Assembly: GCA_965221115.1 (NCBI GenBank)
Contig: CBDCRU010000002.1
Location: 4,700 to 68,699, forward strand
From: Alphaproteobacteria bacterium
Lineage (GTDB): Bacteria > Pseudomonadota > Alphaproteobacteria > SP197
Direction of reading: 5' to 3'
Length of the DNA: 64,000 nucleotides
Of this stretch, positions 1 to 64,000 are shown one piece after another. The notes under the pieces were generated by a model. That model ran no database searches and was not told the origin of the DNA. It was given only the letters and a program-made list of their open reading frames with translations. Numbering within the stretch: the first letter of the stretch is position 1; every line of letters begins with the position of its first letter. Made by a program: the position numbers and the translations under genes.

Positions 1-356
1 CCAGGCTCGGCTACACATCGCCCCAGACCATCGCCGAAGGTTTCGACGAGGTGATGGCGCTTGGCGGCGACGTGGTCTGCCTCTTCCACTCGGCCATCAG
101 TGCGACCGACGCGGCTCTCGACGTCGTGCGCGACAGGTGGAAGGGGCCAATCTGCGTCTATCCCGAGGCCGAGCGCATGGACTATGTCGACACCTACCGC
201 GACAGGAACGCGGCGACACCGGTCTCGCCGGACGATTTCGTGGCGTGGGCCACGGGTTGCGTCGAGGCCGGCGTGCAGGTGGTGGGAGGTTGCTGCGGCA
301 TCGAGATCGAGCACATCCGGCCGCTCCGCGACGCACTGCCGACACATCTGCCCTGA
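1..356 (+). CDS. Homocysteine S-methyltransferase-family protein, C-terminal fragment (5' end outside window)
   Basis: Frame of ORF 51..356 stays open to the window edge. C-terminus GVQVVGGCCGIEIEHI carries the GGCCG cysteine pair typical of Hcy-binding methyltransferase domains. Confidence 0.7.
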   Translation, partial: RLGYTSPQTIAEGFDEVMALGGDVVCLFHSAISATDAALDVVRDRWKGPICVYPEAERMDYVDTYRDRNAATPVSPDDFVAWATGCVEAGVQVVGGCCGIEIEHIRPLRDALPTHLP

Positions 357-516
357 CGACGAACTCGACGCTCTCCCTGGAGGAACGCAAGCACCTGGAA
401 ATCACTGAAGACCAAGAGGATGCTGCCAGTATCGAAGGCAGCCTCGCCATGTGACGTCGTTTCCGTGAGTGCGGAGACCTCGCGACCTGACACCAAGACT
501 CTTCGTCCTTCGCCAG

Positions 517-939
517 CTACCGCAAGGGGTTGACGATCTGAAGCCCTCGGAAATCGCGTTCGTTATCCGTCACAACCACGCAGTCGTTCACCTCCGCCAC
601 AGCTGCGAGGATCATGTCGAGAGCGCTGCGCGGGCGACCCTCCGCCTTGCCTTCGGCCATCAAGCGGGCCCAGATCAGACCGGCCTTGTCGTCAAATGAC
701 AGTATGCGCCCCGCAAAGAGCGCTTGAGGTCCTTCTCCGCCTGCAAACCAGGCTTCGAGGCCGTCCCTCTTCCTGCCGCTGGGCATTTCGAGAATGCCGC
801 GCCGAATCTCGGCAACAGTCAGTGAGGAAACAAACAGGTCTTCGTCGCGCTGGCCGGCCATCCACTCGATCAGGTGCTCGGATGGTTGCGGCTTGACAGC
901 GTTGCTGATGATGTTGGTGTCGAGGAGATATCGCGTCAA
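517..939 (-). CDS. vapC: Type II toxin VapC (PIN-domain ribonuclease)
   Basis: 140 aa. N-terminal YLLDTNIIS and C-terminal VVVTDNERDF..IVNP are PIN-domain hallmarks. Start overlaps the upstream antitoxin stop by 4 nt. Confidence 0.9.
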   Translation of the reverse strand: MTRYLLDTNIISNAVKPQPSEHLIEWMAGQRDEDLFVSSLTVAEIRRGILEMPSGRKRDGLEAWFAGGEGPQALFAGRILSFDDKAGLIWARLMAEGKAEGRPRSALDMILAAVAEVNDCVVVTDNERDFRGLQIVNPLR

Positions 940-1238
940 AGATCGACCCTGCGTCCTTCAATCCGCGGCCGCGACAGGTCGAGATCGGCACCGACCAACG
1001 GCGAGCGGCGGAGCGCTGCCAGAATCCCGCCAGGCTTTCGCGGACCATCCGCAACCAGCGCCTTGACCGCAGCTCGTGCCCGATCCGCCTCCGGCCCATC
1101 TTCGGCCAGGCGACGCGCAAGTGTGCGCAGCATTTCCCGGTCGGTTTCGAGCGCCATGACCTCAAACCGCTTGAAGCCACGCTGTTCCAGACGCGCTCGG
1201 TAGTTCCTGGTCGCCCTTTGCTGTGCTGCGTTGGTCAC
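936..1238 (-). CDS. Antitoxin partner of VapC
   Basis: GTG at 1238 is preceded by GGAGG (complement of 1245..1249). 100 aa. Stop overlaps the vapC start. The longer ATG start at 1292 has no SD. Confidence 0.7.
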   Translation of the reverse strand: MTNAAQQRATRNYRARLEQRGFKRFEVMALETDREMLRTLARRLAEDGPEADRARAAVKALVADGPRKPGGILAALRRSPLVGADLDLSRPRIEGRRVDL

Positions 1239-1400
1239 GGTCGGCCTCCAATCTATAGCTGGACATATATACCAGATCTGTTTTCCCGGCAAGCGAGAAC
1301 AGGAACCCAGCCGGCGGGCAGAACGTCATGACCGTCAGGAATCGTGTCTGCGGCGCGACCCCTGAATTGCGGCCTGCAGAATTCATGCGCCGACCGCGCC

Positions 1401-1577
1401 GACGCTACGATCGCGCACACCTCCTTGGACCGCCTTGTTCAGCCGGAGGATATCGCCCACGCCTGCCTGTTTCTGCTCTCGGACAAGGCGTCGTTCATCA
1501 CCGGCATCGACATGGTCGTCGATGGAGCGATCATGGCCAAGCTCTTGCCGGGAGCGCTCACGGCGGTCACGAGATGA
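1401..1577 (+). pseudogene. 3' remnant of a short-chain dehydrogenase/reductase gene
   Basis: QPEDIAHACLFLLSDKASFITGIDMVVDG is an SDR C-terminus. No Rossmann (TGxxxGIG) or YxxxK part precedes it. Left boundary approximate. Confidence 0.55.
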
Positions 1578-2607
1578 AGGCTGCGAACAAGAGCCCGCTC
1601 AGGATCGCGCCGGCGATGCCGAAGCAGAGGTAGGCGGCGAACACCTGCCGGCGCACGATCGACCACACGGCTACCATGGCCGGGATGCAGCTCACCGCGC
1701 CTGCCACCATGAACGCCATGGCGGCGCCCGGACCCATGCCCTGCTCCATGAGGCCGGAGACGAGCGCGGGCGCGGCGTAGCCGTTGAGGTAGGCGGGCGC
1801 ACCCACCAGCGCGCCCATCACGATAGGCCACAGTCCTTCCCCGCCGACGACGCCGGCGATCATCTCGGCCGGCACGTAGGTGACGAGCAGGCCCTCGATC
1901 AGATAGGCCAGCACGAGCCATTTCACGAGGAAGCACGCATTCGCGGTCCCTTCGGTGCGGAATGCGGCCCGCCGGGCCGGCTCCCGCCAGAAGCGCCAGA
2001 CCGGTTCACCCTCTTCCAACCCGCTGGAGGTTCCGCAGCTTCCCCCGCCCGCGCCTGGGCGGAGCGGTTCGGCGAAGGCGCCGCGCGAGACGAGCAGGCG
2101 CGCCCCGAAGCCACCGAAGAGCCCGAGCGCCACCGCCGCAGCGGCCTTGCCCACCGCGAAGTCCCAGCCGAGCGCGCCGGCGGTGATGAGCATGCTGGAG
2201 GGATCGATGAGCGGCGATGACAGCCAGAACGCCATGATCGCCGAGAGAGGAACGCCCACGGCAAGCAGTCCGGCGACAAGAGGAATGACCTCGCACGAGC
2301 AGAATGGCGCGAGCCCGCCGATGAGCGCCGCGAGCACGATCATGCGCGTCTCGCGGCCTTCGAAGGCGTGGGGGACGAGCGCAGTGGCCCCTGTCGCCTT
2401 CAGGGCCGCAATGAGCACGACGGCTGCGGCAATGTAGGGCAGGGTTCCGGCAAACGCTTCGGCAGCGATGAGGAGGATGTCCACGACGTTCGCCGCATCC
2501 AGCAGCGCGACCGCAACTGGGATGAGGAGGATCAACGTCCAGGCGGACAGCGAGCCCCGCGCGCCCGTGTGGAGGACGTGGACACTGCGAAGAACGAGCG
2601 CGGTCAC
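1567..2607 (-). CDS. Multi-pass permease, COG0701/ArsP-like family
   Basis: Hydrophobic multi-TM protein with the vicinal-cysteine motif LAPFCSCEVIP. GTG at 2607 overlaps the ArsR stop (GTGA), so it is co-transcribed with the regulator. Confidence 0.75.
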   Translation of the reverse strand: MTALVLRSVHVLHTGARGSLSAWTLILLIPVAVALLDAANVVDILLIAAEAFAGTLPYIAAAVVLIAALKATGATALVPHAFEGRETRMIVLAALIGGLAPFCSCEVIPLVAGLLAVGVPLSAIMAFWLSSPLIDPSSMLITAGALGWDFAVGKAAAAVALGLFGGFGARLLVSRGAFAEPLRPGAGGGSCGTSSGLEEGEPVWRFWREPARRAAFRTEGTANACFLVKWLVLAYLIEGLLVTYVPAEMIAGVVGGEGLWPIVMGALVGAPAYLNGYAAPALVSGLMEQGMGPGAAMAFMVAGAVSCIPAMVAVWSIVRRQVFAAYLCFGIAGAILSGLLFAAFIS

Positions 2608-2987
2608 TTCGCCTGTCCTTCCAGCGCAGCCCATGCGGCAAGAGCCTCGGGCGAGGGCCTGGCGTCGGCGCAGCACGCTTCCAGCAGGAAGGCGGCGAGG
2701 GCTTCGATGCGTCGATAGGCGGCGCGGTTGATGACAGTGCGGCCTCGGCGCTCCTGATCAACCAGTCCGCCCGCAGCGAGAAATCCCAGATGGTGAGCCA
2801 GAGTGGAGGCCGGGATGGCCGTGCGCTCCTGTATCTCGCCCACGGTCAGCCCGTTGACGCCGGCGCGCACCAGCAGCCGCAGCACCATGAGCCTCGGCTC
2901 GGAGCCGCAGGCAGCGAATCCCTGTGCCGCTTCCTCCAGCACCAAGGCAGCAAGGAACGGCCCGTGATCATGTTGCTTCATATCCAT
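2604..2987 (-). CDS. ArsR/SmtB-family transcriptional regulator
   Basis: 127 aa. wHTH segment EPRLMVLRLLVRAGVNGLTVGEIQERTAIPASTLAHHLGFLAAGGLV is typical of ArsR. An AT-rich promoter region lies upstream (2988..3060). Confidence 0.85.
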   Translation of the reverse strand: MDMKQHDHGPFLAALVLEEAAQGFAACGSEPRLMVLRLLVRAGVNGLTVGEIQERTAIPASTLAHHLGFLAAGGLVDQERRGRTVINRAAYRRIEALAAFLLEACCADARPSPEALAAWAALEGQAK

Positions 2988-3166
2988 ATAACTAGTTTTG
3001 TAGTTCTCTTGTCGAATGTCAAGGACTGCTCTGCTTTAGGAATCCATGCAGTCTGCGGTTTTCGGAAGTCATGAGAGCGCGTCCGACTTTGACGGACGCG
3101 TGACAGGCCACGACTGCGGCGCAGGGTCCGGCCTCTTCCCGGAAGGGCCGAGCGATCCAGGAGGCG

Positions 3167-3685
3167 TCAGTCGGGGCGGGAGAGGCCCAGGCGCTCGTGC
3201 CACGCGGCCAGCGATTCCTCCGGGTAGCCGTCGAACTGCCGGTCCCTCGGCCCGATGCGGGCTTCGACCCAGGAGGGCTTGTCCGCGAGCATCAGGTGAG
3301 TGCGTTCGGGAGGGACGGGGAGCTCAGTGTCGATGGCGGAGGCAAGGGGATGCACGAGGTCCGGCCAGCGCGGATCCCACAGCCACAGCGATGTGCCGCA
3401 AAGAGCGCAGAAGCTGCGCTGGGCCGGACTGATCTCCTCGCGCATCACCGCGTTATAGACGCTGCGATGCTCTTCCCCCTCGACCTCCAGACTCTCGTAG
3501 TCCGCGCCGAGGTTGATCGCGTAGCCCCCGCCGCCGCCGGTCTTTCGACAGATGCTGCAGTAGCAGAGGTTGAAGGGATAGGGGTGGGCGGAACGGACGC
3601 GGAACCGGATGGCGCCGCAGTGGCACGAACCTTCCAGCTGCATGACGGCATTCCCTCGCTTCGGCTTCCCGTCACTCTCCGTCAT
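3167..3685 (-). CDS. GFA-family protein (glutathione-dependent formaldehyde-activating / CENP-V fold)
   Basis: GSCHCGAIRF ... CYCSICRK ... FCALCG cysteine pattern of the GFA domain. ATG at 3685; alternative ATG at 3643. The rest of the 320-aa ORF is Arg/Pro-rich filler. Confidence 0.8.
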   Translation of the reverse strand: MTESDGKPKRGNAVMQLEGSCHCGAIRFRVRSAHPYPFNLCYCSICRKTGGGGGYAINLGADYESLEVEGEEHRSVYNAVMREEISPAQRSFCALCGTSLWLWDPRWPDLVHPLASAIDTELPVPPERTHLMLADKPSWVEARIGPRDRQFDGYPEESLAAWHERLGLSRPD

Positions 3686-3732
3686 CGGCAAGGGTCGGGG
3701 CAAGCGGCCACGTTCATTTCGGATCGTGGAAT

Positions 3733-4188
3733 TCAGGAACGGTCGAGGCGGCCCTTCGGGGGGTCGTCGACGGGCTCCCACTCGCCTTCGATGGTGCGGC
3801 TGCCGGGACGCGACTGCGCGGCGGCGACGTGGATGAAGCGGCCGAGAGCAAGGGCGAGGATGGCGCGGAACGGGGGCAGGAGGAGCAGGAACCCCGCCGC
3901 GTCGCTGAAGAAACCCGGGACCAGAAGCATCACGCCGGCGACGAGAATGCAGGCGCCGGCGAACATGTCGCCCAGCGGCAATCCACCCTGGCGCAGGGTG
4001 GTGCGCACCCTTTCGAGCGTCGATCGGCCCTGGTGGCGCACGATGGCCGCGCCGGCAACGGCCGTCGCGACACAAAGCGCGACCGTCCACCAGGCGCCGA
4101 CGAAACCGCCGACCTCGACGAGCAGCCACACCTCGACGAGGGGAAGGCCGATGAAGAGGGCGAGGAGAAGGATGGGCATGGCGTTCAT
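3733..4188 (-). CDS. fxsA: FxsA-family membrane protein
   Basis: 151 aa. LLLALFIGLPLVEVWLLVEVG and LLVPGFFSDAAGFLLLLPPFR are characteristic FxsA (UPF0716) segments. Confidence 0.85.
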   Translation of the reverse strand: MNAMPILLLALFIGLPLVEVWLLVEVGGFVGAWWTVALCVATAVAGAAIVRHQGRSTLERVRTTLRQGGLPLGDMFAGACILVAGVMLLVPGFFSDAAGFLLLLPPFRAILALALGRFIHVAAAQSRPGSRTIEGEWEPVDDPPKGRLDRS

Positions 4189-4297
4189 CTATAGGGGTGT
4201 TGGCCCGATCGCGCCACTGGCGACTCGACCCCGGCGCAGCAAGGGACTAGATTGCGAGGGAGGCGGCATCGCGCATGTTGCCGGACGACGATTCGAC

Positions 4298-4963
4298 GTG
4301 GCGGGCGGACTCGTGGACATTCTGATCTTCGCCGTGCTGGCGGCAGTGATCTTCTTCAAACTGTTCAATGTCCTTGGGCGGCGAACCGGGAACGAACAGC
4401 CGCCGCCAGCGCCGATGCCCGGTCCGGTCGCCGACAACGATGATCAGGGAACCGTACTGCCCTTCAGGCGCGAGGAAAAGGACGACGCCGAGGCCGACGG
4501 TTCGGGAGATCCCCTCGCCCAGGGTCTCGACAGGATCAGGCGCGCCGATCGCGGCTTCAACGTGGACGAGTTCCACGCCGGGGCGCGCCAGGCGTTCGGC
4601 ATGATCCTCGATGCCTTCCACAAGGGCGATCTCGAACCTGTCCGGGGGTTCCTCGACGACGAGGTCCATCGCAGTTTCAGCCAGGCCATTGACGATCGCG
4701 ACCAGCACGGCACGATGCGGCAGATCGAATTGGTGGCCATCGTCGACTGCGAAGCCATTGAAGCCGTCATGAGCGGCCGCCAGGCAAGCGTCACGGTGCG
4801 CTTCCGCTCCAACCAGATCGACGTGGTCAAGGACAGCGAGAACCGCATCATCGCCGGAGATCCGACGAGCACCATCGAGGTGACGGATATCTGGACATTC
4901 TCCCGCGACACCCGTGCACGCGATCCCAACTGGCTGCTGGTCGCCACCCGCAGCCCCGCCTGA
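4298..4963 (+). CDS. Tim44-like domain protein
   Basis: C-terminal 221 codons of the 588-aa ORF. N-terminal TM helix (ILIFAVLAAVIFFKLFNVLGRR), then a Tim44-like domain (VTDIWTFSRDTRARDPNWLLVAT). Start assigned to GTG 4298, which is uncertain. Confidence 0.75.
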   Translation: MAGGLVDILIFAVLAAVIFFKLFNVLGRRTGNEQPPPAPMPGPVADNDDQGTVLPFRREEKDDAEADGSGDPLAQGLDRIRRADRGFNVDEFHAGARQAFGMILDAFHKGDLEPVRGFLDDEVHRSFSQAIDDRDQHGTMRQIELVAIVDCEAIEAVMSGRQASVTVRFRSNQIDVVKDSENRIIAGDPTSTIEVTDIWTFSRDTRARDPNWLLVATRSPA

Positions 4964-4964
4964 C

Positions 4965-6062
4965 GTGGCGGGCTTATGCCGGCTGGCCATTCCGGCGCTC
5001 CTTGGTCTCATGCTCGCCGCGACCGGGTGTGACCACGGCCGAGAGCGCCCTTCGGCCTTCGGCCTCCAGGATGCGCACTTTGCCGACATCCCGGGCTGGA
5101 ACGAGGACGACCACGCGGAGGCCTTTGCCGCCTTCGTGATCTCCTGTGAGGCCATCGAACGGCAGGACCCGGACATCCCCCTTGGTCGCAAGCCCGCCAT
5201 GGCGACCGTGTCACTGTGGCAGGAACGATGCCGGTTGGCCCGCAACACCGCCGGCAGCGGCGCGAAGGCCTTCTTCGAGACCTGGTTCCGGCCCTGGCGC
5301 GTGACCGGGTCCGGCGGAAGCCTCTTCACCGGGTACTTCGAACCCCTCCTCGCGGGTTCAAGGACAAGGACCGGGCCCTGGCTCTGGCCGATCTACCGGA
5401 AGCCGGACGGTCTGTCGCCGCTTCCCGACCGCGCCGCCATCGATGCCGGCGCCCTTGACGGCATGGGTCTCGAGCTCCTCTGGGTCGACGACCCTGTCGA
5501 TGCCTTCTTCCTGCATGTCCAGGGAAGCGGCAGGGTGCGCCTCGAGGACGGCAGCGAGGTCCTTCTCGGATACGCCGGTGGCAACGGCCACCCCTATACG
5601 TCGATCGGCAAGGAACTCATCCGGCGCGGCGAGATCGCGGCCGACGACATCTCCATGGCGTCGATCCGGGCCTGGCTTGCCTCCCGTCCGGACGAGGCGG
5701 CCGGCCTCCTCGCTCTCAACCGCAGCTATGTCTTCTTCCGCGAGCTCGAGGGCGAGGGACCGGTGGGGGCCCAGGGAGTACCCCTGACGCCAGGGCGCAG
5801 TCTCGCCGTGGACGACGCCTTCTTCGCCTACGGGGTGCCTCTTTGGCTGGAGACGACCCTGCCCGACGGCGCGCCGTGGCAGCGCCTCATGATCGCCCAG
5901 GACACCGGCAGCGCCATTACCGGCGCGGTGCGCGGCGACATCTTCTTCGGCGCAGGCGACTGGGCTGCCCGGATGGCCGGCGCCATGAAATCGTCAGGAC
6001 GTGCCTGGGTCCTGCTGCCGGCGACCATCGCGGTCTCGCTGATGGCCTCTGCCGAACCATGA
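4965..6062 (+). CDS. mltA: Membrane-bound lytic murein transglycosylase A
   Basis: Lipoprotein-like signal (LLGLMLAATGC) and MltA body (FFLHVQGSGRV, PYTSIGKELI, AQDTGSAITG). GTG 4965 lies 2 nt after the previous stop. Confidence 0.85.
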   Translation: MAGLCRLAIPALLGLMLAATGCDHGRERPSAFGLQDAHFADIPGWNEDDHAEAFAAFVISCEAIERQDPDIPLGRKPAMATVSLWQERCRLARNTAGSGAKAFFETWFRPWRVTGSGGSLFTGYFEPLLAGSRTRTGPWLWPIYRKPDGLSPLPDRAAIDAGALDGMGLELLWVDDPVDAFFLHVQGSGRVRLEDGSEVLLGYAGGNGHPYTSIGKELIRRGEIAADDISMASIRAWLASRPDEAAGLLALNRSYVFFRELEGEGPVGAQGVPLTPGRSLAVDDAFFAYGVPLWLETTLPDGAPWQRLMIAQDTGSAITGAVRGDIFFGAGDWAARMAGAMKSSGRAWVLLPATIAVSLMASAEP

Positions 6063-6820
6063 CGCCGACCCGACCCCGCGTGGCGCTTCTCGTCACCTGT
6101 CTCGTCGATCTCTTCCGTCCGTCGGTCGGATTTGCCGCGGTGCGCCTGCTCGAGGATGCCGGGTGCGAGGTCGAGGTCCCGGCGCAATCGTGCTGCGGGC
6201 AGCCGGCCTACAATTCAGGCGAGCGGCACCTTGCCATGAAGGTCGCCCGGACCATGCTCGATGCGCTGGAAGACCATGACTACGTGGTGGCGCCCTCGGG
6301 CTCGTGCGCCGGCATGGTGATGCGGCACTACCCCACCCTCTTTGCCGGAACCCGTGACGAGGAGCGTGCCCGTGCCCTCAGCCAGCGCACCTTCGAACTC
6401 ACCCGATTTCTCGTCGAGGTCCGGGGCGTCACGATGACGGGAAGCCGCTTCGAAGGGACGGTCACCTGGCACGATTCATGCTCGTGCCTGCGCGAGTCCG
6501 GCACCCGGGAGGCCCCGAGGACCCTGCTCGCGGCCGTCGAGGGCGCGGTCCTCAAGGAGGCGAAGGACCGGGAGGTCTGTTGCGGATTCGGTGGCACCTT
6601 CTGCGTCAAGTACCCCGCCATCTCCACCGCCATGGCGAGGGACAAGGCGGCGAGTCTCGAGGAAACGGGCGCCGATACGGTTCTCTCGGCCGATCTCGGT
6701 TGCCTGCTCAACATTGCCGGGATTCTGCGCCGCCAGGGTTCGCGCATGAAGGTGCGTCACGTGGCGGAGGTGCTGGCGAATGACACGGCAGGACCTGCCA
6801 TCGGCGAGGCGAAGCCGTGA
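6059..6820 (+). CDS. lutA: Lactate utilization protein A, (Fe-S)-binding CCG-domain oxidoreductase
   Basis: RVALLVTCLVD..., CCGQPAYNSG and CCGFGGTFCVKYP repeats (CCG domains). ATG overlaps the mltA stop (ATGA). Confidence 0.85.
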   Translation: MTPTRPRVALLVTCLVDLFRPSVGFAAVRLLEDAGCEVEVPAQSCCGQPAYNSGERHLAMKVARTMLDALEDHDYVVAPSGSCAGMVMRHYPTLFAGTRDEERARALSQRTFELTRFLVEVRGVTMTGSRFEGTVTWHDSCSCLRESGTREAPRTLLAAVEGAVLKEAKDREVCCGFGGTFCVKYPAISTAMARDKAASLEETGADTVLSADLGCLLNIAGILRRQGSRMKVRHVAEVLANDTAGPAIGEAKP

Positions 6821-8241
6821 CGCTCCACCGGCTTGCAAGCGAACGGTTTCGCGAAGGCGCCGACGAGGCGCTCGCGGATGACCAGCTGCAGGCCAATCTC
6901 GCCAAGCTCAGGGGCAACTTCCTGGCGCGGCGGGCCCGGGCCCGGGACTCGCTTCCGGAGTTCGACGCCCTTGTCGACGAAGCGGTCGGCATCAAGAACC
7001 ACGTCCTCGATCACCTCGATACCTATCTCGTCGCCTTCGAGGAGGCCGTCAAGGCTTCGGGGGGCCGTGTCCACTGGGCGCGTGACGACGCCGAGGCACG
7101 CCGGATCGTGCTGAAGATCTGCCGGGACGCCGGGGCATCGACCGTCACCAAGGGCAAGACCATGGTGAGCGAGGAGATCGGTCTCAATGCCTGGCTCGAA
7201 CAGGCCGGCATCGAGGCGGTGGAGACCGATCTTGGCGAATACATCGTGCAGCTCGCCGGCGAGGCTCCCAGCCACATCATCGCCCCCGCCATTCACAAGA
7301 ACCGGCGCCAGATCAGCGCCCTCTTCAACCACCATCACGAGGACCTCCCCGACCGCGAAGCCGACGACCTCGACGGCCTTCTCGCCGATGCGAGGCAGAT
7401 GCTGCGCGGCCGCTTCCTGGCGGCCGACGTCGGAATCACCGGCGCCAACTTCCTGATCGCCGAAACCGGCCAGACGGTGATCGTGACCAACGAGGGCAAC
7501 GGCGACCTCACCCAGCTTCTCTCAGGTGTCCACGTGGTGCTGGCAGGGATCGAGAAGATCGTCCCGACCCTCGAGGACGCCTCCACCCTGTTGCGCCTGC
7601 TTGCCCGTTCGGCGACCGGCCAGGACATGACGTCCTACACGACCTTCTCCGCCGGACCCCGGCGCCACGAGGATCATGACGGTCCCGAGGCTTTTCACGT
7701 CGTCCTGGTCGACAACGGGCGCACGGGTCTCCTTGGCGGGCCGAACCGCGATCTCCTGCGCTGCATCCGTTGCGGGTGCTGTCTCAATGCCTGCCCGGTC
7801 TATGCCAAGGTTGGCGGGCATGCCTACGGCTCTCCCTACTCCGGTCCGATCGGCGCGGCGCTGACACCGTCCCTCGCCGGACTCGCGCGGACCTCGCACC
7901 TCCCCAACGCCTCGTCGTTGTGCGGACGCTGCGAGGAAGTCTGCCCGATGAGGATCCCCGTGCCCGGTATCCTGCGCCGCCTGCGCGACGAGGAGGCGCA
8001 GCGCGGCGCATCACCGCCGGTCATGCGCACCGGACTTCAGCTGTGGTCCGCGATCGCCTCCCGGCCATGGCTCTATCGCCCGCTCACGTCGCTGACGACA
8101 CGCATCCTCGCCGCCATGGGACGCCGCCGGGGACACCTGCCGCATCTGCCCTTCACGCGGGCGTGGACACGCACGAGAGACCTTGCGAGCCCGGCCGGCG
8201 CCACCTTCCAGAGCCGGTGGGAAGCAGGCAAACGTCCATGA
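6817..8241 (+). CDS. lutB: Lactate utilization iron-sulfur protein LutB
   Basis: 474 aa. TDLGEYIVQL, NFLIAETGQTVIVTNEGNG and ferredoxin-type CIRCGCCLNACP / CGRCEEVCP clusters. Overlaps lutA and lutC ends. Confidence 0.9.
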   Translation: MTLHRLASERFREGADEALADDQLQANLAKLRGNFLARRARARDSLPEFDALVDEAVGIKNHVLDHLDTYLVAFEEAVKASGGRVHWARDDAEARRIVLKICRDAGASTVTKGKTMVSEEIGLNAWLEQAGIEAVETDLGEYIVQLAGEAPSHIIAPAIHKNRRQISALFNHHHEDLPDREADDLDGLLADARQMLRGRFLAADVGITGANFLIAETGQTVIVTNEGNGDLTQLLSGVHVVLAGIEKIVPTLEDASTLLRLLARSATGQDMTSYTTFSAGPRRHEDHDGPEAFHVVLVDNGRTGLLGGPNRDLLRCIRCGCCLNACPVYAKVGGHAYGSPYSGPIGAALTPSLAGLARTSHLPNASSLCGRCEEVCPMRIPVPGILRRLRDEEAQRGASPPVMRTGLQLWSAIASRPWLYRPLTSLTTRILAAMGRRRGHLPHLPFTRAWTRTRDLASPAGATFQSRWEAGKRP

Positions 8242-8906
8242 GTGATGCCCGCCAGTTCATCCTGTCGCGCATCCGCGAGGCGCGCCCGGCCGGCCGGGAT
8301 GACGATGCAGCGGCACGGCTCAGGGAGCACCGGCGCAATCTGCAACCCGAGTGCGCGCTCACTCCGGGTGCCGATCTCGTCGACGTCTTCACCCGCAAGG
8401 CCGAGGCCGTGCAGGCGAGCGTGGTGCGTGTGACGAACCTCGCCGACGTGCCGTCGGAGGTGTCCCGCTACCTGCGCCAGCGCAATCTTCCTGCACACGT
8501 CGCCGTCGCTCCCCATGACGATCTCGCGACCATGGACTGGGCAGCGACGGCGATCACCGCCGAACGGCGCAAACCCGTCGACAGCGATCACTGCGGGGTC
8601 AACCGGGCCTTCTGCGCGGTCGCCGAAACAGGCACGCTCATCATGGCCTCGGGCCCCGACAGCCCTTCCACGATGAACTTTCTCCCCGAAACGCATGTTG
8701 CCGTCCTGAAGGAAAGCGATATAGTCGGCGCCGCCGAGGACGTCTGGGACCGGCTGAGAGCCTCCGGCCGTGCCTCGGCAGGGTCCCTGCCCCGTACCGT
8801 CAACATGATCACCGGCGTCAGCCGTACCGGTGACATCGAACAGACCATCCAGACCGGCGTGCACGGGCCGCGACACCTTCACATTGTTCTTGTGAAGGAG
8901 ACGTGA
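8238..8906 (+). CDS. lutC: Lactate utilization protein C (LUD domain)
   Basis: ATG 8238 overlaps the lutB stop. GVNRAFCAVAETGTLIM ... HVAVL ... GPRHLHIVLV is the LutC/YkgG pattern. Confidence 0.8.
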   Translation: MSDARQFILSRIREARPAGRDDDAAARLREHRRNLQPECALTPGADLVDVFTRKAEAVQASVVRVTNLADVPSEVSRYLRQRNLPAHVAVAPHDDLATMDWAATAITAERRKPVDSDHCGVNRAFCAVAETGTLIMASGPDSPSTMNFLPETHVAVLKESDIVGAAEDVWDRLRASGRASAGSLPRTVNMITGVSRTGDIEQTIQTGVHGPRHLHIVLVKET

Positions 8907-8928
8907 CAGCCGTCGGAGGCGCGCCTTC

Positions 8929-10038
8929 ATGCCCGGAATCGACGACCTTCTGGCCTCTGTCACCAGTGCCGCCGCACGGCCTTTTTCGGATGCCGTGACC
9001 TTGCCCCGCGAGGCCTACGTCGATCCGGACTTCGCTGCCCTCGAGACCCGACGGCTGTTCCTCGGAGACTGGGTCTGCGTCGGCCGCCTGGACGAGATTC
9101 CGGAGCCCGGCGACTACATCACCCACCGTATCGTCGACACCCCCGTGGCCGTGATCCGCCAGCGGGACGTCTCCCTTGCCGCCCTGGTCACCATCTGCCG
9201 CCACCGCGGCGCCGGACTTCTCGAGGGGTGCGGTCACGCCGACCGGATCGTCTGCCCCTACCACGCCTGGACCTACGATCTCACGGGGGGCCTGCTTGGA
9301 GCGCCGTTCAGCGGAGACAGGGTCGATCTTTCGTCCATTTCGCTGCCGCGAGCGCGGACCGACATCTGGGAGGGGTGGATCTACGTCACGCTCGATGATG
9401 ACGTGGCGCCGCTGTCGTCGAGGCTTGGCAGCCTGTCGTCGCGGATCGCCCCATGGTATCCGGCTGACCACGTCATGGTGTGGCGCGCCAACGAGATCTG
9501 GGCCTGCAACTGGAAGACGCTCGCCGAGAACTTCACGGAGAGCTACCACCTCTTCTCCAGTCACCGGGAAACCCTGCAACCCTACACCCCGACCCAGGGC
9601 GTGCACTGCGAGCCGGGAGAAGCGGACTGGAACATCCACTGGATGGACACCACCCGACCGGCGGCGAAGACCCGGCCTGATGCCAGCGCCGAGGCCCGCC
9701 GGCGCTTTCCCCTCATGCACATTTATCCTTCTCACGTGGTCTCCACCAGCCTGGAGCGCGGCTTCTGGATGTCATTGCAGCCCGAGGGCGTCGATCGCGT
9801 CAGGGTGCTGTGGGGCGTGACCGCGGCACGATCCATGGTCCCGGCGGATGACGCCGGATATGCCGCCTTCCGGGATGACATCAAAAGGACATTCGATGCC
9901 GTAAATCTCGAGGACAGGCGAATCGTCGAATCGATCGCCCGCAACCTCAGGAGCGATCACTACAGGCCGGGACCCCTGTGCCCCAAGGAGAGGACCCTGT
10001 GGGAGTTCTGGCGTTATCTCGCCAGGAGGCTGGCATGA
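8929..10038 (+). CDS. Rieske [2Fe-2S] aromatic-ring-hydroxylating oxygenase, alpha-subunit type
   Basis: Rieske motif CRHRGAGL...CPYHAWTY. Catalytic-domain NWKTLAENFTESYHLFSSH. Confidence 0.85.
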   Translation: MPGIDDLLASVTSAAARPFSDAVTLPREAYVDPDFAALETRRLFLGDWVCVGRLDEIPEPGDYITHRIVDTPVAVIRQRDVSLAALVTICRHRGAGLLEGCGHADRIVCPYHAWTYDLTGGLLGAPFSGDRVDLSSISLPRARTDIWEGWIYVTLDDDVAPLSSRLGSLSSRIAPWYPADHVMVWRANEIWACNWKTLAENFTESYHLFSSHRETLQPYTPTQGVHCEPGEADWNIHWMDTTRPAAKTRPDASAEARRRFPLMHIYPSHVVSTSLERGFWMSLQPEGVDRVRVLWGVTAARSMVPADDAGYAAFRDDIKRTFDAVNLEDRRIVESIARNLRSDHYRPGPLCPKERTLWEFWRYLARRLA

Positions 10039-10559
10039 ACCGCGATGATGACAACGCCCTGTGGAGCCGGGTGACGCGTTCGGTGACACCGATGAAGGAC
10101 CGGTCGCCGGTCGCCGATCCGCCGGCGGAACCGCCCCGGCCGGCCGTCACCACCCGCCACTGGCAACCGACAAGGAGCACACCCCGCAAGGCGGTTGCGA
10201 GGCCGCTTGCTCCCGGTGTCGTAGACGGGCTCGACCGCCGCCAGGCGGATCGGTTCAGGCGCGGCCAGCTCACCATCGAGAATCGCCTCGATCTCCATGG
10301 ATTCACCCAACGCGAGGCCCATGCCGAACTTCAGGCCTTTCTCGCCCGCTCCCAGGAACAGGGCCACCGGGTCGTCCTCCTGATCACCGGCAAGGGACAA
10401 AGGGGTCCGCTCGAGGAGCGCACCGGCGTTCTCCGCCGCCTGGTGCCCGAATGGCTGAACGAGCCCTCCATGCGCCGCCGCATCGTCGCCCTCGCCCCGG
10501 CCAGACCGCAGCACGGGGGCGACGGCGCCTACTATCTCTACCTGAAGAAACTGCGTTGA
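10035..10559 (+). CDS. Smr-domain protein
   Basis: ATG 10035 overlaps the Rieske gene stop. C-terminal LDLHGFTQREAHAELQAFL...LLITGKG... is an Smr domain. Confidence 0.8.
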   Translation: MNRDDDNALWSRVTRSVTPMKDRSPVADPPAEPPRPAVTTRHWQPTRSTPRKAVARPLAPGVVDGLDRRQADRFRRGQLTIENRLDLHGFTQREAHAELQAFLARSQEQGHRVVLLITGKGQRGPLEERTGVLRRLVPEWLNEPSMRRRIVALAPARPQHGGDGAYYLYLKKLR

Positions 10560-10575
10560 CAGGCAACGTGGCGCC

Positions 10576-12513
10576 TTGATTGCTGAAACCGGTCACTTTG
10601 CACTGATCCTGGCGCTCCTCCTTGCCCTCCTTCAGGGGACGCTGCCGCTTGCCGGTGCGGCCCGCGGCCATGAGGCGTGGATGAGGCTGGCGACCGGCAC
10701 CGCGCTCGCCCAGGCGGCCATGACGATGATCGCCTTCGCCGCCCTCACCCTTGCCTACATCCACTCGGACTTCTCTCTCGCCAACGTCTTCGAGAACTCC
10801 CATTCCCTCAAGCCAATGCTCTACAAGGTGACCGGCGTGTGGGGCAATCACGAGGGATCCCTCGTGCTGTGGGTCCTGATGCTCGCCATCTTTTCCCTCG
10901 CGGTCGCCCTTCGCGGCGGCGGCCTGCCGCTGGATACGAAGGCAAGGGTTCTCGGCGTCCTCGGCCTCATCGCCGCCGGCTTCCTCGCGTTTTCCCTCTT
11001 CACCTCCAATCCCTTCGAGCGCCTCGACCCGCCGCCCGTGGACGGGCGCGACCTCAACCCCATCCTCCAGGACCCCGGCCTCGCGTTCCATCCGCCGTTT
11101 CTCTATCTCGGCTATGTCGGCCTTTCGGTGACCTTCGCCTTTGCTGTGGCGGCCCTCATCGAGGGCAGGGTCGACCGGCGCTGGGCCCAGTGGGTGCGCC
11201 CCTTCACGCTCGCTTCATGGACCTTTCTCACCATGGGAATCGCGCTGGGAAGCTGGTGGGCCTACTACGAACTCGGATGGGGCGGATGGTGGTTCTGGGA
11301 TCCGGTGGAGAATGCCTCCTTCATGCCGTGGCTGGCAGCCACCGCCCTCCTCCACTCCACGATCGTGACCGGGAAGCGGGAGGCCCTGAAGAGCTGGACC
11401 ATCCTGCTGGCGATCCTCGCATTCTCGCTCAGCCTGCTCGGCACGTTCCTGGTGCGCTCCGGCGTCCTCACCTCCGTCCATGCCTTCGCTGTCGATCCGG
11501 CGCGCGGCGTCTTCATTCTCGCCATCCTGACGGCCGCCATCGGCGGCGCCCTGGCGCTCTATGCCATGCGGGCGCCGTCGCTTCGGCCGGGCGGCCTCTT
11601 CGCTCCGGTGAGCCGCGAGGGGGCGTTGGTCCTCAACAACCTCTTCCTCGCCGCAGGCTGCTTCACGGTGCTCACCGGGACCCTCTATCCCCTGCTCCTC
11701 GATGTCCTCGGCGGCGCCACCGTGTCCGTCGGACCGCCCTACTACGAGATCGTCTTCGTCCCCCTCATGGTTCCGCTTCTCATCCTCGTTGCCCTCGGCA
11801 TGATGGCGCCCTGGAAACGGGCCGACCTCGCCGGCGTGCTGTCGCGCCTCAAGCTGCTGGTGCTGGTCTCGGTCGCGACCCTGGGCGTCGTGTGGTGGTG
11901 GACACTCGAGACATCGCCTCTCCCGGCCTTCGGCATCGCGCTTTCGGTCTGGATCGCCGGGTCGGTGATCCTCGAGTACGGGGAGCGAATCAGGATCTTC
12001 AGATGTCCCCTGCGGCAGAGCTGGCAGCGTGCCCGGCAACTGCCGGCGGCATCCCATGCGATGAATCTCGCCCACCTCGGTCTGGCCGTGTTTGTCGCCG
12101 GCGTGACAGCGTCGTCGGCCTGGCAGACGGAGATCATCCGCACCATGGCGGCGGGCGACCGCCAGGAGATCGCCGGGTACACGCTCGTCTTCGAGGGGGC
12201 AGAGATGGTTGCGGGACCCAACTACGATGCCGAGCGCGGGACATTCCTGGTGACGGCAGACGGCCGCCACGTCACACGCCTCGAACCGGAACGGCGCGCC
12301 TACCTCGTCCAGGCGACGCAGACGACGGAAGCCGCCATTCACACCACTCTCTTCGCCGATCTCTACGTCGTCATCGGCGACGCCGTCGGTGACGGGGCCC
12401 ATGTCGTGCGCCTCTACCACAACCCCCTGGTTCCGTGGATCTGGGGCGGCGCCTTGCTGATGGCGGCAGGAGGCGCCATCGGTCTCGTCCGCCGGAGAGG
12501 GGGACCCTCATGA
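10576..12513 (+). CDS. ccmF: Cytochrome c-type biogenesis heme lyase CcmF
   Basis: 645 aa polytopic protein. WGNHEGSLVLW and WGGWWFWDPVENASFMPW (WWD motif). Confidence 0.95.
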   Translation: MIAETGHFALILALLLALLQGTLPLAGAARGHEAWMRLATGTALAQAAMTMIAFAALTLAYIHSDFSLANVFENSHSLKPMLYKVTGVWGNHEGSLVLWVLMLAIFSLAVALRGGGLPLDTKARVLGVLGLIAAGFLAFSLFTSNPFERLDPPPVDGRDLNPILQDPGLAFHPPFLYLGYVGLSVTFAFAVAALIEGRVDRRWAQWVRPFTLASWTFLTMGIALGSWWAYYELGWGGWWFWDPVENASFMPWLAATALLHSTIVTGKREALKSWTILLAILAFSLSLLGTFLVRSGVLTSVHAFAVDPARGVFILAILTAAIGGALALYAMRAPSLRPGGLFAPVSREGALVLNNLFLAAGCFTVLTGTLYPLLLDVLGGATVSVGPPYYEIVFVPLMVPLLILVALGMMAPWKRADLAGVLSRLKLLVLVSVATLGVVWWWTLETSPLPAFGIALSVWIAGSVILEYGERIRIFRCPLRQSWQRARQLPAASHAMNLAHLGLAVFVAGVTASSAWQTEIIRTMAAGDRQEIAGYTLVFEGAEMVAGPNYDAERGTFLVTADGRHVTRLEPERRAYLVQATQTTEAAIHTTLFADLYVVIGDAVGDGAHVVRLYHNPLVPWIWGGALLMAAGGAIGLVRRRGGPS

Positions 12514-12974
12514 CCGGGCGTCGCCGGCACCGGATTCTCGCAGGCGGCTGGCGCGCCATGCTGCGTGCCCTCGTTCTCCCCGGTTTGCTCATCATCGCCG
12601 CGCCGGAATCTCTCCATGCCGTGGAGCCCGACGAGATCCTCGCCGATTCGGCCATGGAGGCGCGTGCCCGCGATCTGGGGCGCGAACTGCGCTGCCTGGT
12701 TTGCCAGAACCAGTCGATCGAAGATTCCGATGCGCCTCTGGCGCGCGACCTGAGGGTGATCCTGCGCCAGCGTATCGAGGCCGGGGACAGCGACGAGGCG
12801 GCCATCGCCTGGATTGTCGAACGCTACGGCGACTACGTCCTTCTCAGGCCACCGTTGCGCGGTGATACGGTGTTGCTCTGGGGGGCACCGCTGGTGGCGC
12901 TCGTTGGCGGCGCCCTGGTGGTCTTCTTTGCCCTGCGCCGCAACCGGAGCGTCGGGACCGGGGATGCGCCATGA
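12510..12974 (+). CDS. ccmH: Cytochrome c-type biogenesis protein CcmH
   Basis: ATG 12510 overlaps the ccmF stop. LRCLVCQNQSIEDSDAPLARDLR motif with CxxC. Confidence 0.9.
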   Translation: MTGRRRHRILAGGWRAMLRALVLPGLLIIAAPESLHAVEPDEILADSAMEARARDLGRELRCLVCQNQSIEDSDAPLARDLRVILRQRIEAGDSDEAAIAWIVERYGDYVLLRPPLRGDTVLLWGAPLVALVGGALVVFFALRRNRSVGTGDAP

Positions 12975-14065
12975 TCCATCTGGCGCTCGCCAACGTCATT
13001 GCGGCAGCCCTGGTCCTGATGGCGCTGCCCATTCTCTCGCCGGGCGGCAGCCTGCGACGGCGAGGCCTGGTCGTCGCAGCATCTTTCGCCGTCGTCGCCG
13101 GAGCGATCGCCATCTATGCGGCAATCGGATCGCCGCATCTCGCCGACCGGCCCCTTGCCGAACGCGGCGTCGCCACCACCGACCCCGAACTCGCCGGTCT
13201 CATGGAGCGCGCCCGCAGCCGCCTGGAGGAGGAACCGACGGACATCGAGGCCTGGATCTGGATCGCCAATGCCCAGGGTCTTTCCCGGCGCTATGACGAG
13301 GCGGCACTCGCCATGGCCGAGGCGGCTGTCCTCGATCCCGGCAACGCCGAGCACCTCGCCCGGCAGGGTGAATTCATCGTGCTCGCCCACGACGGACTGG
13401 TGACCCCTGCAGCACGGCTCCTTTTCGCGCAATCCCTTGGCATCGACGCCGACCAGCCGGTGGCGCGCTTCTATGGCGGCGTTGCCCTGGCGCAGGCCGG
13501 CGACACGGCGCGCGCGCTGGTGGTCTGGCGCGACCTTCTCGCCGATTCACCCGTGGACGCGCCATGGATCGGCGAACTGCGCCGTCACATGGCGGACGCC
13601 GGGGAGATGGCAGGTGATTCCGTCGACGGCACCCAGGAGATGATTACCGGCATGGTTGAAGGCCTTGCCCGTCGTCTCGAGGACGAGCCGGACGACCTCG
13701 AGGGGTGGAAGCGCCTCGCCCACTCCTACACCGTTCTGGAAGACTGGCCGAAGGCCCGCCAGGCCTATGAGCGGGCCCTCGAACTGGCGCCCGGCGACAC
13801 CGGTCTCGTGGACGGCTTCGCGGCAGCGGTCGCCGCACCCGTCGACCGCACGACCGGTGTCTCCGCCACCGTTCTGGCCGACATGGAACGGGTACTCGAG
13901 GTCCGGCCCGACAACCCCCATGCCCTCTACGTCACCGGCCTTGCAGCGGCGTTGAGCGGCGATGCCGACGGCGCCCGCGAACGCTGGACGCGCCTTCAGG
14001 CTCTCTTCGAGCCGTCGACGAGCGAGTACGCGAGCGTCGGGATGCTCCTCGAGAGCATCGAGTGA
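12971..14065 (+). CDS. ccmI: c-type cytochrome biogenesis protein CcmI/CycH (TPR)
   Basis: Overlaps the ccmH stop. Two N-terminal TM helices followed by TPR-like repeats. Position after ccmFH. Confidence 0.8.
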   Translation: MIHLALANVIAAALVLMALPILSPGGSLRRRGLVVAASFAVVAGAIAIYAAIGSPHLADRPLAERGVATTDPELAGLMERARSRLEEEPTDIEAWIWIANAQGLSRRYDEAALAMAEAAVLDPGNAEHLARQGEFIVLAHDGLVTPAARLLFAQSLGIDADQPVARFYGGVALAQAGDTARALVVWRDLLADSPVDAPWIGELRRHMADAGEMAGDSVDGTQEMITGMVEGLARRLEDEPDDLEGWKRLAHSYTVLEDWPKARQAYERALELAPGDTGLVDGFAAAVAAPVDRTTGVSATVLADMERVLEVRPDNPHALYVTGLAAALSGDADGARERWTRLQALFEPSTSEYASVGMLLESIE

Positions 14066-14076
14066 GAGGCCGGCCC

Positions 14077-15405
14077 CTATCTCTCGTGCCGGTTGAACCA
14101 GACTTCCTTGGCCAGGCGCAGCTTGACGCCAAGACGCGTGAGGAAAGCAGGAGGAAGCGGCTGGGGACTCCCGAGACTCTCCATGTAGGAGATGAGGTCG
14201 TTCTCGCGCCCGCACGCCATGTCGGCAGCGAGCAGCCCGCCGATGGTGCCCTTGGTGACGCCGACCGCATTCTGGCAGACAGCGGCCCAGACATTGCCGG
14301 CGACCTGGCCAAAGCCCGGAGCACCGTTGCGTGACAGGCATATGAACCCTGTCCAGGTGTGCTCCATCGTCACGTCGCCGAGCATGGGGAACCGGGCCTG
14401 GAAAAGGGCATCGTGGTCCCGCCGTGCCGTCATCTGCTCGGCTCTCGTGACCCGGAACTCCGGTGCGTAGCGAAAGCCCTGGCGAATCAGGATCCGGTGA
14501 TCCCGGGTGAAACGCATGGTGATGCCGGCAATGGCGTTGGCCGGCGTGATTCCCCAGTCGTCCTCGCCTCCGAGCGCCAGGCGCTCTGCCTCGTTCAGGG
14601 GCCGCGTCAGGCTGGCATGGGCGGCGATCGGCACGAGATGGCGCCGGAAGAACCCGAACTCGCCGGCAAAGCCGTTGGTGGCGAGAATCATGCGCGCCGC
14701 CCGCACGTTGCCTCCCGGGGTCGCGAGTTCCACCCCGTTTCGCAAGGTCATCGATGTGACGGGCGTGTTCTCGTGGAGGCGGACCCCCTCGGGAAGGTGC
14801 TCGGCCAGACCGCGGGTCAGCGCCGCCGGATTGAAAAGCACGCAGCCCGGCGTATAGACCGCCGCATGGAACGCCGGCGTGCCGACCTCGCCCGCAAGCG
14901 CATCCCGGTCCAGCCAGCGGAAGGGCTCGCCCAGTGCCTCGAGTTCCCGGGCGAAGGGCTCGAGAATCTCCCCTCTTCCGCGCTCCGAACGGGCGGTGTG
15001 GTACTTGCCCCGCCGGCTCCAGTCGCAGGCGATGCCGTGGCCCCGGACCGCCTCGTCGAGGTGATCGATGGCGGCGCGCGCCAGGGCCATGAAGCGATGG
15101 CTGCCCTCGAGTTCGGCCAGAGAATCGCCGACGTTGTGGGGAAGGTCGATGGCAAAGCCGCTGTTGCGCCCCGACGCGTTCTCCCCCGCCTCGCCGGCAT
15201 CGAGAAGGACGATGCTGTCATCCGGCCTGTTTTCAGCGAGGCGCCGCGCCGCCGCCAGCCCGGCCCATCCCGCTCCCACGACCACCCAGTCGGCCACCAC
15301 ATCCCCGGCAAGCGCAGCGCGCGGTGTCCGCGGCCCGAGAATGCGGCTCCAGCCATTGGTCGTGTCATTGACCGGCAGGACCCCGATCGTACGTGTATCC
15401 GGCAT
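14077..15405 (-). CDS. FAD-dependent oxidoreductase (DAO family, PuuB-like)
   Basis: Dinucleotide-binding N-terminus DWVVVGAGWAGLAAARRLAE...LLDAGE...ASGRNSGF. 442 aa. Confidence 0.8.
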   Translation of the reverse strand: MPDTRTIGVLPVNDTTNGWSRILGPRTPRAALAGDVVADWVVVGAGWAGLAAARRLAENRPDDSIVLLDAGEAGENASGRNSGFAIDLPHNVGDSLAELEGSHRFMALARAAIDHLDEAVRGHGIACDWSRRGKYHTARSERGRGEILEPFARELEALGEPFRWLDRDALAGEVGTPAFHAAVYTPGCVLFNPAALTRGLAEHLPEGVRLHENTPVTSMTLRNGVELATPGGNVRAARMILATNGFAGEFGFFRRHLVPIAAHASLTRPLNEAERLALGGEDDWGITPANAIAGITMRFTRDHRILIRQGFRYAPEFRVTRAEQMTARRDHDALFQARFPMLGDVTMEHTWTGFICLSRNGAPGFGQVAGNVWAAVCQNAVGVTKGTIGGLLAADMACGRENDLISYMESLGSPQPLPPAFLTRLGVKLRLAKEVWFNRHER

Positions 15406-15445
15406 CGTCCGGCCTCTCTCCCGTCAGCCCTGAGGTCTTCGGTGA

Positions 15446-15556
15446 CCCTGCAGAGGCGCGGTCCAACCTAGCATGGCGCCTTTCATCCGACGATGTGCAG
15501 CACCGCTCAACAAGGGCGGTTGTCACCGAGACCCCTGACCGGACAACCCGTGCGCC
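15446..15556. repeat. Copy 1 of a diverged ~110-bp direct repeat
   Basis: Aligns by eye at roughly 80% identity with 16997..17107 (shared blocks CCCTGCAG, GACGATGTGC, TTGTCACCGAGAC, CCTGACCGGACA). Lies between the FAD oxidoreductase start and the ATPase stop. Confidence 0.8.
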
Positions 15557-16875
15557 TACGGAATTCTCCACAACCGCGACATCGGCACTGCATGAAAACG
15601 ATCGCCGAAGGGAACGCCGGTCTCGCCGTCATAGAGCACGACACCGCGCACGAAGCGGTCACCGGCGGCCTTCCTGAGTTTGCGCAATCCTCGAAAGTCG
15701 CCCGGGTTCACCGACGCGGCCGCCTTGATTTCCACGCCGGCGACGGCGCCGGACGCCTGCTCCAACACGATATCCGTTTCGGCGCCGTCCTTGTCCCGAA
15801 AATGGAAGAACTCGATCGGTGTGTCCTGCCAACTCGCCTGTCTTCGCAATTCCCGAAACGCAAACGTTTCCAGGAATTGCCCCAGAAGGGTTCGATCTGC
15901 CATCAGAGCCTTGGCGTCGGCGCCGAGCAGGGCCGCGGCGAGGCCGGTATCGGCGAGATGCAACTTCGGACTCTTGACCAGTCGCTTCAGTCGGTTGCCG
16001 TGCCAGGCAGGGAGGCGTTCCAGCAGGAAAAGCCTCTCAAGAAGCGTGACGTAGTCCCCGACCGAGGGCCGACTGAGTTCGAAAGGCGAGGCCAGGCTGC
16101 TGAGGTTGAAGAGCTGGGCGGTCTGCGCGGTTGCGGCGCGCAGGAGCCGCGGCAGGACGTCGAGCGAGCGAACTCGCGTCATGTCCCTGACGTCGCGCTG
16201 GACGAGCGCCTCCACATAGTCGCGATACCAGTTTGCCGAGCGCCTCGCTGTCGGGCGCTCCAATGCCGCGGGATAGCCGCCCGCAACGATCCTCTCGACG
16301 AGGTGCCTTCCGAGACGTTCGCATTGGAACACCGGGAAACCGTCGCCGAAGAGAGCGTTCAGGAAGTCCGCATCGGGACGGGACGGATCTGAACGAAGCG
16401 CAAGCTCATATTGCGTCAGGGGATGCAACGGCACGATTTCCATGCGTCCCGCCAGCGAATCCGACAATCGCGGAACAAGAAAGACATTGGTGGAGCCCGT
16501 AAGCAGGAAACGTCCCGGCACCCGCTGACGGTCGACGGATATCTTCATCGCCTCAAACAGTTCGGGAACGCGTTGGACCTCGTCGAGGATGACGCGCTCC
16601 GGCAATGTCGCGACAAAGCCCGTCGGGTCGGCCCGGGCGCCGTCTCTCGTGACCGGATCGTCGAAGCTGAGGTACGTGTAATCCCGGTCGCCCCGGGAGT
16701 ATCCCCGTGCGAGCCTCGCGCTGTCCCAGGCCAGGTAGTTGGGCGCGCAGGTGAATTGAGCAAGCGTGGTCTTGCCGCACTGACGCGGGCCGTGTATCAG
16801 CACGACCGGTGAATCCTCGAGCGCTTCGACAAGCCGGCGCTCGACGGACCGGGGGTAGAAGACCGGATTCGACAT
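15556..16875 (-). CDS. AAA-family ATPase with DUF4143-type C-terminal domain
   Basis: Walker A GPRQCGKTTLAQ and Walker B-like VILDEVQRVPELF. Overall layout of the AAA_14/DUF4143 family. ATG at 16875. Confidence 0.8.
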   Translation of the reverse strand: MSNPVFYPRSVERRLVEALEDSPVVLIHGPRQCGKTTLAQFTCAPNYLAWDSARLARGYSRGDRDYTYLSFDDPVTRDGARADPTGFVATLPERVILDEVQRVPELFEAMKISVDRQRVPGRFLLTGSTNVFLVPRLSDSLAGRMEIVPLHPLTQYELALRSDPSRPDADFLNALFGDGFPVFQCERLGRHLVERIVAGGYPAALERPTARRSANWYRDYVEALVQRDVRDMTRVRSLDVLPRLLRAATAQTAQLFNLSSLASPFELSRPSVGDYVTLLERLFLLERLPAWHGNRLKRLVKSPKLHLADTGLAAALLGADAKALMADRTLLGQFLETFAFRELRRQASWQDTPIEFFHFRDKDGAETDIVLEQASGAVAGVEIKAAASVNPGDFRGLRKLRKAAGDRFVRGVVLYDGETGVPFGDRFHAVPMSRLWRIP

Positions 16876-16996
16876 CGGCCAATTGTAAGTTCGAAGCTCG
16901 GCTGATTGCAAGGTTATGCATCGGCCAATTGAAAACTAATCCATCGGTTGCAGTTGGGAGAGCGCCCCTTCGGAGGCGGTGACCGGTCACGATTGG

Positions 16997-17107
16997 CCCT
17001 GCAGGGGCACGCTCCAACATAGCACGGTGCCTACCAAGCGACGATGTGCCGCGCCGCTCATCAAGGACACTTGTCACCGAGACGCCTGACCGGACAGATC
17101 ATGTGCT
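16997..17107. repeat. Copy 2 of the diverged ~110-bp direct repeat
   Basis: See copy 1. Lies ~120 nt upstream of the ATPase start codon. Confidence 0.8.
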
Positions 17108-17188
17108 GGCGACAGATTCCGTGGCCCGGCGTTGAAGCGGCCACCGGCCATCCATATTGTACGGTCAATTGCTCTGCCGAGGTGGTGG

Positions 17189-17446
17189 ATGGGCCTCAAC
17201 ATCAAGAACGACGAGACGTGCTTGCTGGCCAGGGAACTCGCCAAACTGACCGGTGAGACCATGACGGGCGCGATCACCGTCGCACTGCGTGAACGCCTGG
17301 AACGTGAGCAGCTCCGCCGCAGCATGGAAGTCCGAGCCGCGGAACTCCGCACCATTGCAGGACGTTGCGCGAAACTCATGGGCCCCGGACTTCCGTCTGT
17401 CGAACACGGCGACATGCTCCATGATGACGAGGGGCTGCCCAGGTGA
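17189..17446 (+). CDS. vapB: VapB-type antitoxin
   Basis: MGLNIKNDETCLLARELAKLTGETMTGAITVALRERLERE is the classic N-terminus of the VapB antitoxin family that pairs with PIN toxins. Stop overlaps the GTG of a vapC stub. Confidence 0.8.
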   Translation: MGLNIKNDETCLLARELAKLTGETMTGAITVALRERLEREQLRRSMEVRAAELRTIAGRCAKLMGPGLPSVEHGDMLHDDEGLPR

Positions 17447-17559
17447 TCGTCGACAGTTTCGCGCTGCTTGTGCGTCTATCCGCTTACGACAACGCTCCGG
17501 TGAGTCAGGGGCACGATTGGCACATCCGTGTTTCCGATCGATCCAGCCAAAGCACGTAG
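17443..17559 (+). pseudogene. Truncated vapC (PIN toxin) stub, 38 codons
   Basis: GTGA overlap with vapB. VIVDSFALLV matches the PIN N-terminus (xIVDTSAL), but the frame ends at TAG 17557..17559 and runs into the convergent MFS gene. Confidence 0.65.
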
Positions 17560-18716
17560 AGTGCGGCTGCCAAACTCAGAGCTGACGACAAGAGCATCAT
17601 GCCGAGCAGCCCATAGGCCGCATTGTGCGCCGTCAGGATGGCTCCCGTGGCCGCCGACAACACCGCTCCCCCTGCCACGGTCAACGCACCCGAGAGGCCC
17701 GAGGCGCTTCCGGCCAGGGTTGGTCGTACCGACATGGCACCGGAACTGCTGCTCGGCATGGTGATGCCGTTGCCAATGCCGACGCAGATGCAAGCACCGA
17801 ACAGGGTCAGCTCATGCAAGACTCCTGACGCCAGAATCAACAGCCCGAGGATCAAGCCGAGGCAAGCGACGATCCGCCCGGCCAGCATCATCGTGGCAAG
17901 CGTGTATCGCGCGGCGAAGCGCCCGGAAAGGAAACTGCCAAACACAAATCCTGCCGTGATGCTCCCGATGTACACGCCAAGCAGCGAAGGAGGCACATCA
18001 AACAGCGTGCTGGCGACCAAGGGTGCACCGCCGAGAAAGGCGTAGAATCCGCCGATCGAGAAGGCCATGCAGAGCGCATAGCCCCAGAAGCGGTGAGATC
18101 GCAGCAGTTCTGGATAAGCCCGGAACTGTTTTGTCAGCGTCTCCGATGGAGATTGGTTGGTCTCGCGCAGATCGATCCAGCAAAGGGCCAGGACAAACAT
18201 GCCGAAGCCCGAGAAAGCCCAGAAGCTGGCGCGCCAGCCAAAGAGCTCGTCCAGGAGGCCGCCGAGCATGGGTCCCAGCATGGGAGCGATGGCCCAGGCC
18301 ATGGCCAGATAGCCGATCAAACTCGCCGCGCGCTGCACTCCGGCGGTATCCCTGACGACAGCAAGCGACACCGTATAGCCGGCAATGATCGAGGCCTGAA
18401 TCATGCGAAACGCCAGGAATGTCCAAACGTCTCTGGCCAGCAAGCAGCCCAGGGAGGCGAGGCAGAAAACGATCAGCGCGGCCAGCATCACCGGCCGTCG
18501 CCCAAAGCGGTCAGACAACGGACCGACGACCAACTGCAGGGCTGCCGTTGCGCCGGCGTAACCTGCAATGGCCAGGTTCACGAGGGCGTAGGGCGCCGCA
18601 AGGTCCGCTGCGATGTTCGACAGCGACGGCAAGAACAGGTTGAGCGAGAGGACAGACAGGCCACTCAGCACAATCAACGTAAAGAACCTTGGTGCAGTCG
18701 GAGTGTTCTGAGTCAT
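17505..18716 (-). CDS. MFS drug efflux transporter, Bcr/CflA-like
   Basis: 12-TM profile with MFS motif A GPLSDRFGRRPV. ATG 18716; an in-frame GTG at 18740 is the alternative start. Confidence 0.85.
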   Translation of the reverse strand: MTQNTPTAPRFFTLIVLSGLSVLSLNLFLPSLSNIAADLAAPYALVNLAIAGYAGATAALQLVVGPLSDRFGRRPVMLAALIVFCLASLGCLLARDVWTFLAFRMIQASIIAGYTVSLAVVRDTAGVQRAASLIGYLAMAWAIAPMLGPMLGGLLDELFGWRASFWAFSGFGMFVLALCWIDLRETNQSPSETLTKQFRAYPELLRSHRFWGYALCMAFSIGGFYAFLGGAPLVASTLFDVPPSLLGVYIGSITAGFVFGSFLSGRFAARYTLATMMLAGRIVACLGLILGLLILASGVLHELTLFGACICVGIGNGITMPSSSSGAMSVRPTLAGSASGLSGALTVAGGAVLSAATGAILTAHNAAYGLLGMMLLSSALSLAAALYVLWLDRSETRMCQSCP

Positions 18717-18761
18717 TTGTGTCTTTCCGTCCCAATTCACAGGACAAGCGTCAGATCAGGC

Positions 18762-18793
18762 AAAAAAAACGCCCCCGATTGTGGTCGGAGGCG
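18762..18793 (-). terminator. Intrinsic terminator on the minus strand, directly upstream of the MFS gene
   Basis: Minus strand reads CGCCTCCGA-CCACAA-TCGGGGGCG followed by eight T (A-run 18762..18769 on plus). 9-bp stem with one mismatch. Confidence 0.7.
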
Positions 18794-18817
18794 CACAGGG
18801 TCTCGGTTTGGATTCCG

Positions 18818-18865
18818 TTACCGGTCCAAGCGCCAAGCTCCCAAGACTACGATCATCTTTGTCAT
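18818..18865 (-). CDS. Candidate 15-codon leader peptide (MTKMIVVLGAWRLDR)
   Basis: ATG 18865 is preceded by GAGG about 9 nt upstream. Stop TAA lies 24 nt before the terminator stem. Too short to judge by composition. Confidence 0.3.
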   Translation of the reverse strand: MTKMIVVLGAWRLDR

Positions 18866-19148
18866 GCCGATCAACCTCGCAAACGTTCGCAGAACTCGTC
18901 AAGCGGAATCCCTGCCTGTTTCAGGGATGCGGCATGTCGGCAGCCGATGTCGGCCCGAACCGACTATCCTTCCTCACGCCGTCGACACCCTTTGCGTTCC
19001 GGGTTGAAGCAGGAACCCGGGAAACGTCGTATCGGCCTGGCCGCGGTAACGCCCTTGATCGATACCCTCCGCACACAGCTTCACGTGCCGGACGGCGCGC
19101 CCTGCCGAACGCTACAACGTCTGGAACGCGCGACTGGATACCAGCAGC

Positions 19149-20447
19149 TCAATTCCGCGCGTCGGCTTCACTCCCCCGGTCCCCCCCGATGCTGGCGCGG
19201 CGGGCGAGCGTGCCGGCGAACAGCCAGCTCGTCGCCGCCATGCCCGCTGCCACCGCGAGGCTTGCGACGAGGCCTCCCGCCTGGAAGCTGAGGCCGGAGA
19301 GCAGCGTGCCGACAAGGCGTCCGGCAGCGTTGGACATGTAGTAGAAGCCGACATCCATGGTCACCCGTTCGGCGCGGCTGAGCGCCAGGATCAGATAGGA
19401 GTGGAGCGAGGAGCTGAGGGCGAACACGACGCCGAAGGCGAGCAGAACCGCGACCAGGAGAGCCGTCAGCGCCGTCCCTTCCATGGCGGCGGCAACCACC
19501 GCCAGCAGGGCCGGAATCAGGGTCAGCACGCCGACCCAGAACCGCGCCAGCCGAATGGCGTCGCCCACGCTCTTTTCCCGCGCGTTGAGCAGCTTCGGGG
19601 CCAGCACCTGCACGGCTCCGTAACCGATGATCCAGAGCGCCATGAAACCGCCGACGAGAAAGAAGGCGGCGCGATCCGATTCGGGCGTCCCGTCCGACAG
19701 CACGGTGTAGAAGTAGACGGGAAGCGCCACGACGAACCACACATCGCGCGCACCGAAGAGGAAGAGACGCGCCGCGGACAACCGGTTCACCAGCGGGCTC
19801 CTCGAAAACACCTCGCGGAACGCCGCCTTCCGGTCGCCGCCCGGCAGGCCAGCCGGCATGCAGGCCATGACGGCTGCGAGAATGACCGCCAGCACCATCG
19901 CCATGCCGAAGAGCGCCGCCTCGAAGCCCGCCAGCGCCAGCAGGGCAGCGCCCAGGAGGAAGCCCAGGCCCTTCACTGCGTTTTTCGAGCCCGTCAGCGT
20001 TGCCGTCCAGCGGAACAGCGCACCCTGCTCCTGCGGAGCGAGAATCCTGACGGCGCTCTTGGCGCTCATCTTGGAGAGGTCCTTGGCGATCCCGGAGAGG
20101 CCCTGCGCCGCCATCACGAAGGCAACCGAAAGCGCCGTCGTCCAGGCCGGGTCGAGCTGCGTCAGGGCCGCCAGGGCAACGATCTGAAGGCCGAGCCCGA
20201 CATAGAGCGTGGAGGTGAGCCCGAAGCGGGCCGCGACCCAGCCTGCCGACAGGTTGGTGACGATGCCCATGAACTCATAGAGCAGAAAGAGATAGGCCAG
20301 CTGAACGGGAGAGAAGCCGAGCGTGTGGAAGTGCAGCAGAATCAGCATGCGGAGCGCGCCGTCGGTCAGCATGAAAGTCCAGTAGGCTGCGGTAACGGCG
20401 ATGTAGGCGGCGACCGCACCGTGCCTCGCCGGCGGTTCCACGGTCAC
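19149..20447 (-). CDS. arsJ: ArsJ-type organoarsenical efflux MFS permease
   Basis: N-terminal YWTFMLTDGALRMLILLHFHTLGFSPVQLAYLFLLYEF matches my recollection of ArsJ. GTG 20447 overlaps the stop of the upstream GAPDH gene (GTGA). Confidence 0.8.
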   Translation of the reverse strand: MTVEPPARHGAVAAYIAVTAAYWTFMLTDGALRMLILLHFHTLGFSPVQLAYLFLLYEFMGIVTNLSAGWVAARFGLTSTLYVGLGLQIVALAALTQLDPAWTTALSVAFVMAAQGLSGIAKDLSKMSAKSAVRILAPQEQGALFRWTATLTGSKNAVKGLGFLLGAALLALAGFEAALFGMAMVLAVILAAVMACMPAGLPGGDRKAAFREVFSRSPLVNRLSAARLFLFGARDVWFVVALPVYFYTVLSDGTPESDRAAFFLVGGFMALWIIGYGAVQVLAPKLLNAREKSVGDAIRLARFWVGVLTLIPALLAVVAAAMEGTALTALLVAVLLAFGVVFALSSSLHSYLILALSRAERVTMDVGFYYMSNAAGRLVGTLLSGLSFQAGGLVASLAVAAGMAATSWLFAGTLARRASIGGDRGSEADARN

Positions 20448-21493
20448 TCCAGGCTGTCCGACACGAGACCCACGACGTCTGCCAGACGGCAACTGTAGCC
20501 CCATTCACTGTCGTACCAGGCATAGACCTTGGCCTGCGTGCCGTCGACGACCATGGTCGCCGGACCGTCCACCACGGCCGAGCGCGGGTCATTCAGGAAG
20601 TCCGTCGAGACCAGCGGCCGCGCCTCGTAACCGAGAATTCCCTCGAGCGGCCCGGCGGCCCACCTGGCGAACAGCGTGTTGATCTCCTCGACGTCCGTAT
20701 CCCGTACCAACTCGAAGACGCAGTCCGTCAGCGAGGCGTTCAGCAGCGGCACCCGCACCGCATGGCCGTTCAGCCGCCCCGCAAGCTCGGGATAGATGAG
20801 GCCGATGGCCGTTGCCGAACTCGTGGTCGTCGGAACGAGCGCGTTGAGCGCGGAGCGCGCCCGGCGCAGGTCGCGGTGCGGCCGGTCGACGATGGTCTGG
20901 CTGTTGGTGACATTGTGGATTGTCGTGATCGAGCCGTGCCGGATGCCGATTTCCTCGTGCAGCACCCTGACGACGGGCGCCAGACAGTTGGTGGTGCAGC
21001 TCGCCGCCGTCACCACGTCGTGTCGTTCTGGATCGTAGAGCGCTTGGTTGACTCCGTAGATGAGGTTGAGCGCCCCTTCCTCCTTGACGGGCGCCGACAC
21101 CGCGACCTTGGCGACGCCGGCGTCGAAATAGGGCTGGAGAGCCCGCATCGTCCTGAAGCGGCCCGTGCAGTCCACGACGAGATCGATACCGTGCTCCGTC
21201 AGCGGCAGGTCTTCGATGCGCCCGGTCCCGGCAATCTCGATGTCGTGGCCGTTGACCACGACTGCGCCCTCCCGGTGGTCGATCCGGGCGTTCATGCGCC
21301 CGTGCACGGTGTCGAACTCCAGGAGATGCGCGTGAGAGGCGGCATCGCCCGCGCGATCATTCCCCAGCACAACCTCGTCCAGGCGTCCGGCGGCGTCGAG
21401 CGCCCGTAGAAAGAGCTTGCCGATACGCCCAAGACCGTTGACCGCAATGCGCGCCACCGCCCCAACCCGGATTGAAGGAACCCCTGGGACCAT
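20444..21493 (-). CDS. gap: ArsJ-associated glyceraldehyde-3-phosphate dehydrogenase
   Basis: INGLGRIGK Rossmann start and active-site SCTTNCLAP. Start is either ATG 21493 or GTG 21457. Confidence 0.9.
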   Translation of the reverse strand: MVPGVPSIRVGAVARIAVNGLGRIGKLFLRALDAAGRLDEVVLGNDRAGDAASHAHLLEFDTVHGRMNARIDHREGAVVVNGHDIEIAGTGRIEDLPLTEHGIDLVVDCTGRFRTMRALQPYFDAGVAKVAVSAPVKEEGALNLIYGVNQALYDPERHDVVTAASCTTNCLAPVVRVLHEEIGIRHGSITTIHNVTNSQTIVDRPHRDLRRARSALNALVPTTTSSATAIGLIYPELAGRLNGHAVRVPLLNASLTDCVFELVRDTDVEEINTLFARWAAGPLEGILGYEARPLVSTDFLNDPRSAVVDGPATMVVDGTQAKVYAWYDSEWGYSCRLADVVGLVSDSLE

Positions 21494-21496
21494 AGT

Positions 21497-21529
21497 GCCG
21501 GTTTGTGACAGTCCGGTGACAGCACCGGC
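21497..21529. promoter_or_regulatory. Inverted repeat enclosing two GTGACAG direct repeats upstream of gap-arsJ
   Basis: GCCGGT (21497..21502) pairs with ACCGGC (21524..21529). GTGACAG occurs at 21505 and 21516 (11-bp phasing). Lies 4-36 nt from the ATG at 21493. Confidence 0.3.
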
Positions 21530-21648
21530 CAGGTGGGCGCTGGATGAAGAACTCGAAACGACCGGGACGTCACGGCCGCGACGTATTGGCCCGTGACCCT
21601 CTCTCCGGAATTCGATCCACGGCGAGTATCACCGCGACGGTTGCCGGG

Positions 21649-22425
21649 CTAGAGCACGCCGGACTGGCTTTCAGGGAGAATCTGGCCGCCGTCGACGATG
21701 ATGGTCTGGCCGGTCACGTAACGTGCTTCGTCGCTGACGAGGTAGAGCGCCGCATAGGCGATATCTTCCGGCACGCCGAGTTCGCCCATGGGAATGGCGG
21801 GCACCATCGCGTCCTCATGCTCGCGCGCTTCGCGCGAACCGGGGCGGCGGATCAGGATGTTGCCGGGCTCGACGGCGTTGATCGTGACGCCCTTTTTGGC
21901 GACTTCCAGGGCCGCCGCCTTGATGAAGCCGTTCACACCGGCCTTCGAGGCGCAGTAGTGGCTCCACCCGGGCATGGCCACCCGCGGGCCCGAGATCGAT
22001 GAGGTTACGACGATCCGTCCGTAACGGCGGCGGACCATGTGGGGGAGAACGGCCTTCGCGATCAGGAAGAGGCTCTTGAGGTTCGTATCGAGCACGTGGT
22101 CCCACTCGGCTTCCTTCATCCTGGCGATCGTCGATGACGGGAAAACGCCTGCGTTGTGGGCAACGATGTCGATCGCGCCGAGGCGTTTCCGGGCCTCTTT
22201 GATCATGGCCTTGACCTGCTCAGCATCGGCGACATCGGTCTCCATCGCCGAGGCCTCTCCGCCAGCCCTCGAGATCTGGCGCGCAACCGCCTCTCCGCGG
22301 CCGACGGTGCGCGTTGCGATCACGACCCGTGCGCCCTCGCTTGCGAAAACCCTGGCGATGCCGGCTCCGATACCGCGTCCGCCCCCGGTGACGAGTGCAG
22401 CCTTCCCGTCCAGCCTTCCTCCCAT
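21649..22425 (-). CDS. SDR-family oxidoreductase (FabG-like)
   Basis: TGGGRGIGAGIA, NAG and YCASKAGVNGF catalytic motifs. ATG 22425. The upstream part of the 342-aa ORF is non-SDR filler. Confidence 0.9.
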   Translation of the reverse strand: MGGRLDGKAALVTGGGRGIGAGIARVFASEGARVVIATRTVGRGEAVARQISRAGGEASAMETDVADAEQVKAMIKEARKRLGAIDIVAHNAGVFPSSTIARMKEAEWDHVLDTNLKSLFLIAKAVLPHMVRRRYGRIVVTSSISGPRVAMPGWSHYCASKAGVNGFIKAAALEVAKKGVTINAVEPGNILIRRPGSREAREHEDAMVPAIPMGELGVPEDIAYAALYLVSDEARYVTGQTIIVDGGQILPESQSGVL

Positions 22426-22723
22426 AGCACTCCCTCTTCCCCGGAATTGACGCACAAGTCTGGGTGAAGAAACCGGGCACGGCAAGGAAGGGAACGCCGT
22501 GGCTCCGGCGGCTGGCTTCAGGAGAGGTGCTGAGGATTCTCGGTGATTCCGGCTTTGAGGTTGTTTCGATGCACTCTCAGGTAGCGATCGGCACACTGCG
22601 TGCGATCGATCGACAGATGGCTCGCTACATTGCGGATGGTGAACTTCGGTCGAAGCTCTTCTCCGATTGACAGGCATGTCGCAGGCAGTGGCCGTCTCTC
22701 ATCGGGATGCAGGCTCGCTCGCG

Positions 22724-24277
22724 TCAATCATCGCCAAAGACCTCTTCGCATATGGCCTCGATGCGCGCCGCTTCTTCATCACTCAGAGCTGAGAACTCCT
22801 TTTCGCGCCGCCCTTTTGGCAGTTTGCCGTCGTTCTGCCGGATAAACATGATCAGGTCCTGCGCCAGTCGATCGGGCATTTCCACCGTCTCCATGATGCG
22901 CCCTTGCGCTTCGTCGTGGCGGCGCAGGTGTTCTATCTCTTCCGGCAGGTCGTGATCGACCGTGCGGGCGACACAGGCGTAGAGGAACTCGGCTTCAGCC
23001 GTGCAGTCAAAATACCGGTAGAGATCGGTGGTATCGTTGAGAACCTCGACATTCCTATCGATTGTCGACCGCCAGTTGATGAACGACATCAGCGGCCCGG
23101 AATGGCCCTGCAGCGTCTGGCGATAATCATCGATCCGGTCCCGCATCACGGCGGAAACTGGAAAGACCATGCCCGGCGGCGTGAAGTCCCGTTCCGCCAG
23201 AACATGATGGATCAGGCAGCGGTGCAGGCGGCCGTTTCCATCCTGATAGGGGTGAATGTAGACGAAGCCGAACGCCGTGGCGGTTGCTTGCAGCACCGGA
23301 TCGATCGCGCTCGCAGTCATCCGTTCATCGGCCGCGAGCAGGCCATCCATCAGGGCAGGCAGATCTGCCGGCCGAGCACCGATGAATTCCGGCAGGGGAT
23401 CGCCATCATGATCGCGCTCGCCGAGGAACACACCGTCCGGACGCAAGCCGGCCTGGATAAAGCGGGTGTCCTCGATCAGGACACCGTGCAGACGGTCGAT
23501 TTCATCGAGTGTCAGTCGATTCTTGCCGGCCTGGAGAATCGCACGACCCCAACGCTCAAGCCGGCTGCGCGGCGGGCGCTCGCCTTCGATCGCAAAGCTG
23601 GCACGGCTATCTGCCAGCAAGAGAAAGCTGGTGGCTCGGGAGATCAGTTGTCCGCTGGTCCGGCCCACGATTTCTGCCGCCTTGGCGGCTAGACGGCGTT
23701 CCCGATAGTCTTCGAGAGCCTTGGTGCGGCGCATGACCGGGCAATGGCCGCCCGCGCCAAGCAGGTTGTCCCGCACGCGGTGACGCTTCGACAGCACGGC
23801 ATTGCCGGTCACGTAACGCCCGGAATCGAGAGCATCGACGGCCGTCACGACCGGCGCGTCGTCGATCGGCAGCCGCCGGCCCGTCATGCTCTCATAGAAG
23901 AACCAGAGCCGGCGAGTGACCGTCCCGGTGGGTGCATCGCGCACGAAGGCCGAGATCGTGTTCGGGTCCACGGCGTCGAACACACGCTTTGCCACGAGCG
24001 GGTCAAACCACTCATGGCGAAGGGCGAAACTGATGTGATCCGTGACACGGTGGCCAGGCCAGTAGCGCTTGTCGAAAACGGTCCAGTCGTTTTCTTGGCG
24101 CCGGCTGCCCTTGATGTAACCGCCAGCGACGGCGCTCGTCGCCCGGACCGGGGCCGCGATCCTGAGACCATGAACCAGTGCAGCCCAACCGGCCAGTCTT
24201 GTGTCGTTCGGAACAAGGCGCTCCTGAAACGCCAGGGGTGTTTCGCAATTCAGTTCCATCGGTCGAAATACGCTCAT
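22724..24277 (-). CDS. Fic-domain protein (AMPylase family) with internal inhibitory helix motif
   Basis: Fic motif HPYQDGNGRLHR. Upstream SFAIEG fits the [ST]xxxE[GN] inhibitory motif. 517 aa. Confidence 0.85.
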   Translation of the reverse strand: MSVFRPMELNCETPLAFQERLVPNDTRLAGWAALVHGLRIAAPVRATSAVAGGYIKGSRRQENDWTVFDKRYWPGHRVTDHISFALRHEWFDPLVAKRVFDAVDPNTISAFVRDAPTGTVTRRLWFFYESMTGRRLPIDDAPVVTAVDALDSGRYVTGNAVLSKRHRVRDNLLGAGGHCPVMRRTKALEDYRERRLAAKAAEIVGRTSGQLISRATSFLLLADSRASFAIEGERPPRSRLERWGRAILQAGKNRLTLDEIDRLHGVLIEDTRFIQAGLRPDGVFLGERDHDGDPLPEFIGARPADLPALMDGLLAADERMTASAIDPVLQATATAFGFVYIHPYQDGNGRLHRCLIHHVLAERDFTPPGMVFPVSAVMRDRIDDYRQTLQGHSGPLMSFINWRSTIDRNVEVLNDTTDLYRYFDCTAEAEFLYACVARTVDHDLPEEIEHLRRHDEAQGRIMETVEMPDRLAQDLIMFIRQNDGKLPKGRREKEFSALSDEEAARIEAICEEVFGDD

Positions 24278-24364
24278 TGGAGTCGAAAAATATCCTACAT
24301 CACAAGAGTAAGTCGAAAATCATAATACATCTCTGCCGCCGAAAATCAATCATGAGAGTCGAAA
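24262..24364. promoter_or_regulatory. Cluster of GTCGAAA repeats at the Fic start/promoter
   Basis: Perfect GTCGAAA at 24262, 24282, 24312 and 24358, plus CCGAAAA at 24339. Locally AT-rich. Confidence 0.3.
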
Positions 24365-24659
24365 CAGCATTCAAACGCGTACCATCGGCTGAAAGCCGCC
24401 GGATACGCCTGCGGCAGTCCCTATCGCGATGGAGAACAGGCCCGATGCGCACAAAAGAACGTTGCGCTTGCACGCTGCGGTCATGACGGCTCCCACGTTC
24501 CTGGAAACGGTGCATACGGCTGGCTGAATGACGCGCGGCGTCAGCTGCCGTGGGAGGGGTGTCCCGCTTCATCTGGAACAGGACTTCCCGGCAGATCAAC
24601 CGCTTCGCCAAGTGTGCTATGCATGACGGGTTTCACGGATCCCGTCCCATGACTGACCC

Positions 24660-24685
24660 GGGGATTAAATCCGGGGATTAAATCC
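24660..24685. repeat. Perfect tandem duplication of a 13-mer (GGGGATTAAATCC x2)
   Basis: Read directly. Flanked on both sides by TGACTGA (24650..24656 and 24687..24693). Confidence 0.9.
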
Positions 24686-24777
24686 TTGACTGAATGACGA
24701 TGTTACGGGATGATGCGCGTGTGGTTTGGGGTCGCCTGCCCCGCCCCACCAAACGGCCAATGGAGGGCCGACCGCGC

Positions 24778-25977
24778 ATGGTGGACGATACCGAATATCG
24801 ACAGGTTGTCTATCGACTGCTTCCTGGAACCCGGGAGAAGGCGCGCAAGCTGGCTGCCGTCGCGGGCGCATGCCGCTTCGTCTGGAACGCCATGCTTGAC
24901 CAGCAGGAGCAACTCTACACGATGGCGCGCATGTTCGACGCCAAACCGCCATCCACGTCGTTCTTCACGCTCGGCAAGGCCTTCATCCAGCTTCGACGCG
25001 TCACGCCGTGGTTGCAGGAGATGCCGTGTGCGCCTGTGCGCTACGCGCTCAAGCACCAGGCGGACGCATGGCAGCAATACTTCAGGGGACAGGGTGGCCG
25101 CCCGAAGTTCAAGCGGCGCGGGAATGACAGCGTGACGCTCCCGGACAGCATCCGCATCCGTGACGGCAAGCTCCACGTCCCGAAGATCGGGCCGATGACG
25201 CTGCGCCGCAGGGGAGGCAACCCCTACCCCGAGGGCGAGCCGGTCCGCGCCGTCATCAAGCAGGTCAACGGCAAGTGGTATGCGACCGTCTGCTACAAGG
25301 TGGCGGCTGTCGAGCGCCCTGACGACGGCACTGTGACCGGCATCGACATGAATGCAGGCCAGGTGGCCACCAGCGATGGCGAGATCATCCATGCGCCGGA
25401 CGTGGGCCGCCTTGAAGCGCGGTGCAAGCGGTTGCAACGCAGGATGTCGCGCCAGCGCAAGGGCAGCAGGCGGCGTGAGCGCACGCGCCGCCGCCATGCC
25501 CGGGCGATGCGCAGGATGGCCATGAAGCGGCGCAACTGGCAGCACCACGTCTCCCGCAAGCTGGCGAGGGGAACGGTCGTCGTGGAAGACCTCAACACCC
25601 GGGGCATGACCCGGAGTGCGAAAGGAACCGTCGAGGAGCCGGGAACCGGCGTGCGTCAGAAGTCCGGCCTCAACCGCGCCATCCTCGCGACCGGGTGGGG
25701 CGACCTGCGGGTGATGCTCGGCTACAAGGCACCGCGCCTCATCGCGGTGAACGCGGCGCATACCAGCCAGACGTGTGCCGAATGCGGCACGGTGGACGCC
25801 GCCTCGCGTCCGTCTCAAGCGACACTCAAATGCGTGGCCTGTGGCCATGCGGATCATGCGGACCTGAACGCGGCCCGCAACATCAGGCGTCGGGGACAGG
25901 CGCATCTGCACGGGGAGGGAGCGTTGCCGTCAGGCACTCCGATGATCCGTGAAACGGATCGGAGGCTGGTGGCGTGA
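24778..25977 (+). CDS. tnpB: RNA-guided endonuclease TnpB (IS605 OrfB family)
   Basis: RuvC-like D (TGIDMN), E (VVVEDLN) and D (HADLNAARNI). Zinc finger CAECG...CVACG. ATG 24778 chosen over 24694. Confidence 0.9.
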   Translation: MVDDTEYRQVVYRLLPGTREKARKLAAVAGACRFVWNAMLDQQEQLYTMARMFDAKPPSTSFFTLGKAFIQLRRVTPWLQEMPCAPVRYALKHQADAWQQYFRGQGGRPKFKRRGNDSVTLPDSIRIRDGKLHVPKIGPMTLRRRGGNPYPEGEPVRAVIKQVNGKWYATVCYKVAAVERPDDGTVTGIDMNAGQVATSDGEIIHAPDVGRLEARCKRLQRRMSRQRKGSRRRERTRRRHARAMRRMAMKRRNWQHHVSRKLARGTVVVEDLNTRGMTRSAKGTVEEPGTGVRQKSGLNRAILATGWGDLRVMLGYKAPRLIAVNAAHTSQTCAECGTVDAASRPSQATLKCVACGHADHADLNAARNIRRRGQAHLHGEGALPSGTPMIRETDRRLVA

Positions 25978-25990
25978 GCCGTTCAGTCAA
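25850..25990 (+). ncRNA. Candidate omega (reRNA) scaffold of TnpB; extent guessed
   Basis: Known TnpB guide RNAs overlap the 3' end of tnpB and the IS right end. GATCCGT-GAA-ACGGATC hairpin at 25944..25960. No covariance search was possible. Confidence 0.3.
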
Positions 25991-28040
25991 CGATATTGGT
26001 CCCAATGACCCCTTGCTGCAGCCCTACCGCCTGAAGCATCTCACGTTGAAGAACCGGATCATGTCGACGGCGCATGAACCGGGCTACACCGAGGACGGTC
26101 TCGTGGGAGAGCGCTACGTGCGCTACCACGAGGAGAAGGCCAGGGGCGGTATCGCGCTCACCATGATCGCCGGCTCCACCGTGGTCTCGAGGGATTCCGC
26201 CCAGGCCTTCATGAACGTCCAGGCGTGGAAGGACGAGGTGGTAAGAGGCCTGCGCCGGCTTGCCGACGCCTGCCACGACCACGGCGCGGCGGTGATGATC
26301 CAGCTCACCCATCTCGGACGGCGGACCAACTGGAACAAGGAGCACTGGCTCCCCGTCCTGGCGCCCTCGATGGTGCGCGAACCGGCCCATCGCGCCTTTC
26401 CCAAGGAGATGGAGGACTGGGACATCGAGAGGGTCGTCCGGGACTACGGACTGGCCGCCGCTCGCATGGCCGAGGCGGGCCTCGACGGAATCGAGTTCGA
26501 GGCCTACGGCCACCTGATGGACCAGTTCTGGTCTCCCGCCACCAACCGGCGCCGTGATCAGTGGGGCGGCAGTCTCGACAACCGCCTGCGCTTCGCCATG
26601 GCGGTGCTCGACGAGGTGCGCGGCGCCGTCGGCCCCGACTTCATCGTCGGCATCCGCATGTCCCTGGACGAGAACTGGCGCAAGGGCTACGAGCGCGCGA
26701 CAGGCCTCGAGATCGCCCGGAGGTTCATCGCCACCGGCAAGATCGATTTCCTGAACGTCATCAAGGGCCATATCGACCACGACCGGGCGCTGACCGACAT
26801 CATTCCGGTAGCCGGCATGCCGGCGTCGCCCCATCTCGACTTCGCCGGCGACATCCGCACCGAGACCCGGTTTCCGGTGTTCCACGCCAACAAGATCGCC
26901 GACATCGCCACGGCGCGTCACGCCATCGCCACCGGCCAGCTCGACATGGTGGGCATGACCCGGGCCCACATCGCCGATCCCCATATCGTCAACCGCATCA
27001 TCGAGGGGCGCGAGGACGACATCCGGCCCTGTGTTGGCGCCACCTACTGCCTCGAAAGCGTCTATGCGGGAACCGGCGCGCTCTGTGTCCACAATCCCTC
27101 GACCGGCCGCGAAACCTCGCTGCCGCAGCTGGTGGAACCGCGTTCCGGACCGGCGCGGCGCATCGTCGTGGTGGGCGCCGGACCGGCAGGCCTCGAAGCC
27201 GCCCGCGTCGCCGGAGAACGCGGCCATGACGTGGTCGTCCTGGAAGCGGCGAACCGGCCTGGCGGCCAGGTTCTCCTGGCGGCGCGCACGCCCAACCGCA
27301 AGGACCTGATCGGCATCGTCGACTGGCGCCTCTCACGCCTGACGCGACTGGGTATCGACGTGCGCTGCAACATGCTGGCGGGTGCGGACGACGTGCTCGC
27401 CCTCGACCCCGATGTCGTTCTCATCTGTACCGGCGGCGTGCCCAACAAGGAGATCCTCGACGAGGGTACCGGCCTTGCCGTCAGTTCCTGGGACCTGCTT
27501 TCCGGAACCGTCGCTCCGGCGGCCGACGTCCTGGTCTTCGACGACAACGGCCATCAGCCGGGCATGCAGGCCGCCTGGCTGGCGGCCGACGCCGGATCAA
27601 GGGTGGAGATCGTCTCGCCGGAACGCACATTCGCGCCCGAACTGGGAGCGCTCACCCACGCGCCCTACGCCGAGTTCTTCCAGGAGCACGACGTCACCAT
27701 CACCATCAACACCAGGGTCTCGAAGCTTGAGGCGAGCGGCAACCGCCTGCGGGCGACGCTGTTCAGCGAGTTTACCGAGAGCGACATCGGCGAACGCCTG
27801 GTCGATCAGGTGGTGATCGAGCACGGCACCCTTCCCGCCGATGATCTCTATTTCGAGCTGCGTGACCTGTCGGTCAATCGCGGAGAGGTGGACTATGGGG
27901 CGCTGATCCGGCGCCGGCCCCAGGAGGTCTGCAGGAACCCCGGGGGAACCTTCCAGCTCTTCCGCCTCGGCGATGCCGTCGAGAGCCGCAACATTCACGC
28001 CGCGGTCTACGACGCCGTGCGCCTCGTCGGCGTCATGTAG
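25974..28040 (+). CDS. NADH:flavin oxidoreductase (OYE-like N-domain fused to an FAD/NAD(P)-binding domain; N-methylproline demethylase / 2,4-dienoyl-CoA reductase-like)
   Basis: LLQPYRLKHLTLKNRIMSTAHEP OYE start, and VVVGAGPAGLEAARVAGERGHDVVVLEA second dinucleotide fold. GTG 25974 overlaps the tnpB stop. Confidence 0.8.
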   Translation: MSRSVNDIGPNDPLLQPYRLKHLTLKNRIMSTAHEPGYTEDGLVGERYVRYHEEKARGGIALTMIAGSTVVSRDSAQAFMNVQAWKDEVVRGLRRLADACHDHGAAVMIQLTHLGRRTNWNKEHWLPVLAPSMVREPAHRAFPKEMEDWDIERVVRDYGLAAARMAEAGLDGIEFEAYGHLMDQFWSPATNRRRDQWGGSLDNRLRFAMAVLDEVRGAVGPDFIVGIRMSLDENWRKGYERATGLEIARRFIATGKIDFLNVIKGHIDHDRALTDIIPVAGMPASPHLDFAGDIRTETRFPVFHANKIADIATARHAIATGQLDMVGMTRAHIADPHIVNRIIEGREDDIRPCVGATYCLESVYAGTGALCVHNPSTGRETSLPQLVEPRSGPARRIVVVGAGPAGLEAARVAGERGHDVVVLEAANRPGGQVLLAARTPNRKDLIGIVDWRLSRLTRLGIDVRCNMLAGADDVLALDPDVVLICTGGVPNKEILDEGTGLAVSSWDLLSGTVAPAADVLVFDDNGHQPGMQAAWLAADAGSRVEIVSPERTFAPELGALTHAPYAEFFQEHDVTITINTRVSKLEASGNRLRATLFSEFTESDIGERLVDQVVIEHGTLPADDLYFELRDLSVNRGEVDYGALIRRRPQEVCRNPGGTFQLFRLGDAVESRNIHAAVYDAVRLVGVM

Positions 28041-28045
28041 AAACT

Positions 28046-28077
28046 GAAGGGCAGCCGGCCGGAGCCGGCTGCCCTTC
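28046..28077. terminator. 14-bp GC-rich hairpin between convergent genes
   Basis: GAAGGGCAGCCGGC-CGGA-GCCGGCTGCCCTTC. No clear U-tract. Confidence 0.55.
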
Positions 28078-28087
28078 GCACATCAGA

Positions 28088-28276
28088 CTACTTCTGTTCC
28101 TCGACCAGACGCTTTGCTTCTGCCTCTGCTCGATTCTCCGCGATGATCGACGCGACGACCGTGCCGACACACAGGAGAACTGAAATCCACAGGAAGAGAT
28201 GAACACCTCCGGATCCGGCATAACTGTAGATCGCGGTGGCTCCTTCCCAAGACTCGATTGGGCTTCCACCAAACAT
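28088..28276 (-). CDS. Small single-pass membrane protein (62 aa) downstream of amt
   Basis: ATG preceded by AAAGGAGAAAACC. One TM helix (VHLFLWISVLLCVGTVVASII) and a charged C-tail. 37 nt after the amt stop. Confidence 0.6.
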   Translation of the reverse strand: MFGGSPIESWEGATAIYSYAGSGGVHLFLWISVLLCVGTVVASIIAENRAEAEAKRLVEEQK

Positions 28277-28313
28277 GGTTTTCTCCTTTCAGGTTATCTG
28301 CCCTGAACGCAGC

Positions 28314-29615
28314 TCAGCCGCGCCAGTGGAGGTGTGAGGTGATCTGCTCGGGATAGGCAGGAGACGGAATCTCCAGATCCATGCCGACCTGCTGGATTTC
28401 GTCGCTTGCACGCAGGATGCCGAACATCTTGAGGATGAGCGACACCACGTAGCCCGGCACGAAGCCAATGAGCACCATGACCACACAACCGACAAGCTGA
28501 CCCCAGAAGGTGATGCCCGGTATGGACTCCGAGACGGCCGGATAGCCGTCGAGGAAGATGCCGCAGGCAAGGACACCGAGGATTCCGCAGAAACCGTGCA
28601 CCGACACGGCGCCGACGGCATCGTCGATGCGCAGCTTCTCGAGGAAGCGCTGGCCATAGGGGATCAGGACACCGCCGGCAAAGCCGAGGGCGAACGCCAG
28701 TGGCGGATAGTAGAGATCGAGCCCGGCAGCGGCAGCAAAGATACCGCCGAGCGCGCCCGACATCATCCAGAAGGGATCACGGGTGACCGCGTAGGCACCG
28801 ATGATTCCGCCACCGAAACTCATCAGCAGGTTGAACGACCACGCCGAAAGCGTCGTCGGACCGCCGTAGATGTTCCCCCACTGGCCCGTGCCGTTGTAGA
28901 GCAGGCAGGCGCCCATGAAGCCGACGAAGCCGATGATGATGATCATCAGGCCGGCAATCGTCATCGGCACGCTGTGGCCCTGGAGATTGTTGATCTCGCC
29001 ATTGGGACCGAACTTGCCGATACGTGGACCGAGGTTGATCAGCACGCCGAGCGCGAAGAAGCCGGAGATGATGTGCACCACGCCGGATGCACCGACATCA
29101 TGGTAGCCGAACTCGGTCACGAGCCAGCCTTCCGGATGCCATCCCCACGAGGCGCCAATCAGCCAGGCAAACGAGCCCAGCACTACGGCGAGGATGATGA
29201 ACGATCCAAGGCGGATGCGTTCGATGACGGACCCGGACATAATTGAGGCGGTGGTGGCCGAGAAGAGCACGAAGGCTCCCCAGATGACACCGGTGATGTT
29301 GTCCTCAAGATTGGGACCCATGTACTCGTTCCACGGTTCCCCGAACAATCCGTAGTCCATGTTGGGGACGATGCCGTGCGGGAAGGCGAGGTAGACCCAC
29401 CAGCCGAACATGAACATCGTCGGAATGATGAAGGCGAAGGCGAGAATGTTCTTGCAGCCTGACGCCAGCGTGTTCTTCACCCGCGAGGCTCCCATCTCGT
29501 ACATCAGGAACCCTGCGTGAATGGCGACCATGAGACCGATCGCCCACCAGTAGTACGCTTCGGCACTGATCGCTGTCGACCATTCGACCGCCGCTTGAAG
29601 TTCTTCAGGAGTCAT
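28314..29615 (-). CDS. amt: Ammonium transporter family protein (Amt/MEP)
   Basis: 433 aa with 11-12 TM helices. Conserved DVGASGVVHIISG and AVSVHGFCGILG (twin-His pore). Confidence 0.9.
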   Translation of the reverse strand: MTPEELQAAVEWSTAISAEAYYWWAIGLMVAIHAGFLMYEMGASRVKNTLASGCKNILAFAFIIPTMFMFGWWVYLAFPHGIVPNMDYGLFGEPWNEYMGPNLEDNITGVIWGAFVLFSATTASIMSGSVIERIRLGSFIILAVVLGSFAWLIGASWGWHPEGWLVTEFGYHDVGASGVVHIISGFFALGVLINLGPRIGKFGPNGEINNLQGHSVPMTIAGLMIIIIGFVGFMGACLLYNGTGQWGNIYGGPTTLSAWSFNLLMSFGGGIIGAYAVTRDPFWMMSGALGGIFAAAAGLDLYYPPLAFALGFAGGVLIPYGQRFLEKLRIDDAVGAVSVHGFCGILGVLACGIFLDGYPAVSESIPGITFWGQLVGCVVMVLIGFVPGYVVSLILKMFGILRASDEIQQVGMDLEIPSPAYPEQITSHLHWRG

Positions 29616-29693
29616 GTGATTGAACTCTCCTTCCAGTGTTGGATGCTCCCTTTCCGGCCCTCCTCGGATCAGCCGGCCGCCGGGCCGCGGATG

Positions 29694-31064
29694 TCAGAAG
29701 AAGCGCAGGTAACGGTCACGCTCCCACTCGCTGACATGGTTGAGGTAGGCCAGCCACTCGTCCCGCTTGTAGGCGAGCCAGGCCCCGAACATGGTGTCAC
29801 CGAACGTCCTCTTCGCCAGGTCACTCGCGGCGAAGGCATCTAGAGCCTCGCCGAGCGTGCGCGGCAGGGTGGCGACGCCGGCCCTCCGGCGCTCGTCTTC
29901 GGTGGTGACGTAGAGATTCTCGCGGTGCGGTTCACCCGGATCGAGTTCCTCGCGGATGCCCTCGAGGCCGGCCGCCAGGACCATGGCGGCGCCGAGATAG
30001 GGGTTGCCCGAGGAATCGGCGAGGCGCAGTTCGACGCGCCCTCCGCCACCGGGGATGCGGATGGTGTTGGTACGGTTGTTGTTGCCGTACGAACAGAAGA
30101 CGGGCGCCCAGGTGAACCCCGAATTGCTGCCCTTGAGGATGAGGCGCTTGTAGCTGTTGACGGTCGGCGCCACCACGGCCGATATGGCGGGCAGGTGGCG
30201 CAGCAGTCCGGCAACGAAGTGATAACCCGGCGCCGAGAGGCCGCAGCCCCTGGGATCGTCGTCCGCCACAAACATATTGGCGCCGGTCGCCGTGTCGTAG
30301 AGCGACATGTTGAAATGCGCGCCGCTTCCGGCGTAGTCGCCGAAGGGCTTGGGCATGAACGAGGCAAAGCCGCCATGGCGCCTCGCGAATTCGCCTGCCA
30401 TGCGGCGGAAGAAGACGACACGGTCGGCCATGGTCATGACGTCGGCATAGGAAAAGTCGATCTCGAACTGGCCGATGCCGTCTTCGTGATCGAAGCTGTA
30501 GACGTCCCAGCCCAATCCATTCATGGCGTCGACGAGTTCGCCCATCCAGCCGATGTTGTCCAGCAGCCGCGAGGTGTCATAGGCGGGCTTGTCGAGATTG
30601 TGCCGCGGGCTCATCGGCTGGCACTGCGAGCCGTCGTCGCGGAACACGAAGAACTCCGTCTCGACACCCAGATTCATGCCGAGACCGAGGGATCCGGCCT
30701 CCTCGACGACACGGCCTAGAATGTTCCGGCTGCACGGCTCGAAGGGTTTTCCCTCGCAGAAGAGATTGCTGGCGAACCAGGCGACATCGGGCATCCACGG
30801 CTGGATCGTGCATGAGGCGGGGTCCGGGTGGGCCGCGACTTCCTCGTCGCTGATGTCCTGAGGCACGCCGTCCACTGCCGCACCGGTGCACAGTTCCGAA
30901 CCCGTCATGGCCCGGTCGAAGTGGCTCATGGGCACCATCTTCGACTTCGACACACCGTGCATGTCGACATAGGAAGGAAGCAGGAACCTCACTTCGGACT
31001 CGATCAGGAACGATTTCAGGTCGTCAAGACTGGTCGTCTGGAACCGGGAAACTGTCTTCTCCAC
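29694..31064 (-). CDS. Glutamine synthetase-family protein (GlnT/PuuA/GmaS-like)
   Basis: GS catalytic motifs GVETEFFVF, GSGAHFNMSL, VNSYKRL and NRTNTIRIP. Confidence 0.85.
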   Translation of the reverse strand: MEKTVSRFQTTSLDDLKSFLIESEVRFLLPSYVDMHGVSKSKMVPMSHFDRAMTGSELCTGAAVDGVPQDISDEEVAAHPDPASCTIQPWMPDVAWFASNLFCEGKPFEPCSRNILGRVVEEAGSLGLGMNLGVETEFFVFRDDGSQCQPMSPRHNLDKPAYDTSRLLDNIGWMGELVDAMNGLGWDVYSFDHEDGIGQFEIDFSYADVMTMADRVVFFRRMAGEFARRHGGFASFMPKPFGDYAGSGAHFNMSLYDTATGANMFVADDDPRGCGLSAPGYHFVAGLLRHLPAISAVVAPTVNSYKRLILKGSNSGFTWAPVFCSYGNNNRTNTIRIPGGGGRVELRLADSSGNPYLGAAMVLAAGLEGIREELDPGEPHRENLYVTTEDERRRAGVATLPRTLGEALDAFAASDLAKRTFGDTMFGAWLAYKRDEWLAYLNHVSEWERDRYLRFF

Positions 31065-31161
31065 GCCGCTCCCTCAACTTCGGCTGCAGCACAACACCCG
31101 CAATTGTCCGCAAAGTCAAGGCAGGGTAAACCGCCTTCTCCCATCGGCACCGTGGTTTGCC

Positions 31162-32052
31162 ATGAATGACCAGCCCGGACTTGCCATTGCCTCGGTGATC
31201 GCCGGTGTCTGCCTGCTCACCGTCTGCGACGTCCTCGCCAAGATGGTGACGCAGGCCATTGATCCCTTCAGTTTCATCCTGCTGAGAAGCTGCGTCGCGT
31301 TCGTGCCGGTCCTTGTCGCGCTCTCCGTCAGCCGTACCTGGCGTTATCTCAGGACCCGCCGCCCTTGGGGACAGGCCTGCCGCGGAATGGCCATGGCGCT
31401 GGCCTACACCTTCTACCTGAGGGCCATCCTGGAACTCCCGATCGCGGACGCCGCCGCCGTCACCTATTCGTCTCCCTTCATCGTGGCGGTCCTGAGCGGC
31501 ATCTTCCTGGGCGAAAGGGTCTCGCTGATCCGCTGGCTGGCGATCTCCGTCGGATTCGCGGGGGCCCTCGTCATCGTGCAGCCCGGCAGCGACGCTTTCC
31601 GGCCGGCGGCGCTGTGGGGCGTCGCCGCCGCCGTTTGCGTGGCCTTCACGGTGCTTCTGGCGCGACGCCTGGGAACGACCGAACCAGCGCCGGTGACCTC
31701 CTTCTACACCACCGTCGCCTTTGCCCTGACCGGGCTCGTGCCGGTCCTGGTCGTCCCCGGCACCTGGCAGATGGCCGAGGGAATCAACCTCTGGCTCATC
31801 GTTCTCGCCGGTCTGCTCGCCGGTTCCGCCCACTTCCTCATCATCTTCGCCTACCGCAAGGGAGAGGCGAGCTTCGTCGTTCCCTTCGAGTACTCGTCCC
31901 TCCTGGTGGCGGTGATCCTGGGCTACCTCGTCTTCGGCGATGTCCCGACCGTCATGGTGGCCATCGGCATGATGCTTGTCGCCCTTGCCGGAATCATTCT
32001 CGCACGCCGGGGTAAGGCCCGAGAGCGCGGTGGTTCCATGCACCGGAGTTGA
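31162..32052 (+). CDS. DMT-superfamily transporter (EamA-like)
   Basis: 296 aa, 10 predicted TM helices in two EamA-like halves. Confidence 0.8.
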   Translation: MNDQPGLAIASVIAGVCLLTVCDVLAKMVTQAIDPFSFILLRSCVAFVPVLVALSVSRTWRYLRTRRPWGQACRGMAMALAYTFYLRAILELPIADAAAVTYSSPFIVAVLSGIFLGERVSLIRWLAISVGFAGALVIVQPGSDAFRPAALWGVAAAVCVAFTVLLARRLGTTEPAPVTSFYTTVAFALTGLVPVLVVPGTWQMAEGINLWLIVLAGLLAGSAHFLIIFAYRKGEASFVVPFEYSSLLVAVILGYLVFGDVPTVMVAIGMMLVALAGIILARRGKARERGGSMHRS

Positions 32053-32085
32053 CCATGCACAGGCAGGTGGCCATAAGCTCATCCC

Positions 32086-32373
32086 ATGGCCACCACGACC
32101 ATCAAGTTGACCTGCTCGCTCGACGTCGACACGGCGCGGCAGCTGGAAAAGCTCGCAACACACTGGAACACGTCGAAGTCCGGTGCATTGCGCCGCGCCA
32201 TCCGCTCGGCGGCGGCAGGCGTCCATTCCGGTCACAACGAAGCGCTTGATGCGCTCGATCGCTTGCAGGACATGCTCGCGCTCGATCACGACTCGGCACA
32301 CGCCTGGGCGGATGAGGTCACGCGGGAACGCAAGGCCGGCAAAGACGGGGGCACGCCGCAGGCCTTCGGGTGA
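32086..32373 (+). CDS. Ribbon-helix-helix antitoxin-like protein
   Basis: TIKLTCSLDVDTARQLEKLATHWNTSKSGALRRAI is an RHH (CopG/VapB-like) N-terminus. Stop overlaps the GTG of a decayed PIN gene. Confidence 0.65.
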   Translation: MATTTIKLTCSLDVDTARQLEKLATHWNTSKSGALRRAIRSAAAGVHSGHNEALDALDRLQDMLALDHDSAHAWADEVTRERKAGKDGGTPQAFG

Positions 32374-32561
32374 TCCAACTGGACACCGGATTCCCGGTCC
32401 CTTTGGTTCGCACGAGGGTGCGCGGGTCCACTGATGGCTGACGGCACAGGCGCCGTGAGCACGGTTGCCTGATTGCCGCGGGCGCCGCTGTCGCGACTTC
32501 CAATCCGGGTGACTTTAGCCGGTTCTCCTTGTTCGGGCTGAACCTGGCCTGGAACCCTGGT
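32370..32561 (+). pseudogene. Decayed vapC (PIN) gene: N- and C-terminal pieces only, in-frame TGA
   Basis: VIQLDTGF (PIN start), then TGA at 32439..32441, then in the same frame HGCLIAAGAAVATSNPGDFSRFSLFGLNLAWNP (PIN C-terminus). Only ~63 codons span what should be ~130. Confidence 0.65.
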
Positions 32562-32579
32562 GATTCTTCCGGGTTTCCC

Positions 32580-33590
32580 TCACGACGTCTCCCTTGGCGA
32601 CGCCATGGCCGTATCAAGCATGTCCATGTGGTCGCTGCCGAAATAGAGCTTGCCGCGGAAGATGAAGGCGGGGACGCCGAAGAGGCCAGCCTCGACGGCC
32701 TCGCGGGTGTTGGCGCCAATGACCGCCTTGTAGTGGGGATCGGCGGCGATGTCCGCCATGGACCGGGGACCGAGACCCACCCGGTCCGCCATCTCCTGGA
32801 GTACGTCCGGATCGGTGATGTCCGCGCCCTCGGCCCAGTAGGCGCGCATCACCTGTTCCACGAAGGGTTCGGCAAGGCTTGAGTCGGCGGCATGGGCCAT
32901 GCAGCGCAGCGCCCGCGAAGGCCTCATCGGCTGCCCGTCATGCGGATGGTAGGGCAGTCCCGCTGCGGCCATGTGGTCCTCGATGTCCTGGAGGTACCAG
33001 GCGCGACGCTGCGGACTTTGTTCCATGGGTCTCATGCCATCGACCGCAACCATGAGACTAGCGAGGTGGACCGGCCGCCAGTCGACGCCGACCCCCCGGC
33101 GCCGCGCCAACCGGCCAATGGTGAGCGAGGCGAGGTAGGACCAGGGAGAGATGACGTCGAACCAGAAGGAGACACGTTCCCCTGCCGCAGGTGCCGCTAC
33201 CGGAGTGGAGTGGGAGGCGCCCTCGAGGAACCGCGCCAGGGACACGACGACCCTTTGGTGCTCCCCCGTCATCACCTCGCGGCCGTCCTGGCGGGCGGTC
33301 ACGGCAAAGGTGACCCTGCGCCCGTCGACCGCCGTGATCCTGGCTTCGACCGCGACCGGCCTTGCCGTCCAGGCGGGACCTGTGTGATCGACGGCCACTC
33401 GGGCGCCAACCGATGCCTCGCCGTCCTCGAGCGCCGGGTGCAGGAGGTCGCCGCACACCTCTTCCACCCAGAGAATCAGGGTCACCGTCGCCGCCACGTC
33501 GACCCCGGCATTGCCGACGGCCGCAGCGGTATCGCTTGCATCGGGGGTGAAGAGACGGGTCCGGCGCAGGCCCGTGGTCAGACGACGCAC
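32580..33590 (-). CDS. Fusion protein: hotdog-fold thioesterase (FlK-like) plus DsbA-like 2-hydroxychromene-2-carboxylate isomerase
   Basis: N-part ATVTLILWVEEVCGDLL...SVGARVAVDHTGP...GEHQRVVV. C-part VSFWFDVISPWSYLA...GVPAFIFRGKLYFGSDHMDML. GTG 33590 chosen; ATG 33719 would overlap PhyH by 140 nt. Confidence 0.7.
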   Translation of the reverse strand: MRRLTTGLRRTRLFTPDASDTAAAVGNAGVDVAATVTLILWVEEVCGDLLHPALEDGEASVGARVAVDHTGPAWTARPVAVEARITAVDGRRVTFAVTARQDGREVMTGEHQRVVVSLARFLEGASHSTPVAAPAAGERVSFWFDVISPWSYLASLTIGRLARRRGVGVDWRPVHLASLMVAVDGMRPMEQSPQRRAWYLQDIEDHMAAAGLPYHPHDGQPMRPSRALRCMAHAADSSLAEPFVEQVMRAYWAEGADITDPDVLQEMADRVGLGPRSMADIAADPHYKAVIGANTREAVEAGLFGVPAFIFRGKLYFGSDHMDMLDTAMASPRETS

Positions 33591-34408
33591 GACGCCCCGG
33601 GCCAGCAGAGAGGAAACTCGGGCGCGATCATTTCGGTTCCCGGATCGAGGGAGACGCCCCGGAAGGGCGGGGATGTCGGACCGGGCCGCACCGCAAAGCG
33701 TGCATCGTCGCCGATCCATCTCATGGAGATGGCCCGCCTCGGGGTCACGAGGGAACGGTTGGCCGGTGCGCCATGGACCGTCAGGAAGTGGAAGCAGATG
33801 GCATCGCCCGGCTCAAGTTTGAAGCCGCGGATGTCGAAGGCCGAACGGTCGGCGTCGATGTCAGGCAGCGGCTCGTGGTCATCGTCGTCTCCGTAGAGCG
33901 GCTGGCCGTTGAACCGTTCGGGTGTGAAGGTGCGCTGCCAGTTGTGCGAACCGGCAATGAACTCCGGGCTGGTGTCACGCGCCACCGGATCCACCGGCAC
34001 CCACATGGAAACGTTCTGCCGGCCGTCAACGCAATAGTAGGGCTGGTCGTGGTGCCACGGCGTCCCGAGATCGGCTCCGGCCTCCTTGACGAGCACGTGT
34101 TCGTGGAAGAAACGGGCGGTCGCGGAACCCATGAGATCGGCCGCGATCCGGGCGCCGGGCCCGTGCCGCACGAAGGTCTCGTATTCCGGTATTCTCTGCC
34201 AGTTGCAGTAGTCGCTCATGAACAGCCTGCCGGCCTCGTCGTGGTAGAGCTTGGCGTCCTCTCCCGGCTCGTCGAGGTTCTTCTCGATCCCGAGGCGGAG
34301 CATGTCGACCCACTCCGAGAAGACACCGCGAAGACAGACGACGCCATCCTTGCGAAACTCCTCCACCTGTTCCTCTCCTCCCGGGGTTGCAGGATCAAGG
34401 ACCGCCAT
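33578..34408 (-). CDS. Phytanoyl-CoA dioxygenase (PhyH) family Fe(II)/2-oxoglutarate oxygenase
   Basis: PWHHDQPYY (HxD) and FLTVHGAPAN second His region. ATG 34408 lies 2 nt after the MoaD-like stop. Confidence 0.8.
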   Translation of the reverse strand: MAVLDPATPGGEEQVEEFRKDGVVCLRGVFSEWVDMLRLGIEKNLDEPGEDAKLYHDEAGRLFMSDYCNWQRIPEYETFVRHGPGARIAADLMGSATARFFHEHVLVKEAGADLGTPWHHDQPYYCVDGRQNVSMWVPVDPVARDTSPEFIAGSHNWQRTFTPERFNGQPLYGDDDDHEPLPDIDADRSAFDIRGFKLEPGDAICFHFLTVHGAPANRSLVTPRRAISMRWIGDDARFAVRPGPTSPPFRGVSLDPGTEMIAPEFPLCWPGASCVV

Positions 34409-34410
34409 GA

Positions 34411-34656
34411 CTATCCTCCGGCGACACGCGGCATGAGATAGACCTCCGCGCCGTCGGGCACGCGCTGCAGCAGCGAATCGCGGTAGATGCGGCCGTCGAT
34501 GGCAACCGCGACGCCCCGATCGAGTACCGCCGAGAGCTCGGGATAGGCGCCCTGGAGACGCTCGAGCACCTGCCCGACCGTGCCGGCTTCGACCGGAAAC
34601 GACTGTCGTCCACCCGCCATGGACCGCAGCGTCGCGCCGAGCCGGACGTCGATCAT
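34411..34656 (-). CDS. MoaD/ThiS-family ubiquitin-like small protein ending in Gly-Gly
   Basis: 81 aa. PDGAEVYLMPRVAGG-stop resembles the MoaD C-terminus (DGDEVAFFPPVTGG). Start overlaps the upstream gene stop. Confidence 0.8.
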   Translation of the reverse strand: MIDVRLGATLRSMAGGRQSFPVEAGTVGQVLERLQGAYPELSAVLDRGVAVAIDGRIYRDSLLQRVPDGAEVYLMPRVAGG

Positions 34657-36929
34657 GGCGACCCGTCGATGGCCGCGACAATGCGCGGAGGCGACATCGG
34701 GGTCTCGGTCATGCGCCGGCCGATGGCACGCGACACGGCATTGGCCACCGCCGCAAGGGGCGGCACGATCGGCGTTTCACCGACACCGCGCACGCCGTAG
34801 GGATGACCGGGATTGGGCACCTCGACGATGACGGTGTCGATCATCGGCAGATCCGAGGCAACGGGAATGCGGTAATCGAGAAAGCCCGGGTTCTGCAGCA
34901 CACCGTCGCTGCCGTAGATGTACTCCTCGTTGAGAGCCCAGCCGATGCCCTGGGCGACTCCGCCCTGGTACTGGCCCTCGACATAGTCGGGATGGATGGC
35001 CTTGCCCGCATCCTGGACCGCCAGGTAGTTGAGGACGGTGACCCGTCCGGTTTCCGGATCCACCTCCAGGTCGCAGACATGCACGGCAAAGCTCGCCCCG
35101 GCGCCCTCGGCGTTGATTTCCGCATGGCCGGCGATCGGTCCGCCGGTGGAAGGCGCCATGGCGGCAATCGCTTCGAAGGTCAGCGGTTCGTGATCGCCGG
35201 CATTGGCGCCCGAGGGACGCACGCACCCCTGGTCCCAGACCACGGCGTCGACGTCGATGTCCCACACGGCAGCGGCGCGCTCCTTCATGGTGTCGATGAC
35301 CTTGCGCGATGCCTCGATGGTGGCGAGTCCGGCCGAATGGGTGACCCGGCTGCCGCCGGTGGTGTCGTTGTGCCCGAGCGAACTGGTGTCGGCGATGATC
35401 GCCTTCACCCTCTCGTAGGGAATCTGGAGTTCCTCGGCAGCCATCAGGCACATGCTGGCGCGGCTGCCGCCGATGTCGGGCGTGCCCAGCGACACCAGAA
35501 CGGTGCCGTCGTTGTTGACGTTGACCGTCACGCTGGTCTGGCCACCGTAGTTCGGCCAGAAACCGGCAGCGATGCCCCTCGCCTGGTTGGCCCCGGGAGC
35601 GGTCTCGAGCGAGGGATGATCCCGCGCCGCCTCGAGGCATTCCACGAATCCGATGGCTCCGAACGTCGGACCGTAGACGGAACTCGAGCCTTCCTTCACC
35701 GCGTTCCTGAGGCGCAGTTCGACAGGATCGATGTCGAGCTTGCAGGCGATGTCATCGAGAAGGGACTCGATGGCGAACGAAGCCATCGGTGCGCCCGGCG
35801 CGCGATAGGCGGCGGCCTTGGGACGGTTCACCACCACGTCATAGCAGTCGAGAACCACGTTCGGGCAATCATAGGGAGCCATGCCGCACACGGCTCCGTA
35901 GCTCACCGGAGAACCGGGGAATGCGCCTCCCTGGTACCTGAAGGAGGCATCGCAGGCGGTGACCCGTCCATCGCGGGTTGCGCCAATCTTCGCCGTGATG
36001 CTCGTCGAAGACGTGGGCCCGGACGCCCGGAAGACCTCGTCGCGGCTCATCGTCATCTTGACCGGACGGCCGGACTTGCGCGACAGGAGGAGGGCCACGG
36101 GCTCGAGAAAGACGGTGGTCTTGCCGCCGAACCCGCCGCCGATCTCCGAGGATGTCACGCGCAGGTTCGCGAGATCCATGCCCAGGATGTTGGCGCACAT
36201 GTCGCGCACGGAGAAGTGGCCCTGGGTGCAGCACCACAACTCGGCGACGCCGTCCTCGGAAGCCGAAGCCACACAGGCATGGGGCTCGATATAGCCCTGA
36301 TGCGCAGCCTCGGTCCTGAATGTCTGCTCGACGATGACGTCGGCAGCGGCGAATCCGGCTTCGATGTCGCCCATTTCGATCCTGGTGTATTCGGCGATGT
36401 TGGATGGCTCTTCGGGTGCCGGATCCATGCCGGCCGTGATCATGTCTTCATGCACCAGGGGCGCACCCGGTTCCATGGCCTCGTCGACATCCGTGACATG
36501 GGGAAGCACCTGCCAGGTGACGTCGATGAGCTTGAGCGCCTGGCGGGCAACCGACGTCGATGTCGCCGCCACGGCGGCGACCGCATGGCCCTCGTAGAGC
36601 GCCTTGTCCCGGGCCATGACGTTGCGGGCCACGTCCCAGACGTTCTCCTCGACCTCTCCCTTCACCGTTCCGTCCGGGCCGATGCCCGGAAAGTCGTCGC
36701 GGGTGACGACCGCCTTGACGCCGGGAAGGGCCTGGGCCCTGGAGGTGTCAATGGCAAGGATGCGGGCGTGGGCATGGGGACTGCGCAGCACCTTGCCGAC
36801 GAGCATGCCGGCGCCGGCGAGATCGGCTCCATAGAGCGCCCGGCCGGTGACCTTGTCGGTGCCGTCGGGGCGGGGCGGACGGGTTCCGACCTTGTCGAAT
36901 GTCGTGCGGGTGGTGAATTCGAGTGCCAT
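34653..36929 (-). CDS. Xanthine dehydrogenase-family molybdopterin-binding subunit (CoxL/aldehyde oxidase-like)
   Basis: 758 aa. N-terminal GRALYGADL...KVLRSPHAHARILAIDTS..ALPGVKAVVT and GGGFGGK motif. Confidence 0.9.
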   Translation of the reverse strand: MALEFTTRTTFDKVGTRPPRPDGTDKVTGRALYGADLAGAGMLVGKVLRSPHAHARILAIDTSRAQALPGVKAVVTRDDFPGIGPDGTVKGEVEENVWDVARNVMARDKALYEGHAVAAVAATSTSVARQALKLIDVTWQVLPHVTDVDEAMEPGAPLVHEDMITAGMDPAPEEPSNIAEYTRIEMGDIEAGFAAADVIVEQTFRTEAAHQGYIEPHACVASASEDGVAELWCCTQGHFSVRDMCANILGMDLANLRVTSSEIGGGFGGKTTVFLEPVALLLSRKSGRPVKMTMSRDEVFRASGPTSSTSITAKIGATRDGRVTACDASFRYQGGAFPGSPVSYGAVCGMAPYDCPNVVLDCYDVVVNRPKAAAYRAPGAPMASFAIESLLDDIACKLDIDPVELRLRNAVKEGSSSVYGPTFGAIGFVECLEAARDHPSLETAPGANQARGIAAGFWPNYGGQTSVTVNVNNDGTVLVSLGTPDIGGSRASMCLMAAEELQIPYERVKAIIADTSSLGHNDTTGGSRVTHSAGLATIEASRKVIDTMKERAAAVWDIDVDAVVWDQGCVRPSGANAGDHEPLTFEAIAAMAPSTGGPIAGHAEINAEGAGASFAVHVCDLEVDPETGRVTVLNYLAVQDAGKAIHPDYVEGQYQGGVAQGIGWALNEEYIYGSDGVLQNPGFLDYRIPVASDLPMIDTVIVEVPNPGHPYGVRGVGETPIVPPLAAVANAVSRAIGRRMTETPMSPPRIVAAIDGSP

Positions 36930-36932
36930 GGA

Positions 36933-37409
36933 TCACTGTCCCCTCAGGTCTGCCGCGGTTTCCAGCACCGCGCGAATGATCTTGTCGTATCCGGTGCAGC
37001 GGCACAGGTTGCCGGCGAGCCAGTAGCGCACCTCGGTCTCGTCGGGATCGGGGTTTTCCTCCAGCAGGGCCTTCGCGGCAACGAGGAACCCCGGCGTGCA
37101 GACGCCGCACTGCAGCGCTCCGAGTTCGAGGAACTTCGTCTGCAGGGGATGGAGTTCGCCGGTTCCGGCCATGCCTTCGATGGTCTCGACCTCGCGGCCG
37201 TCCGCTTCCGCCGCCAGCACCAGGCAGGCACACACCAGGCGGCCGTCGAGCATCACCGAACAGGCGCCACAGTCACCCGATGCGCATCCTTCCTTCGATC
37301 CGGTGAGGCCGAGGCGTTCGCGCAAGGCATCGAGCAGGGTCTCCGTGGCATCGCACAGGAACTCCGCCGCATCGCCGTTCACGGTTGTCGTGACATGCTG
37401 AAGGCTCAT
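36933..37409 (-). CDS. [2Fe-2S]-binding small subunit (CoxS-like)
   Basis: CASGDCGACSV...C and CGVCTPGF...NLCRCTGY cluster motifs. Confidence 0.9.
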   Translation of the reverse strand: MSLQHVTTTVNGDAAEFLCDATETLLDALRERLGLTGSKEGCASGDCGACSVMLDGRLVCACLVLAAEADGREVETIEGMAGTGELHPLQTKFLELGALQCGVCTPGFLVAAKALLEENPDPDETEVRYWLAGNLCRCTGYDKIIRAVLETAADLRGQ

Positions 37410-38272
37410 GATCTTTCTCCGGCTCGCGTGCCGGCGATGCGCGCCGCCCGGCGGGCAAGCACTCCGGCCACTTTCCTGCGGTAGGGCACGGTACCGCGCT
37501 TGTCGTCGATCGGCTGCGCAGCCGCCGAGGCCGCCGCCTCGAGTGCCGCCAGGGCTTCGTCATCGAGAGACGTGCCGATGATGGCCGCGGCGCCGTCCTC
37601 CACCACCAGCGCCCGGGGGCCGACGGCGCCGAGCACCACCTTCGCGGCGGTGCAGCGACCGCCGTCATCCAGCATCAGGCTGACTGCAGCGCCGACCACG
37701 GCAATGTCCATCTCGGTCCGCGGAATGAGTCTGAGGTAGGCGTCCGCGGACCGCGCCGGGGCCTCCGGCAGGAAGACTGACGACACCACCTCGCCCGGAG
37801 CGAGCGAGGTGACTCCGGGTCCGGTCGCCACATCGCCGACCGGAACATCGCGCTCGCGCCCGTCCGGTCCGGCAATGCGCGCCAGGGCGCCGGCCGCCAT
37901 CATCGCCGGCACGCTGTCGGCCGCCGGCGAGGCGTTGCAGAGATTCCCGACCATGGTGGCGCGTCCCTGGATCTGCGTCGAACCGATCAGTTCCACGGCC
38001 TCGACAACGCCAGGCCACTGACGGCGCACGCCGTCATGGTGCGACAGGACCGCCCCCGGAACCGCGGCACCGATGCGCCAGCCGCCGTCCTCGGCGACGA
38101 TATCCTCCATCCCCGGGATACGCTTGATGTCGACGACGAGTTCCGGCTCCACCAGACCGGAACGCAGGGCGACGAGAAGATCGGTGCCGCCGGCTAGGAC
38201 CCGTGCCACGCCCTGGCACGATGCCAGCATTCCGGTGGCGTCAGCGAGTGTTCGCGGTGCTTCGTACCGCAT
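37406..38272 (-). CDS. FAD-binding medium subunit (CoxM-like)
   Basis: RVLAGGTDLLV motif of the FAD-binding domain in molybdopterin dehydrogenases. 288 aa. Overlaps the coxS-like start. Confidence 0.85.
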   Translation of the reverse strand: MRYEAPRTLADATGMLASCQGVARVLAGGTDLLVALRSGLVEPELVVDIKRIPGMEDIVAEDGGWRIGAAVPGAVLSHHDGVRRQWPGVVEAVELIGSTQIQGRATMVGNLCNASPAADSVPAMMAAGALARIAGPDGRERDVPVGDVATGPGVTSLAPGEVVSSVFLPEAPARSADAYLRLIPRTEMDIAVVGAAVSLMLDDGGRCTAAKVVLGAVGPRALVVEDGAAAIIGTSLDDEALAALEAAASAAAQPIDDKRGTVPYRRKVAGVLARRAARIAGTRAGERS

Positions 38273-38466
38273 GTCAGACCGTCTCCCCCGTCTTCAGAAC
38301 AGGGGGATCATTCCAGAGAAGGGGACTTCTCGGCAACTCATCAATTGTCGCGACACGCCCGTAGTGTGGTTTGTCCCGCGCACGCACCTTCGCTTGCGAC
38401 ACTTGACCCGGAGCCGGTCGGCGGGTGAGAAAGACCCATGCACTCCAGAAGAACCGGACCGGCACC

Positions 38467-39459
38467 ATGACGAGCATCTACGGCCAGACCATCAAGCTCT
38501 TCGGCTCCCAGCCTGAGCCTGCCTTCGAAAGCGAGGCCGGGCAGAGCGCCGTGTGGGGCCGGCATTGGGGATGCGACAACGATGTCGGTACCCTGCGCGT
38601 CTGCCTCATGCACCGTCCCGGCGCTGAAATGGAGATTGTCGACCGCAACCGGCGGATCGAGGAGATCGGTTCGTTCGGGGACCTCGACAGAGGCTGGTAC
38701 TTCCAGAGCGACACGGTTCCCGACTGGGACGAATTCCGCGCACAGCACGACGGTCTGGTCCGCACGTTGCAGAACGAGGGTGTCGAGGTGGTCTTTCTGG
38801 ACAGCATCGAACCCGATGGCCTGAAGTCCATCTACACCCGCGATTCGTCGTTCGCCATCAAGGGAGGCAGCGTGATCTGCCGCCTGGCGCGCTCGATCCG
38901 CCGCGGCGAGGAGGCCCATGTCACGAAGACGATCGCCAATCTTGGTATGCCGATCCTGCGCACCATCCACGGCACGGGCATGGTGGAGGGCGGCAGTTTC
39001 GCCTGGCTCAATCACCGCACGGCCGTCATCGGCCGGTCCATCTGCGTCAATGAAGAGGGCGCGCGCCAGGTCGAGGAAGTGCTGGCCTGGCAGGGCGTCG
39101 AATTGCTGCGCGTCGATCTCACCGGCTATTCCATCCACATCGACGGCGCCATGACGATGATCGACGTCGACGTCGCCATCATCGATCCCGACATGCTTCC
39201 CTATGCCTTTCTCGAGAAACTGAAGGAGCTCGGAATCCGCACCGTCGAGATCACGGCCCAGGACGACCACTCCATCATCAACTGCCTTGCGGTTCGGCCC
39301 GGCCGCGTCGTCATGCCGCGCGGCATCTCCAACCGGACAGCCGACACTCTCGCCTCGATGAACATCGAGATCATCGAGATCGACTACGACAAGGTCTATC
39401 TCAACGGTGGCGGCATCCACTGCTCCACTTGCCCGCTGGTCCGTGATTCCGTCCACTGA
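38467..39459 (+). CDS. Amidinotransferase / arginine deiminase-type (guanidino-group-modifying) enzyme
   Basis: C-terminal GGGIHCSTCPL catalytic-Cys motif and pentein-like repeats. ATG 38467. Confidence 0.7.
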   Translation: MTSIYGQTIKLFGSQPEPAFESEAGQSAVWGRHWGCDNDVGTLRVCLMHRPGAEMEIVDRNRRIEEIGSFGDLDRGWYFQSDTVPDWDEFRAQHDGLVRTLQNEGVEVVFLDSIEPDGLKSIYTRDSSFAIKGGSVICRLARSIRRGEEAHVTKTIANLGMPILRTIHGTGMVEGGSFAWLNHRTAVIGRSICVNEEGARQVEEVLAWQGVELLRVDLTGYSIHIDGAMTMIDVDVAIIDPDMLPYAFLEKLKELGIRTVEITAQDDHSIINCLAVRPGRVVMPRGISNRTADTLASMNIEIIEIDYDKVYLNGGGIHCSTCPLVRDSVH

Positions 39460-39504
39460 CGCCACCACCTCGCGGACTTCACCAGGGAATCAAAGGAGAA
39501 ACCG

Positions 39505-40476
39505 ATGACACGTGCCGTGCGTATCCATAAGGTCGGTGGCCCCGAGGTCCTGACCCTCGAGACGGTCGACACCGGCAGGCCAGGGGCGGGCGAGGTCCTG
39601 GTCCGCCACACCGCGATTGGCCTCAACTTCATCGACACCTATCAGCGTTCCGGACTCTATCCCCTCTCCTTGCCGGCGACCCTGGGCATGGAGGCCGCAG
39701 GCATCGTCGAGGCGCTCGGTCCCGGCGTCACGGACTTTGGAGTGGGTGACAGGGTCGCCTACCCGATGACCGCCGGCGCCTACGCCGGCGAGCGCATCAT
39801 GCCGGCAGACCGCCTGGTCGGGATTCCCGACGGCGTATCGGACGAGACCGCCGCCGCCATGATGCTGAAGGGCATGACGGCGGAGTACCTGCTCATGCGG
39901 ACATTCCCCGTCGAGGAAGGGCAGACCATTCTCTTTCACGCCGCTGCCGGCGGTGTCGGCCTCATCGCCTGCCAGTGGGCGAGAGCGCTGGGCGCCCGGG
40001 TAATCGGAACCGTGTCCACGGCGGAAAAGGCCGCTCTCGCGGCTGCCCACGGATGCGACCATCCGATCGTCACGTCCAGCGAGGACATTGCCGAAAGGGT
40101 GATGGACATCACCAGCGGCAAGGGTGTTCCGGTCGTCTACGATTCGATCGGCAGGGACACCTTCGATGCGTCGCTTGCGGTCCTGGCGCCGCGCGGCACC
40201 CTGGTCTCCTTCGGTCAGTCCTCGGGGCCGGTCGAGAGCTTCAATCCGGCGCGCCTCGCCGCCGGCGGCTCGCTCTACTATACCCGGCCCGGCCTCGCCA
40301 ACTATATTGCCAGCCGCGAGGATCTCGATCTTTCGGCAAGGCGCCTCTTTTCCATGGTCGGCTCGGGCAAGGTGCAGATCGAGGTCAACCAGAGGTATGC
40401 GCTCGACGACGTCGAGCGCGCCCATCGCGATCTCGAGGGACGCCGGACGACGGGCTCGACGGTTCTCCTCCCGTGA
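39505..40476 (+). CDS. qor: NADPH:quinone oxidoreductase (MDR superfamily)
   Basis: GEVLVRHTAIGLNFIDTYQRSGLYP and AAAGGVGLIACQWARALGARVIG. Ends TTGSTVLLP. Confidence 0.85.
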   Translation: MTRAVRIHKVGGPEVLTLETVDTGRPGAGEVLVRHTAIGLNFIDTYQRSGLYPLSLPATLGMEAAGIVEALGPGVTDFGVGDRVAYPMTAGAYAGERIMPADRLVGIPDGVSDETAAAMMLKGMTAEYLLMRTFPVEEGQTILFHAAAGGVGLIACQWARALGARVIGTVSTAEKAALAAAHGCDHPIVTSSEDIAERVMDITSGKGVPVVYDSIGRDTFDASLAVLAPRGTLVSFGQSSGPVESFNPARLAAGGSLYYTRPGLANYIASREDLDLSARRLFSMVGSGKVQIEVNQRYALDDVERAHRDLEGRRTTGSTVLLP

Positions 40477-41453
40477 GCGCAACCACAAGGGCCGTGCGCC
40501 TTGCGCGCTGCGGTGGCCCCGAGGTCCTGGAATTCGCCGACATCGCCCTTGACCCTCCCGGCGCCGGCGAGGTGCGGGTGCGCAACACCGCAATCGCGCT
40601 CAACTTCTACGACATCTACGAACGCAGGGGCTTCTATCCCGTCGATCTTCCCGTCACGCCCGGCTCGGAGTCGGCAGGCGTGGTGGAGGCGCTCGGCGCT
40701 GGTGTCGGGCATCTCGTCGAAGGCGATCGTGTCGCCGTCCTCACCGGTCCGGGGAACTGTGCCGGGGTGATGAACGCCGATGCGTCCCGGGTGGTGCGGC
40801 TGCCAGAGGAGATCGACGAGACCGTCGCCGCCGCCATGATGACCAAGGCGATGACGGTCGAGTGCCTGCTGGAGCGCTGCGTTCCCGTACGCCGCGGCCA
40901 GACCATCGTCATCCATGCGGCGGCAGGCGGTGTCGGCCTCATTGCCTGCCAGTGGGCGAGAGCACTCGGCGCCCGGGTGATCGGAACCGTCTCCACTGAC
41001 GCCAAGGCGCGCCTAGCACGCATGAACGGCTGTCACGTCCCCGTCGTATGGGGCACGGACACGCTCGAAGACGTGGTGAGGGACGAGACTGGCGGCGAGG
41101 GCGTTCCGGTGGTGTTCGATTCGATTGGCAGGACGACTTTCGAATCCAGTCTTGCGTGCCTCGCCCGGCGCGGCACCCTCGTCTCGTTTGGTCAGTCCTC
41201 GGGCGAGCCGGAACCCTTCCGCGTGCTGCTGCTCGCGGCCAGGGGGTCGATCTTCGTGACCCGGCCAATACTCGACGACTACACGGCAACGCGCCTCGAA
41301 CTCGAAGCCAGCGCCCGACGCGTCTTCGACATGGTGGGAAGCGGAAAGGTGAAGGTCACCATCGGCCAGACCTTCGACCTTGCCGACATCGCAAAGGCCC
41401 ACGAACTCATGGAGGAACGGCGCACGACCGGATCCACCGTTCTCGTCCCCTGA
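40473..41453 (+). CDS. Second, tandem NADPH:quinone oxidoreductase paralogue
   Basis: GTG 40473 overlaps the qor stop (GTGA). Same architecture (GEVRVRNTAIALNFYDIYERRGFYP ... TTGSTVLVP). Confidence 0.85.
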   Translation: MSATTRAVRLARCGGPEVLEFADIALDPPGAGEVRVRNTAIALNFYDIYERRGFYPVDLPVTPGSESAGVVEALGAGVGHLVEGDRVAVLTGPGNCAGVMNADASRVVRLPEEIDETVAAAMMTKAMTVECLLERCVPVRRGQTIVIHAAAGGVGLIACQWARALGARVIGTVSTDAKARLARMNGCHVPVVWGTDTLEDVVRDETGGEGVPVVFDSIGRTTFESSLACLARRGTLVSFGQSSGEPEPFRVLLLAARGSIFVTRPILDDYTATRLELEASARRVFDMVGSGKVKVTIGQTFDLADIAKAHELMEERRTTGSTVLVP

Positions 41454-41792
41454 TGATCTGCGCACCCGTATCGACGCCGTGATGTGGGCGTCCGCAAGAA
41501 ACAGCGGCGCGACGGATCGTCATGACCACGAAGCCGCGATCGGGCTCTGCCGGGTACGGTAGAGCAGACGAAGTCCCGGTACGATACCGGCTGTTTCCTT
41601 CCGACCTTCCGGAACACCGTGGACCCTGCACAGGGGCGATGGCCGGCATCATGTGCCGAACACTGACGAAAGCACCATGAATCAACAACGTGGACAGCGG
41701 CGAGTCTACCTGTCAGGGGGTTCCGAAACTTGGAGGCAACACCTCATGCTGGCGATCTTGTCGCGAAATGTCATGAGGGGCGAGAGGAATTC

Positions 41793-42020
41793 ATGAACTG
41801 GCGCGACCACATCACCGTGGATCCCGAGATTTGTCACGGCAAGGCGTGTTTCTCCGGCACTCGGGTTCTGGTGACGACCGTACTCGACAATCTGGCCTCC
41901 GGTCTGGATGTTGACGACATCGTGGCGAGCTATCCATCGGTTTCTCGAGAGGCTGTGCGTGCTGCGCTCTGCTATGCCGCGGCATTGGCCAACGAACGAG
42001 TGGTTGCGCTCCAGAAGTAG
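41793..42020 (+). CDS. DUF433-domain protein (antitoxin-like)
   Basis: ITVDPEICHGKACFSGTRVLVTTVLDNLASG...DIVASYPSVSREAVRAAL is the DUF433 signature. Confidence 0.8.
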   Translation: MNWRDHITVDPEICHGKACFSGTRVLVTTVLDNLASGLDVDDIVASYPSVSREAVRAALCYAAALANERVVALQK

Positions 42021-42030
42021 GAACACCGGT

Positions 42031-42384
42031 GTGCAGTTCAAGATGGATGAGAATTTGCCCGTTGAGTTGGCGAGCATGTTCCGAGAGGCTGGGCATGACG
42101 CGGTGACAATTCTCGACCAGAACCTCGCAGGTGCTCGGGACTCGGATATTGCGTCGGTCTGTGTTCGCGAGGGTCGGGCGATCGTGACGCTCGACATGGA
42201 CTCCGCAGACATTCGGACCTACCCACCCGACACCTATCCCGGACTCATCGTGTTTCGCCCAAGCACCCAGTCCCGTGATCATGTCTTGCGGATTGGAAGC
42301 CGGCTTCTCAATGTGTTGACTGGCACCACGCTCGCCGGTCGGCTCTGGATCGTGGAGGACTCGCGAATTCGGGTGCGGCAGTGA
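42031..42384 (+). CDS. DUF5615-family PIN-like protein (Mut7-C-like)
   Basis: FKMDENLPVELASMFREAGHDAVTILD...DSDIASVC...AIVTLDMDSADIRTYPP. 10 nt after the DUF433 stop. Confidence 0.75.
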   Translation: MQFKMDENLPVELASMFREAGHDAVTILDQNLAGARDSDIASVCVREGRAIVTLDMDSADIRTYPPDTYPGLIVFRPSTQSRDHVLRIGSRLLNVLTGTTLAGRLWIVEDSRIRVRQ

Positions 42385-42650
42385 CATGAAGCGCACCAGC
42401 TGAAGAAGTCCTCGAGGCACATTCATTGAGCATCGGCTCCACGCCGATTCCCCTCAAGGCCCATGACCGCGACTTTCTTGATGACCGGCGCGCCAGCTTC
42501 AAGGTCCGGAGGCCTGTACGCGGCTTTGGCTTCCGGACTCGGTGCGGCTCCAATCACCACGTTTCCGGTCGCCGCTCTGCGAACCCGAGCGAATCAGGTG
42601 AAGTTCAGCCTCGGCCTTGCCGACAGGGCCTGATCGGAGAGGGCCGGGTA

Positions 42651-43286
42651 TCAGTAGAGCCTGTTCTGTTCGGCGCTCTTCATGTAGGCATCGGCCTCGG
42701 CCGCCGTCTCCTTGAGTTTCGCCTGGGCCACGATCGCCGCACCGAAACTCTGCATTCCGGAGGTGTCCGGCCATGCCTCTGGCTTCCACAGGTTCGAGCG
42801 AACCATGCACTTCGTGCAATGGAAGAAGGCGCGTTCGACATGAACGACCATGACGAGACGGGGCACCTTCCCCTGTTCGGTCATGGAGCGGCGCAGGGCC
42901 TCGTCGGCCACGATCTCGGCGCGACCGGCCACCCTCAGCGTGTCCTTGCGCCCGGGAACCAGGAAGATGAGGGCCACCCTGGGGTTCTCGATCACATTGA
43001 GGAAGGTATCCATGCGGGCGTTGCCCGGTCTGTCGGGGATGGCGAGGGTCGCGCGGTCGATGACCCTCACGAAGCCTGCAGGGTCTCCCTTCGGCGAGAC
43101 ATCGACGTCGCGCGGACCGCCTCCCGAACCGATGACGAAGAATGGCGCGTGGCGGATGAAATCGATGCAGTAGGCGTCAAGGTGATCGATTACCTTGGTC
43201 ACCGCAGCCGGATAGATGTCGCCCACGATCTCCCGCAGTTCATCGGACGTCGTCACGACGTCACTGAAACGTCCGGACCTCTCCAT
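42651..43286 (-). CDS. PPOX-class FMN-dependent flavoprotein (MSMEG_1061-like)
   Basis: FIRHAPFFVIGS...VDVSPKGDPAGFV...GNARMDTFLNVIENPRVALIFLVPG..TLRV.GRA. ATG 43286. Confidence 0.75.
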   Translation of the reverse strand: MERSGRFSDVVTTSDELREIVGDIYPAAVTKVIDHLDAYCIDFIRHAPFFVIGSGGGPRDVDVSPKGDPAGFVRVIDRATLAIPDRPGNARMDTFLNVIENPRVALIFLVPGRKDTLRVAGRAEIVADEALRRSMTEQGKVPRLVMVVHVERAFFHCTKCMVRSNLWKPEAWPDTSGMQSFGAAIVAQAKLKETAAEADAYMKSAEQNRLY

Positions 43287-43457
43287 TGTTCCTGACTCCG
43301 TGCTGTGGCGATGCGCCCGGACAGTAAAGGGGGATCCAGCCTCCGGCAAACTCTCTCCACTTCCAGCTGTTTCGCCGGCACGTTGGTGAAAGCCTTCACC
43401 GATCAATTCGGATGCGCATGCCGGCGTCCGCCAAGGGAAAAGATGAGGATATGCGTG

Positions 43458-43682
43458 TCATGATCGGGCATCCGCGTCCCAATCGACCCTGGCGGAGAGG
43501 ATATCGTCCCGGACAACGATCTTGTCACGCAGACTGCCGATCAGCTCGCCGTCGTGGTGCTCCAGCGGGAGCAGGCGGGCAACGGGCCCGCCGCGCCTGG
43601 TGATGATCAGGCCGTCGTTGTCGAGATTGTCGAGCAGCGCCAGGCACTGTTCCTTGAGCTTCACCGCATCGATTATGTTCAT
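43458..43682 (-). CDS. Phd/YefM-type antitoxin, apparently orphan
   Basis: 74 aa. NIIDAVKLKEQCLALLDNLDNDGLIITRRGGPVARLLP is a Phd-like fold signature. Only a 21-codon ORF overlaps its stop (ATGA). Confidence 0.65.
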   Translation of the reverse strand: MNIIDAVKLKEQCLALLDNLDNDGLIITRRGGPVARLLPLEHHDGELIGSLRDKIVVRDDILSARVDWDADARS

Positions 43683-43811
43683 CGCATCACTCTCATCCGA
43701 TACAGTCAGAACACGTGAGTGGGCATAAATCGTGTCCAGGACTCGGGCAACCCGGGGACTGCATTTAGATCGGCCCGTCCGAGCCTTGTCTTCAATGCGC
43801 CCCCTATGCGC

Positions 43812-43858
43812 GGGACCGCTTGCCGCAAGACGCTTCTTGCGGCAACAGGGCCGGTCCC
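43812..43858 (-). terminator. Long nested hairpin downstream of dnaQ
   Basis: GGGACCG..TTGCCGCAAGA-CGCT-TCTTGCGGCAA..CGGTCCC (11-bp inner stem, 7-bp outer stem). Confidence 0.4.
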
Positions 43859-43940
43859 GGCGCCCGAGCGCGTCCTCAAGGACACGAGGGCTTCGGCCTT
43901 TCCGGCATCACCATGGAAGAGCGGTGCGCAACAAAGAGTG

Positions 43941-44627
43941 TCATGAGCGCAGCCAGATCGGATCCTTGACGTGTTCGAGGAGGAAGGCCTTGTGGCGGGC
44001 AATCTCTTCCTCCGTGGCCTCGTGGGGGCGGGAAGGGCGGAACGTGCGGGGAGAATCGCCGGTCGCCGCGGTGAGGAGGGAACCTTCGGGGGCGGCGAAG
44101 TCGAGGACCGACTGGCGGCCGCCCACCAGTTCGAGATAGACCTCCGCCAGCAGTCGTGCGTCGACGAGGGCACCGTGGGCATCCTGGCGCGTCGAGGCGT
44201 CAATGCGGAATCGCCTTGTCAGGGCATCGAGGCTGTTCTGTTCGCCGGGATACTTCCGCCGCGCCAGGGTCAGGGTGTCGATGGCGCGGCCGGAGTCAAT
44301 CGGACCCCGACCGCAGCGCTCGAGTTCGCTGTTGAGAAACCCCAGATCGAACTCGGCGTTGTGGATGACAAGACGGCTGTCCGCCAGGAACTCCAGGAAC
44401 TCTTCCGCCTTGTCCCGAAACGTGGGTTGTTCGGCCAGGAAGGCGGCTGTCAATCCGTGAACGGCGAGAGCCGCTTCCTCGCTGTCGCGCCCGGGATTGA
44501 GATAGGTGCTCCAGGAACGTCCCGTGGGAACGTGGTTCATGAGTTCGACACAGCCGATCTCGACGACGCGATGACCGGCCGCGTGATCGAGCCCTGTGGT
44601 CTCGGTGTCGAGGACAACTTCACGCAT
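43941..44627 (-). CDS. dnaQ: DNA polymerase III epsilon subunit (proofreading exonuclease), full length
   Basis: ExoI DTETTG, ExoII HNAEFD and ExoIII HGALVDA, plus a ~55-aa C-terminal tail. Confidence 0.9.
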   Translation of the reverse strand: MREVVLDTETTGLDHAAGHRVVEIGCVELMNHVPTGRSWSTYLNPGRDSEEAALAVHGLTAAFLAEQPTFRDKAEEFLEFLADSRLVIHNAEFDLGFLNSELERCGRGPIDSGRAIDTLTLARRKYPGEQNSLDALTRRFRIDASTRQDAHGALVDARLLAEVYLELVGGRQSVLDFAAPEGSLLTAATGDSPRTFRPSRPHEATEEEIARHKAFLLEHVKDPIWLRS

Positions 44628-45144
44628 GGCATTCCCGGTGCTTGAGGAGTGCGATGTAGACGTCGGCCAGCAGCCTGGCGTCAGACAGCGCGCGATGGGT
44701 GCGCCCGGGGACGATCTCGATGCCGAGGCGCTGTGCGAGGGCGCCTAGATCGTTGGCTTTTCCAGGGAAGGTGCTGCGCGCCATGCTGAGTGTGTCGACG
44801 GCCCTGGAGCCACGGATCGGCTCCATGCCTTCCAGTACCAGTTCGTTGTTGAGGAAAGCGAGATCGAACGCCGCATTGTGCATGACAAGGCGGCTGGAGG
44901 CGAGAAAGCCCATCAGGTCCTTCGCCCGTTCCCTGAACAGCGGCTGCTTTCTGAGGAAGGCGTCGGGCAGCCGGTGGATGTCGAAGGCTTCCGCATGGTT
45001 GCAGCGCCGGGGATTGAGGAAGGTGTTCCACGTGCGCCCGGTCACCGCCCGGTCCACGAGTTCGACACAGCCGATCTCGACGAGCCTGTGACCTTCCATG
45101 ATGTCAAGGCCGGTGGTTTCCGTATCGAGTACGATCTCGCGCAT
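44620..45144 (-). CDS. DnaQ-like 3'-5' exonuclease paralogue lacking the C-terminal tail
   Basis: DTETTG, HNAAFD and HRALSDA are all retained. 174 aa. Stop overlaps the dnaQ start by 8 nt. Confidence 0.85.
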   Translation of the reverse strand: MREIVLDTETTGLDIMEGHRLVEIGCVELVDRAVTGRTWNTFLNPRRCNHAEAFDIHRLPDAFLRKQPLFRERAKDLMGFLASSRLVMHNAAFDLAFLNNELVLEGMEPIRGSRAVDTLSMARSTFPGKANDLGALAQRLGIEIVPGRTHRALSDARLLADVYIALLKHRECHA

Positions 45145-45242
45145 GACGATCGACGGGGCAGAGGCCGCCATCGTATTCCGATGGCGCCCGGAAATCGACA
45201 CGCTCAGGGCGCGCTCATCAACAGGCACCGGTTAACCGCGTC

Positions 45243-45893
45243 CTATGGTGGCCAAATTCTCCCCTGGCGGGCCGAGAGATCGCGCCACAGGCTGATGACG
45301 CGGGCCCTGGTATGGCCCTTGGCAAGGCCGGTCATCACGACATGGTCCGCCCGGCGCAGCTTTTCCCGGTCCGGCATCTGGCGGCGGCGGATGTCCTCGA
45401 GGATCGTCCGGGTCATGCCGGGACGGCGCAGCACCCGCGCGGCCTGGATGAACGGCGGCGCATGCACCACGCAGGTGGCATCGACCCGCGATTCACCGCC
45501 GGTCTCGAAGAGAAGCGGCACATCGAACACCACGAGGCGGCGGCCAATCCGCGTGGCGCGCCTCAGGAAGCGGGCCTGGTCCTGGCGCACCAGGGGATGG
45601 ACCAGCGATTCAAGGCGGGCGAGCGCTCCTGCATCACCGATGACACAGGCGCCAAGGCGCTGACGGTCGATGCGGGCTCCCCTTCCCTCGCCGGTCACGA
45701 CACCGGGAAAGGCGCTGCCGACAGGCCCGACAGCGGCGCCGCCTGGGCCGTAGAGCCGGTGCACACACAGATCGGCATCGTGGATGAAGGCGCCACAGCG
45801 GGCGAACATGCCGGCAACGGCGGACTTTCCCATGCCGATCGAACCTGTCAGGCCGAGCACGAACACGTTCCTGATCCCCGATCCCGTCACCAT
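45243..45893 (-). CDS. coaE: Dephospho-CoA kinase
   Basis: LGLTGSIGMGKS P-loop. Position upstream of dnaQ. ATG 45893 (45917 is the alternative). Confidence 0.85.
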   Translation of the reverse strand: MVTGSGIRNVFVLGLTGSIGMGKSAVAGMFARCGAFIHDADLCVHRLYGPGGAAVGPVGSAFPGVVTGEGRGARIDRQRLGACVIGDAGALARLESLVHPLVRQDQARFLRRATRIGRRLVVFDVPLLFETGGESRVDATCVVHAPPFIQAARVLRRPGMTRTILEDIRRRQMPDREKLRRADHVVMTGLAKGHTRARVISLWRDLSARQGRIWPP

Positions 45894-46023
45894 CCGAGCC
45901 TGCAGGATTCGGGGCATGGCAACAAGTCCGGATGACACATCATCGGGCCGTTCGGCCCGGACAGGCGAAGGCCGAAATCGGGAACCGGGCGGAGCGGCCT
46001 GCTGTCTCCGCCAACATATGTCA

Positions 46024-46050
46024 TGACAATGTATTGACAATGCTCTGTCA
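46024..46050. promoter_or_regulatory. Three 11-bp-phased half-sites (TGACA, TGACA, TGTCA) upstream of the RHH gene
   Basis: TGACAATG at 46024 and 46035, and inverted TGTCA at 46046. TTGACA at 46034..46039 could double as a -35. Confidence 0.4.
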
Positions 46051-46060
46051 CAGGTCCAGG

Positions 46061-46561
46061 ATGCGCGCCATGGCGAAGACCGAGCAGCTTCAAATCCGCG
46101 TCAGTCCTGCGGAGAAATCGCTGATCCGCACCCGGGCCATCCAGGCGGGCATGGGTATGTCTGACTGGGTGCTGCTTCAGCTGTTTCCACCCGTCGATGT
46201 GCGGTTCCGGGAATGCGTGGAGGCGCTGGCAGAGGACCCCGACAGGAGATCTTTCACCCTTGCCGCACTTCATGACCTCTTGGCCGGCCTCAGTGGACGG
46301 CAGATCACGCATGGCCTTCGCAATCCGCCGGGAGTCAGCCTGCCACCCTTCGAGGCAAATTACGTGGCGGCGATGATCGAGTTTGCAGCCATGACACAAG
46401 GCGTGCCGTCCCCGGAGTGGACGGGGCGTGTTCCCCCACTGGATCGGCCCTGGTTCGGCACGGATCTTGTGAGCTTGCGGTTGCATCTCCTGACACAATC
46501 GCCGGCAGTGTTCCGGCGCCGAAACATCTTCATCGATACGTCCGTCGGAGGGCGCGTCTGA
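46061..46561 (+). CDS. RHH-domain protein with uncharacterised C-terminal domain (antitoxin-like)
   Basis: EQLQIRVSPAEKSLIRTRAIQAGMGMSDWVL resembles RHH antitoxin/MobC N-termini. Stop overlaps the next ATG (TGATG). Start at 46061 or 46070. Confidence 0.6.
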   Translation: MRAMAKTEQLQIRVSPAEKSLIRTRAIQAGMGMSDWVLLQLFPPVDVRFRECVEALAEDPDRRSFTLAALHDLLAGLSGRQITHGLRNPPGVSLPPFEANYVAAMIEFAAMTQGVPSPEWTGRVPPLDRPWFGTDLVSLRLHLLTQSPAVFRRRNIFIDTSVGGRV

Positions 46562-47112
46562 TGGAGGAGCTTTCCAAAGGGGATATCCGGTGTCTCTTTG
46601 ACCGGCTGAATGCCGAACTCGCACGCACCGGCATCGTCGGAGAGGTCTACCTGGTCGGCGGCGCGGTCATGTGTCTCGTCTTCGATGCGCGTCCGACGAC
46701 GAAGGATGTGGGCGCCTTCTTTCACCCGGCAAGTGAGGTGAGGGAGGCAGCGCGGCGTATCAACTTCGGGACCGACTGGCTCAACGACGCAGTCAAGGAA
46801 TACTTGAGCGAACGGGGAGAATTCCACCCTTGCCTGGAGTTGCCGAACCTGAGGGTCCTCACGGCAGTTCCGGAATACCTTCTGGCCATGAAGTGCATGG
46901 CCATGCGCATAGGAAGCGAATTCCACGACATCGACGATGTGCGCTTTCTCCTGCGTTACCTCAACCTCACGGACGTTGACGCCGCACTTGACATCATCGA
47001 CCGCTACTACCCCGTCGAACGGATACCGCAGAAGACGATCTATGCGCTCGATGACTTGTTCGCCATGGACACACCCGGGGGCCGGAACCAGCTGCGGGTA
47101 CCCTCCGGCTGA
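46561..47112 (+). CDS. Nucleotidyltransferase-fold protein (DUF6036-like), toxin-like partner
   Basis: GEVYLVGGAVMCLVFDARPTTKDVGAFF ... WLNDAVKEY ... PEYLLAMKCMAMR ... DIDDVRFL. Family assignment is from memory only. Confidence 0.55.
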   Translation: MEELSKGDIRCLFDRLNAELARTGIVGEVYLVGGAVMCLVFDARPTTKDVGAFFHPASEVREAARRINFGTDWLNDAVKEYLSERGEFHPCLELPNLRVLTAVPEYLLAMKCMAMRIGSEFHDIDDVRFLLRYLNLTDVDAALDIIDRYYPVERIPQKTIYALDDLFAMDTPGGRNQLRVPSG

Positions 47113-47270
47113 CTGGCGCTTCCTCGGGCCTGGGACTTTCGAGCCACCTCGCGGCGTGGTGTGTGTCAGCTGAGAAAACCTGAACCCTCCTGGCAAATCC
47201 GGATGATCGCAGGTACCCGCGGGACGCCCTGGAGAGGAAGCCCCCGCAACGTCCTATGGGAATGGCCGCA

Positions 47271-48110
47271 TCACAGTCCCTGTGACACGACGGAGCGAAG
47301 GGCTTCTGTCACCGGCGGATCGACGCCGAACCATGCGGCAAATCCGGGCCGCGCCTGGTGGAGCAGCATGCCGAGGCCATCGACCGTGACATGCCCGCGC
47401 TGGCGGGCGCGGTGCAGGAGATCCGTGACGAGCGGCGCGTAGACGAGATCACAGACCACCGCCTCGCCGTCCAGGCAGTCGAGTGCGAAATCGAGCGCCG
47501 GTTGTCCGGTCATGCCGAGCTGGGTGGTGTTGACCACCAGGCCAACGCCGTCGGCAGCCGCGGCCCGATCCTCCCAGGGCACAGCCGTCACCGAAGGCCC
47601 GAACCGCTCGCCGAGCGCCGTGGCGCGCTCAAGGGTCCGGTTGGCAACGCGCACTCCCCGGGCGCCTGCATCGAGGAGGGCGACGACGACGGCGCGAGCC
47701 GACCCACCGGCTCCCAGCACCAGGACCGGCCGGTCCGCCCGCCACCCGGGGGCCCGGCTCTTCAGGTTCTCGAGGAACCCGAAGGCATCCGTGTTGGTCG
47801 CCGCGAGAGAGCCGTCATCGCCGATGACAATCGTGTTGGCAGCGCCGATCCGCCGGCTGAGATCGTCGACGCTGTCGGCGAGTGCCAGGGCCTTCTCCTT
47901 GTGCGGCAACGTCACGTTGCAGCCCCTGAAGCCGAGAAACGGCAAGGCCCGGAAGGCGGCCTCGAAACGGTGCGGCGGCACGGCAAGGGGCACGTAGACG
48001 CCGTCGATACCAAGAGATTCGAGCCAATGGCCATGAAGCAGGGGGGATCGTGAATGGGCCACCGGCCAGCCCATGACTCCGGCGACACGTGCACTTCCGG
48101 TCAGTCCCAC
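47271..48110 (-). CDS. aroE: Shikimate dehydrogenase
   Basis: GWPVAHSRSPLLHG, FRGCNVTLPHK, NTD and LVLGAGGSARAV motifs. GTG 48110. Confidence 0.9.
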   Translation of the reverse strand: MGLTGSARVAGVMGWPVAHSRSPLLHGHWLESLGIDGVYVPLAVPPHRFEAAFRALPFLGFRGCNVTLPHKEKALALADSVDDLSRRIGAANTIVIGDDGSLAATNTDAFGFLENLKSRAPGWRADRPVLVLGAGGSARAVVVALLDAGARGVRVANRTLERATALGERFGPSVTAVPWEDRAAAADGVGLVVNTTQLGMTGQPALDFALDCLDGEAVVCDLVYAPLVTDLLHRARQRGHVTVDGLGMLLHQARPGFAAWFGVDPPVTEALRSVVSQGL

Positions 48111-48739
48111 GGGTCGAGCGCTCCCCTCGCCGTCAGTTCGTTGAGAACGGCGACGAGCGGCAGCCCGATGATGGCATGCCAATCGCCCTCTATCCGTTCG
48201 AACAGCCTGATCCCGCGCCCCTCGACCTGGTAGCAGCCAACGCTTGCGAGAATGCGCTCTCCGGCAGCGGCGATATAGGCCGTCAGCGAGTCGTCATCAA
48301 GGGAGCGCATCGTCAGCATGGACGTCTCCGTGTGATGCCAGCCCGGTTCGCCGTCGGCCACCAGTACGGTGGCGGTCACGAGCCTGTGGGTGCGGCCCTG
48401 GAGGACCTCGAGATGCCGGCGGGCCTCGGCCATGTCCTTTGCCTTGTCGAGGCGGCGCCCGTCGCATTCGAGCATCTGGTCAGCTCCGAGAACAAGGGAA
48501 CCGGGCTCCTCCCGGCTGACGGAAAGAGCCTTCTCGCGTGCCAGGACCAGGGCCATGTCAGCAAGCGGCATGGCGCGGGCTTCGAGCCCCTGGCGCAGCG
48601 CGGGCTCGTCGACGGAAGGCGGCACGACCCGGAAGCGCACGCCTGCGTCGTGCAGCAGTTGCCGTCTCCCCGCACTCGCGGAAGCCAGCACCAGGGGCGC
48701 CGTCTCAGGTGGCAAGGGTCGGCCGGCGGTGGTGGACAT
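48101..48739 (-). CDS. maf: Maf-like nucleotide pyrophosphatase
   Basis: LVLASASAGRRQLL start and CYQVEGRGIRLFERIEGDWHAIIGLPL end. ATG 48739. Confidence 0.85.
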   Translation of the reverse strand: MSTTAGRPLPPETAPLVLASASAGRRQLLHDAGVRFRVVPPSVDEPALRQGLEARAMPLADMALVLAREKALSVSREEPGSLVLGADQMLECDGRRLDKAKDMAEARRHLEVLQGRTHRLVTATVLVADGEPGWHHTETSMLTMRSLDDDSLTAYIAAAGERILASVGCYQVEGRGIRLFERIEGDWHAIIGLPLVAVLNELTARGALDPWD

Positions 48740-50363
48740 CGAACAGGCATTCCAGGGATTGACCGACATGAAGAAGGTGTGATTCGCGGAAGAGCCCGGC
48801 CCACAGCGAAAGACCGCGGGGCACGGTGAAAGTGCGTTCCGATGACGTCGCATGGCCGAGTTCGAGCCGCCCTTCGGCCAGCGAAAGCTCCGAGCGGGTC
48901 GCCAGATCCTCGAAACCGCACCTCAAGTGCAGACAGGGATGGCCGGTGAAGTTGCTCGCCACCAGCATCGGACCGGTGGAGAACGGACCGACGAGGACGT
49001 CGACCTCCGTGAACAGCCCGTCGAGTGCCTCCATCACCAGGCGGCGCAGACGGTCGAACTGCACGTGATCCACCGCCGACAGGAATCGTGCCTTGCGGAA
49101 GGCATTCGGCCAGGCCCCCTCGTCCTGGCGCGTCAGGGTGTCATCGATGTTATCGAGCGTGAGGTTCTCGAAAGCCGCAGCGGCTTCCGCATAGAGCACC
49201 GCAATCAGGGTGTCGTAGGGAAGGTCAGGCAGGTTCACCTCGCGAATCGAGGGGAAGAGCGAGCGCACGGCCTCCAGCGCCTGGCGGTCGACATTCGTCA
49301 CGTCGTCGTCCTCGTAGGCTTCCGGCAACCAGCCAAGACGCAAACCCTCCGGAGGCCGTGTCGCATCGTGGTTGAACGGCATGTCGATGGAGCCCGGATC
49401 CGACGCATCGCCGCCGTTGATGGCTGCCAGGACGAAGCCGGTGTCCTCGACCGTGCGGCAGATCGGCCCCACCTTGTCGAGGGACCAGCAGAGCGCCATC
49501 CCGCCGGTGCGCGACACGCGCCCGAAGGTGGGTCTCAGCCCCGTCGTTCCGCAGCGTTCCGAGGGCGAGGTGATGGAGCCCAGGGTCTCCGTGCCGATTG
49601 AAAAGGCGCACAGTCCGGCCGCGGTCGCCGCTGCCGAACCGGCACTCGATCCGCTCGCTCCCTCGTTGAGGTTCCAGGGATTGCGGGTCTTGCCGCCGAA
49701 CCAGATGTCGCCATAGGCGAGGGCGCCGACGGTCGACTTGCCGAGCAGAACGGCGCCAGCCTGGCGCAGTCTCGTCACCACTGCGGCATCGCCGTCCGCG
49801 ATCCGTTCCTGGAAAGGCTCGGCTCCCCAGGTCGTCCGGGTCTCCCGCGCATCGAAGAGATCCTTCAGCGCATAGGGAATGCCGTGAAGCGGCCCCTGCC
49901 AGTGGCCGGCACGCGTCATGGCATCCATGGCATCGGCCTCGGCGAGTGCCCTCTCGCCCGTGACCGTGACGAAACACTCGAGGCGTCCGGCCAGACGCTC
50001 GATCCGGTCAAGACAGATTCCGACAAGCCGACGGCTGGTGAGGGCGCCCGACCGGATCCACCCTGAGAGCGTGTGAACCGGGGCAAAGGCGATGTCCTCG
50101 TCCGATTCGGGAAGCGGTTGCACATCGCGGTTCCGCCAGACGGGGGGAGGCCCGGGCGGCGGCGCCCGGAATCCTGGCAACCGCGGATCGAACCGGGTGG
50201 CGGGTCCGAGATCGTTGGCAAAGACGAGCGCCCTGCGTCTTCTGGCGTTCTCGATCTGCGGCGCGAGGTTGTCGCGCATCAGCGCGCGTTCCGACTCGCT
50301 GTAGTCCACGCCGAGCACGGCCTCGGCCGCGGCGATGATATCGTTGCTGATGCCGCTCATCAT
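48705..50363 (-). CDS. Amidase-signature family hydrolase
   Basis: GASGSSAGSAAATAAGL signature, plus GIPYALKDLF. ATG 50363 overlaps the ABC ATPase stop. Confidence 0.85.
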   Translation of the reverse strand: MMSGISNDIIAAAEAVLGVDYSESERALMRDNLAPQIENARRRRALVFANDLGPATRFDPRLPGFRAPPPGPPPVWRNRDVQPLPESDEDIAFAPVHTLSGWIRSGALTSRRLVGICLDRIERLAGRLECFVTVTGERALAEADAMDAMTRAGHWQGPLHGIPYALKDLFDARETRTTWGAEPFQERIADGDAAVVTRLRQAGAVLLGKSTVGALAYGDIWFGGKTRNPWNLNEGASGSSAGSAAATAAGLCAFSIGTETLGSITSPSERCGTTGLRPTFGRVSRTGGMALCWSLDKVGPICRTVEDTGFVLAAINGGDASDPGSIDMPFNHDATRPPEGLRLGWLPEAYEDDDVTNVDRQALEAVRSLFPSIREVNLPDLPYDTLIAVLYAEAAAAFENLTLDNIDDTLTRQDEGAWPNAFRKARFLSAVDHVQFDRLRRLVMEALDGLFTEVDVLVGPFSTGPMLVASNFTGHPCLHLRCGFEDLATRSELSLAEGRLELGHATSSERTFTVPRGLSLWAGLFRESHLLHVGQSLECLFDVHHRRPTLAT

Positions 50364-51166
50364 GGCCTCGCTACCGGTTGCATCTTCGTCCCCGAAACCT
50401 CGGGCGCCGAATCGATCAGCGTGCGGGTGTACGGCGACACCGGTTTGCCGATCACGGTCGCTGTCGCGCCCCTTTCGACCACTTCTCCCGACTTCATGAC
50501 GAGGAGATGGTCGCACATGAAGCCGACGACCGGGAGATCGTGGGTCACGAGAATGAGGGAAAAGCCGTAGCGCCGGCGAAGATCCTTGAAGAGGTTCAGG
50601 ACCTGTGCCTGGACCGACACGTCGAGAGCGGACGTCGGCTCATCGAGGAGCAGAAGATCCGGCCTGACGGCCAGCGCCCGGGCGATGGCGGCACGCTGCC
50701 GCTGGCCTCCGGAGAGTTCGTGCGGCAGGGCCCGCTCGAGATCGGGATCGAGACCGACATCGTCGAGAAGCCGCCTCACCTCCTCCCGGATGTCCTGACG
50801 CCGGTGCTCTCCCAGGAGTTCGAAACCCAAGCCGATCGACGAGCCGATGGAGAACCGCGGATTGAACGTCGCATAGGGATCCTGGAAGACCGGCTGGACA
50901 CGCCGCCGCAGATCCTTCAGGGCGGTGCCGGAGAGCGAGGCGACCTCGGCACCGTCGAACGCGACACTCCCCGAATCATAGGGCGTGAGGCGCAGGATGA
51001 CGCGCAACAGCGTCGACTTGCCGGACCCCGATTCGCCGACGATGCCCAGGGTCTGGTTTTCCGCCAGGCTGAAGGAGACATCGTTCAGGGCCCGCACGTC
51101 GCCGCCCCGGCGCAGCAGGCCGCGGCCACGGAAGGTCCTGGAGAGATTCTCCGCGACGAGAAGCAT
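50360..51166 (-). CDS. ABC transporter ATP-binding protein (DppF/OppF-like)
   Basis: Walker A GESGSGKST, signature LSGGQRQR and Walker B LLLLDEP. Confidence 0.9.
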   Translation of the reverse strand: MLLVAENLSRTFRGRGLLRRGGDVRALNDVSFSLAENQTLGIVGESGSGKSTLLRVILRLTPYDSGSVAFDGAEVASLSGTALKDLRRRVQPVFQDPYATFNPRFSIGSSIGLGFELLGEHRRQDIREEVRRLLDDVGLDPDLERALPHELSGGQRQRAAIARALAVRPDLLLLDEPTSALDVSVQAQVLNLFKDLRRRYGFSLILVTHDLPVVGFMCDHLLVMKSGEVVERGATATVIGKPVSPYTRTLIDSAPEVSGTKMQPVARP

Positions 51167-51170
51167 CGCC

Positions 51171-52145
51171 TCAGGCGTACCAGCAGCGAAACGCGTGATC
51201 AGCGCCCGCCGTCTCGAGGCGCGGTGCCTCCCCGCACGCGGCACCGGCCTCGGGGCACCTCTCGCGGAACCGGCATCCGAGGATTTCCTCGTGGGGCCGG
51301 GGGATTCTTCCCGGGATCGTCGGCAGCCTCTCCGGATTGCCGGCAAGGCGCGGTGCGGCGCCGATGAGCGCCCGCGTATAGGGATGGCGAGTGTGACTGA
51401 AGATGGCGTCCGTCGTCCCGCTCTCGACGATCTCCCCGGCATACATGACGTAGATCCTGTCGCAGAAACTGGAGACCAGCGCCAGATCGTGGGAGATGAA
51501 GAGAAAACTGGCCCCCGTGGCATCCCGCAACTCGCCGATGAGATCGATGATCTCCGCCTGGATGGTGACATCGAGCGCCGTTGTCGGTTCGTCTGCAAGA
51601 ATGAGCGGCGGCTCCATCGAAAGCGCCATGGCCGTCAGGGCCCTCTGCTGCATGCCGCCGGAGAACTGGTGCGGGTAATCGGCGGCACGGCGCCTCGCAT
51701 CGGGAATGTGCACGCGCTCAAGAAGATCCCCGACAACGGTTGCGATGCGCCGCTGGCGCAATCTGCCATGCACCTTCAGCGGCTCGCCAACCTGCCAGCC
51801 GATCGTCTTCACCGGATTGAGCGCATGGAGGGCATCCTGGGGAATGAGGGCGATGTCCCGGCCGCGCACACGTCCCGGGTCCCCGCCTTCGAGAAGGTCG
51901 CGCCCGCGGAACCGGACGCGGCCGGAGACCACTTCCATGCGATCGGGAAGCAGACCGATCAGCGACTTGGCGGTCATGGTCTTGCCGCTGCCCGATTCGC
52001 CGATGAGGCCAACGATCTCGCCGGCATTCACGTGGAGCGACACGTCGCGGGCGATGGCCGCCGGTGGCCGGCGGCGGTGCCGGAGCACGATGGTGAGGCC
52101 TTCGACCTCGAGAAGGCGATCGTCTGCCTGGCCGGATTCAGTCAT
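51171..52145 (-). CDS. ABC transporter ATP-binding protein (DppD/OppD-like)
   Basis: GESGSGKT, FSGGMQQR and ILADEPTTALD. C-terminal oligopeptide-type extension. Confidence 0.9.
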   Translation of the reverse strand: MTESGQADDRLLEVEGLTIVLRHRRRPPAAIARDVSLHVNAGEIVGLIGESGSGKTMTAKSLIGLLPDRMEVVSGRVRFRGRDLLEGGDPGRVRGRDIALIPQDALHALNPVKTIGWQVGEPLKVHGRLRQRRIATVVGDLLERVHIPDARRRAADYPHQFSGGMQQRALTAMALSMEPPLILADEPTTALDVTIQAEIIDLIGELRDATGASFLFISHDLALVSSFCDRIYVMYAGEIVESGTTDAIFSHTRHPYTRALIGAAPRLAGNPERLPTIPGRIPRPHEEILGCRFRERCPEAGAACGEAPRLETAGADHAFRCWYA

Positions 52146-52965
52146 GGAGTTTCGGGTCGAGCACGTCGCGCAACCCGTCTCCCAGGAGATTGAAACTGAA
52201 CACCGTGACGAAGAGCGCGGCGCCGGGCGCCAGGCTGATCCACGGCGCCTGGTCGATGAATCCGCGACCGGTGTTGATCATGTTGCCCCATGACGGCTCC
52301 GGAGGCTGGGCGCCCAGACCGAGAAACGACAGCGCCGATTCGAGAAGCACGGCATAGGAGAAGGCGACGGCGGCCTCGACCAGAACCGGGCCGATGACAT
52401 TGGGCAGGATTTCGCGGGTGATGAGGCGCACCGGCCCCATCCCGAGGCAGATCGCCGCCTCGAGGAAGGACTGGCGCTGCACCGTCTGGGCCACGGCCCG
52501 GGTCAGCCGCGCGAAGCCGGGGATGAAGATGATGCCGATGGCGAGCATCGCGTTGAGGACAGACGTCCCCAGGTTGGCCATGAGGATGACGGCCAGGAGG
52601 ATCGCCGGAAAGCAGAAGACAATCTCCATGAAGCGCATCAGGACGGAGTCGACAGCACCGCCGAAGTGGGCCGCGAGAACCCCGATGAGGGTGCCGCCGG
52701 TAGCGCCGATGGCGACAGCGACAAGACCGACGACGATGGAAACACGCGAAGCGTGAATGACCCGCGACAGGATGTCGCGTCCCAGTTCGTCTGTGCCCAG
52801 GAGATGGTCTGCTCCGGGACCGTGCAGCATCATGAGAACATCGAGTTCGAAGGGATCGTAAGGGGCGATGACGGGGGCAAGGGCGGCTGCCAGGAACACG
52901 ATCGCCACCACCGGCAGGGTCACGGCGACGAGACCGTAGCGCCGCCAGTTCAGCCGCCGGATCAT
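52138..52965 (-). CDS. ABC transporter permease (DppC-like)
   Basis: HLLGTDELGRDILSRV motif and six TM helices. Overlaps its neighbours. Confidence 0.9.
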   Translation of the reverse strand: MIRRLNWRRYGLVAVTLPVVAIVFLAAALAPVIAPYDPFELDVLMMLHGPGADHLLGTDELGRDILSRVIHASRVSIVVGLVAVAIGATGGTLIGVLAAHFGGAVDSVLMRFMEIVFCFPAILLAVILMANLGTSVLNAMLAIGIIFIPGFARLTRAVAQTVQRQSFLEAAICLGMGPVRLITREILPNVIGPVLVEAAVAFSYAVLLESALSFLGLGAQPPEPSWGNMINTGRGFIDQAPWISLAPGAALFVTVFSFNLLGDGLRDVLDPKLHD

Positions 52966-53918
52966 GATCCGTGTCCGGTGCGGACCTGGCGCGGGTCAAT
53001 CACCTGGGCCGCCAGATCGACGATGAGATTGACGACGAGAACGATGACGGTGACCGTCATGGCCGCCGCCAGGAGCACCGGATAGTCGCGGTTGATGATC
53101 CCCACAAGGACGAGGGAACCGATTCCCGGAATGCGGAAAACGTCCTCGATGATGACGACGCTGCCGACCAGGAATCCGAACTCGACGGCACTGACGGTAA
53201 AGAACGGTATGAAGGCGTTGCGCAGCACGTGAAAGCTGACGAGGCGCAGATCGCCGACGCCCTTGGAGCGCGCCGTCTCGATGAAGTTCGAGGACATCAC
53301 CTCGATGACCGCGGTGCGCATGATGCGGATGAGGAGGCCTGAGGAGACGACCCCAAGGGCGATGCACGGCAGCAGCATGCGCTCGAGATTGCCTGCCGGA
53401 TCCTCGGCAAACGGAATGTAGCCGCCGGTGGGCAACCAGCCCAGCTGCAGCGAGAAGAACCAGATCAGCAGCGTGGCGAGCCAGAAGTTCGGCGTAGAGC
53501 CGAAGAGAGTGGCCAGTGTCGTCACCACTCCGTCGGCGCCGGTCTGGTGGCGGAATCCCGCCACCACGCCCAGGGGAATCGCGAGCACGATGGCCACCAC
53601 GAAGGCCATGCCCGCCAGCTGCAGGGTGACGGGGATCCGCTTCCTCACCTCCGGGCCGACAGGTACGGCATTCTGGAACGAGGTGCCGAAATCACCCTGC
53701 AGCGCCTTGCCGGCCCACTCCACGTACTGGACGGCGAGGGGACGGTCGAGGCCGTGCTGGTGCTCGAAACGCTTGAGTGCCTGGGGTGTGGCGTGGATGC
53801 CAAGCGCCGACAGCGCCGCTGAACCGGGAACGACGTTGACAGCGACGAACAGGATGGCCGACGCCACGATCAGCGTCGGAATGAAGGAGGCAAGCCTCCA
53901 GAAGACAAGCGCCAGCAT
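52962..53918 (-). CDS. ABC transporter permease (DppB-like)
   Basis: Starts MLALVFWRLASFIPTLIV. ARSKG EAA-loop region. ATG 53918. Confidence 0.9.
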   Translation of the reverse strand: MLALVFWRLASFIPTLIVASAILFVAVNVVPGSAALSALGIHATPQALKRFEHQHGLDRPLAVQYVEWAGKALQGDFGTSFQNAVPVGPEVRKRIPVTLQLAGMAFVVAIVLAIPLGVVAGFRHQTGADGVVTTLATLFGSTPNFWLATLLIWFFSLQLGWLPTGGYIPFAEDPAGNLERMLLPCIALGVVSSGLLIRIMRTAVIEVMSSNFIETARSKGVGDLRLVSFHVLRNAFIPFFTVSAVEFGFLVGSVVIIEDVFRIPGIGSLVLVGIINRDYPVLLAAAMTVTVIVLVVNLIVDLAAQVIDPRQVRTGHGS

Positions 53919-53976
53919 CGTCAGGTGCACCCGGTGCCGGCTCGCATGAGCCGGCACCGGAGCGCGGGGTTTGCTG

Positions 53977-55509
53977 TTACTCCAGCCAGGCGTCCTTCAG
54001 GGTCTTGAGAAACCCGGTCCGCATCGGCTTGAAGTTCTTCAGGCTGTCGCTGTGGGCCGTCAGGACCCAGCCGTTCACCACGGGAATGACGTCCATGGTC
54101 TCGAGAGAGAGTTGCTGCTGCTCGAGATAGAGCGCCTTGCGCTCCTCGACGGTGACGGCCGACTTGGCTGCCAGCATGAGATCGTCCATCTCCTGCGAAC
54201 CGCCGAGCTGCACGTTGACGGCGGATGTCGTGGCGTAGGTGTTGGTCACGAAGTCATCCGGATCCGCCAGGGGTGACAGCCAGTACATCACGGTGAGATC
54301 GAAGTTGGAGGGACCCCAGACCTCGTCCCAGTAGCGCGGCACCTCCATGGTGTCGATCGTCGCACTGAAGCCGATCTGTGCCAGGTTGGCCTGGATGATT
54401 GGCGCCATCGACATCATCGGAGGCCATGACGACACCATGGTGAGCGAGAGCGGCGTTCCTTCCGCAATCCCGGCCTCGGCCATCAGCGCCTTCGCCTTTT
54501 CAATGTCGCCTTGGGGTGCGAACTCGGAGAGTCCTGCATAGCCCCAGTTCCACTCGGGAATCACCCCGCCGACGATGGCTGTCGCCTGGCCGTAGAACGC
54601 ACCCTGCACGATCGCCGCCCGGTTGAGGGCGTGGGCAATGGCCCGCCGCACGAGAGGATTGCCCAAAGGCTCACGGGTATGGTTCGGCACCATCCAGAAG
54701 TAGCGGGATCCCTCGATCGCCGCATCGACCATGTTGTCCTGAGAGACAATGGCGCTCCAGTCCTTGGGCGGCACCTCGTTGGAGAAGTGAATCTCGCCGG
54801 ACTTCAAGCCGTTGGAAAGCGCCGTCGGGTCCGAGATGATCCGGTAGACCATGCCATCGAAATAGGGCCGTCCTTCCTCGTAGTAGTCCGCGTTCTTCTC
54901 GAAGACGATCGAATCGCGGGGCGTGTAGGAAACGAACTTGAAGGGTCCGCTGCCGACCGGATGGGCATTGAGATCCCAGTCCGATTCCACGAGATCCTTC
55001 GGCACGATCGATGAACCAGGGAAGGCCATGTAGATCTCGAACGGTCCCGTCACCCGGTTGAGCCGGAACTCGACCGTCAGGTCGTCCACCGCCACGACTT
55101 CCGCAATGGTCTCGATCTGTGAACTGTAGGCATAGCCCGAGTCGGGGGCGAGGATGCGCTCGAACGAGAAGACGACATCCTCGGCGGTCAGCGCCTCGCC
55201 GTTGTGGAACGTCAGGCCCTCGCGCAGGGTGAACGTCCACGACAGTCCATCATCCGCCTGGGACCAGGATTCGGCGATCCCGGCATAGGGCTGGGCATTC
55301 TCGTCCAGGTTGAGCAGGGTCGAATAGACCTGCTCGATCACCACGTGCGACATGCCGCTCGGGCCGCGGGCCGGATCGAATCCTCCCGGGTCGGCCGAGA
55401 ACGCCGCCACCAACGTGCCCCCGTAGGTTCCTTCCGCTGCCGCGGGACATATGAGGCCCGCCGTGGCAACGGCCGCCGCACAGCGCAGCATCCATTTTCT
55501 GACTTTCAT
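53977..55509 (-). CDS. ABC transporter substrate-binding protein, family 5 (peptide/nickel type)
   Basis: Signal peptide MKVRKWMLRCAAAVATAGLICPAAA. ATG 55509 is preceded by GAGGAGGA. Confidence 0.9.
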   Translation of the reverse strand: MKVRKWMLRCAAAVATAGLICPAAAEGTYGGTLVAAFSADPGGFDPARGPSGMSHVVIEQVYSTLLNLDENAQPYAGIAESWSQADDGLSWTFTLREGLTFHNGEALTAEDVVFSFERILAPDSGYAYSSQIETIAEVVAVDDLTVEFRLNRVTGPFEIYMAFPGSSIVPKDLVESDWDLNAHPVGSGPFKFVSYTPRDSIVFEKNADYYEEGRPYFDGMVYRIISDPTALSNGLKSGEIHFSNEVPPKDWSAIVSQDNMVDAAIEGSRYFWMVPNHTREPLGNPLVRRAIAHALNRAAIVQGAFYGQATAIVGGVIPEWNWGYAGLSEFAPQGDIEKAKALMAEAGIAEGTPLSLTMVSSWPPMMSMAPIIQANLAQIGFSATIDTMEVPRYWDEVWGPSNFDLTVMYWLSPLADPDDFVTNTYATTSAVNVQLGGSQEMDDLMLAAKSAVTVEERKALYLEQQQLSLETMDVIPVVNGWVLTAHSDSLKNFKPMRTGFLKTLKDAWLE

Positions 55510-56070
55510 GGTTCCGGTATCCTCCTCAATGAATGGAGCGGCTCTCCATGTGGCCGCTTCCAGAATGCCGTGGATGTTAGCCCGCGCCACCCGGGCGCAC
55601 AAACGTCATCACCCCTGCATCGGAGATCGCGCGGGCGAATGCCTTGCATCAGTGAACGCGAGATGCAGGTTCCCGGCAACTGTGCCAAGGTGGTGACATG
55701 TGCGGCCGCTTCACACAGCGTTTCAGCTTGCGCGATCTCCACGAGTTGCTCGACCTCATCGGATCACCGGCGAACCTGGCGCCGCGCTACAACGTGGCGC
55801 CGGGACAGCAGGTCGCGACCGTGCGCGCCGAAGATGGCGGGCGGCGACTCGCCATGACGCGCTGGGGCCTGATCCCCTCGTGGGCGAAGGAACCCAACAT
55901 CGGCTACAGGTTGATCAACGCCCGCTCGGAAACGGTGCGGACGAAACCGTCATTCCGCTCGGCCTGGCGGTCGCGCCGCTGCCTGATCCCGGCCGACGGG
56001 TTCTACGAGTGGACGGGGGAGCGCAAGGCGAGGCAGCCCTAGCTGATCACGATGAAGGAGGATGGCCTTG

Positions 56071-56076
56071 TATGAC
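56071..56076 (+). promoter_or_regulatory. -10-like hexamer TATGAC at the IS left end (half of a junction promoter)
   Basis: Only pairs with a -35 (TTGCCA, 57886..57891) when the IS ends are abutted; the spacer is then 17 nt. Confidence 0.4.
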
Positions 56077-56082
56077 CAGGTT

Positions 56083-56365
56083 TCATTCCTGTGTTTATGA
56101 AGTTATCCACAGCAGTTGAGGTCGGGAGATTGTGGACAACCGCGGCTGTGGGAGAGCCATCCGGTCTATGGTTCCAGGGAGATTCCGCTCCCCCGCGCGA
56201 GCACGCACAGGGGAGCGGGGTGTGGGGATCTCACAATCCCCGCGGAGGTCGGTCGGACCGTTTTGGCCTTGGCTTTGTAGAGCCGCAAGAGAGCTTGGTC
56301 GGCCGACCTTCCTTGGCGTCCCTCGCGTCCTGAATGGATGCCTGGGCTTGGACCGTATCATCACA
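56083..56365 (+). ncRNA. Candidate IS110 bridge RNA in the left non-coding end; extent guessed
   Basis: 315-nt non-coding leader with hairpins at 56185..56218 (9 bp) and 56224..56241 (6 bp), CCGCGG at 56140 and 56240, GCCATCC at 56156 and ATGGATG at 56334 (see findings). Confidence 0.4.
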
Positions 56366-56384
56366 AGGCGAGGAGCAAGGGACG

Positions 56385-57332
56385 ATGGACAAGGTAGTGG
56401 CAGGGATCGATGTCAGCAAGGCCAGTCTGGACATCTATGCGGCGGGCCAGGAGCGTCGTTTTGCGAACGACGCCACGAGCTGGCGGGAGCTGGGCGCGTG
56501 GCTTCGGGGGCTCGAGGTGAGCCGGGTGGTGATGGAGGCGACGGGCCGCTACCACCGCAGGGTTCACCAGTGTCTTCATGACCGGGGCTTCGAGGTCGTC
56601 CTGGTCAACCCGTTGCGGGCCCGGCGCTTCGCCGAGGCGCTGGGCCATCTGGCGAAGACCGACCGCGTCGACGCCGTGATGCTGGCCAGGCTCGGGACGG
56701 TGCTGGGGGACCTTGAGCCCGTGGCCCCTCAGGATGCCTTCCTCAACCGCCTGGAGGATCTCCTGGTGTCGCGTGCCGCGCATGTCGATGCGCGAACCAT
56801 GCTGAGGCAGATGGCGGGTGAGGTGGACGGCGAGGGCGAGACCGTCACACGAGCCTCGGTGGCCGGTCTCGATGATCAGATCGCCGTGTTGGATGCGGCG
56901 ATCGAAGCCGTGATCACCCGTGATCCCGACCAGGCCCTGCGGTACAGCATCCTGACCTCGATCCCCGGCGTCGGTCCGGTGACCGCCGCCGCCCTTCTTT
57001 GCTGGATGCCCGAACTCGGCGGTCTCGACCGTCGCCAGGCGGCATCGTTGATCGGGGTGGCGCCGGTTGCCGACGACAGCGGAGAGCATCACGGCGCCCG
57101 GCACATCCGCGGCGGGCGCCGAAGGCCACGCGATCTCCTGTTCATGGCCGCAACAGCGGCGGCACGCTTCAACGCGGACCTCAGAATCGTGTTCGAACGC
57201 CTCAAGGCCGCCGGCAAGGCCCACAAGGTCGCGATCGTCGCCGTGATGCGCAAGCTCATCGTGCTGGCGAACACCCTGCTGCGGGAACAGCGCTGCTGGT
57301 TGCCTGAAGCGCCAGCACGGTCACCGGCGTGA
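56385..57332 (+). CDS. IS110-family transposase/recombinase (DEDD RuvC-like plus Tnp domain)
   Basis: GIDVSK, VVMEATGRYH, AKTDRVDA and LTSIPGVGPVTAA. ATG 56385 follows GAGGAG. Confidence 0.9.
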   Translation: MDKVVAGIDVSKASLDIYAAGQERRFANDATSWRELGAWLRGLEVSRVVMEATGRYHRRVHQCLHDRGFEVVLVNPLRARRFAEALGHLAKTDRVDAVMLARLGTVLGDLEPVAPQDAFLNRLEDLLVSRAAHVDARTMLRQMAGEVDGEGETVTRASVAGLDDQIAVLDAAIEAVITRDPDQALRYSILTSIPGVGPVTAAALLCWMPELGGLDRRQAASLIGVAPVADDSGEHHGARHIRGGRRRPRDLLFMAATAAARFNADLRIVFERLKAAGKAHKVAIVAVMRKLIVLANTLLREQRCWLPEAPARSPA

Positions 57333-57360
57333 TCAGCGACTGAACGAAGGAGACCCCCTC

Positions 57361-57651
57361 ATGGCCCTCACGCCTGCCGAGAAGCAGCGCCGGTACCGGG
57401 AACGCCGCAAGGCCGGCATCCCTCCCGTCCACACCCGAAAGCCCCGCGACCGCCGCTCCCGCGCGCAGCGCTGGCGCGATGCCGTGGCCGAGCTCGGTGC
57501 GTTGCAGGAGCATTATCGAGACTGTCTCGACAGGCTTCCGGACTCCCTCCGCGACACGGCCTACGGAGAACGCCTGCAGATCATCGTCGAGGCCGAGATC
57601 GAAGCCCTCGAGGAGATCGAGCTGCCGTGCGGCTACGGACGGGACACATGA
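57361..57651 (+). CDS. Hypothetical 96-aa protein inside the IS right arm
   Basis: Basic N-terminus LTPAEKQRRYRERRKAG and acidic helical C-part ending LPCGYGRDT. AAGGAG lies 7 nt upstream of the ATG. Confidence 0.55.
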   Translation: MALTPAEKQRRYRERRKAGIPPVHTRKPRDRRSRAQRWRDAVAELGALQEHYRDCLDRLPDSLRDTAYGERLQIIVEAEIEALEEIELPCGYGRDT

Positions 57652-57672
57652 CACCTGGAACCCCATTGAACG

Positions 57673-57737
57673 CGGTCACGTTACCATCCCTGAAGGCGCT
57701 GGACGGCCCTGTGGCCACGCCCAACGGTCACGTTACC
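57673..57737. repeat. Two copies of CGGTCACGTTACC, 52 nt apart, in the IS right arm
   Basis: Perfect 13-mers at 57673..57685 and 57725..57737. A third partial CGGTCAC is at 57795. Confidence 0.85.
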
Positions 57738-57885
57738 GCGATCAATAGAAGACAGCCCGATCATGCTGCAGGGATCACGAACTGCATGTCTCCCCGGTCA
57801 CAGGGCACACACATTGGCAAAGTGGAACGCCAGATCGCATGTGGACAAGCACAGGAAACATCATCCTGGACACCCACAAATAACC

Positions 57886-57891
57886 TTGCCA
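57886..57891 (+). promoter_or_regulatory. -35-like hexamer TTGCCA, 13 nt from the IS right end
   Basis: See the junction-promoter finding. Confidence 0.4.
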
Positions 57892-58410
57892 GGGAACATG
57901 GATGCTCTTCTGCTTCGCCGGCCTGTGGGAGCGCTGGAGGGTGCCGGCCGGTCTGGCGCTGACAGGAGCGCTGGCCGACTTGGAGGAGGGCGACGCGCTG
58001 GAGACCTGCACCATCCTGACGACGGCAGCCAACACGGACATATCGCGGATACACCACCGCATGCCGGTGATCCTGCCGTTCGAGTCATATGAGCCATGGC
58101 TTGCGGGAGACGACATGTCTCTCGGTCCCTCTCCGCAGGACACGATGACCCTTCATCGGGTGAGTCCACTGGTGAACAAGGCCACCAACGATGATCCTCG
58201 CTGTGTCGAGCCTGTGGACTGAAAGCGGGCCCATGCACGCATTGCACCCTGATTCAGGCCGGCCACGCGTTCATCTCTGAACGACATGCCGTCCATCTCG
58301 TTCATGCAGTGTCCGGAACAAGGCGCTCATTCGGGCGCCTGGTACCGCAGATGCGCGGCCCGACATGCCGGACGACAGCATGATCATCCGTTGTGCGGGG
58401 AGGACGAGGA

Positions 58411-58830
58411 GTGAACGGCGTCGCCCTTGTGCCGGTGATCCTCGTCGCGATTGCGGCGGTCGAGGACCTGCGCCGGCAGAGGATCCCCGATCCCGTTGTC
58501 CTGGCGATCGCCGTCACCTCACCCCTCGCCGTCGTCCTTGGCGATGATCAGGATATCGCCTGGCACCTTGCCTGCGGCGGCGGCATGCTCGTCATCGGCC
58601 TTGCTCTCGCATGGTTCGGATGGCTCGGAGCCGGTGACGCGAAACTGATGGCGGCTGTTTCCTGCTGGACGGGGTTCGACGGCCTCGTCCCCTTCCTGTG
58701 CGCCACGGCACTCTGCGGCGCTCTCATCGCCCTGGCGCTCTTCCTCACCGGACGCCGGCACCGCGGCATGCCCTTCGCTCCGGCCATCGCCATCGGCACG
58801 CTCGTGGCGGTCCTTGCTCCCGGCATCTGA
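58411..58830 (+). CDS. cpaA: A24-family prepilin peptidase (CpaA-like)
   Basis: AAVEDLRRQRIPD and GAGDAKLMAA aspartyl motifs. GTG 58411 follows GGAGGA. Confidence 0.8.
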   Translation: MNGVALVPVILVAIAAVEDLRRQRIPDPVVLAIAVTSPLAVVLGDDQDIAWHLACGGGMLVIGLALAWFGWLGAGDAKLMAAVSCWTGFDGLVPFLCATALCGALIALALFLTGRRHRGMPFAPAIAIGTLVAVLAPGI

Positions 58831-58992
58831 CAACTCCGGTCATCATCCACCAGGTTCGGCGGGAACCACGCGGGCTCCGGTTCGAGGGCAGTGCCGAGAA
58901 GGCGTGTGAACGGGTTGGCGTAGCCGTTGGCCGGCAGGGCATCGCCGGCGCTCATGACGCCGAGCACGAGGAACCGCGCCCGAAGCAGGCAC

Positions 58993-60069
58993 TCAACTCC
59001 CGACCCGCGATCCGGCGAGGTCGGCGTGCTGTCTGAGCAGATCGGGAATGGTGTCCGCCGCCCGGCGGCCGAGGCCGCATTCCGTGGCGATACCGAAGCC
59101 ATCCACAATCTTCTCGGCAGCGGCGATCCGGCGCCTCGTGCCCTCGATCCCGCCGGTCATGTGCACCAGCCCCAGGTAGAGCCGGCAACCCGGTTGAAGG
59201 TCGAGATTGGAAAGCGGTGCAAAATAGGCGTGGTCGTCCCGCTCCCTGGGGACCGGCATGTGGATCCACTCGATCGAACGAAGCGCCCGAGCCGACACTC
59301 CGTTGGCGACATCGACCAGATGACCGGTATCCGCAGGCTCACAGAAGTGCTTGTGTCCCGAGTCGCCGTAGCAGAGATGGATGCCGGCCTCGACCTCCGG
59401 CGGGATGAGATCGACCAGATCGGCTGTTCGCTGGTTGATCCGGTCGAGCAGATCATCGCCCAAACGGTGTTCCCTCAGTCCTTCGAGCATTGCGAACTCG
59501 CACACCAGTTCCCATTGAATCGAAAGCCTCGACGCCGGAACCGCTTCCAGGATCTTGTCCAGCTCCCGACCGAGGGCGCAGCCATACGCTTCCTCGAAAA
59601 GCTGTTGCGATTCGGGCTCGGTGTAGAACGCGGCAACCGACAACGGGGTGGGCAAGCCAACCTGAAAGCGCACGTCCCCGGGGATGTCGCCTTCCTCACT
59701 CAGTCTGCGAAAGATGGCGAAAGATGCGATTGCCGCATCACCGTAGCCGAGATTGGGGAGCACTATCTCGTCCGCGGAGACGATGCCCTCCATGATCTCG
59801 TAGCGTGGGATCGTGTAGGGCGGCTGCAACGCATCGCTACTGCCCGACTCCCGAACCCTCATCTGGGGACTTTGGCCAATGCGGCGATACTGCCAGCGGA
59901 TCCAGTGGTCTCGTTCGCCGACTTCGCCATCCGGAAGCCGCTTCAGATGACGGCCAAGATGCGCCATGGAGGTGCGAAACATCTCCTCCGCGAAAGTGAA
60001 CGGCGCGCTGCCGACCAAGTGGACATGACCCCGACCTGCGCCACCATTCACAAGAACTCTTCCCATCAC
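58993..60069 (-). CDS. Hypothetical protein, possibly MetE/UROD-like superfamily
   Basis: 358 aa with coding-like composition. IHLCYGDSGHKHF resembles the metal-site region of cobalamin-independent methionine synthase-like proteins. Weak call. Confidence 0.5.
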   Translation of the reverse strand: MMGRVLVNGGAGRGHVHLVGSAPFTFAEEMFRTSMAHLGRHLKRLPDGEVGERDHWIRWQYRRIGQSPQMRVRESGSSDALQPPYTIPRYEIMEGIVSADEIVLPNLGYGDAAIASFAIFRRLSEEGDIPGDVRFQVGLPTPLSVAAFYTEPESQQLFEEAYGCALGRELDKILEAVPASRLSIQWELVCEFAMLEGLREHRLGDDLLDRINQRTADLVDLIPPEVEAGIHLCYGDSGHKHFCEPADTGHLVDVANGVSARALRSIEWIHMPVPRERDDHAYFAPLSNLDLQPGCRLYLGLVHMTGGIEGTRRRIAAAEKIVDGFGIATECGLGRRAADTIPDLLRQHADLAGSRVGS

Positions 60070-60082
60070 TTACCCCTCTCCA

Positions 60083-60953
60083 TCATTCACCCATGCCGTT
60101 CGGGCAACGTGCCCATCGTACGCTCCCCGGATCATGAGTCACGCGCGTAGCGGCTGGCGGCACGGGAAGCCCGAAGTGATCGCGCAGGGTTGTCCTGGAG
60201 TACGCCTCGCGAAAGAGCCCGCGCGCACGGCGCCGGCAGCACACGCCCTTGGTGACATCGTCCAACGCCTCGGGGACGTGAGCGAGAGCGATGACGACCC
60301 CGTAGCAGACGCTGCCCCCGAGCCACTCCTGCATCGTGGCGGCGATCCGCTCCGTCGTACCGCAGGAGATGAGGTAGTCCCGGGAGAACTCGAAGCTGTT
60401 GAGGAGGTCGCGAAGCATGGGCGTTGCGCGGTACTCGGGGGTGAGCATCATGCACCCGCACCCTTGCACGTCCAAGGTCAGGAGAGGTGCCGGGAATCGG
60501 ATTGTCGAGGGGGGACGACGAGGCGTCTTGACCGATGCGGTTGGTCATGATGCAGGAGCCAGCGGAGTCGTCGAAGCAGCCCACGAGGGTGTCAAGCATC
60601 GCCTTCGCCCCGGACTCCGCGCTTATCACCGTGGCTCCGGTTCCCAGCCGTCCCGGAGTCCTTGCATGGCCTCGACGCAATCCGAGGCGGTCTCGCGGTG
60701 CTCGTCGTGCGCGCCCAATTCCACTCCCACGTTCTTGGCGGAAGCCGAGGTGCCGACGGTAACCAGATTCCATCCCGCCCTGCCGCCGTTGATGTGGTCG
60801 AACGACGCGACGAAAACTCGCGAGGTTGCAGGGCTCGGTGCAGGAGGTGGAGCCGCGCGCCACCAGTTCGATACGGTGTGTGCGCACCGCCAGCCCGCCA
60901 TTGCCGACCGCGAAGACCCCGAGATTCAACCGTTGCGGTGCGACCGAACTCAT
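60083..60953 (-). pseudogene. Frameshifted and shortened luciferase-like monooxygenase (NtaA/DszA family)
   Basis: Family-like pieces lie in three frames: LNLGVFAVGNGG; FVASFDHINGGRAGWNLVT..HDEH; and GLFREAYSRTTLRDHFGLPVP. The span of ~870 nt is short of the expected ~1.3 kb. Confidence 0.65.
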
Positions 60954-61293
60954 GAGATCAGGTCAGGATGTCTGAATCTGTTCCATGGACGCCCCTACCC
61001 TCTCTTGGCGTTTACGACACCGCCAACATGGCACATCGCGACGTCGCCGGGAGGGGCGTCCACTCAATTCGTTTACTTGCACCAGACTTACATGTCATCG
61101 GGAGTTGAAGAGGCGCCGGTCGGCGCCACCGCCCCGAAGTCAGTTCCTCTGTGCAGCATCGCCCGAGGAGTGAACGGGGAGAATGACGGTGACCGGCCTC
61201 CTACTCTACCCGTGTAGAGGAGGGTTTGCCGGAGAAGTGAGCCCGGCAGGAAGATGTGCCGGACTCACCCCAAATGTCGCGGTACGGATCCCG

Positions 61294-62415
61294 TCAGGAG
61301 CCGGCGCGCACCTCATCCCACAGCCGGATGTACTTTTCCTCGATATCGGGAGCCAGGGCCTGGAAGAAGATTCCGTTGCCCAGCAGATTCTCGGGCGTCG
61401 AAAGCCCCAGCTCCTCGAGAACGTCATCGGCAACCAAATCGAACGCCTTCATGTTGGCGTGACCATAGCCCCAGTTCGAGATCTCGAAGGCACCGGCTTC
61501 CGGACTCGCGAAGGCGTTGATCAGGTCATAGGACTCATCGACAAGTTCGGTTTCTGCATGCATGACCAGACCGCAACACCACGTGAAGATGCCCTCCTTG
61601 GGTATCCCCAGGCCTACGTCGAAACCCTGGGACTTCAGGGTCACGTAGGCATCGTTCCACCCATAGCTTGCGACCAGTTCGCCAGACGCCAGGGCCTGTA
61701 CGGCTTCCGTCTGGTCGCCCCAGTACATCCGCATGTTGTCGCGCTGGATGGCAACCATCTTGCGCACTTCGACCAGCTGTTCGTCGGTCAGCGTGAAGAT
61801 GTTGTCGTAGCCGAGTACCAGAGCGGAAATCTCGACGATCGCGCCGGCGGAATCGTAGAAACCCAGACGATTGCGGAACTCGTCCGTATAGAAAATCTCT
61901 CAGGAGACGTTTTCGTCGCGCCATTTCTCGCCGACCAGATCGCGGCGATAGATGATCGTGGAGTTGCCCCAGTCAATCGGCATGAAGTAGCGCTGACCGT
62001 CAATGATCGATCCTTCGATGTCATCGAGACTGGGGAACATGTCGGGAAGGTGCACCAGGCGTTCCGGATCCAGCGGAGCGAGAAGGCCGGCATCATTCCA
62101 CTTGAACAGTTCATAGGTACAAGGCGCCATGACGTCCGGCTGGAAGCCGCCGGCGCGCATTTTCTGGAACGCTTCGTCCTCTGATCCCCAGAATGCATAT
62201 TCGGGCGGCGTCTCGTGCTTTTCGAGATAGGAACCGATGAATCCTTCGTTGTCGTAACCGGCCCAGCCGAAATAGATGGGTGCGCCGGCAGCGGTGGCGT
62301 TTCGGGCCATCGGAACGGTCACAAGACCGACACCCAGGGCGGATGCAAACCTGTTGAAATCACGACGCGAGATCTGCCCACTCTTGTAAAGATCCGCGAT
62401 TTCTCTGGCCTTCAT
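61294..62415 (-). pseudogene. PotD/PotF-like periplasmic binding protein gene with a single in-frame TGA
   Basis: ORFs 61900..62475 and 61294..61767 share one frame, separated only by TGA at 61900..61902. Tat-like RRDF signal. Paralogue of 62820..63986. Confidence 0.7.
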
Positions 62416-62768
62416 GTTGTTCTCCATAATGAGGATGAGAGATGCGATTGTGACTGTCTCTTGTGGCGAATTCAACGTGAACGGGGTCGCAGACCCGGCT
62501 TGTCATCGGGCGCGAAGGCTCCGAAAACACTGGCAACGTCCGGCCACATCCGCGCTTCGGTGGTGACCGTTGCTCAAGTCTGGAATTCCTGCCACCGCAG
62601 GAAGAGTGTTCGCCGACATGGGTGAATCCGGCAGACCTGACGGACGCACAAGCCATGTCGCCCTCCGGGTGTGGCAGAGGGCGCGCTGGAGCGACAGCGT
62701 CCCATGACATCGTCAAACGGCCGGGCAACGTCCTTGTCGTGATCGTTCAACAGTTGCTGAGCGGAACG

Positions 62769-62798
62769 GGAACGGGCCGGCGTCAGCCGGCCCGTTCC
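62769..62798 (-). terminator. 13-bp perfect hairpin just after the binding-protein gene stop
   Basis: GGAACGGGCCGGC-GTCA-GCCGGCCCGTTCC. No U-tract. Confidence 0.5.
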
Positions 62799-62819
62799 GG
62801 AATCAGCGACGGGACCGGC

Positions 62820-63986
62820 TCAGAAGCCGGCTTTGATCTCGTCGAACAGATTGATGTACTTCTCGCGAACCTCGGGTTCGATCTCGCCAAAGAAGCGGCT
62901 GGTGGCCATCATCGTATCGGGATCGGAGATGCCGAGGGCATCCAGGGTGGCCGGATCGACCAGTTCGAACGACTTGGTGTTCGAGTGGCCGTAGCCATAC
63001 ATTTCGATCAGGTTCTTGCCGGAGGCCGGCGCAATCCACGCATCGATGAACTCGTAGGCCTTGTCCCGGTCCCCTGGACCATCGGCGAGCAGAACCAGCC
63101 CGCACACCCAGGTCCAGATCCCCTCCTTCGGGTTCATGTAGGTGACTTCGACGCCCTGGTTCTTGAGCTCGACCACCGCACTGTTCCAGGCATAGGACGC
63201 CACAAGTTCACCGGCAGCCAGCGCCTGTTCGACGCTACTCTGATCGGTCCAGTAGAAGCGCAGAACCTCGCGTTGCTTGCGCAGCAGCTTGGTGGCTTCT
63301 TCGAGTTCTTCCTCGGTCATGTTGAAGACATCTTCTGCTCCGATCACGGACCCAACCACAGCCATGACGCCATCGACGGAATCGAAGATACCGAGACGGC
63401 CTGCGTACTTCTCGTCGAACAGGATGGCCCAGGACTCGTTCTTCTCGGTCGCGGTGTCGACATACTCCGGTGCAAGATCGTGGCGGAACAGCACCGAGGA
63501 GTTGCCCCAGTCGGCGGGAATGAACCAGTCCTGTCCGGTCTCGTCCTGGCTGCCGGGCAGCGTCTTCAGGCTCGGAAAGACATCGGCGTAGTTGGTGAGC
63601 CGGGACGTGTCGATCGGATCGAGCACACCGGCGTCGCGCCAGCGTCGGGTACTGTAGGTGCAGGGATGTCCCACGTCCGCGTTGAAGCCGCCGCGCAGCT
63701 TCTGGAGTGCCTCCTCCTCTTCGCCGAAGAGCACGAAGGCAGGCTGCAACTCGTACTTGTCGACATAGGTCGTATAGAACTCGGGCAGGTCGTAGCCGCC
63801 CCACTCGAAGACGTTGAGCGAGTGATCGATGGCTAAATCGGACTGTGCCCGCGCCATGCCTGGCCCGAACGTCATCGTGGCCATGCCGACGCCGGCCGAC
63901 GCCAGAACCGCAGACGCATCGCGGCGGGTGATCTCCGCATTGGCGAGTCGTTCCTTGAACTCCTCGACCTTCATGGATCTTGTCAT
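62820..63986 (-). CDS. PotD/PotF-like (polyamine-type) ABC substrate-binding protein with Tat-like signal
   Basis: 388 aa. ITRRDASAVLASAGVGMA signal. Body similar to spermidine/putrescine-binding proteins. The start may be the internal MKVEEF. Confidence 0.8.
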   Translation of the reverse strand: MTRSMKVEEFKERLANAEITRRDASAVLASAGVGMATMTFGPGMARAQSDLAIDHSLNVFEWGGYDLPEFYTTYVDKYELQPAFVLFGEEEEALQKLRGGFNADVGHPCTYSTRRWRDAGVLDPIDTSRLTNYADVFPSLKTLPGSQDETGQDWFIPADWGNSSVLFRHDLAPEYVDTATEKNESWAILFDEKYAGRLGIFDSVDGVMAVVGSVIGAEDVFNMTEEELEEATKLLRKQREVLRFYWTDQSSVEQALAAGELVASYAWNSAVVELKNQGVEVTYMNPKEGIWTWVCGLVLLADGPGDRDKAYEFIDAWIAPASGKNLIEMYGYGHSNTKSFELVDPATLDALGISDPDTMMATSRFFGEIEPEVREKYINLFDEIKAGF

Positions 63987-64000
63987 CTCAATTCCCCCCT

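Follow-up and report, generated by a model that had tools for sequence, protein, structure and literature searches.

The 64,000-nucleotide stretch of DNA analyzed here, called the window below, carries an intact element of the IS110 family, IS110 subgroup and bridge-recombinase type, inserted at a CT core within a DNA-repair gene, which encodes an SOS-response-associated peptidase (SRAP). The element occupies 56069..57904 on the plus strand (1836 bp excluding the cores). Direct reading places a CT on either side, the left copy at 56067-56068 and the right copy at 57905-57906 (+). The SRAP gene, which has the same orientation as the element, is split into an N-terminal fragment (55698..56068, +; positions 1-118 of the Pfam SRAP profile, E 2.8e-41) and a C-terminal fragment (57907..58222, +; profile positions 128-213). 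The N-terminal fragment has an in-frame TAG at 56040-56042, and its final two bases are those of the left CT core. Deleting 56069..57906, that is, the element together with one CT, restores the SRAP frame and yields a single continuous Pfam match covering positions 1-213 of 214; the predicted empty site reads GGATGGCCTCTTCTGC. For annotation, the SRAP gene at this locus is an IS-disrupted pseudogene.

These limits are exactly those first deduced in a preliminary description of this DNA. Both the full-length restoration of the SRAP domain and a comparison with related loci confirm them: in more than 12 insertions that arose independently at different sites, homology begins at cCT followed by TGTATGACC and stops at ACATGGATG followed by CT. 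A CT is present at both ends of every copy compared, and no terminal inverted repeats pairing the termini were found at the ends of 56069..57904. The window contains no further copy of the element. A search of 72,556 plasmids returned no close relatives, only about 70% identity across short stretches of the recombinase gene. All relatives found in genome collections belong to alphaproteobacterial MAGs, with the exception of one distant match in Gemmatimonadetes.

The bridge recombinase (IS110 transposase, 315 aa) is encoded at 56385..57332 (+). It contains the Pfam domains DEDD_Tnp_IS110 and Transposase_20 (E 8.8e-22 and 1.5e-17) and scores 206.8 bits against the NCBIfam model transpos_IS110 (NF033542; cut-off 140). 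The protein is 34% identical to the recombinase of IS621, and residues D11, E60, D102, D105 and S241 of IS621 align to identical residues. Its ribosome-binding site, GAGGAG at 56370-56375, lies within the basal stem of the donor-binding loop described below. A second open reading frame, ORF2 (57361..57651, +), lies outside the promoter considered here and encodes a conserved 96-aa accessory protein that is intact in 12 related elements. The ORF2 family comprises 763 clusters with an invariant C-terminal PPxGYGRD-type motif, and some of its members adjoin IS3-type and large-serine-recombinase genes. Searches of Pfam, NCBIfam and PDB sequences with ORF2 found nothing, and PHROG gave one weak match, to a family of unknown function. 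Its all-helical predicted model (pLDDT 86.8) gave no Foldseek match at E ≤0.001.

The left end contains a predicted non-coding bridge RNA of about 300 nt (56083..56384, +), delineated by RNAalifold and by matching guides to flanks. Its layout comprises a 5′ region, two extra hairpins, a target-binding loop and a donor-binding loop. For 12 relatives, RNAalifold predicts 83 base pairs, and compensatory changes occur in 19 of these. The left target guide TTTTGGCCT (56261..56269, +; core CT included) corresponds in sense to the left target flank, here GGATGGCCT. It forms a hypervariable patch flanked by conserved stems and fits each copy's own left flank (GGTTCCT in element L002, GCCGACCT in L004). 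The right target guide CAAGAG (56286..56291, +) is the reverse complement of the right target flank; its agreement with the copy's own right flank is 6/6 in L001, L002, L018 and L136, 5/6 in L004, L005, L010 and L017, and 4/6 in the window copy. In total, 109/169 target-guide positions agree with the copy's own flanks, as compared to 52.8 ± 6.8 in 20000 permutations, none of which reached 109.

The donor guides are equally recognizable. The left donor guide ATGGATGC (56334..56341, +) is identical to the 7 terminal nt of the right end, whose terminus reads ...ACATGGATG-CT, plus the core C, and is invariant in alignment A1. The right donor guide TCATCACAAG (56358..56367, +) is the reverse complement of CT+TGTATGA except for a bulge of one nucleotide. 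In the distant element L117, where the left end starts with CGTATGA, the right donor guide shows the compensatory change (TCATCACGAG). Judged from the covariation and from guides that match their own flanks, the left end encodes a genuine bridge RNA; the preliminary description had likewise placed an RNA there, to be driven by the junction promoter. An Rfam scan of 55500-58500 returned no family; a sub-threshold match to sX15 on the minus strand (25 bits, E 0.26; gathering score 55) was dismissed as chance. Within the family, more than 10 different pairs of target guides, each matched to its own insertion site, amount to a set of naturally reprogrammed bridge RNAs; these and the larger scaffold of ~300 nt could serve comparative or engineering work.

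If the right and left ends were joined through one CT, the predicted junction AACATGGATGCTTGTATGACC would contain a σ70-like promoter. Direct reading confirmed the positions of the arrangement that had been proposed, TTGCCA-17 nt-TATGAC. The −35 element, a C followed by TTGCCA (57885..57891, +; TTGCCA at 57886-57891), ends 13 nt from the right end, and these 13 nt (57892-57904) read GGGAACATGGATG. The −10 element TATGAC (56071..56076, +) occupies left-end positions 3-8, after TG (56069-56070). Immediately 5′ of the −35, an A-rich tract ACAAATAAC (57876..57884, +) occupies the position of a proximal UP-element subsite and may correspond to one. By position from IS621, the start of bridge-RNA transcription in the circular form is predicted at 56081..56085 (+), 5-9 nt past the −10. 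The junction promoter scores 9/12 against TTGACA/TATAAT, a consensus that may not be that of the host. TATGAC matches at 4/6 positions and, lacking the T at position 6 (−7 T), does not satisfy the scanning tool's stricter criterion; its terminal C fits the Caulobacter RpoD −10 consensus, GCtANAWC (PMC8144410).

The integrated copy lacks this −35, as previously noted: the hexamer 17 nt upstream of TATGAC is CACGAT, with 0/6 matches, and those at 16 and 18 nt are ACGATG and TCACGA, with 2/6 each. A consensus scan of the integrated sequence from 55600 to 58400 found no σ70-like site. A hybrid outward promoter, combining the right-end −35 with the right flank when the element is integrated, was considered and rejected, the hexamer at the −10 position being TCTGCT.

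The geometry recurs among relatives. In all of the 15 tabulated elements, a TTGnnn hexamer ends 13 nt short of the right end and left-end positions 3-8 read TATGAn, and the −35 offset is kept in a 1.43-kb deletion derivative. Three further lineages, with 55-57% recombinase identity, show the same offset with TTGACG or TTGACA. The A-rich tract also has counterparts, CACAAAAAC in relatives, AAAAAAACC in L066 and L117, and GGAAAAAAC in IS621. Two hexamers juxtaposed by chance could be suspected from a score of merely 9/12 and a non-canonical −10. However, with at least 9/12 matches, an A at −10 position 2 and a spacer of 16-18 as criteria, the window contains 11 sites on both strands, which corresponds to about 0.0024 expected straddling one given oriented junction. 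Because the geometry is conserved, in every relative and in IS621, this explanation is effectively refuted.

The two halves of the promoter do not carry the same weight. TATGA forms part of the right-donor site, with which the bridge RNA pairs; hence, recombination fully explains the conservation of the −10, which is not independent evidence for a promoter. Its position 6 is C, A, T or G among relatives and is therefore not under promoter-like constraint. The preliminary description had taken the promoter as independent support for the element boundaries. The boundaries stand, but the independence does not: since the −10 overlaps the right-donor site, the promoter is weak boundary evidence, and a far firmer basis for the boundaries is given by the compared insertions.

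The right end differs in this respect. Besides the terminal AACATGGATG, CTTG is the sole invariant block in its last 60 nt, and the 6 nt that follow it vary freely among relatives. The conserved ends, including CTTG at −19 to −16 from the right end, could be explained as contacts of the recombinase or of the bridge RNA only, the promoter having no transcriptional role. In favor of this, TGTATGA and ATGGATG are demonstrably the donor sequences paired by the bridge RNA, and position 6 of the −10 is unconstrained. Three relatives also count against the promoter reading, their −35 having only 3/6 matches (TTGCAG, TTGCAC and TTGCTC). On the other hand, the −35 is located 14-19 nt from the core, outside the 7-8 nt paired by the left donor guide, and six freely varying bases set CTTG off from this pairing. 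In addition, the TTG stands at the exact −35 distance with an A-tract upstream, other lineages have TTGACA or TTGACG at this place, and the corresponding block of IS621 is a functional −35. A purely recombinational role of the ends is therefore decidedly unlikely.

Another possibility is that expression relies mainly on read-through from SRAP or on a weak internal promoter of the left end, the junction promoter contributing little. The element is co-oriented with SRAP, and linear copies of IS621 are transcribed by read-through, which supplies bridge RNA and recombinase at a low level and is required for excision (PMC13626964). An internal site, ATGACC-18-TATGAA (56072-56101), matches at 8/12 positions. 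This site lacks a TTG and is not conserved, left-end positions 28-33 reading CATAAA, CATAAG, CAAGAA or GATGCA in relatives and being deleted in L004; it was rejected as the main promoter. Read-through accounts for basal expression but leaves unexplained why the right end carries an invariant −35 at the correct spacing. IS621 uses the two routes side by side, and there the boost comes from the junction promoter (PMC13626964). We regard a minor contribution of the junction promoter as highly improbable. Nevertheless, the earlier statement that the promoter would drive the RNA and the recombinase only after excision is too strong, because integrated IS621 copies show read-through and the element here is co-oriented with SRAP: the promoter is indeed specific to the junction, but basal expression from SRAP read-through could precede excision.

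The junction promoter is flanked by three conserved 9-mers that resemble DnaA boxes and change in parallel between lineages: TTATCCACA (56103-56111) and two copies of TGTGGACAA (56131-56139 and 57840-57848). The TTATCCACA and TGTGGACAA arms are complementary, making them a candidate 5′ stem-loop of the bridge RNA; their changes in L004, L010, L017 and L018 are uncompensated, and the third copy lies upstream of the promoter. An extra regulatory layer in this IS110 lineage, with host DnaA or ORF2 binding the 9-mers and gating either the junction promoter or the direction of recombination, is conceivable but doubtful. If true, it would be a layer not described for bridge-recombinase elements.

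Circular forms were sought in assembled sequences. The junction pattern (right end-CT-left end) had 0 matches in JGI metagenome contigs, assemblies not being expected to catch rare circles. The control pattern, the right end alone, gave about 120 matches in the same contigs, none of which continued into the left end. Short ENA/Logan contigs of 1.3-2.0 kb with near-identical recombinases were all linear integrated copies, none circularly permuted.

Taken together, the junction probably constitutes a σ70-type promoter, positionally homologous to the promoter at the IS621 right end-left end (RE-LE) junction, that would boost the bridge RNA and the recombinase in the circle. Excision of the element as a circle would abut its right and left ends through one CT and bring the right-end −35 (cTTGCCA, with the A-rich tract upstream) 17 nt before the left-end −10 TATGAC. 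Transcription from about 56081-56085 would then yield the left-end bridge RNA of ~300 nt and, on reading through, the mRNA of the recombinase. Both components would thus be raised in the form that needs them for insertion. Integration would part the promoter halves and switch the promoter off, and the integrated copy would rely on weak read-through, plausibly from the SRAP promoter, for rare excision. The geometry, the boundaries, the conservation pattern, the bridge RNA with its guides and the layout shared with IS621 are shown here; from them we infer that the circle forms, that its promoter is active, where transcription starts and that it continues into the recombinase gene.

The closest known system is IS621 from E. 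coli, also of the IS110 family, in which a promoter at the RE-LE junction drives the bridge RNA (Durrant et al. 2024, PMC11208160; Hiraizumi et al. 2024, PMC11208158; PMC13626964, 2026). Small-RNA-seq showed that the IS621 ncRNA starts at the junction promoter, and removal of the −35 abolishes bridge-RNA function in cis (PMC11208160); junction and linear configurations were compared by RNA-seq (PMC13626964). The IS621 junction, AAACTTGCAG-GCCATAACAGTAT-CT-TG-TATTAT-CCCTCC-A, has a layout identical to that of the window element, and its listed bridge RNA begins at left-end position 15, 7 nt past TATTAT. Both elements have a CT core and a left end starting with TGTAT. In both, an A-tract precedes the −35 (TTGCAG in IS621, TTGCCA here), whose start lies 19 nt and whose end lies 13 nt from the right end, and a 17-nt spacer over the core leads to a −10 at left-end positions 3-8. 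Both also share a left-end bridge RNA in which the target-binding loop precedes the donor-binding loop, with the motif CCGU-[left target guide]-UGG, and a recombinase whose two domains and catalytic residues agree.

The two elements differ in several respects. The recombinases are just 34% identical, the −10 is TATTAT in IS621 and TATGAC here, and the left-end RNA, 177 nt in IS621, is about 300 nt here with its two extra hairpins. The window element also has a second conserved ORF, a 570-bp right end and the three DnaA-box-like 9-mers. Its hosts are uncultured Alphaproteobacteria; its donor sequence was absent from the 200 of 222 supplementary files of Durrant et al. that were searched. The −35/17-nt spacer/−10 layout about the CT core is conserved between distant recombinases, of which this locus offers a clean natural example.

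Junction promoters (Pjunc) of IS492 from Pseudoalteromonas atlantica and of ISEc11 (IS1111 group) are cited in PMC11208160 and PMC13626964. By their description in the literature, they resemble the present one in forming only when the ends of the circle abut and in driving the transposase. Elements of the IS1111 group carry their guide RNA in the right end, as opposed to the left end here. The preliminary description had assigned the promoter to the known IS110/IS492-type circle junctions, and the match to the validated IS621 layout bears this out.

Junction promoters are also known from circles of DDE-family insertion sequences (IS911/IS3, IS2, IS30 and IS21). There, an outward-facing −35 in one end and an inward-facing −10 in the other combine, at the junction of a circle or tandem, into a strong promoter. 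These elements use unrelated DDE chemistry, have terminal inverted repeats, take the spacer from flanking bases and have no guide RNA, but the junction-promoter principle is the same as in the window element. The mechanism is thus already known, and the element is a new example of it rather than a new principle.

The recombinase ORF of the IS110-family element at 56069-57904 (315 aa, 56385-57332, plus strand) contains the DEDD_Tnp_IS110 and Transposase_20 domains and scores 206.8 bits (cut-off 140) against the 'IS110 family RNA-guided transposase' equivalog of NCBIfam. Identity to the recombinase of IS621, the E. coli family member with a validated junction promoter, is 34%, and residues D11, E60, D102, D105 and S241 of IS621 align with identical residues. 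When one genome was scanned per species, ten related loci were identified, all in uncultured alphaproteobacterial MAGs, as well as one distant match (36%) in a Gemmatimonadetes MAG; additional copies were taken from ENA, Logan and JGI contigs. In all copies with flanks, similarity to the window starts with TGTATGACC immediately after CT and stops with AACATGGATG immediately before CT, while flanks of different copies are mutually unrelated. Therefore, the boundaries are 56069 and 57904, with a CT core directly outside each end (56067-56068 and 57905-57906). These limits agree with the boundaries that the preliminary description had deduced from the frame of the interrupted SRAP (SOS-response-associated peptidase) gene. 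Indeed, deletion of 56069-57906 fuses the two SRAP fragments into a continuous Pfam match (profile positions 1-213 of 214, 233.8 bits; scored separately, the fragments reach 141.9 and 73.5 bits). No terminal inverted repeats were found at the element termini, no second copy in the window and no close relative among sequenced plasmids, and the donor sequence was not found among the supplementary files of Durrant et al. (PMC11208160) that were searched. The element belongs to the IS110 subgroup as an unnamed member and shows the known organisation of junction promoter and bridge RNA. An in-frame TAG (56040-56042) also interrupts the N-terminal SRAP fragment 27 nt before the insertion point, so that the IS is not the only inactivating lesion of the SRAP gene, as would fit a decaying pseudogene.

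Direct reading of the window verified all coordinates of the proposed promoter. The putative -35, TTGCCA (57886-57891, plus strand), is followed by 13 nt (GGGAACATGGATG) up to 57904, and the putative -10, TATGAC (56071-56076, plus strand), is directly preceded by TG (56069-56070). Joining the right end (RE) and the left end (LE) through one CT thus yields TTGCCA-17 nt-TATGAC, with 9/12 matches to TTGACA/TATAAT. As also proposed, the integrated copy lacks a -35: CACGAT, 17 nt upstream of TATGAC, has 0 matches, and the hexamers at 16 and 18 nt (ACGATG and TCACGA) have 2 each. A consensus scanner found no sigma70-like site in 55600-58400. Requiring at least 9/12 matches, an A at -10 position 2 and a spacer of 16-18, only 11 sites occur in the G+C-rich 64-kb window, both strands together; therefore, about 0.0024 such sites are expected to straddle one given junction. 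The junction promoter-like sequence is real and not due to chance. TATGAC matches the canonical hexamer at 4/6 positions and misses the T at position 6, where relatives have C, A, T or G. Its terminal C agrees with the -10 of the Caulobacter RpoD consensus (-10 GCtANAWC, -35 TTGaCgS; PMC8144410), which may not be that of the host; known hosts of the element family are nearly all alphaproteobacteria. A weak site inside the LE, ATGACC-18-TATGAA (8/12), was rejected as the main promoter, being not conserved among the aligned left ends.

The geometry is shared by relatives. All 15 tabulated elements have TTGnnn exactly 13 nt from the RE terminus and TATGAn at LE positions 3-8, and the spacer is therefore always 17. 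The offset of the -35 is retained in a 1.43-kb deletion derivative (TTGCCG) and in three further lineages with recombinases 55-57% identical, where the sequence is TTGACG or a perfect TTGACA; in L117, a distant relative, the junction reads TTGACA-17-TATGAA. In the alignment of the last 60 nt of the RE, CTTG is the sole invariant block besides the terminal AACATGGATG, and the six bases between them vary freely. Pairing with the left donor guide involves 7-8 nt and does not account for CTTG, which lies farther out, 16-19 nt from the core. Conservation of the -10 is not independent evidence of transcription, because TATGA is part of the right-donor sequence, with which the bridge RNA pairs. Hence, the promoter argument is carried by the -35 and by homology to IS621. 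The RE-CT-LE junction was not found in JGI metagenome contigs, among about 120 RE matches, or in short ENA and Logan contigs; since rare circles are seldom kept in assemblies, this result is uninformative and does not count against circle formation.

The LE encodes a bridge RNA with IS621 architecture. In an alignment of twelve LEs, conserved stems surround two hypervariable patches. The first contains the left target guide (TTTTGGCCT, 56261-56269), in the same sense as the left flank of each copy plus CT; those of two related loci, L002 (GGTTCCT) and L004 (GCCGACCT), match their own flanks perfectly. The second contains the right target guide (CAAGAG, 56286-56291), where each copy carries the reverse complement of its right flank; the match is 6/6 in loci L001, L002, L018 and L136 and 5/6 in four others. 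Overall, guides and own flanks of 13 elements match at 109/169 positions, compared with 52.8 +/- 6.8 after random re-pairing (0/20,000 permutations reach 109). The donor loop downstream is invariant. Its left donor guide (ATGGATGC, 56334-56341) equals the RE terminus plus C, and apart from a one-base bulge, its right donor guide (TCATCACAAG, 56358-56367) is the reverse complement of CT+TGTATGA. In L117, the LE starts with CGTATGA and the guide is TCATCACGAG, a compensatory change. RNAalifold predicted 83 pairs, and compensatory changes were seen in 19; no Rfam family was found at threshold. In the window copy, guides and flanks agree only in part (4/7 left, 4/6 right), and the insertion site of its 98.8% identical sibling L001 matches the right guide perfectly; the SRAP insertion therefore looks like a tolerated near-cognate target.

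Two side observations concern this RNA. In the basal stem predicted for the donor-binding loop (region 56320-56384), the recombinase RBS, GAGGAG (56370-56375), pairs with UCCU/CCCUC of the 5' strand, and by folding in this way the bridge RNA might block the start of translation on the same transcript. A sub-threshold Rfam match to the Xanthomonadaceae sRNA sX15 (56231-56407, minus strand, opposite the bridge RNA; 25 bits versus a gathering score of 55, E 0.26) is probably due to chance; sX15 itself could derive from an IS110 LE.

The likely mechanism is a four-step cycle. Rare excision would join RE and LE through one CT. The junction promoter would then start transcription at about 56081-56085, giving a bridge RNA of about 300 nt, and recombinase mRNA by read-through. 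The recombinase-RNA complex would insert the circle at a site matching TTTTGGC-CT-CTCTTG, and insertion would separate the promoter halves and so silence the promoter. The preliminary description held that this promoter would drive the LE RNA and the recombinase only after excision. Here 'only' is too strong, since integrated IS621 copies show weak read-through transcription, which is needed for excision, and IS621 bridge RNAs with a 5' extension are active (PMC13626964). The element is co-oriented with the interrupted SRAP gene, so SRAP transcription could supply basal expression of bridge RNA and recombinase.

A conserved ORF2 (96 aa, 57361-57651, plus strand) follows the recombinase gene; 12 related elements have it intact, and two have a frameshifted version. 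It has a basic N-terminus (AEKQRRYRER) and a C-terminal PxGYGRD, the invariant motif of its family of 763 clusters. The family has zero matches in Pfam, NCBIfam and PDB sequences, and members also occur beside large serine recombinases and IS3-type (rve) transposases. AlphaFold gave a confident, all-helical model (pLDDT 86.8), with no structural match among solved PDB structures.

The element also carries DnaA-box-like 9-mers, one perfect (TTATCCACA, 56103-56111, plus strand) and two TTGTCCACA (56131-56139 and 57840-57848, minus strand). With up to 1 mismatch allowed, the 64-kb window contains only 6 matches to TTATCCACA, and 3 of them are these copies within the 1.8-kb element. Relatives conserve all three, with parallel changes between lineages: both minus-strand copies are perfect TTATCCACA in the related locus L010 and TTTTCCACA in L117. 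The two LE copies could form a stem, with uncompensated changes, and about 38 nt separate the RE copy from the junction -35 downstream of it. The motifs may be a protein-binding site. A literature search returned no papers discussing DnaA boxes within IS110 elements.

Some relatives are rearranged. Locus L003 (725-2500) carries an LE insertion of about 1.78 kb, possibly a nested element, 2-3 nt ahead of the ATG of the recombinase gene, and in L002 (about 2228-2283) an insertion of about 59 nt interrupts the 5' portion of the bridge-RNA region. In the 1.43-kb deletion derivative (L141, 2186-3620, and L142 to L150; at least 10 contigs; recombinase identity 80%), ORF2 and the RE are mostly deleted. 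The last ~60 nt remain, with CTTGCC still 13 nt from the terminus, which suggests a minimal RE. In L066 and L117 (reverse strand), the distant relative (recombinase 55% identical) adjoins a transposase-like gene of another IS; the L117 recombinase has an apparent stop or frameshift. These two loci share the left flank and differ in the right one, which may reflect rearrangement or assembly chimerism.

The junction promoter observation is correct and already explained by known biology. In IS621, the junction given in the supplement of Durrant et al. is AAACTTGCAG-GCCATAACAGTAT-CT-TG-TATTAT-CCCTCC-A, the final A being the first base of their listed bridge-RNA sequence; that of the window element is ACAAATAACC-TTGCCA-GGGAACATGGATG-CT-TG-TATGAC. 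Small-RNA-seq of IS621 RE-LE plasmids showed that the ncRNA begins at the junction promoter, and cutting the donor to 22 bp, with loss of the -35, abolished bridge-RNA function in cis (PMC11208160). Transcription from the junction was confirmed when junction and linear constructs were examined by RNA-seq (PMC13626964). Both elements have the -35 13 nt from the RE terminus, a 13+2+2 spacer across the core, the -10 at LE positions 3-8, an A-tract upstream of the -35, a bridge RNA in which the target-binding loop precedes the donor-binding loop, and the local motif CCGU-[guide]-UGG. Unlike IS621, the window element has a longer RNA with two extra hairpins, a 570-bp RE containing the conserved second ORF, and three DnaA-box-like motifs, differences that leave this verdict unchanged.

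What the first reader, a model, noticed from the sequence alone, without database searches (positions are those of the whole stretch)
56083..56365. Candidate bridge (guide) RNA in the left end of the IS110 element, with 7-mers matching the target flank and the IS terminus
The 315 nt between the IS left end and the recombinase ATG (56385) contain no credible ORF and are densely structured. There is a 9-bp hairpin CCGCTCCCC/GGGGAGCGG (56185..56218) and a 6-bp hairpin GGGGAT/ATCCCC (56224..56241). CCGCGG occurs at 56140 and 56240, and could close a domain. GGTCGGCCGACC is a palindrome at 56297..56308. GCCATCC (56156..56162) is the exact reverse complement of GGATGGC (56060..56066), the 7 nt immediately 5' of the CT core in the disrupted target. 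ATGGATG (56334..56340) is identical to the last 7 nt of the IS (57898..57904). TCATCACAAG (56358..56367) matches the reverse complement of core plus left end (TCATACAAG) apart from one extra C. The two perfect 7-mers lie 178 nt apart. IS110-group elements are known to encode a ~180-nt bispecific bridge RNA in this position, with one target-binding and one donor-binding loop. A single 7-mer match in ~630 searched positions has roughly a 4% chance expectation, so this is suggestive, not proof. I found no convincing right-target guide.
Basis: partly seen in the sequence, partly recalled or inferred. Interest (0 to 1): 0.85.

Follow-up and report, generated by a model that had tools for sequence, protein, structure and literature searches.

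The report
Bridge RNA of an IS110 element

Summary

A 1,836-bp IS110-group element (56069-57904, CT core on both sides) interrupts an SRAP gene. The 316 nt upstream of its recombinase gene encode a canonical bridge RNA.

- **Donor-binding loop.** ATGGATGCCT (56334-56343) is the left donor guide. TCATCACAAG (56358-56367) is the right donor guide with one bulged C, and it co-varies with the first bases of the element in relatives.
- **Target-binding loop.** GCCATCC (56156) is in the wrong sense, lies outside the conserved RNA, and is a chance match.
- **Real target guides.** They are TTTTGGCCT (56261-56269) and CAAGAGAG (56286-56293). These are the only hypervariable blocks in an otherwise conserved left end.

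In 36 guide/target records from relatives, the guides track each copy's own insertion site (0 of 20,000 permutations reach the observed score). A 98%-identical sister copy with the same guides sits at CT-CTCTTG, a perfect match to the right target guide. Four helices are supported by compensatory changes.

Expression was not tested.

This is a new member of a known kind, of modest interest. Side observations are conserved TGTGGAnAA subterminal motifs and a 96-aa passenger ORF.

The parts
56069..57904 (+). IS110-group insertion sequence, 1,836 bp, flanked by the CT core (56067-68 and 57905-06), inserted in an SRAP gene
   Evidence: Removing it restores the SRAP frame. The ends TGTATGACC... and ...AACATGGATG are conserved in relatives sitting in unrelated flanks.
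56060..56068 (+). Left target plus core of this insertion: GGATGGC+CT
57905..57913 (+). Core plus right target of this insertion: CT+CTTCTGC
56071..56076 (+). TATGAC, the -10 half of the promoter formed only at the right-end/left-end junction of the excised circle
   Evidence: The junction reads TTGCCA, 17 nt, TATGAC. The same split with a 17-nt spacer recurs in relatives, for example TTGACT-17-TATGTT and TTGACT-17-TATAAA. Its function is inferred from IS621.
57886..57891 (+). TTGCCA, the -35 half of the junction promoter, in the right end
56182..56221 (+).
   Evidence: RNAalifold on close relatives. A long hairpin at the same place with unrelated sequence is seen in 13 diverse relatives.
56222..56243 (+).
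   Evidence: One pair changes on both sides (AU to GC) among close relatives.
56245..56260 (+). Target-binding module, base stem, 5' arm
   Evidence: Helix 1: 15 pairs, 96% of cells paired, 7 pairs with changes on both sides.
56261..56269 (+). Left target guide TTTTGGCCT, same sense as left target plus core. The effective part is about TTGGC+CT.
   Evidence: Hypervariable block in a conserved left end. It tracks each copy's own left flank. Here it matches 6 of 9 positions against GGATGGCCT.
56270..56285 (+). Target-binding module, apical stem-loop
   Evidence: Helix 2: 6 pairs, 88% of cells paired, 2 pairs with changes on both sides.
56286..56293 (+). Right target guide CAAGAGAG, complementary to core plus right target. 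The ideal right target is CT+CTCTTG.
   Evidence: Hypervariable block. It matches perfectly in L001, L004 and L014. Sister copy L080, with the same guide, sits at CTCTCTTG, 8 of 8. Here it matches 6 of 8 against CTCTTCTG.
56296..56310 (+).
56317..56331 (+). Donor-binding module, base stem, 5' arm
   Evidence: Helix 3: 14 pairs, 8 with changes on both sides.
56334..56343 (+). Left donor guide ATGGATGCCT, same sense as the right-end terminus ATGGATG plus CT, with one extra C
   Evidence: Conserved in the family. ATGGATGCT occurs downstream of the gene and marks the right end in relatives.
56343..56355 (+). Donor-binding module, short apical stem-loop
   Evidence: Helix 4: 4 pairs, 80% of cells paired, 1 pair with changes on both sides. 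This is the weakest helix.
56356..56367 (+). Right donor guide. The effective part is TCATCACAAG (56358-67), complementary to CT+TGTATGA with one bulged C.
   Evidence: Guide and first bases of the element co-vary: CACAAG/TGT, CATAAG/TAT (L003, L004), CATGAG/CAT (L007, L008), CACGAG/CGT (L015), CGCGAG/CGT through G-T wobble.
56371..56384 (+). Donor-binding module, base stem, 3' arm AGGAGCAAGGGACG. It contains the recombinase ribosome-binding site and ends at the start codon.
   Evidence: Sequestration of the ribosome-binding site is inferred.
56385..57332 (+). Bridge recombinase gene, 315 aa
   Evidence: Pfam DEDD_Tnp_IS110 plus Transposase_20. NCBIfam NF033542 'IS110 family RNA-guided transposase', 206.8 bits against a cut-off of 140. 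Full-length match to the IS621 transposase 8WT6, E 5.8e-29. D9, E51, D93, D96 and S232 are invariant.
57898..57904 (+). Left donor: the last 7 nt of the element, ATGGATG
56069..56075 (+). Right donor: the first 7 nt of the element, TGTATGA

Best explanation
The non-coding left end of this IS110-group element encodes a bridge RNA with the architecture described for IS621, plus one additional 5' hairpin.

**Layout**
- Two 5' hairpins: 56182-56243.
- Target-binding module: 56245-56310. Its internal loop carries the left target guide TTTTGGCCT and the right target guide CAAGAGAG.
- Donor-binding module: 56317-56384. Its internal loop carries the left donor guide ATGGATGCCT and the right donor guide TCATCACAAG.

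**Proposed mechanism.** This is inferred from IS621 (PMC11208160, PMC11208158).
1. Excision joins the right and left ends into a circle.
2. The junction builds a promoter, TTGCCA-17 nt-TATGAC, that transcribes the left end.
3. The RNA binds the recombinase encoded at 56385-57332.
4. The donor loop pairs with both strands of the circle junction, ATGGATG-CT-TGTATGA.
5. The target loop pairs with both strands of a genomic site resembling TTGGC-CT-CTCTTG.
6. The recombinase exchanges strands at the CT core.

**This copy.** It sits at a near-cognate site in an SRAP gene, GATGGC-CT-CTTCTG, which matches 8 of 12 non-core positions.

**Shown versus inferred.** Shown here are the sequence anatomy, the conserved helices, and the co-variation of guides with target flanks and with element ends. 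Transcription, RNA ends, protein binding and activity are inferred.
For: 1. **Recombinase.** It is a full-length IS110-family RNA-guided transposase with intact catalytic residues.
2. **Variable blocks.** Among close relatives the left end is about 90% identical, except for two blocks of 7-9 nt at 56261-69 and 56286-93.
3. **Guides match each copy's own flanks in the senses IS621 predicts.**
   - L001: TGGTTCCT against CGGTTCCT, and CAGGTGAG equals the reverse complement of CTCACCTG.
   - L004: TGTGCCAG equals the reverse complement of CTGGCACA.
   - L014: TGATCAAG equals the reverse complement of CTTGATCA.
   - L051 differs from L047 by a single guide base (GGGAAAG against GGGCAAG), and its target differs to match (CTTTCCC against CTTGCCC).
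4. **Permutation test.** Over 36 unique records and 22 distinct guide pairs, own-site matches average 3.69 + 4.97 of 7 + 7 non-core positions. Cross pairings average 2.22 + 1.98. None of 20,000 permutations reaches the observed total.
5. **Sister copy.** L080 has a 98%-identical recombinase and identical guides. Its right target CTCTCTTG matches the right target guide 8 of 8. Two metagenome copies also agree with their own guides.
6. **This window's site.** It ranks among the best 14 of 6,335 CT sites in the window against the ideal target.
7. **Donor side.** The right donor guide co-varies with the first three bases of the element, which read TGT, TAT, CAT or CGT.
8. **Helices.** Four helices, 39 pairs, 88.5% of cells paired against 33-50% when partners are slid. 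Eighteen pairs change on both sides. None of 500 shuffles reaches the observed covariation score.
9. **5' hairpins.** Both are preserved as structures with unrelated sequences.
10. **Junction promoter.** The split with a fixed 17-nt spacer is conserved.
Against: - No expression data exist. The RNA's 5' and 3' ends are unknown.
- No sigma-70-like promoter was found inside the integrated left end.
- This copy's own target is imperfect: 4 of 12 non-core positions mismatch. Sister copy L080 matches the left target guide at only 5 of the 7 effective positions. The 5' two or three bases of the 9-nt left target guide block may therefore not be guide positions.
- The register of the left guides varies by one base between relatives. 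The left donor guide has an extra C relative to the donor. I explain this only by a bulge or by an unpaired second core position.
- The apical stem of the donor module is weak, at 3-4 pairs.
- Rfam has no family that recognises this RNA, so there is no independent model-based confirmation.
- The alignment used for pair counts came from MAFFT, and I chose the structure after looking at it.
Confidence: 0.9

Rival explanations
1. [quoted passage not shown]
For: It is an exact 7-mer reverse complement of the 7 nt next to the core.
Against: - The sense is opposite to the left target guide of the IS621 model.
- At least one such match among the eight probes occurs in 17% of shuffles.
- The segment lies in a poorly conserved stretch that is interrupted by 58 nt in L001.
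- It sits inside a helix of the minimum-energy fold.
- In relatives the homologous bases (GCGCCCG, GGCCCGG, GCCATGC, GCTGTCC) do not match their own flanks.
- L080 keeps GCCATCC although its left target is ACATCGC.
Confidence: 0.02
2. The structured left end is only a 5' untranslated leader that controls recombinase translation by sequestering the ribosome-binding site. It has no guide function.
For: - The 3' arm of the last helix (56371-84) contains AGGAG and ends at the ATG.
- Leader structure regulating an IS110-family transposase is reported for ISPpu9 (reference 19 of PMC11208160, seen).
Against: A pure leader does not explain why two loop segments track the flanking target DNA, or why two others track the element's own ends. 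The two roles do not exclude each other. Occlusion of the ribosome-binding site is probably an additional property of the same RNA.
Confidence: 0.05
3. The element belongs to the IS1111 group, and its guide RNA is encoded in the long right end (57333-57904) rather than the left end.
For: The stretch after the recombinase gene is long (572 nt). It contains repeats: GGTCACGTTACC twice, and TGTGGACAA.
Against: - That length is mostly a 96-aa ORF specific to this sub-lineage. Relatives without it are 1.38-1.47 kb and have left ends longer than their right ends.
- All four guide segments lie in the left end.
- No long subterminal inverted repeats were seen at the ends.
Confidence: 0.02

Closest known systems
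IS621 bridge RNA of Escherichia coli (Durrant et al. 2024, PMC11208160; Hiraizumi et al. 2024, PMC11208158)
   Same: - Encoded in the left end, upstream of a DEDD plus Tnp-domain recombinase homologous to IS621 (E 5.8e-29).
- A 5' hairpin region followed by two hairpins with large internal loops.
- The first loop is variable and reads the target. The second is conserved and reads the donor.
- Left guides are in the sense of the DNA top strand and right guides are antisense.
- CT core.
- The right donor guide pairs discontiguously.
- A promoter is split across the circle junction.
- The base after the right target guide (C at 56294) can pair with donor position 7 (G), like a handshake guide. 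This last point is inference only.
   Different: - Two 5' hairpins instead of one.
- Left end about 316 nt, against a whole right-end/left-end junction of 298 bp in IS621. A junction transcript would therefore carry about 100 nt of extra leader.
- The right target guide is longer (about 6+2 nt, against 4 non-core positions in IS621). The left target guide appears shorter in effect (about 5+2).
- The left donor guide has an extra C.
- The 3' arm of the donor module overlaps the ribosome-binding site.
- Recombinase identity to IS621 is low.
- Nothing has been tested experimentally.
Predicted bridge RNAs of other IS110-group elements (Durrant et al. report a predicted bridge RNA in 85.7% of ISfinder IS110s, for example ISPpu10, ISAar29, ISHne5)
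   Same: Same kind of prediction from the same kind of evidence: covariation of loops with targets and donors.
   Different: This clade is known to me only from uncultured alphaproteobacterial genomes and metagenomes. The nearest annotated plasmid-borne transposases are below 50% identical. I could not compare with ISfinder entries or with the published covariance models.
IS1111-group guide RNAs (seekRNA / right-end bridge RNA)
   Same: Same recombinase superfamily and the same logic of dual target and donor recognition.
   Different: Those are encoded in the right end, and the elements have long subterminal inverted repeats. Here the RNA is in the left end.
ISPpu9 5' leader and small-RNA control of transposase expression (Gomez-Garcia et al. 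2021, cited in PMC11208160)
   Same: The leader structure upstream of an IS110-family transposase can occlude translation signals.
   Different: Here the occluding helix is the base stem of the donor-binding module. No antisense RNA has been shown.

Membership tests
IS110-group bridge RNA | Encoded in the non-coding left end, upstream of an IS110-family DEDD/Tnp recombinase | tested here: met
   The element ends were defined from the restored SRAP frame and from relatives.
IS110-group bridge RNA | [quoted passage not shown] | tested here: met
   There are two 5' stem-loops here rather than one.
IS110-group bridge RNA | First internal loop poorly conserved, second internal loop conserved among orthologues | tested here: met
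   Alignments.
IS110-group bridge RNA | Left target guide equals the sense of left target plus core. Right target guide is complementary to core plus right target. Both co-vary with insertion sites. | tested here: met
   (0 of 20,000 permutations). The register of the left guide shifts by one base in some relatives.
IS110-group bridge RNA | Left donor guide equals the sense of the right-end terminus plus core. Right donor guide is complementary to core plus left-end terminus, pairing discontiguously. | tested here: met
   Four different states of the first three element bases are matched by the guide. There is one bulged C.
IS110-group bridge RNA | Dinucleotide core present on both sides of the element and represented in the guides | tested here: met
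   CT at 56067-68 and 57905-06. The guides end in CT or AG. In some relatives and in the left donor guide, the second core base is replaced or offset.
IS110-group bridge RNA | A promoter reconstituted across the right-end/left-end junction drives the RNA | tested here: inconclusive
   The sequence fits: TTGCCA-17-TATGAC, conserved in relatives. The consensus scan could not see a split promoter, and no transcript data exist.
IS110-group bridge RNA | The RNA is expressed, binds the recombinase, and is required and programmable for recombination | not testable with these tools
   Needs RNA-seq, binding assays and recombination assays.
IS110-group bridge RNA | Recognised by a curated covariance model | not testable with these tools
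   Rfam 15 returned no bridge RNA family. The only hits were sub-threshold matches to sX15 on the opposite strand. The published models are not available here.
IS1111 group | Guide RNA in the right end, a short left end, and long subterminal inverted repeats | tested here: not met
   All guides lie in the left end. The left end is 316 nt. No long inverted repeats are visible at the termini.
IS110 family RNA-guided transposase (NCBIfam NF033542) | Score above the curated cut-off, with DEDD and Ser catalytic residues present | tested here: met
   206.8 bits against a cut-off of 140. D9, E51, D93, D96 and S232 are invariant and align with the corresponding IS621 motifs.

The most novel reading that the evidence does not exclude
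This alphaproteobacterial clade may have a regulatory layer beyond the canonical two-component bridge system. The features that suggest it are:
- DnaA-box-like TGTGGAnAA / TTATCCACA motifs at fixed subterminal positions in both ends, flanking the junction promoter.
- A second conserved 5' hairpin.
- In this sub-lineage, a conserved 96-aa protein next to GGTAACGTTACC palindromes.

Together these could couple bridge RNA and recombinase expression, or synapsis, to a host factor such as DnaA or to an element-encoded regulator.
Probability: 0.12. Interest if true: 0.55.

Novelty: new member of a known kind. Interest (0 to 1): 0.3.

Why it matters
- It gives a cleanly delimited, covariation-backed bridge RNA with all four guides assigned, for a recombinase clade known only from uncultured Alphaproteobacteria.
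- That makes it a candidate orthologue for anyone surveying bridge recombinases. It has a longer right target guide than IS621.
- It documents a natural insertion at a near-cognate site (4 mismatches in 12 non-core positions) that inactivated an SRAP gene.
- It corrects the first-stage reading. Exact 7-mer matches to flanks are weak evidence on their own, and the sense of the match matters.
- It does not change what is known about how these elements work.

Tried and rejected
- **Rfam scan** of the window region and of nine relatives. There is no bridge RNA family. Only weak opposite-strand sX15 hits came back.
- **Megablast of the element against plasmids.** No match.
- **Search for further copies in the window.** None.
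- **Exact look-up of the window's recombinase in the assembly collection.** Not on record.
- **Metagenome scan for the exact target-loop sequence.** No match. A degenerate pattern then found two copies.
- **Promoter scan inside the integrated left end and right end.** Nothing. A -10-like TATGGT at 56167-72 just before stem-loop 1 recurs loosely in relatives. I could not find a convincing -35, so I do not claim an internal promoter.
- **RNAalifold on the broad alignment.** It failed to recover the donor module, so I specified that structure myself and tested it by pair counts and slide controls.
- **CCGCGG pair as a domain closure.** Rejected. The first copy is in a variable stretch and the second is part of stem-loop 2.
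- **Handshake-guide covariation on the donor side.** Rejected as untestable. Target position 7 is C in nearly all relatives, so there is no variation to test.
- **Extended ORF starting at ATG 56334.** This ATG is the left donor guide's own ATG, in frame with the gene. Rejected as the start, because homologues are 315 aa and start at the position equivalent to 56385.

Full report
**What is at the locus**

The window carries a 1,836-bp element at 56069-57904, flanked on both sides by CT (56067-68 and 57905-06). Removing the element and one CT restores a single SRAP (SOS response associated peptidase) reading frame across 55698-58222. A homologue in L012 is uninterrupted at exactly this point and reads ...RQPWLITMKRGGLFCFAGLWE....

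The element encodes a 315-aa protein at 56385-57332.
- Pfam finds DEDD_Tnp_IS110 and Transposase_20.
- NCBIfam NF033542 "IS110 family RNA-guided transposase" scores 206.8 bits against a cut-off of 140.
- It matches the IS621 transposase structure 8WT6 over its full length, E 5.8e-29.
- D9, E51, D93, D96 and S232 are invariant in 24 homologues and align with the IS621 motifs GID, EATG, KTDxVDA and SG.

**Checking the observation**

Every string and coordinate in the finding is exact. The left end folds better than dinucleotide shuffles: z = -3.6 for 56069-56384 and z = -4.7 for 56180-56384.

The 7-mer evidence alone is weak. I took the four flank 7-mers in both senses as probes. At least one hit in the left end occurs in 17% of shuffles, and two hits occur in 1.6%.

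**The reference model**

Durrant et al. (PMC11208160) state the pairing rules.
[quoted passage not shown] - The donor loop is built the same way.
- The core is included in all four pairings.
- The right donor guide pairs discontiguously, nine RNA bases on seven DNA bases.

The expected guide sequences for this element follow from these rules.

| Guide | Expected sequence |
|---|---|
| Left target guide | GGATGGCCT |
| Right target guide | reverse complement of CTCTTCTG... |
| Left donor guide | ATGGATGCT |
| Right donor guide | TCATACAAG |

**Relatives**

A protein search found homologues from 98% down to about 46% identity. A scan of one genome per species returned 79 loci, almost all from uncultured Alphaproteobacteria. 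Close relatives share the termini TGTATGACC... and ...AACATGGATG but sit in unrelated flanks, always with CT on both sides.

**The target-binding loop**

Aligned left ends of close relatives are about 90% identical, except for two blocks. In window coordinates these blocks are 56261-69 (TTTTGGCCT) and 56286-93 (CAAGAGAG). Each copy's blocks match its own flanks in the senses the model predicts.

| Copy | Left guide / left target | Right guide / right target |
|---|---|---|
| L001 | TGGTTCCT / CGGTTCCT | CAGGTGAG = reverse complement of CTCACCTG |
| L004 | TTCGCCT / TTCGCCT | TGTGCCAG = reverse complement of CTGGCACA |
| L014 | TGGCCCT / TGGCCCT | TGATCAAG = reverse complement of CTTGATCA |

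More distant relatives keep the same frame with other guides. L051 differs from its sister copies by one guide base (GGGAAAG against GGGCAAG), and its target differs to match (CTTTCCC against CTTGCCC).

I tested this over 36 unique guide/target records and 22 distinct guide pairs.
- Own-site matches average 3.69 + 4.97 of 7 + 7 non-core positions.
- Cross pairings average 2.22 + 1.98.
- None of 20,000 permutations of targets among guide pairs reaches the observed total.

Other copies add direct support.
- L080 comes from another assembly. Its recombinase is 98% identical and its guides are identical to the window's. It sits at ...ACATCGCCT | element | CTCTCTTGAGC. Its right target matches CAAGAGAG 8 of 8, and its left target matches the effective guide 5 of 7.
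- Two further metagenome copies agree with their own guides.

For the window itself, the ideal site would be TTTGGC-CT-CTCTTG. The real site is GATGGC-CT-CTTCTG, which matches 8 of 12 non-core positions. That still places it among the best 14 of 6,335 CT sites on both strands of the emptied window. It is therefore a near-cognate site, not a perfect one.

**The donor-binding loop**

ATGGATGCCT (56334-43) is conserved across the family. ATGGATGCT occurs downstream of the gene and marks the right end in relatives.

The right donor guide co-varies with the first three bases of the element.

| Guide | First bases of element | Copies |
|---|---|---|
| CACAAG | TGT | window group |
| CATAAG | TAT | L003, L004 |
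| CATGAG | CAT | L007, L008 |
| CACGAG | CGT | L015 |
| CGCGAG | CGT (G-T wobble) | several |

One bulged base is present throughout.

**Secondary structure**

I specified four helices on the 29-sequence alignment A3: a base stem and an apical stem for each module.
- 88.5% of cells are paired, against 33-50% when the 3' partners are slid by 1-3 columns.
- 18 of 39 pairs change on both sides.
- None of 500 shuffles reaches the observed covariation score.
- The two base stems carry 7 and 8 compensatory pairs.
- The apical stem of the donor module is the weakest helix.

The guides lie on the two sides of the internal loops. The 3' arm of the donor-module base stem (56371-84) contains the ribosome-binding site and ends at the start codon. 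The folded RNA would therefore probably mask recombinase translation. This is inference, and it resembles what is reported for ISPpu9.

The RNA of this clade therefore probably has two 5' stem-loops, where the IS621 consensus has one.

**Expression**

No sigma-70-like promoter was found in the integrated left end. Joining the ends gives TTGCCA (57886-91), 17 nt, TATGAC (56071-76). The same split with the same spacing recurs in relatives. IS621 uses such a junction promoter for its bridge RNA.

The ends of the RNA here are unknown. A junction transcript would carry about 100 nt of leader before stem-loop 1.

**Why GCCATCC is rejected**

- It is in the wrong sense.
- It lies in a variable stretch with a 58-nt insertion in L001.
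- It lies inside a helix of the minimum-energy fold.
- The homologous bases in relatives do not match their own flanks.
- L080 retains it although its left target differs.
- A chance hit of this kind is expected in 17% of shuffles.

**Comparison with what is known**

This is an IS110-group bridge RNA by every sequence-level criterion I could test. It differs from IS621 in detail:
- a second 5' hairpin
- a longer left end
- a longer right target guide, and an apparently shorter effective left target guide
- an extra C in the left donor guide
- overlap of the last helix with the ribosome-binding site

Durrant et al. predict bridge RNAs in 85.7% of catalogued IS110 elements. Finding one here is expected. 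Rfam has no model for it.

**Verdict**

The finding is real, and the general interpretation is right. The donor guides are right. The target guide is wrong, and I have replaced it with a well-supported pair. This is a new member of a known kind, of modest interest.

Noticed in passing
window 56103-56111 (TTATCCACA), 56131-56139 (TGTGGACAA), 56146-56153 (CTGTGGGA), 57840-57848 (TGTGGACAA); same positions in L001-L052: A DnaA-box-like motif, TGTGGAnAA (reverse complement TTnTCCACA; perfect TTATCCACA in several copies), sits at fixed subterminal positions across the whole family. The positions are about 35 and about 64 nt from the left end and about 65-85 nt from the right end. Its density is 1.79 per kb inside elements against 0.12 per kb in their flanks. 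I found no paper linking IS110 elements with DnaA boxes. Possible readings are a host-factor site, a recombinase site, or a regulatory site around the junction promoter. It is unexplained.
   Followed up: partly
window 57361-57651 (+), and 57674-57685 and 57726-57737: A 96-aa ORF follows the recombinase gene. It has no Pfam or NCBIfam match. It is conserved in the sub-lineage (L001, L002, L017, L080, L081), with many synonymous differences. It accounts for the element being 1.8 kb rather than the 1.4 kb of more distant relatives. Downstream lie near-palindromes GGTCACGTTACC (consensus GGTAACGTTACC), two copies here and four in L003/L004. This looks like a small DNA-binding protein with its operators.
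   Followed up: partly
window 56040-56042: The interrupted SRAP gene also has a TAG stop 26 nt upstream of the insertion, where the L012 homologue has Trp (...RQPWLITMK...). The gene has therefore taken a second inactivating hit.
   Followed up: yes
window 56231-56407 (-) and L007:2839-2998 (-): The Rfam family sX15 (a Xanthomonas small RNA) matches the opposite strand of the bridge RNA region in two family members at sub-threshold scores (25 and 30.5 bits, against a gathering score of 55). The original paper describes sX15 and asX7 as complementary plasmid-encoded RNAs with 10 homologues in Stenotrophomonas maltophilia (PMC3300014). The sX15/asX7 locus may be the left end of an IS110-family element, with asX7 on the bridge RNA strand.
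   Followed up: partly
window 56334-56336: The ATG inside the left donor guide is in frame with the recombinase gene and gives a 332-aa ORF. A gene caller could pick this start and so hide the donor loop inside a coding sequence. Homologues are 315 aa.
   Followed up: yes
L001:2551-2625 (-) and 6189-6407 (-); L019:1477-1654; L047:1076-1255: Group II intron RNA domains lie next to several relatives of the element. In L001 one hit ends exactly at the element's left boundary. I did not examine whether these elements insert into introns.
   Followed up: no
L002:1221-3000 and L017:974-3000: In two relatives the left end, including the bridge RNA, is separated from the recombinase gene by about 1.8-2 kb of unrelated DNA. 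This is presumably a secondary insertion right at the start codon.
   Followed up: no
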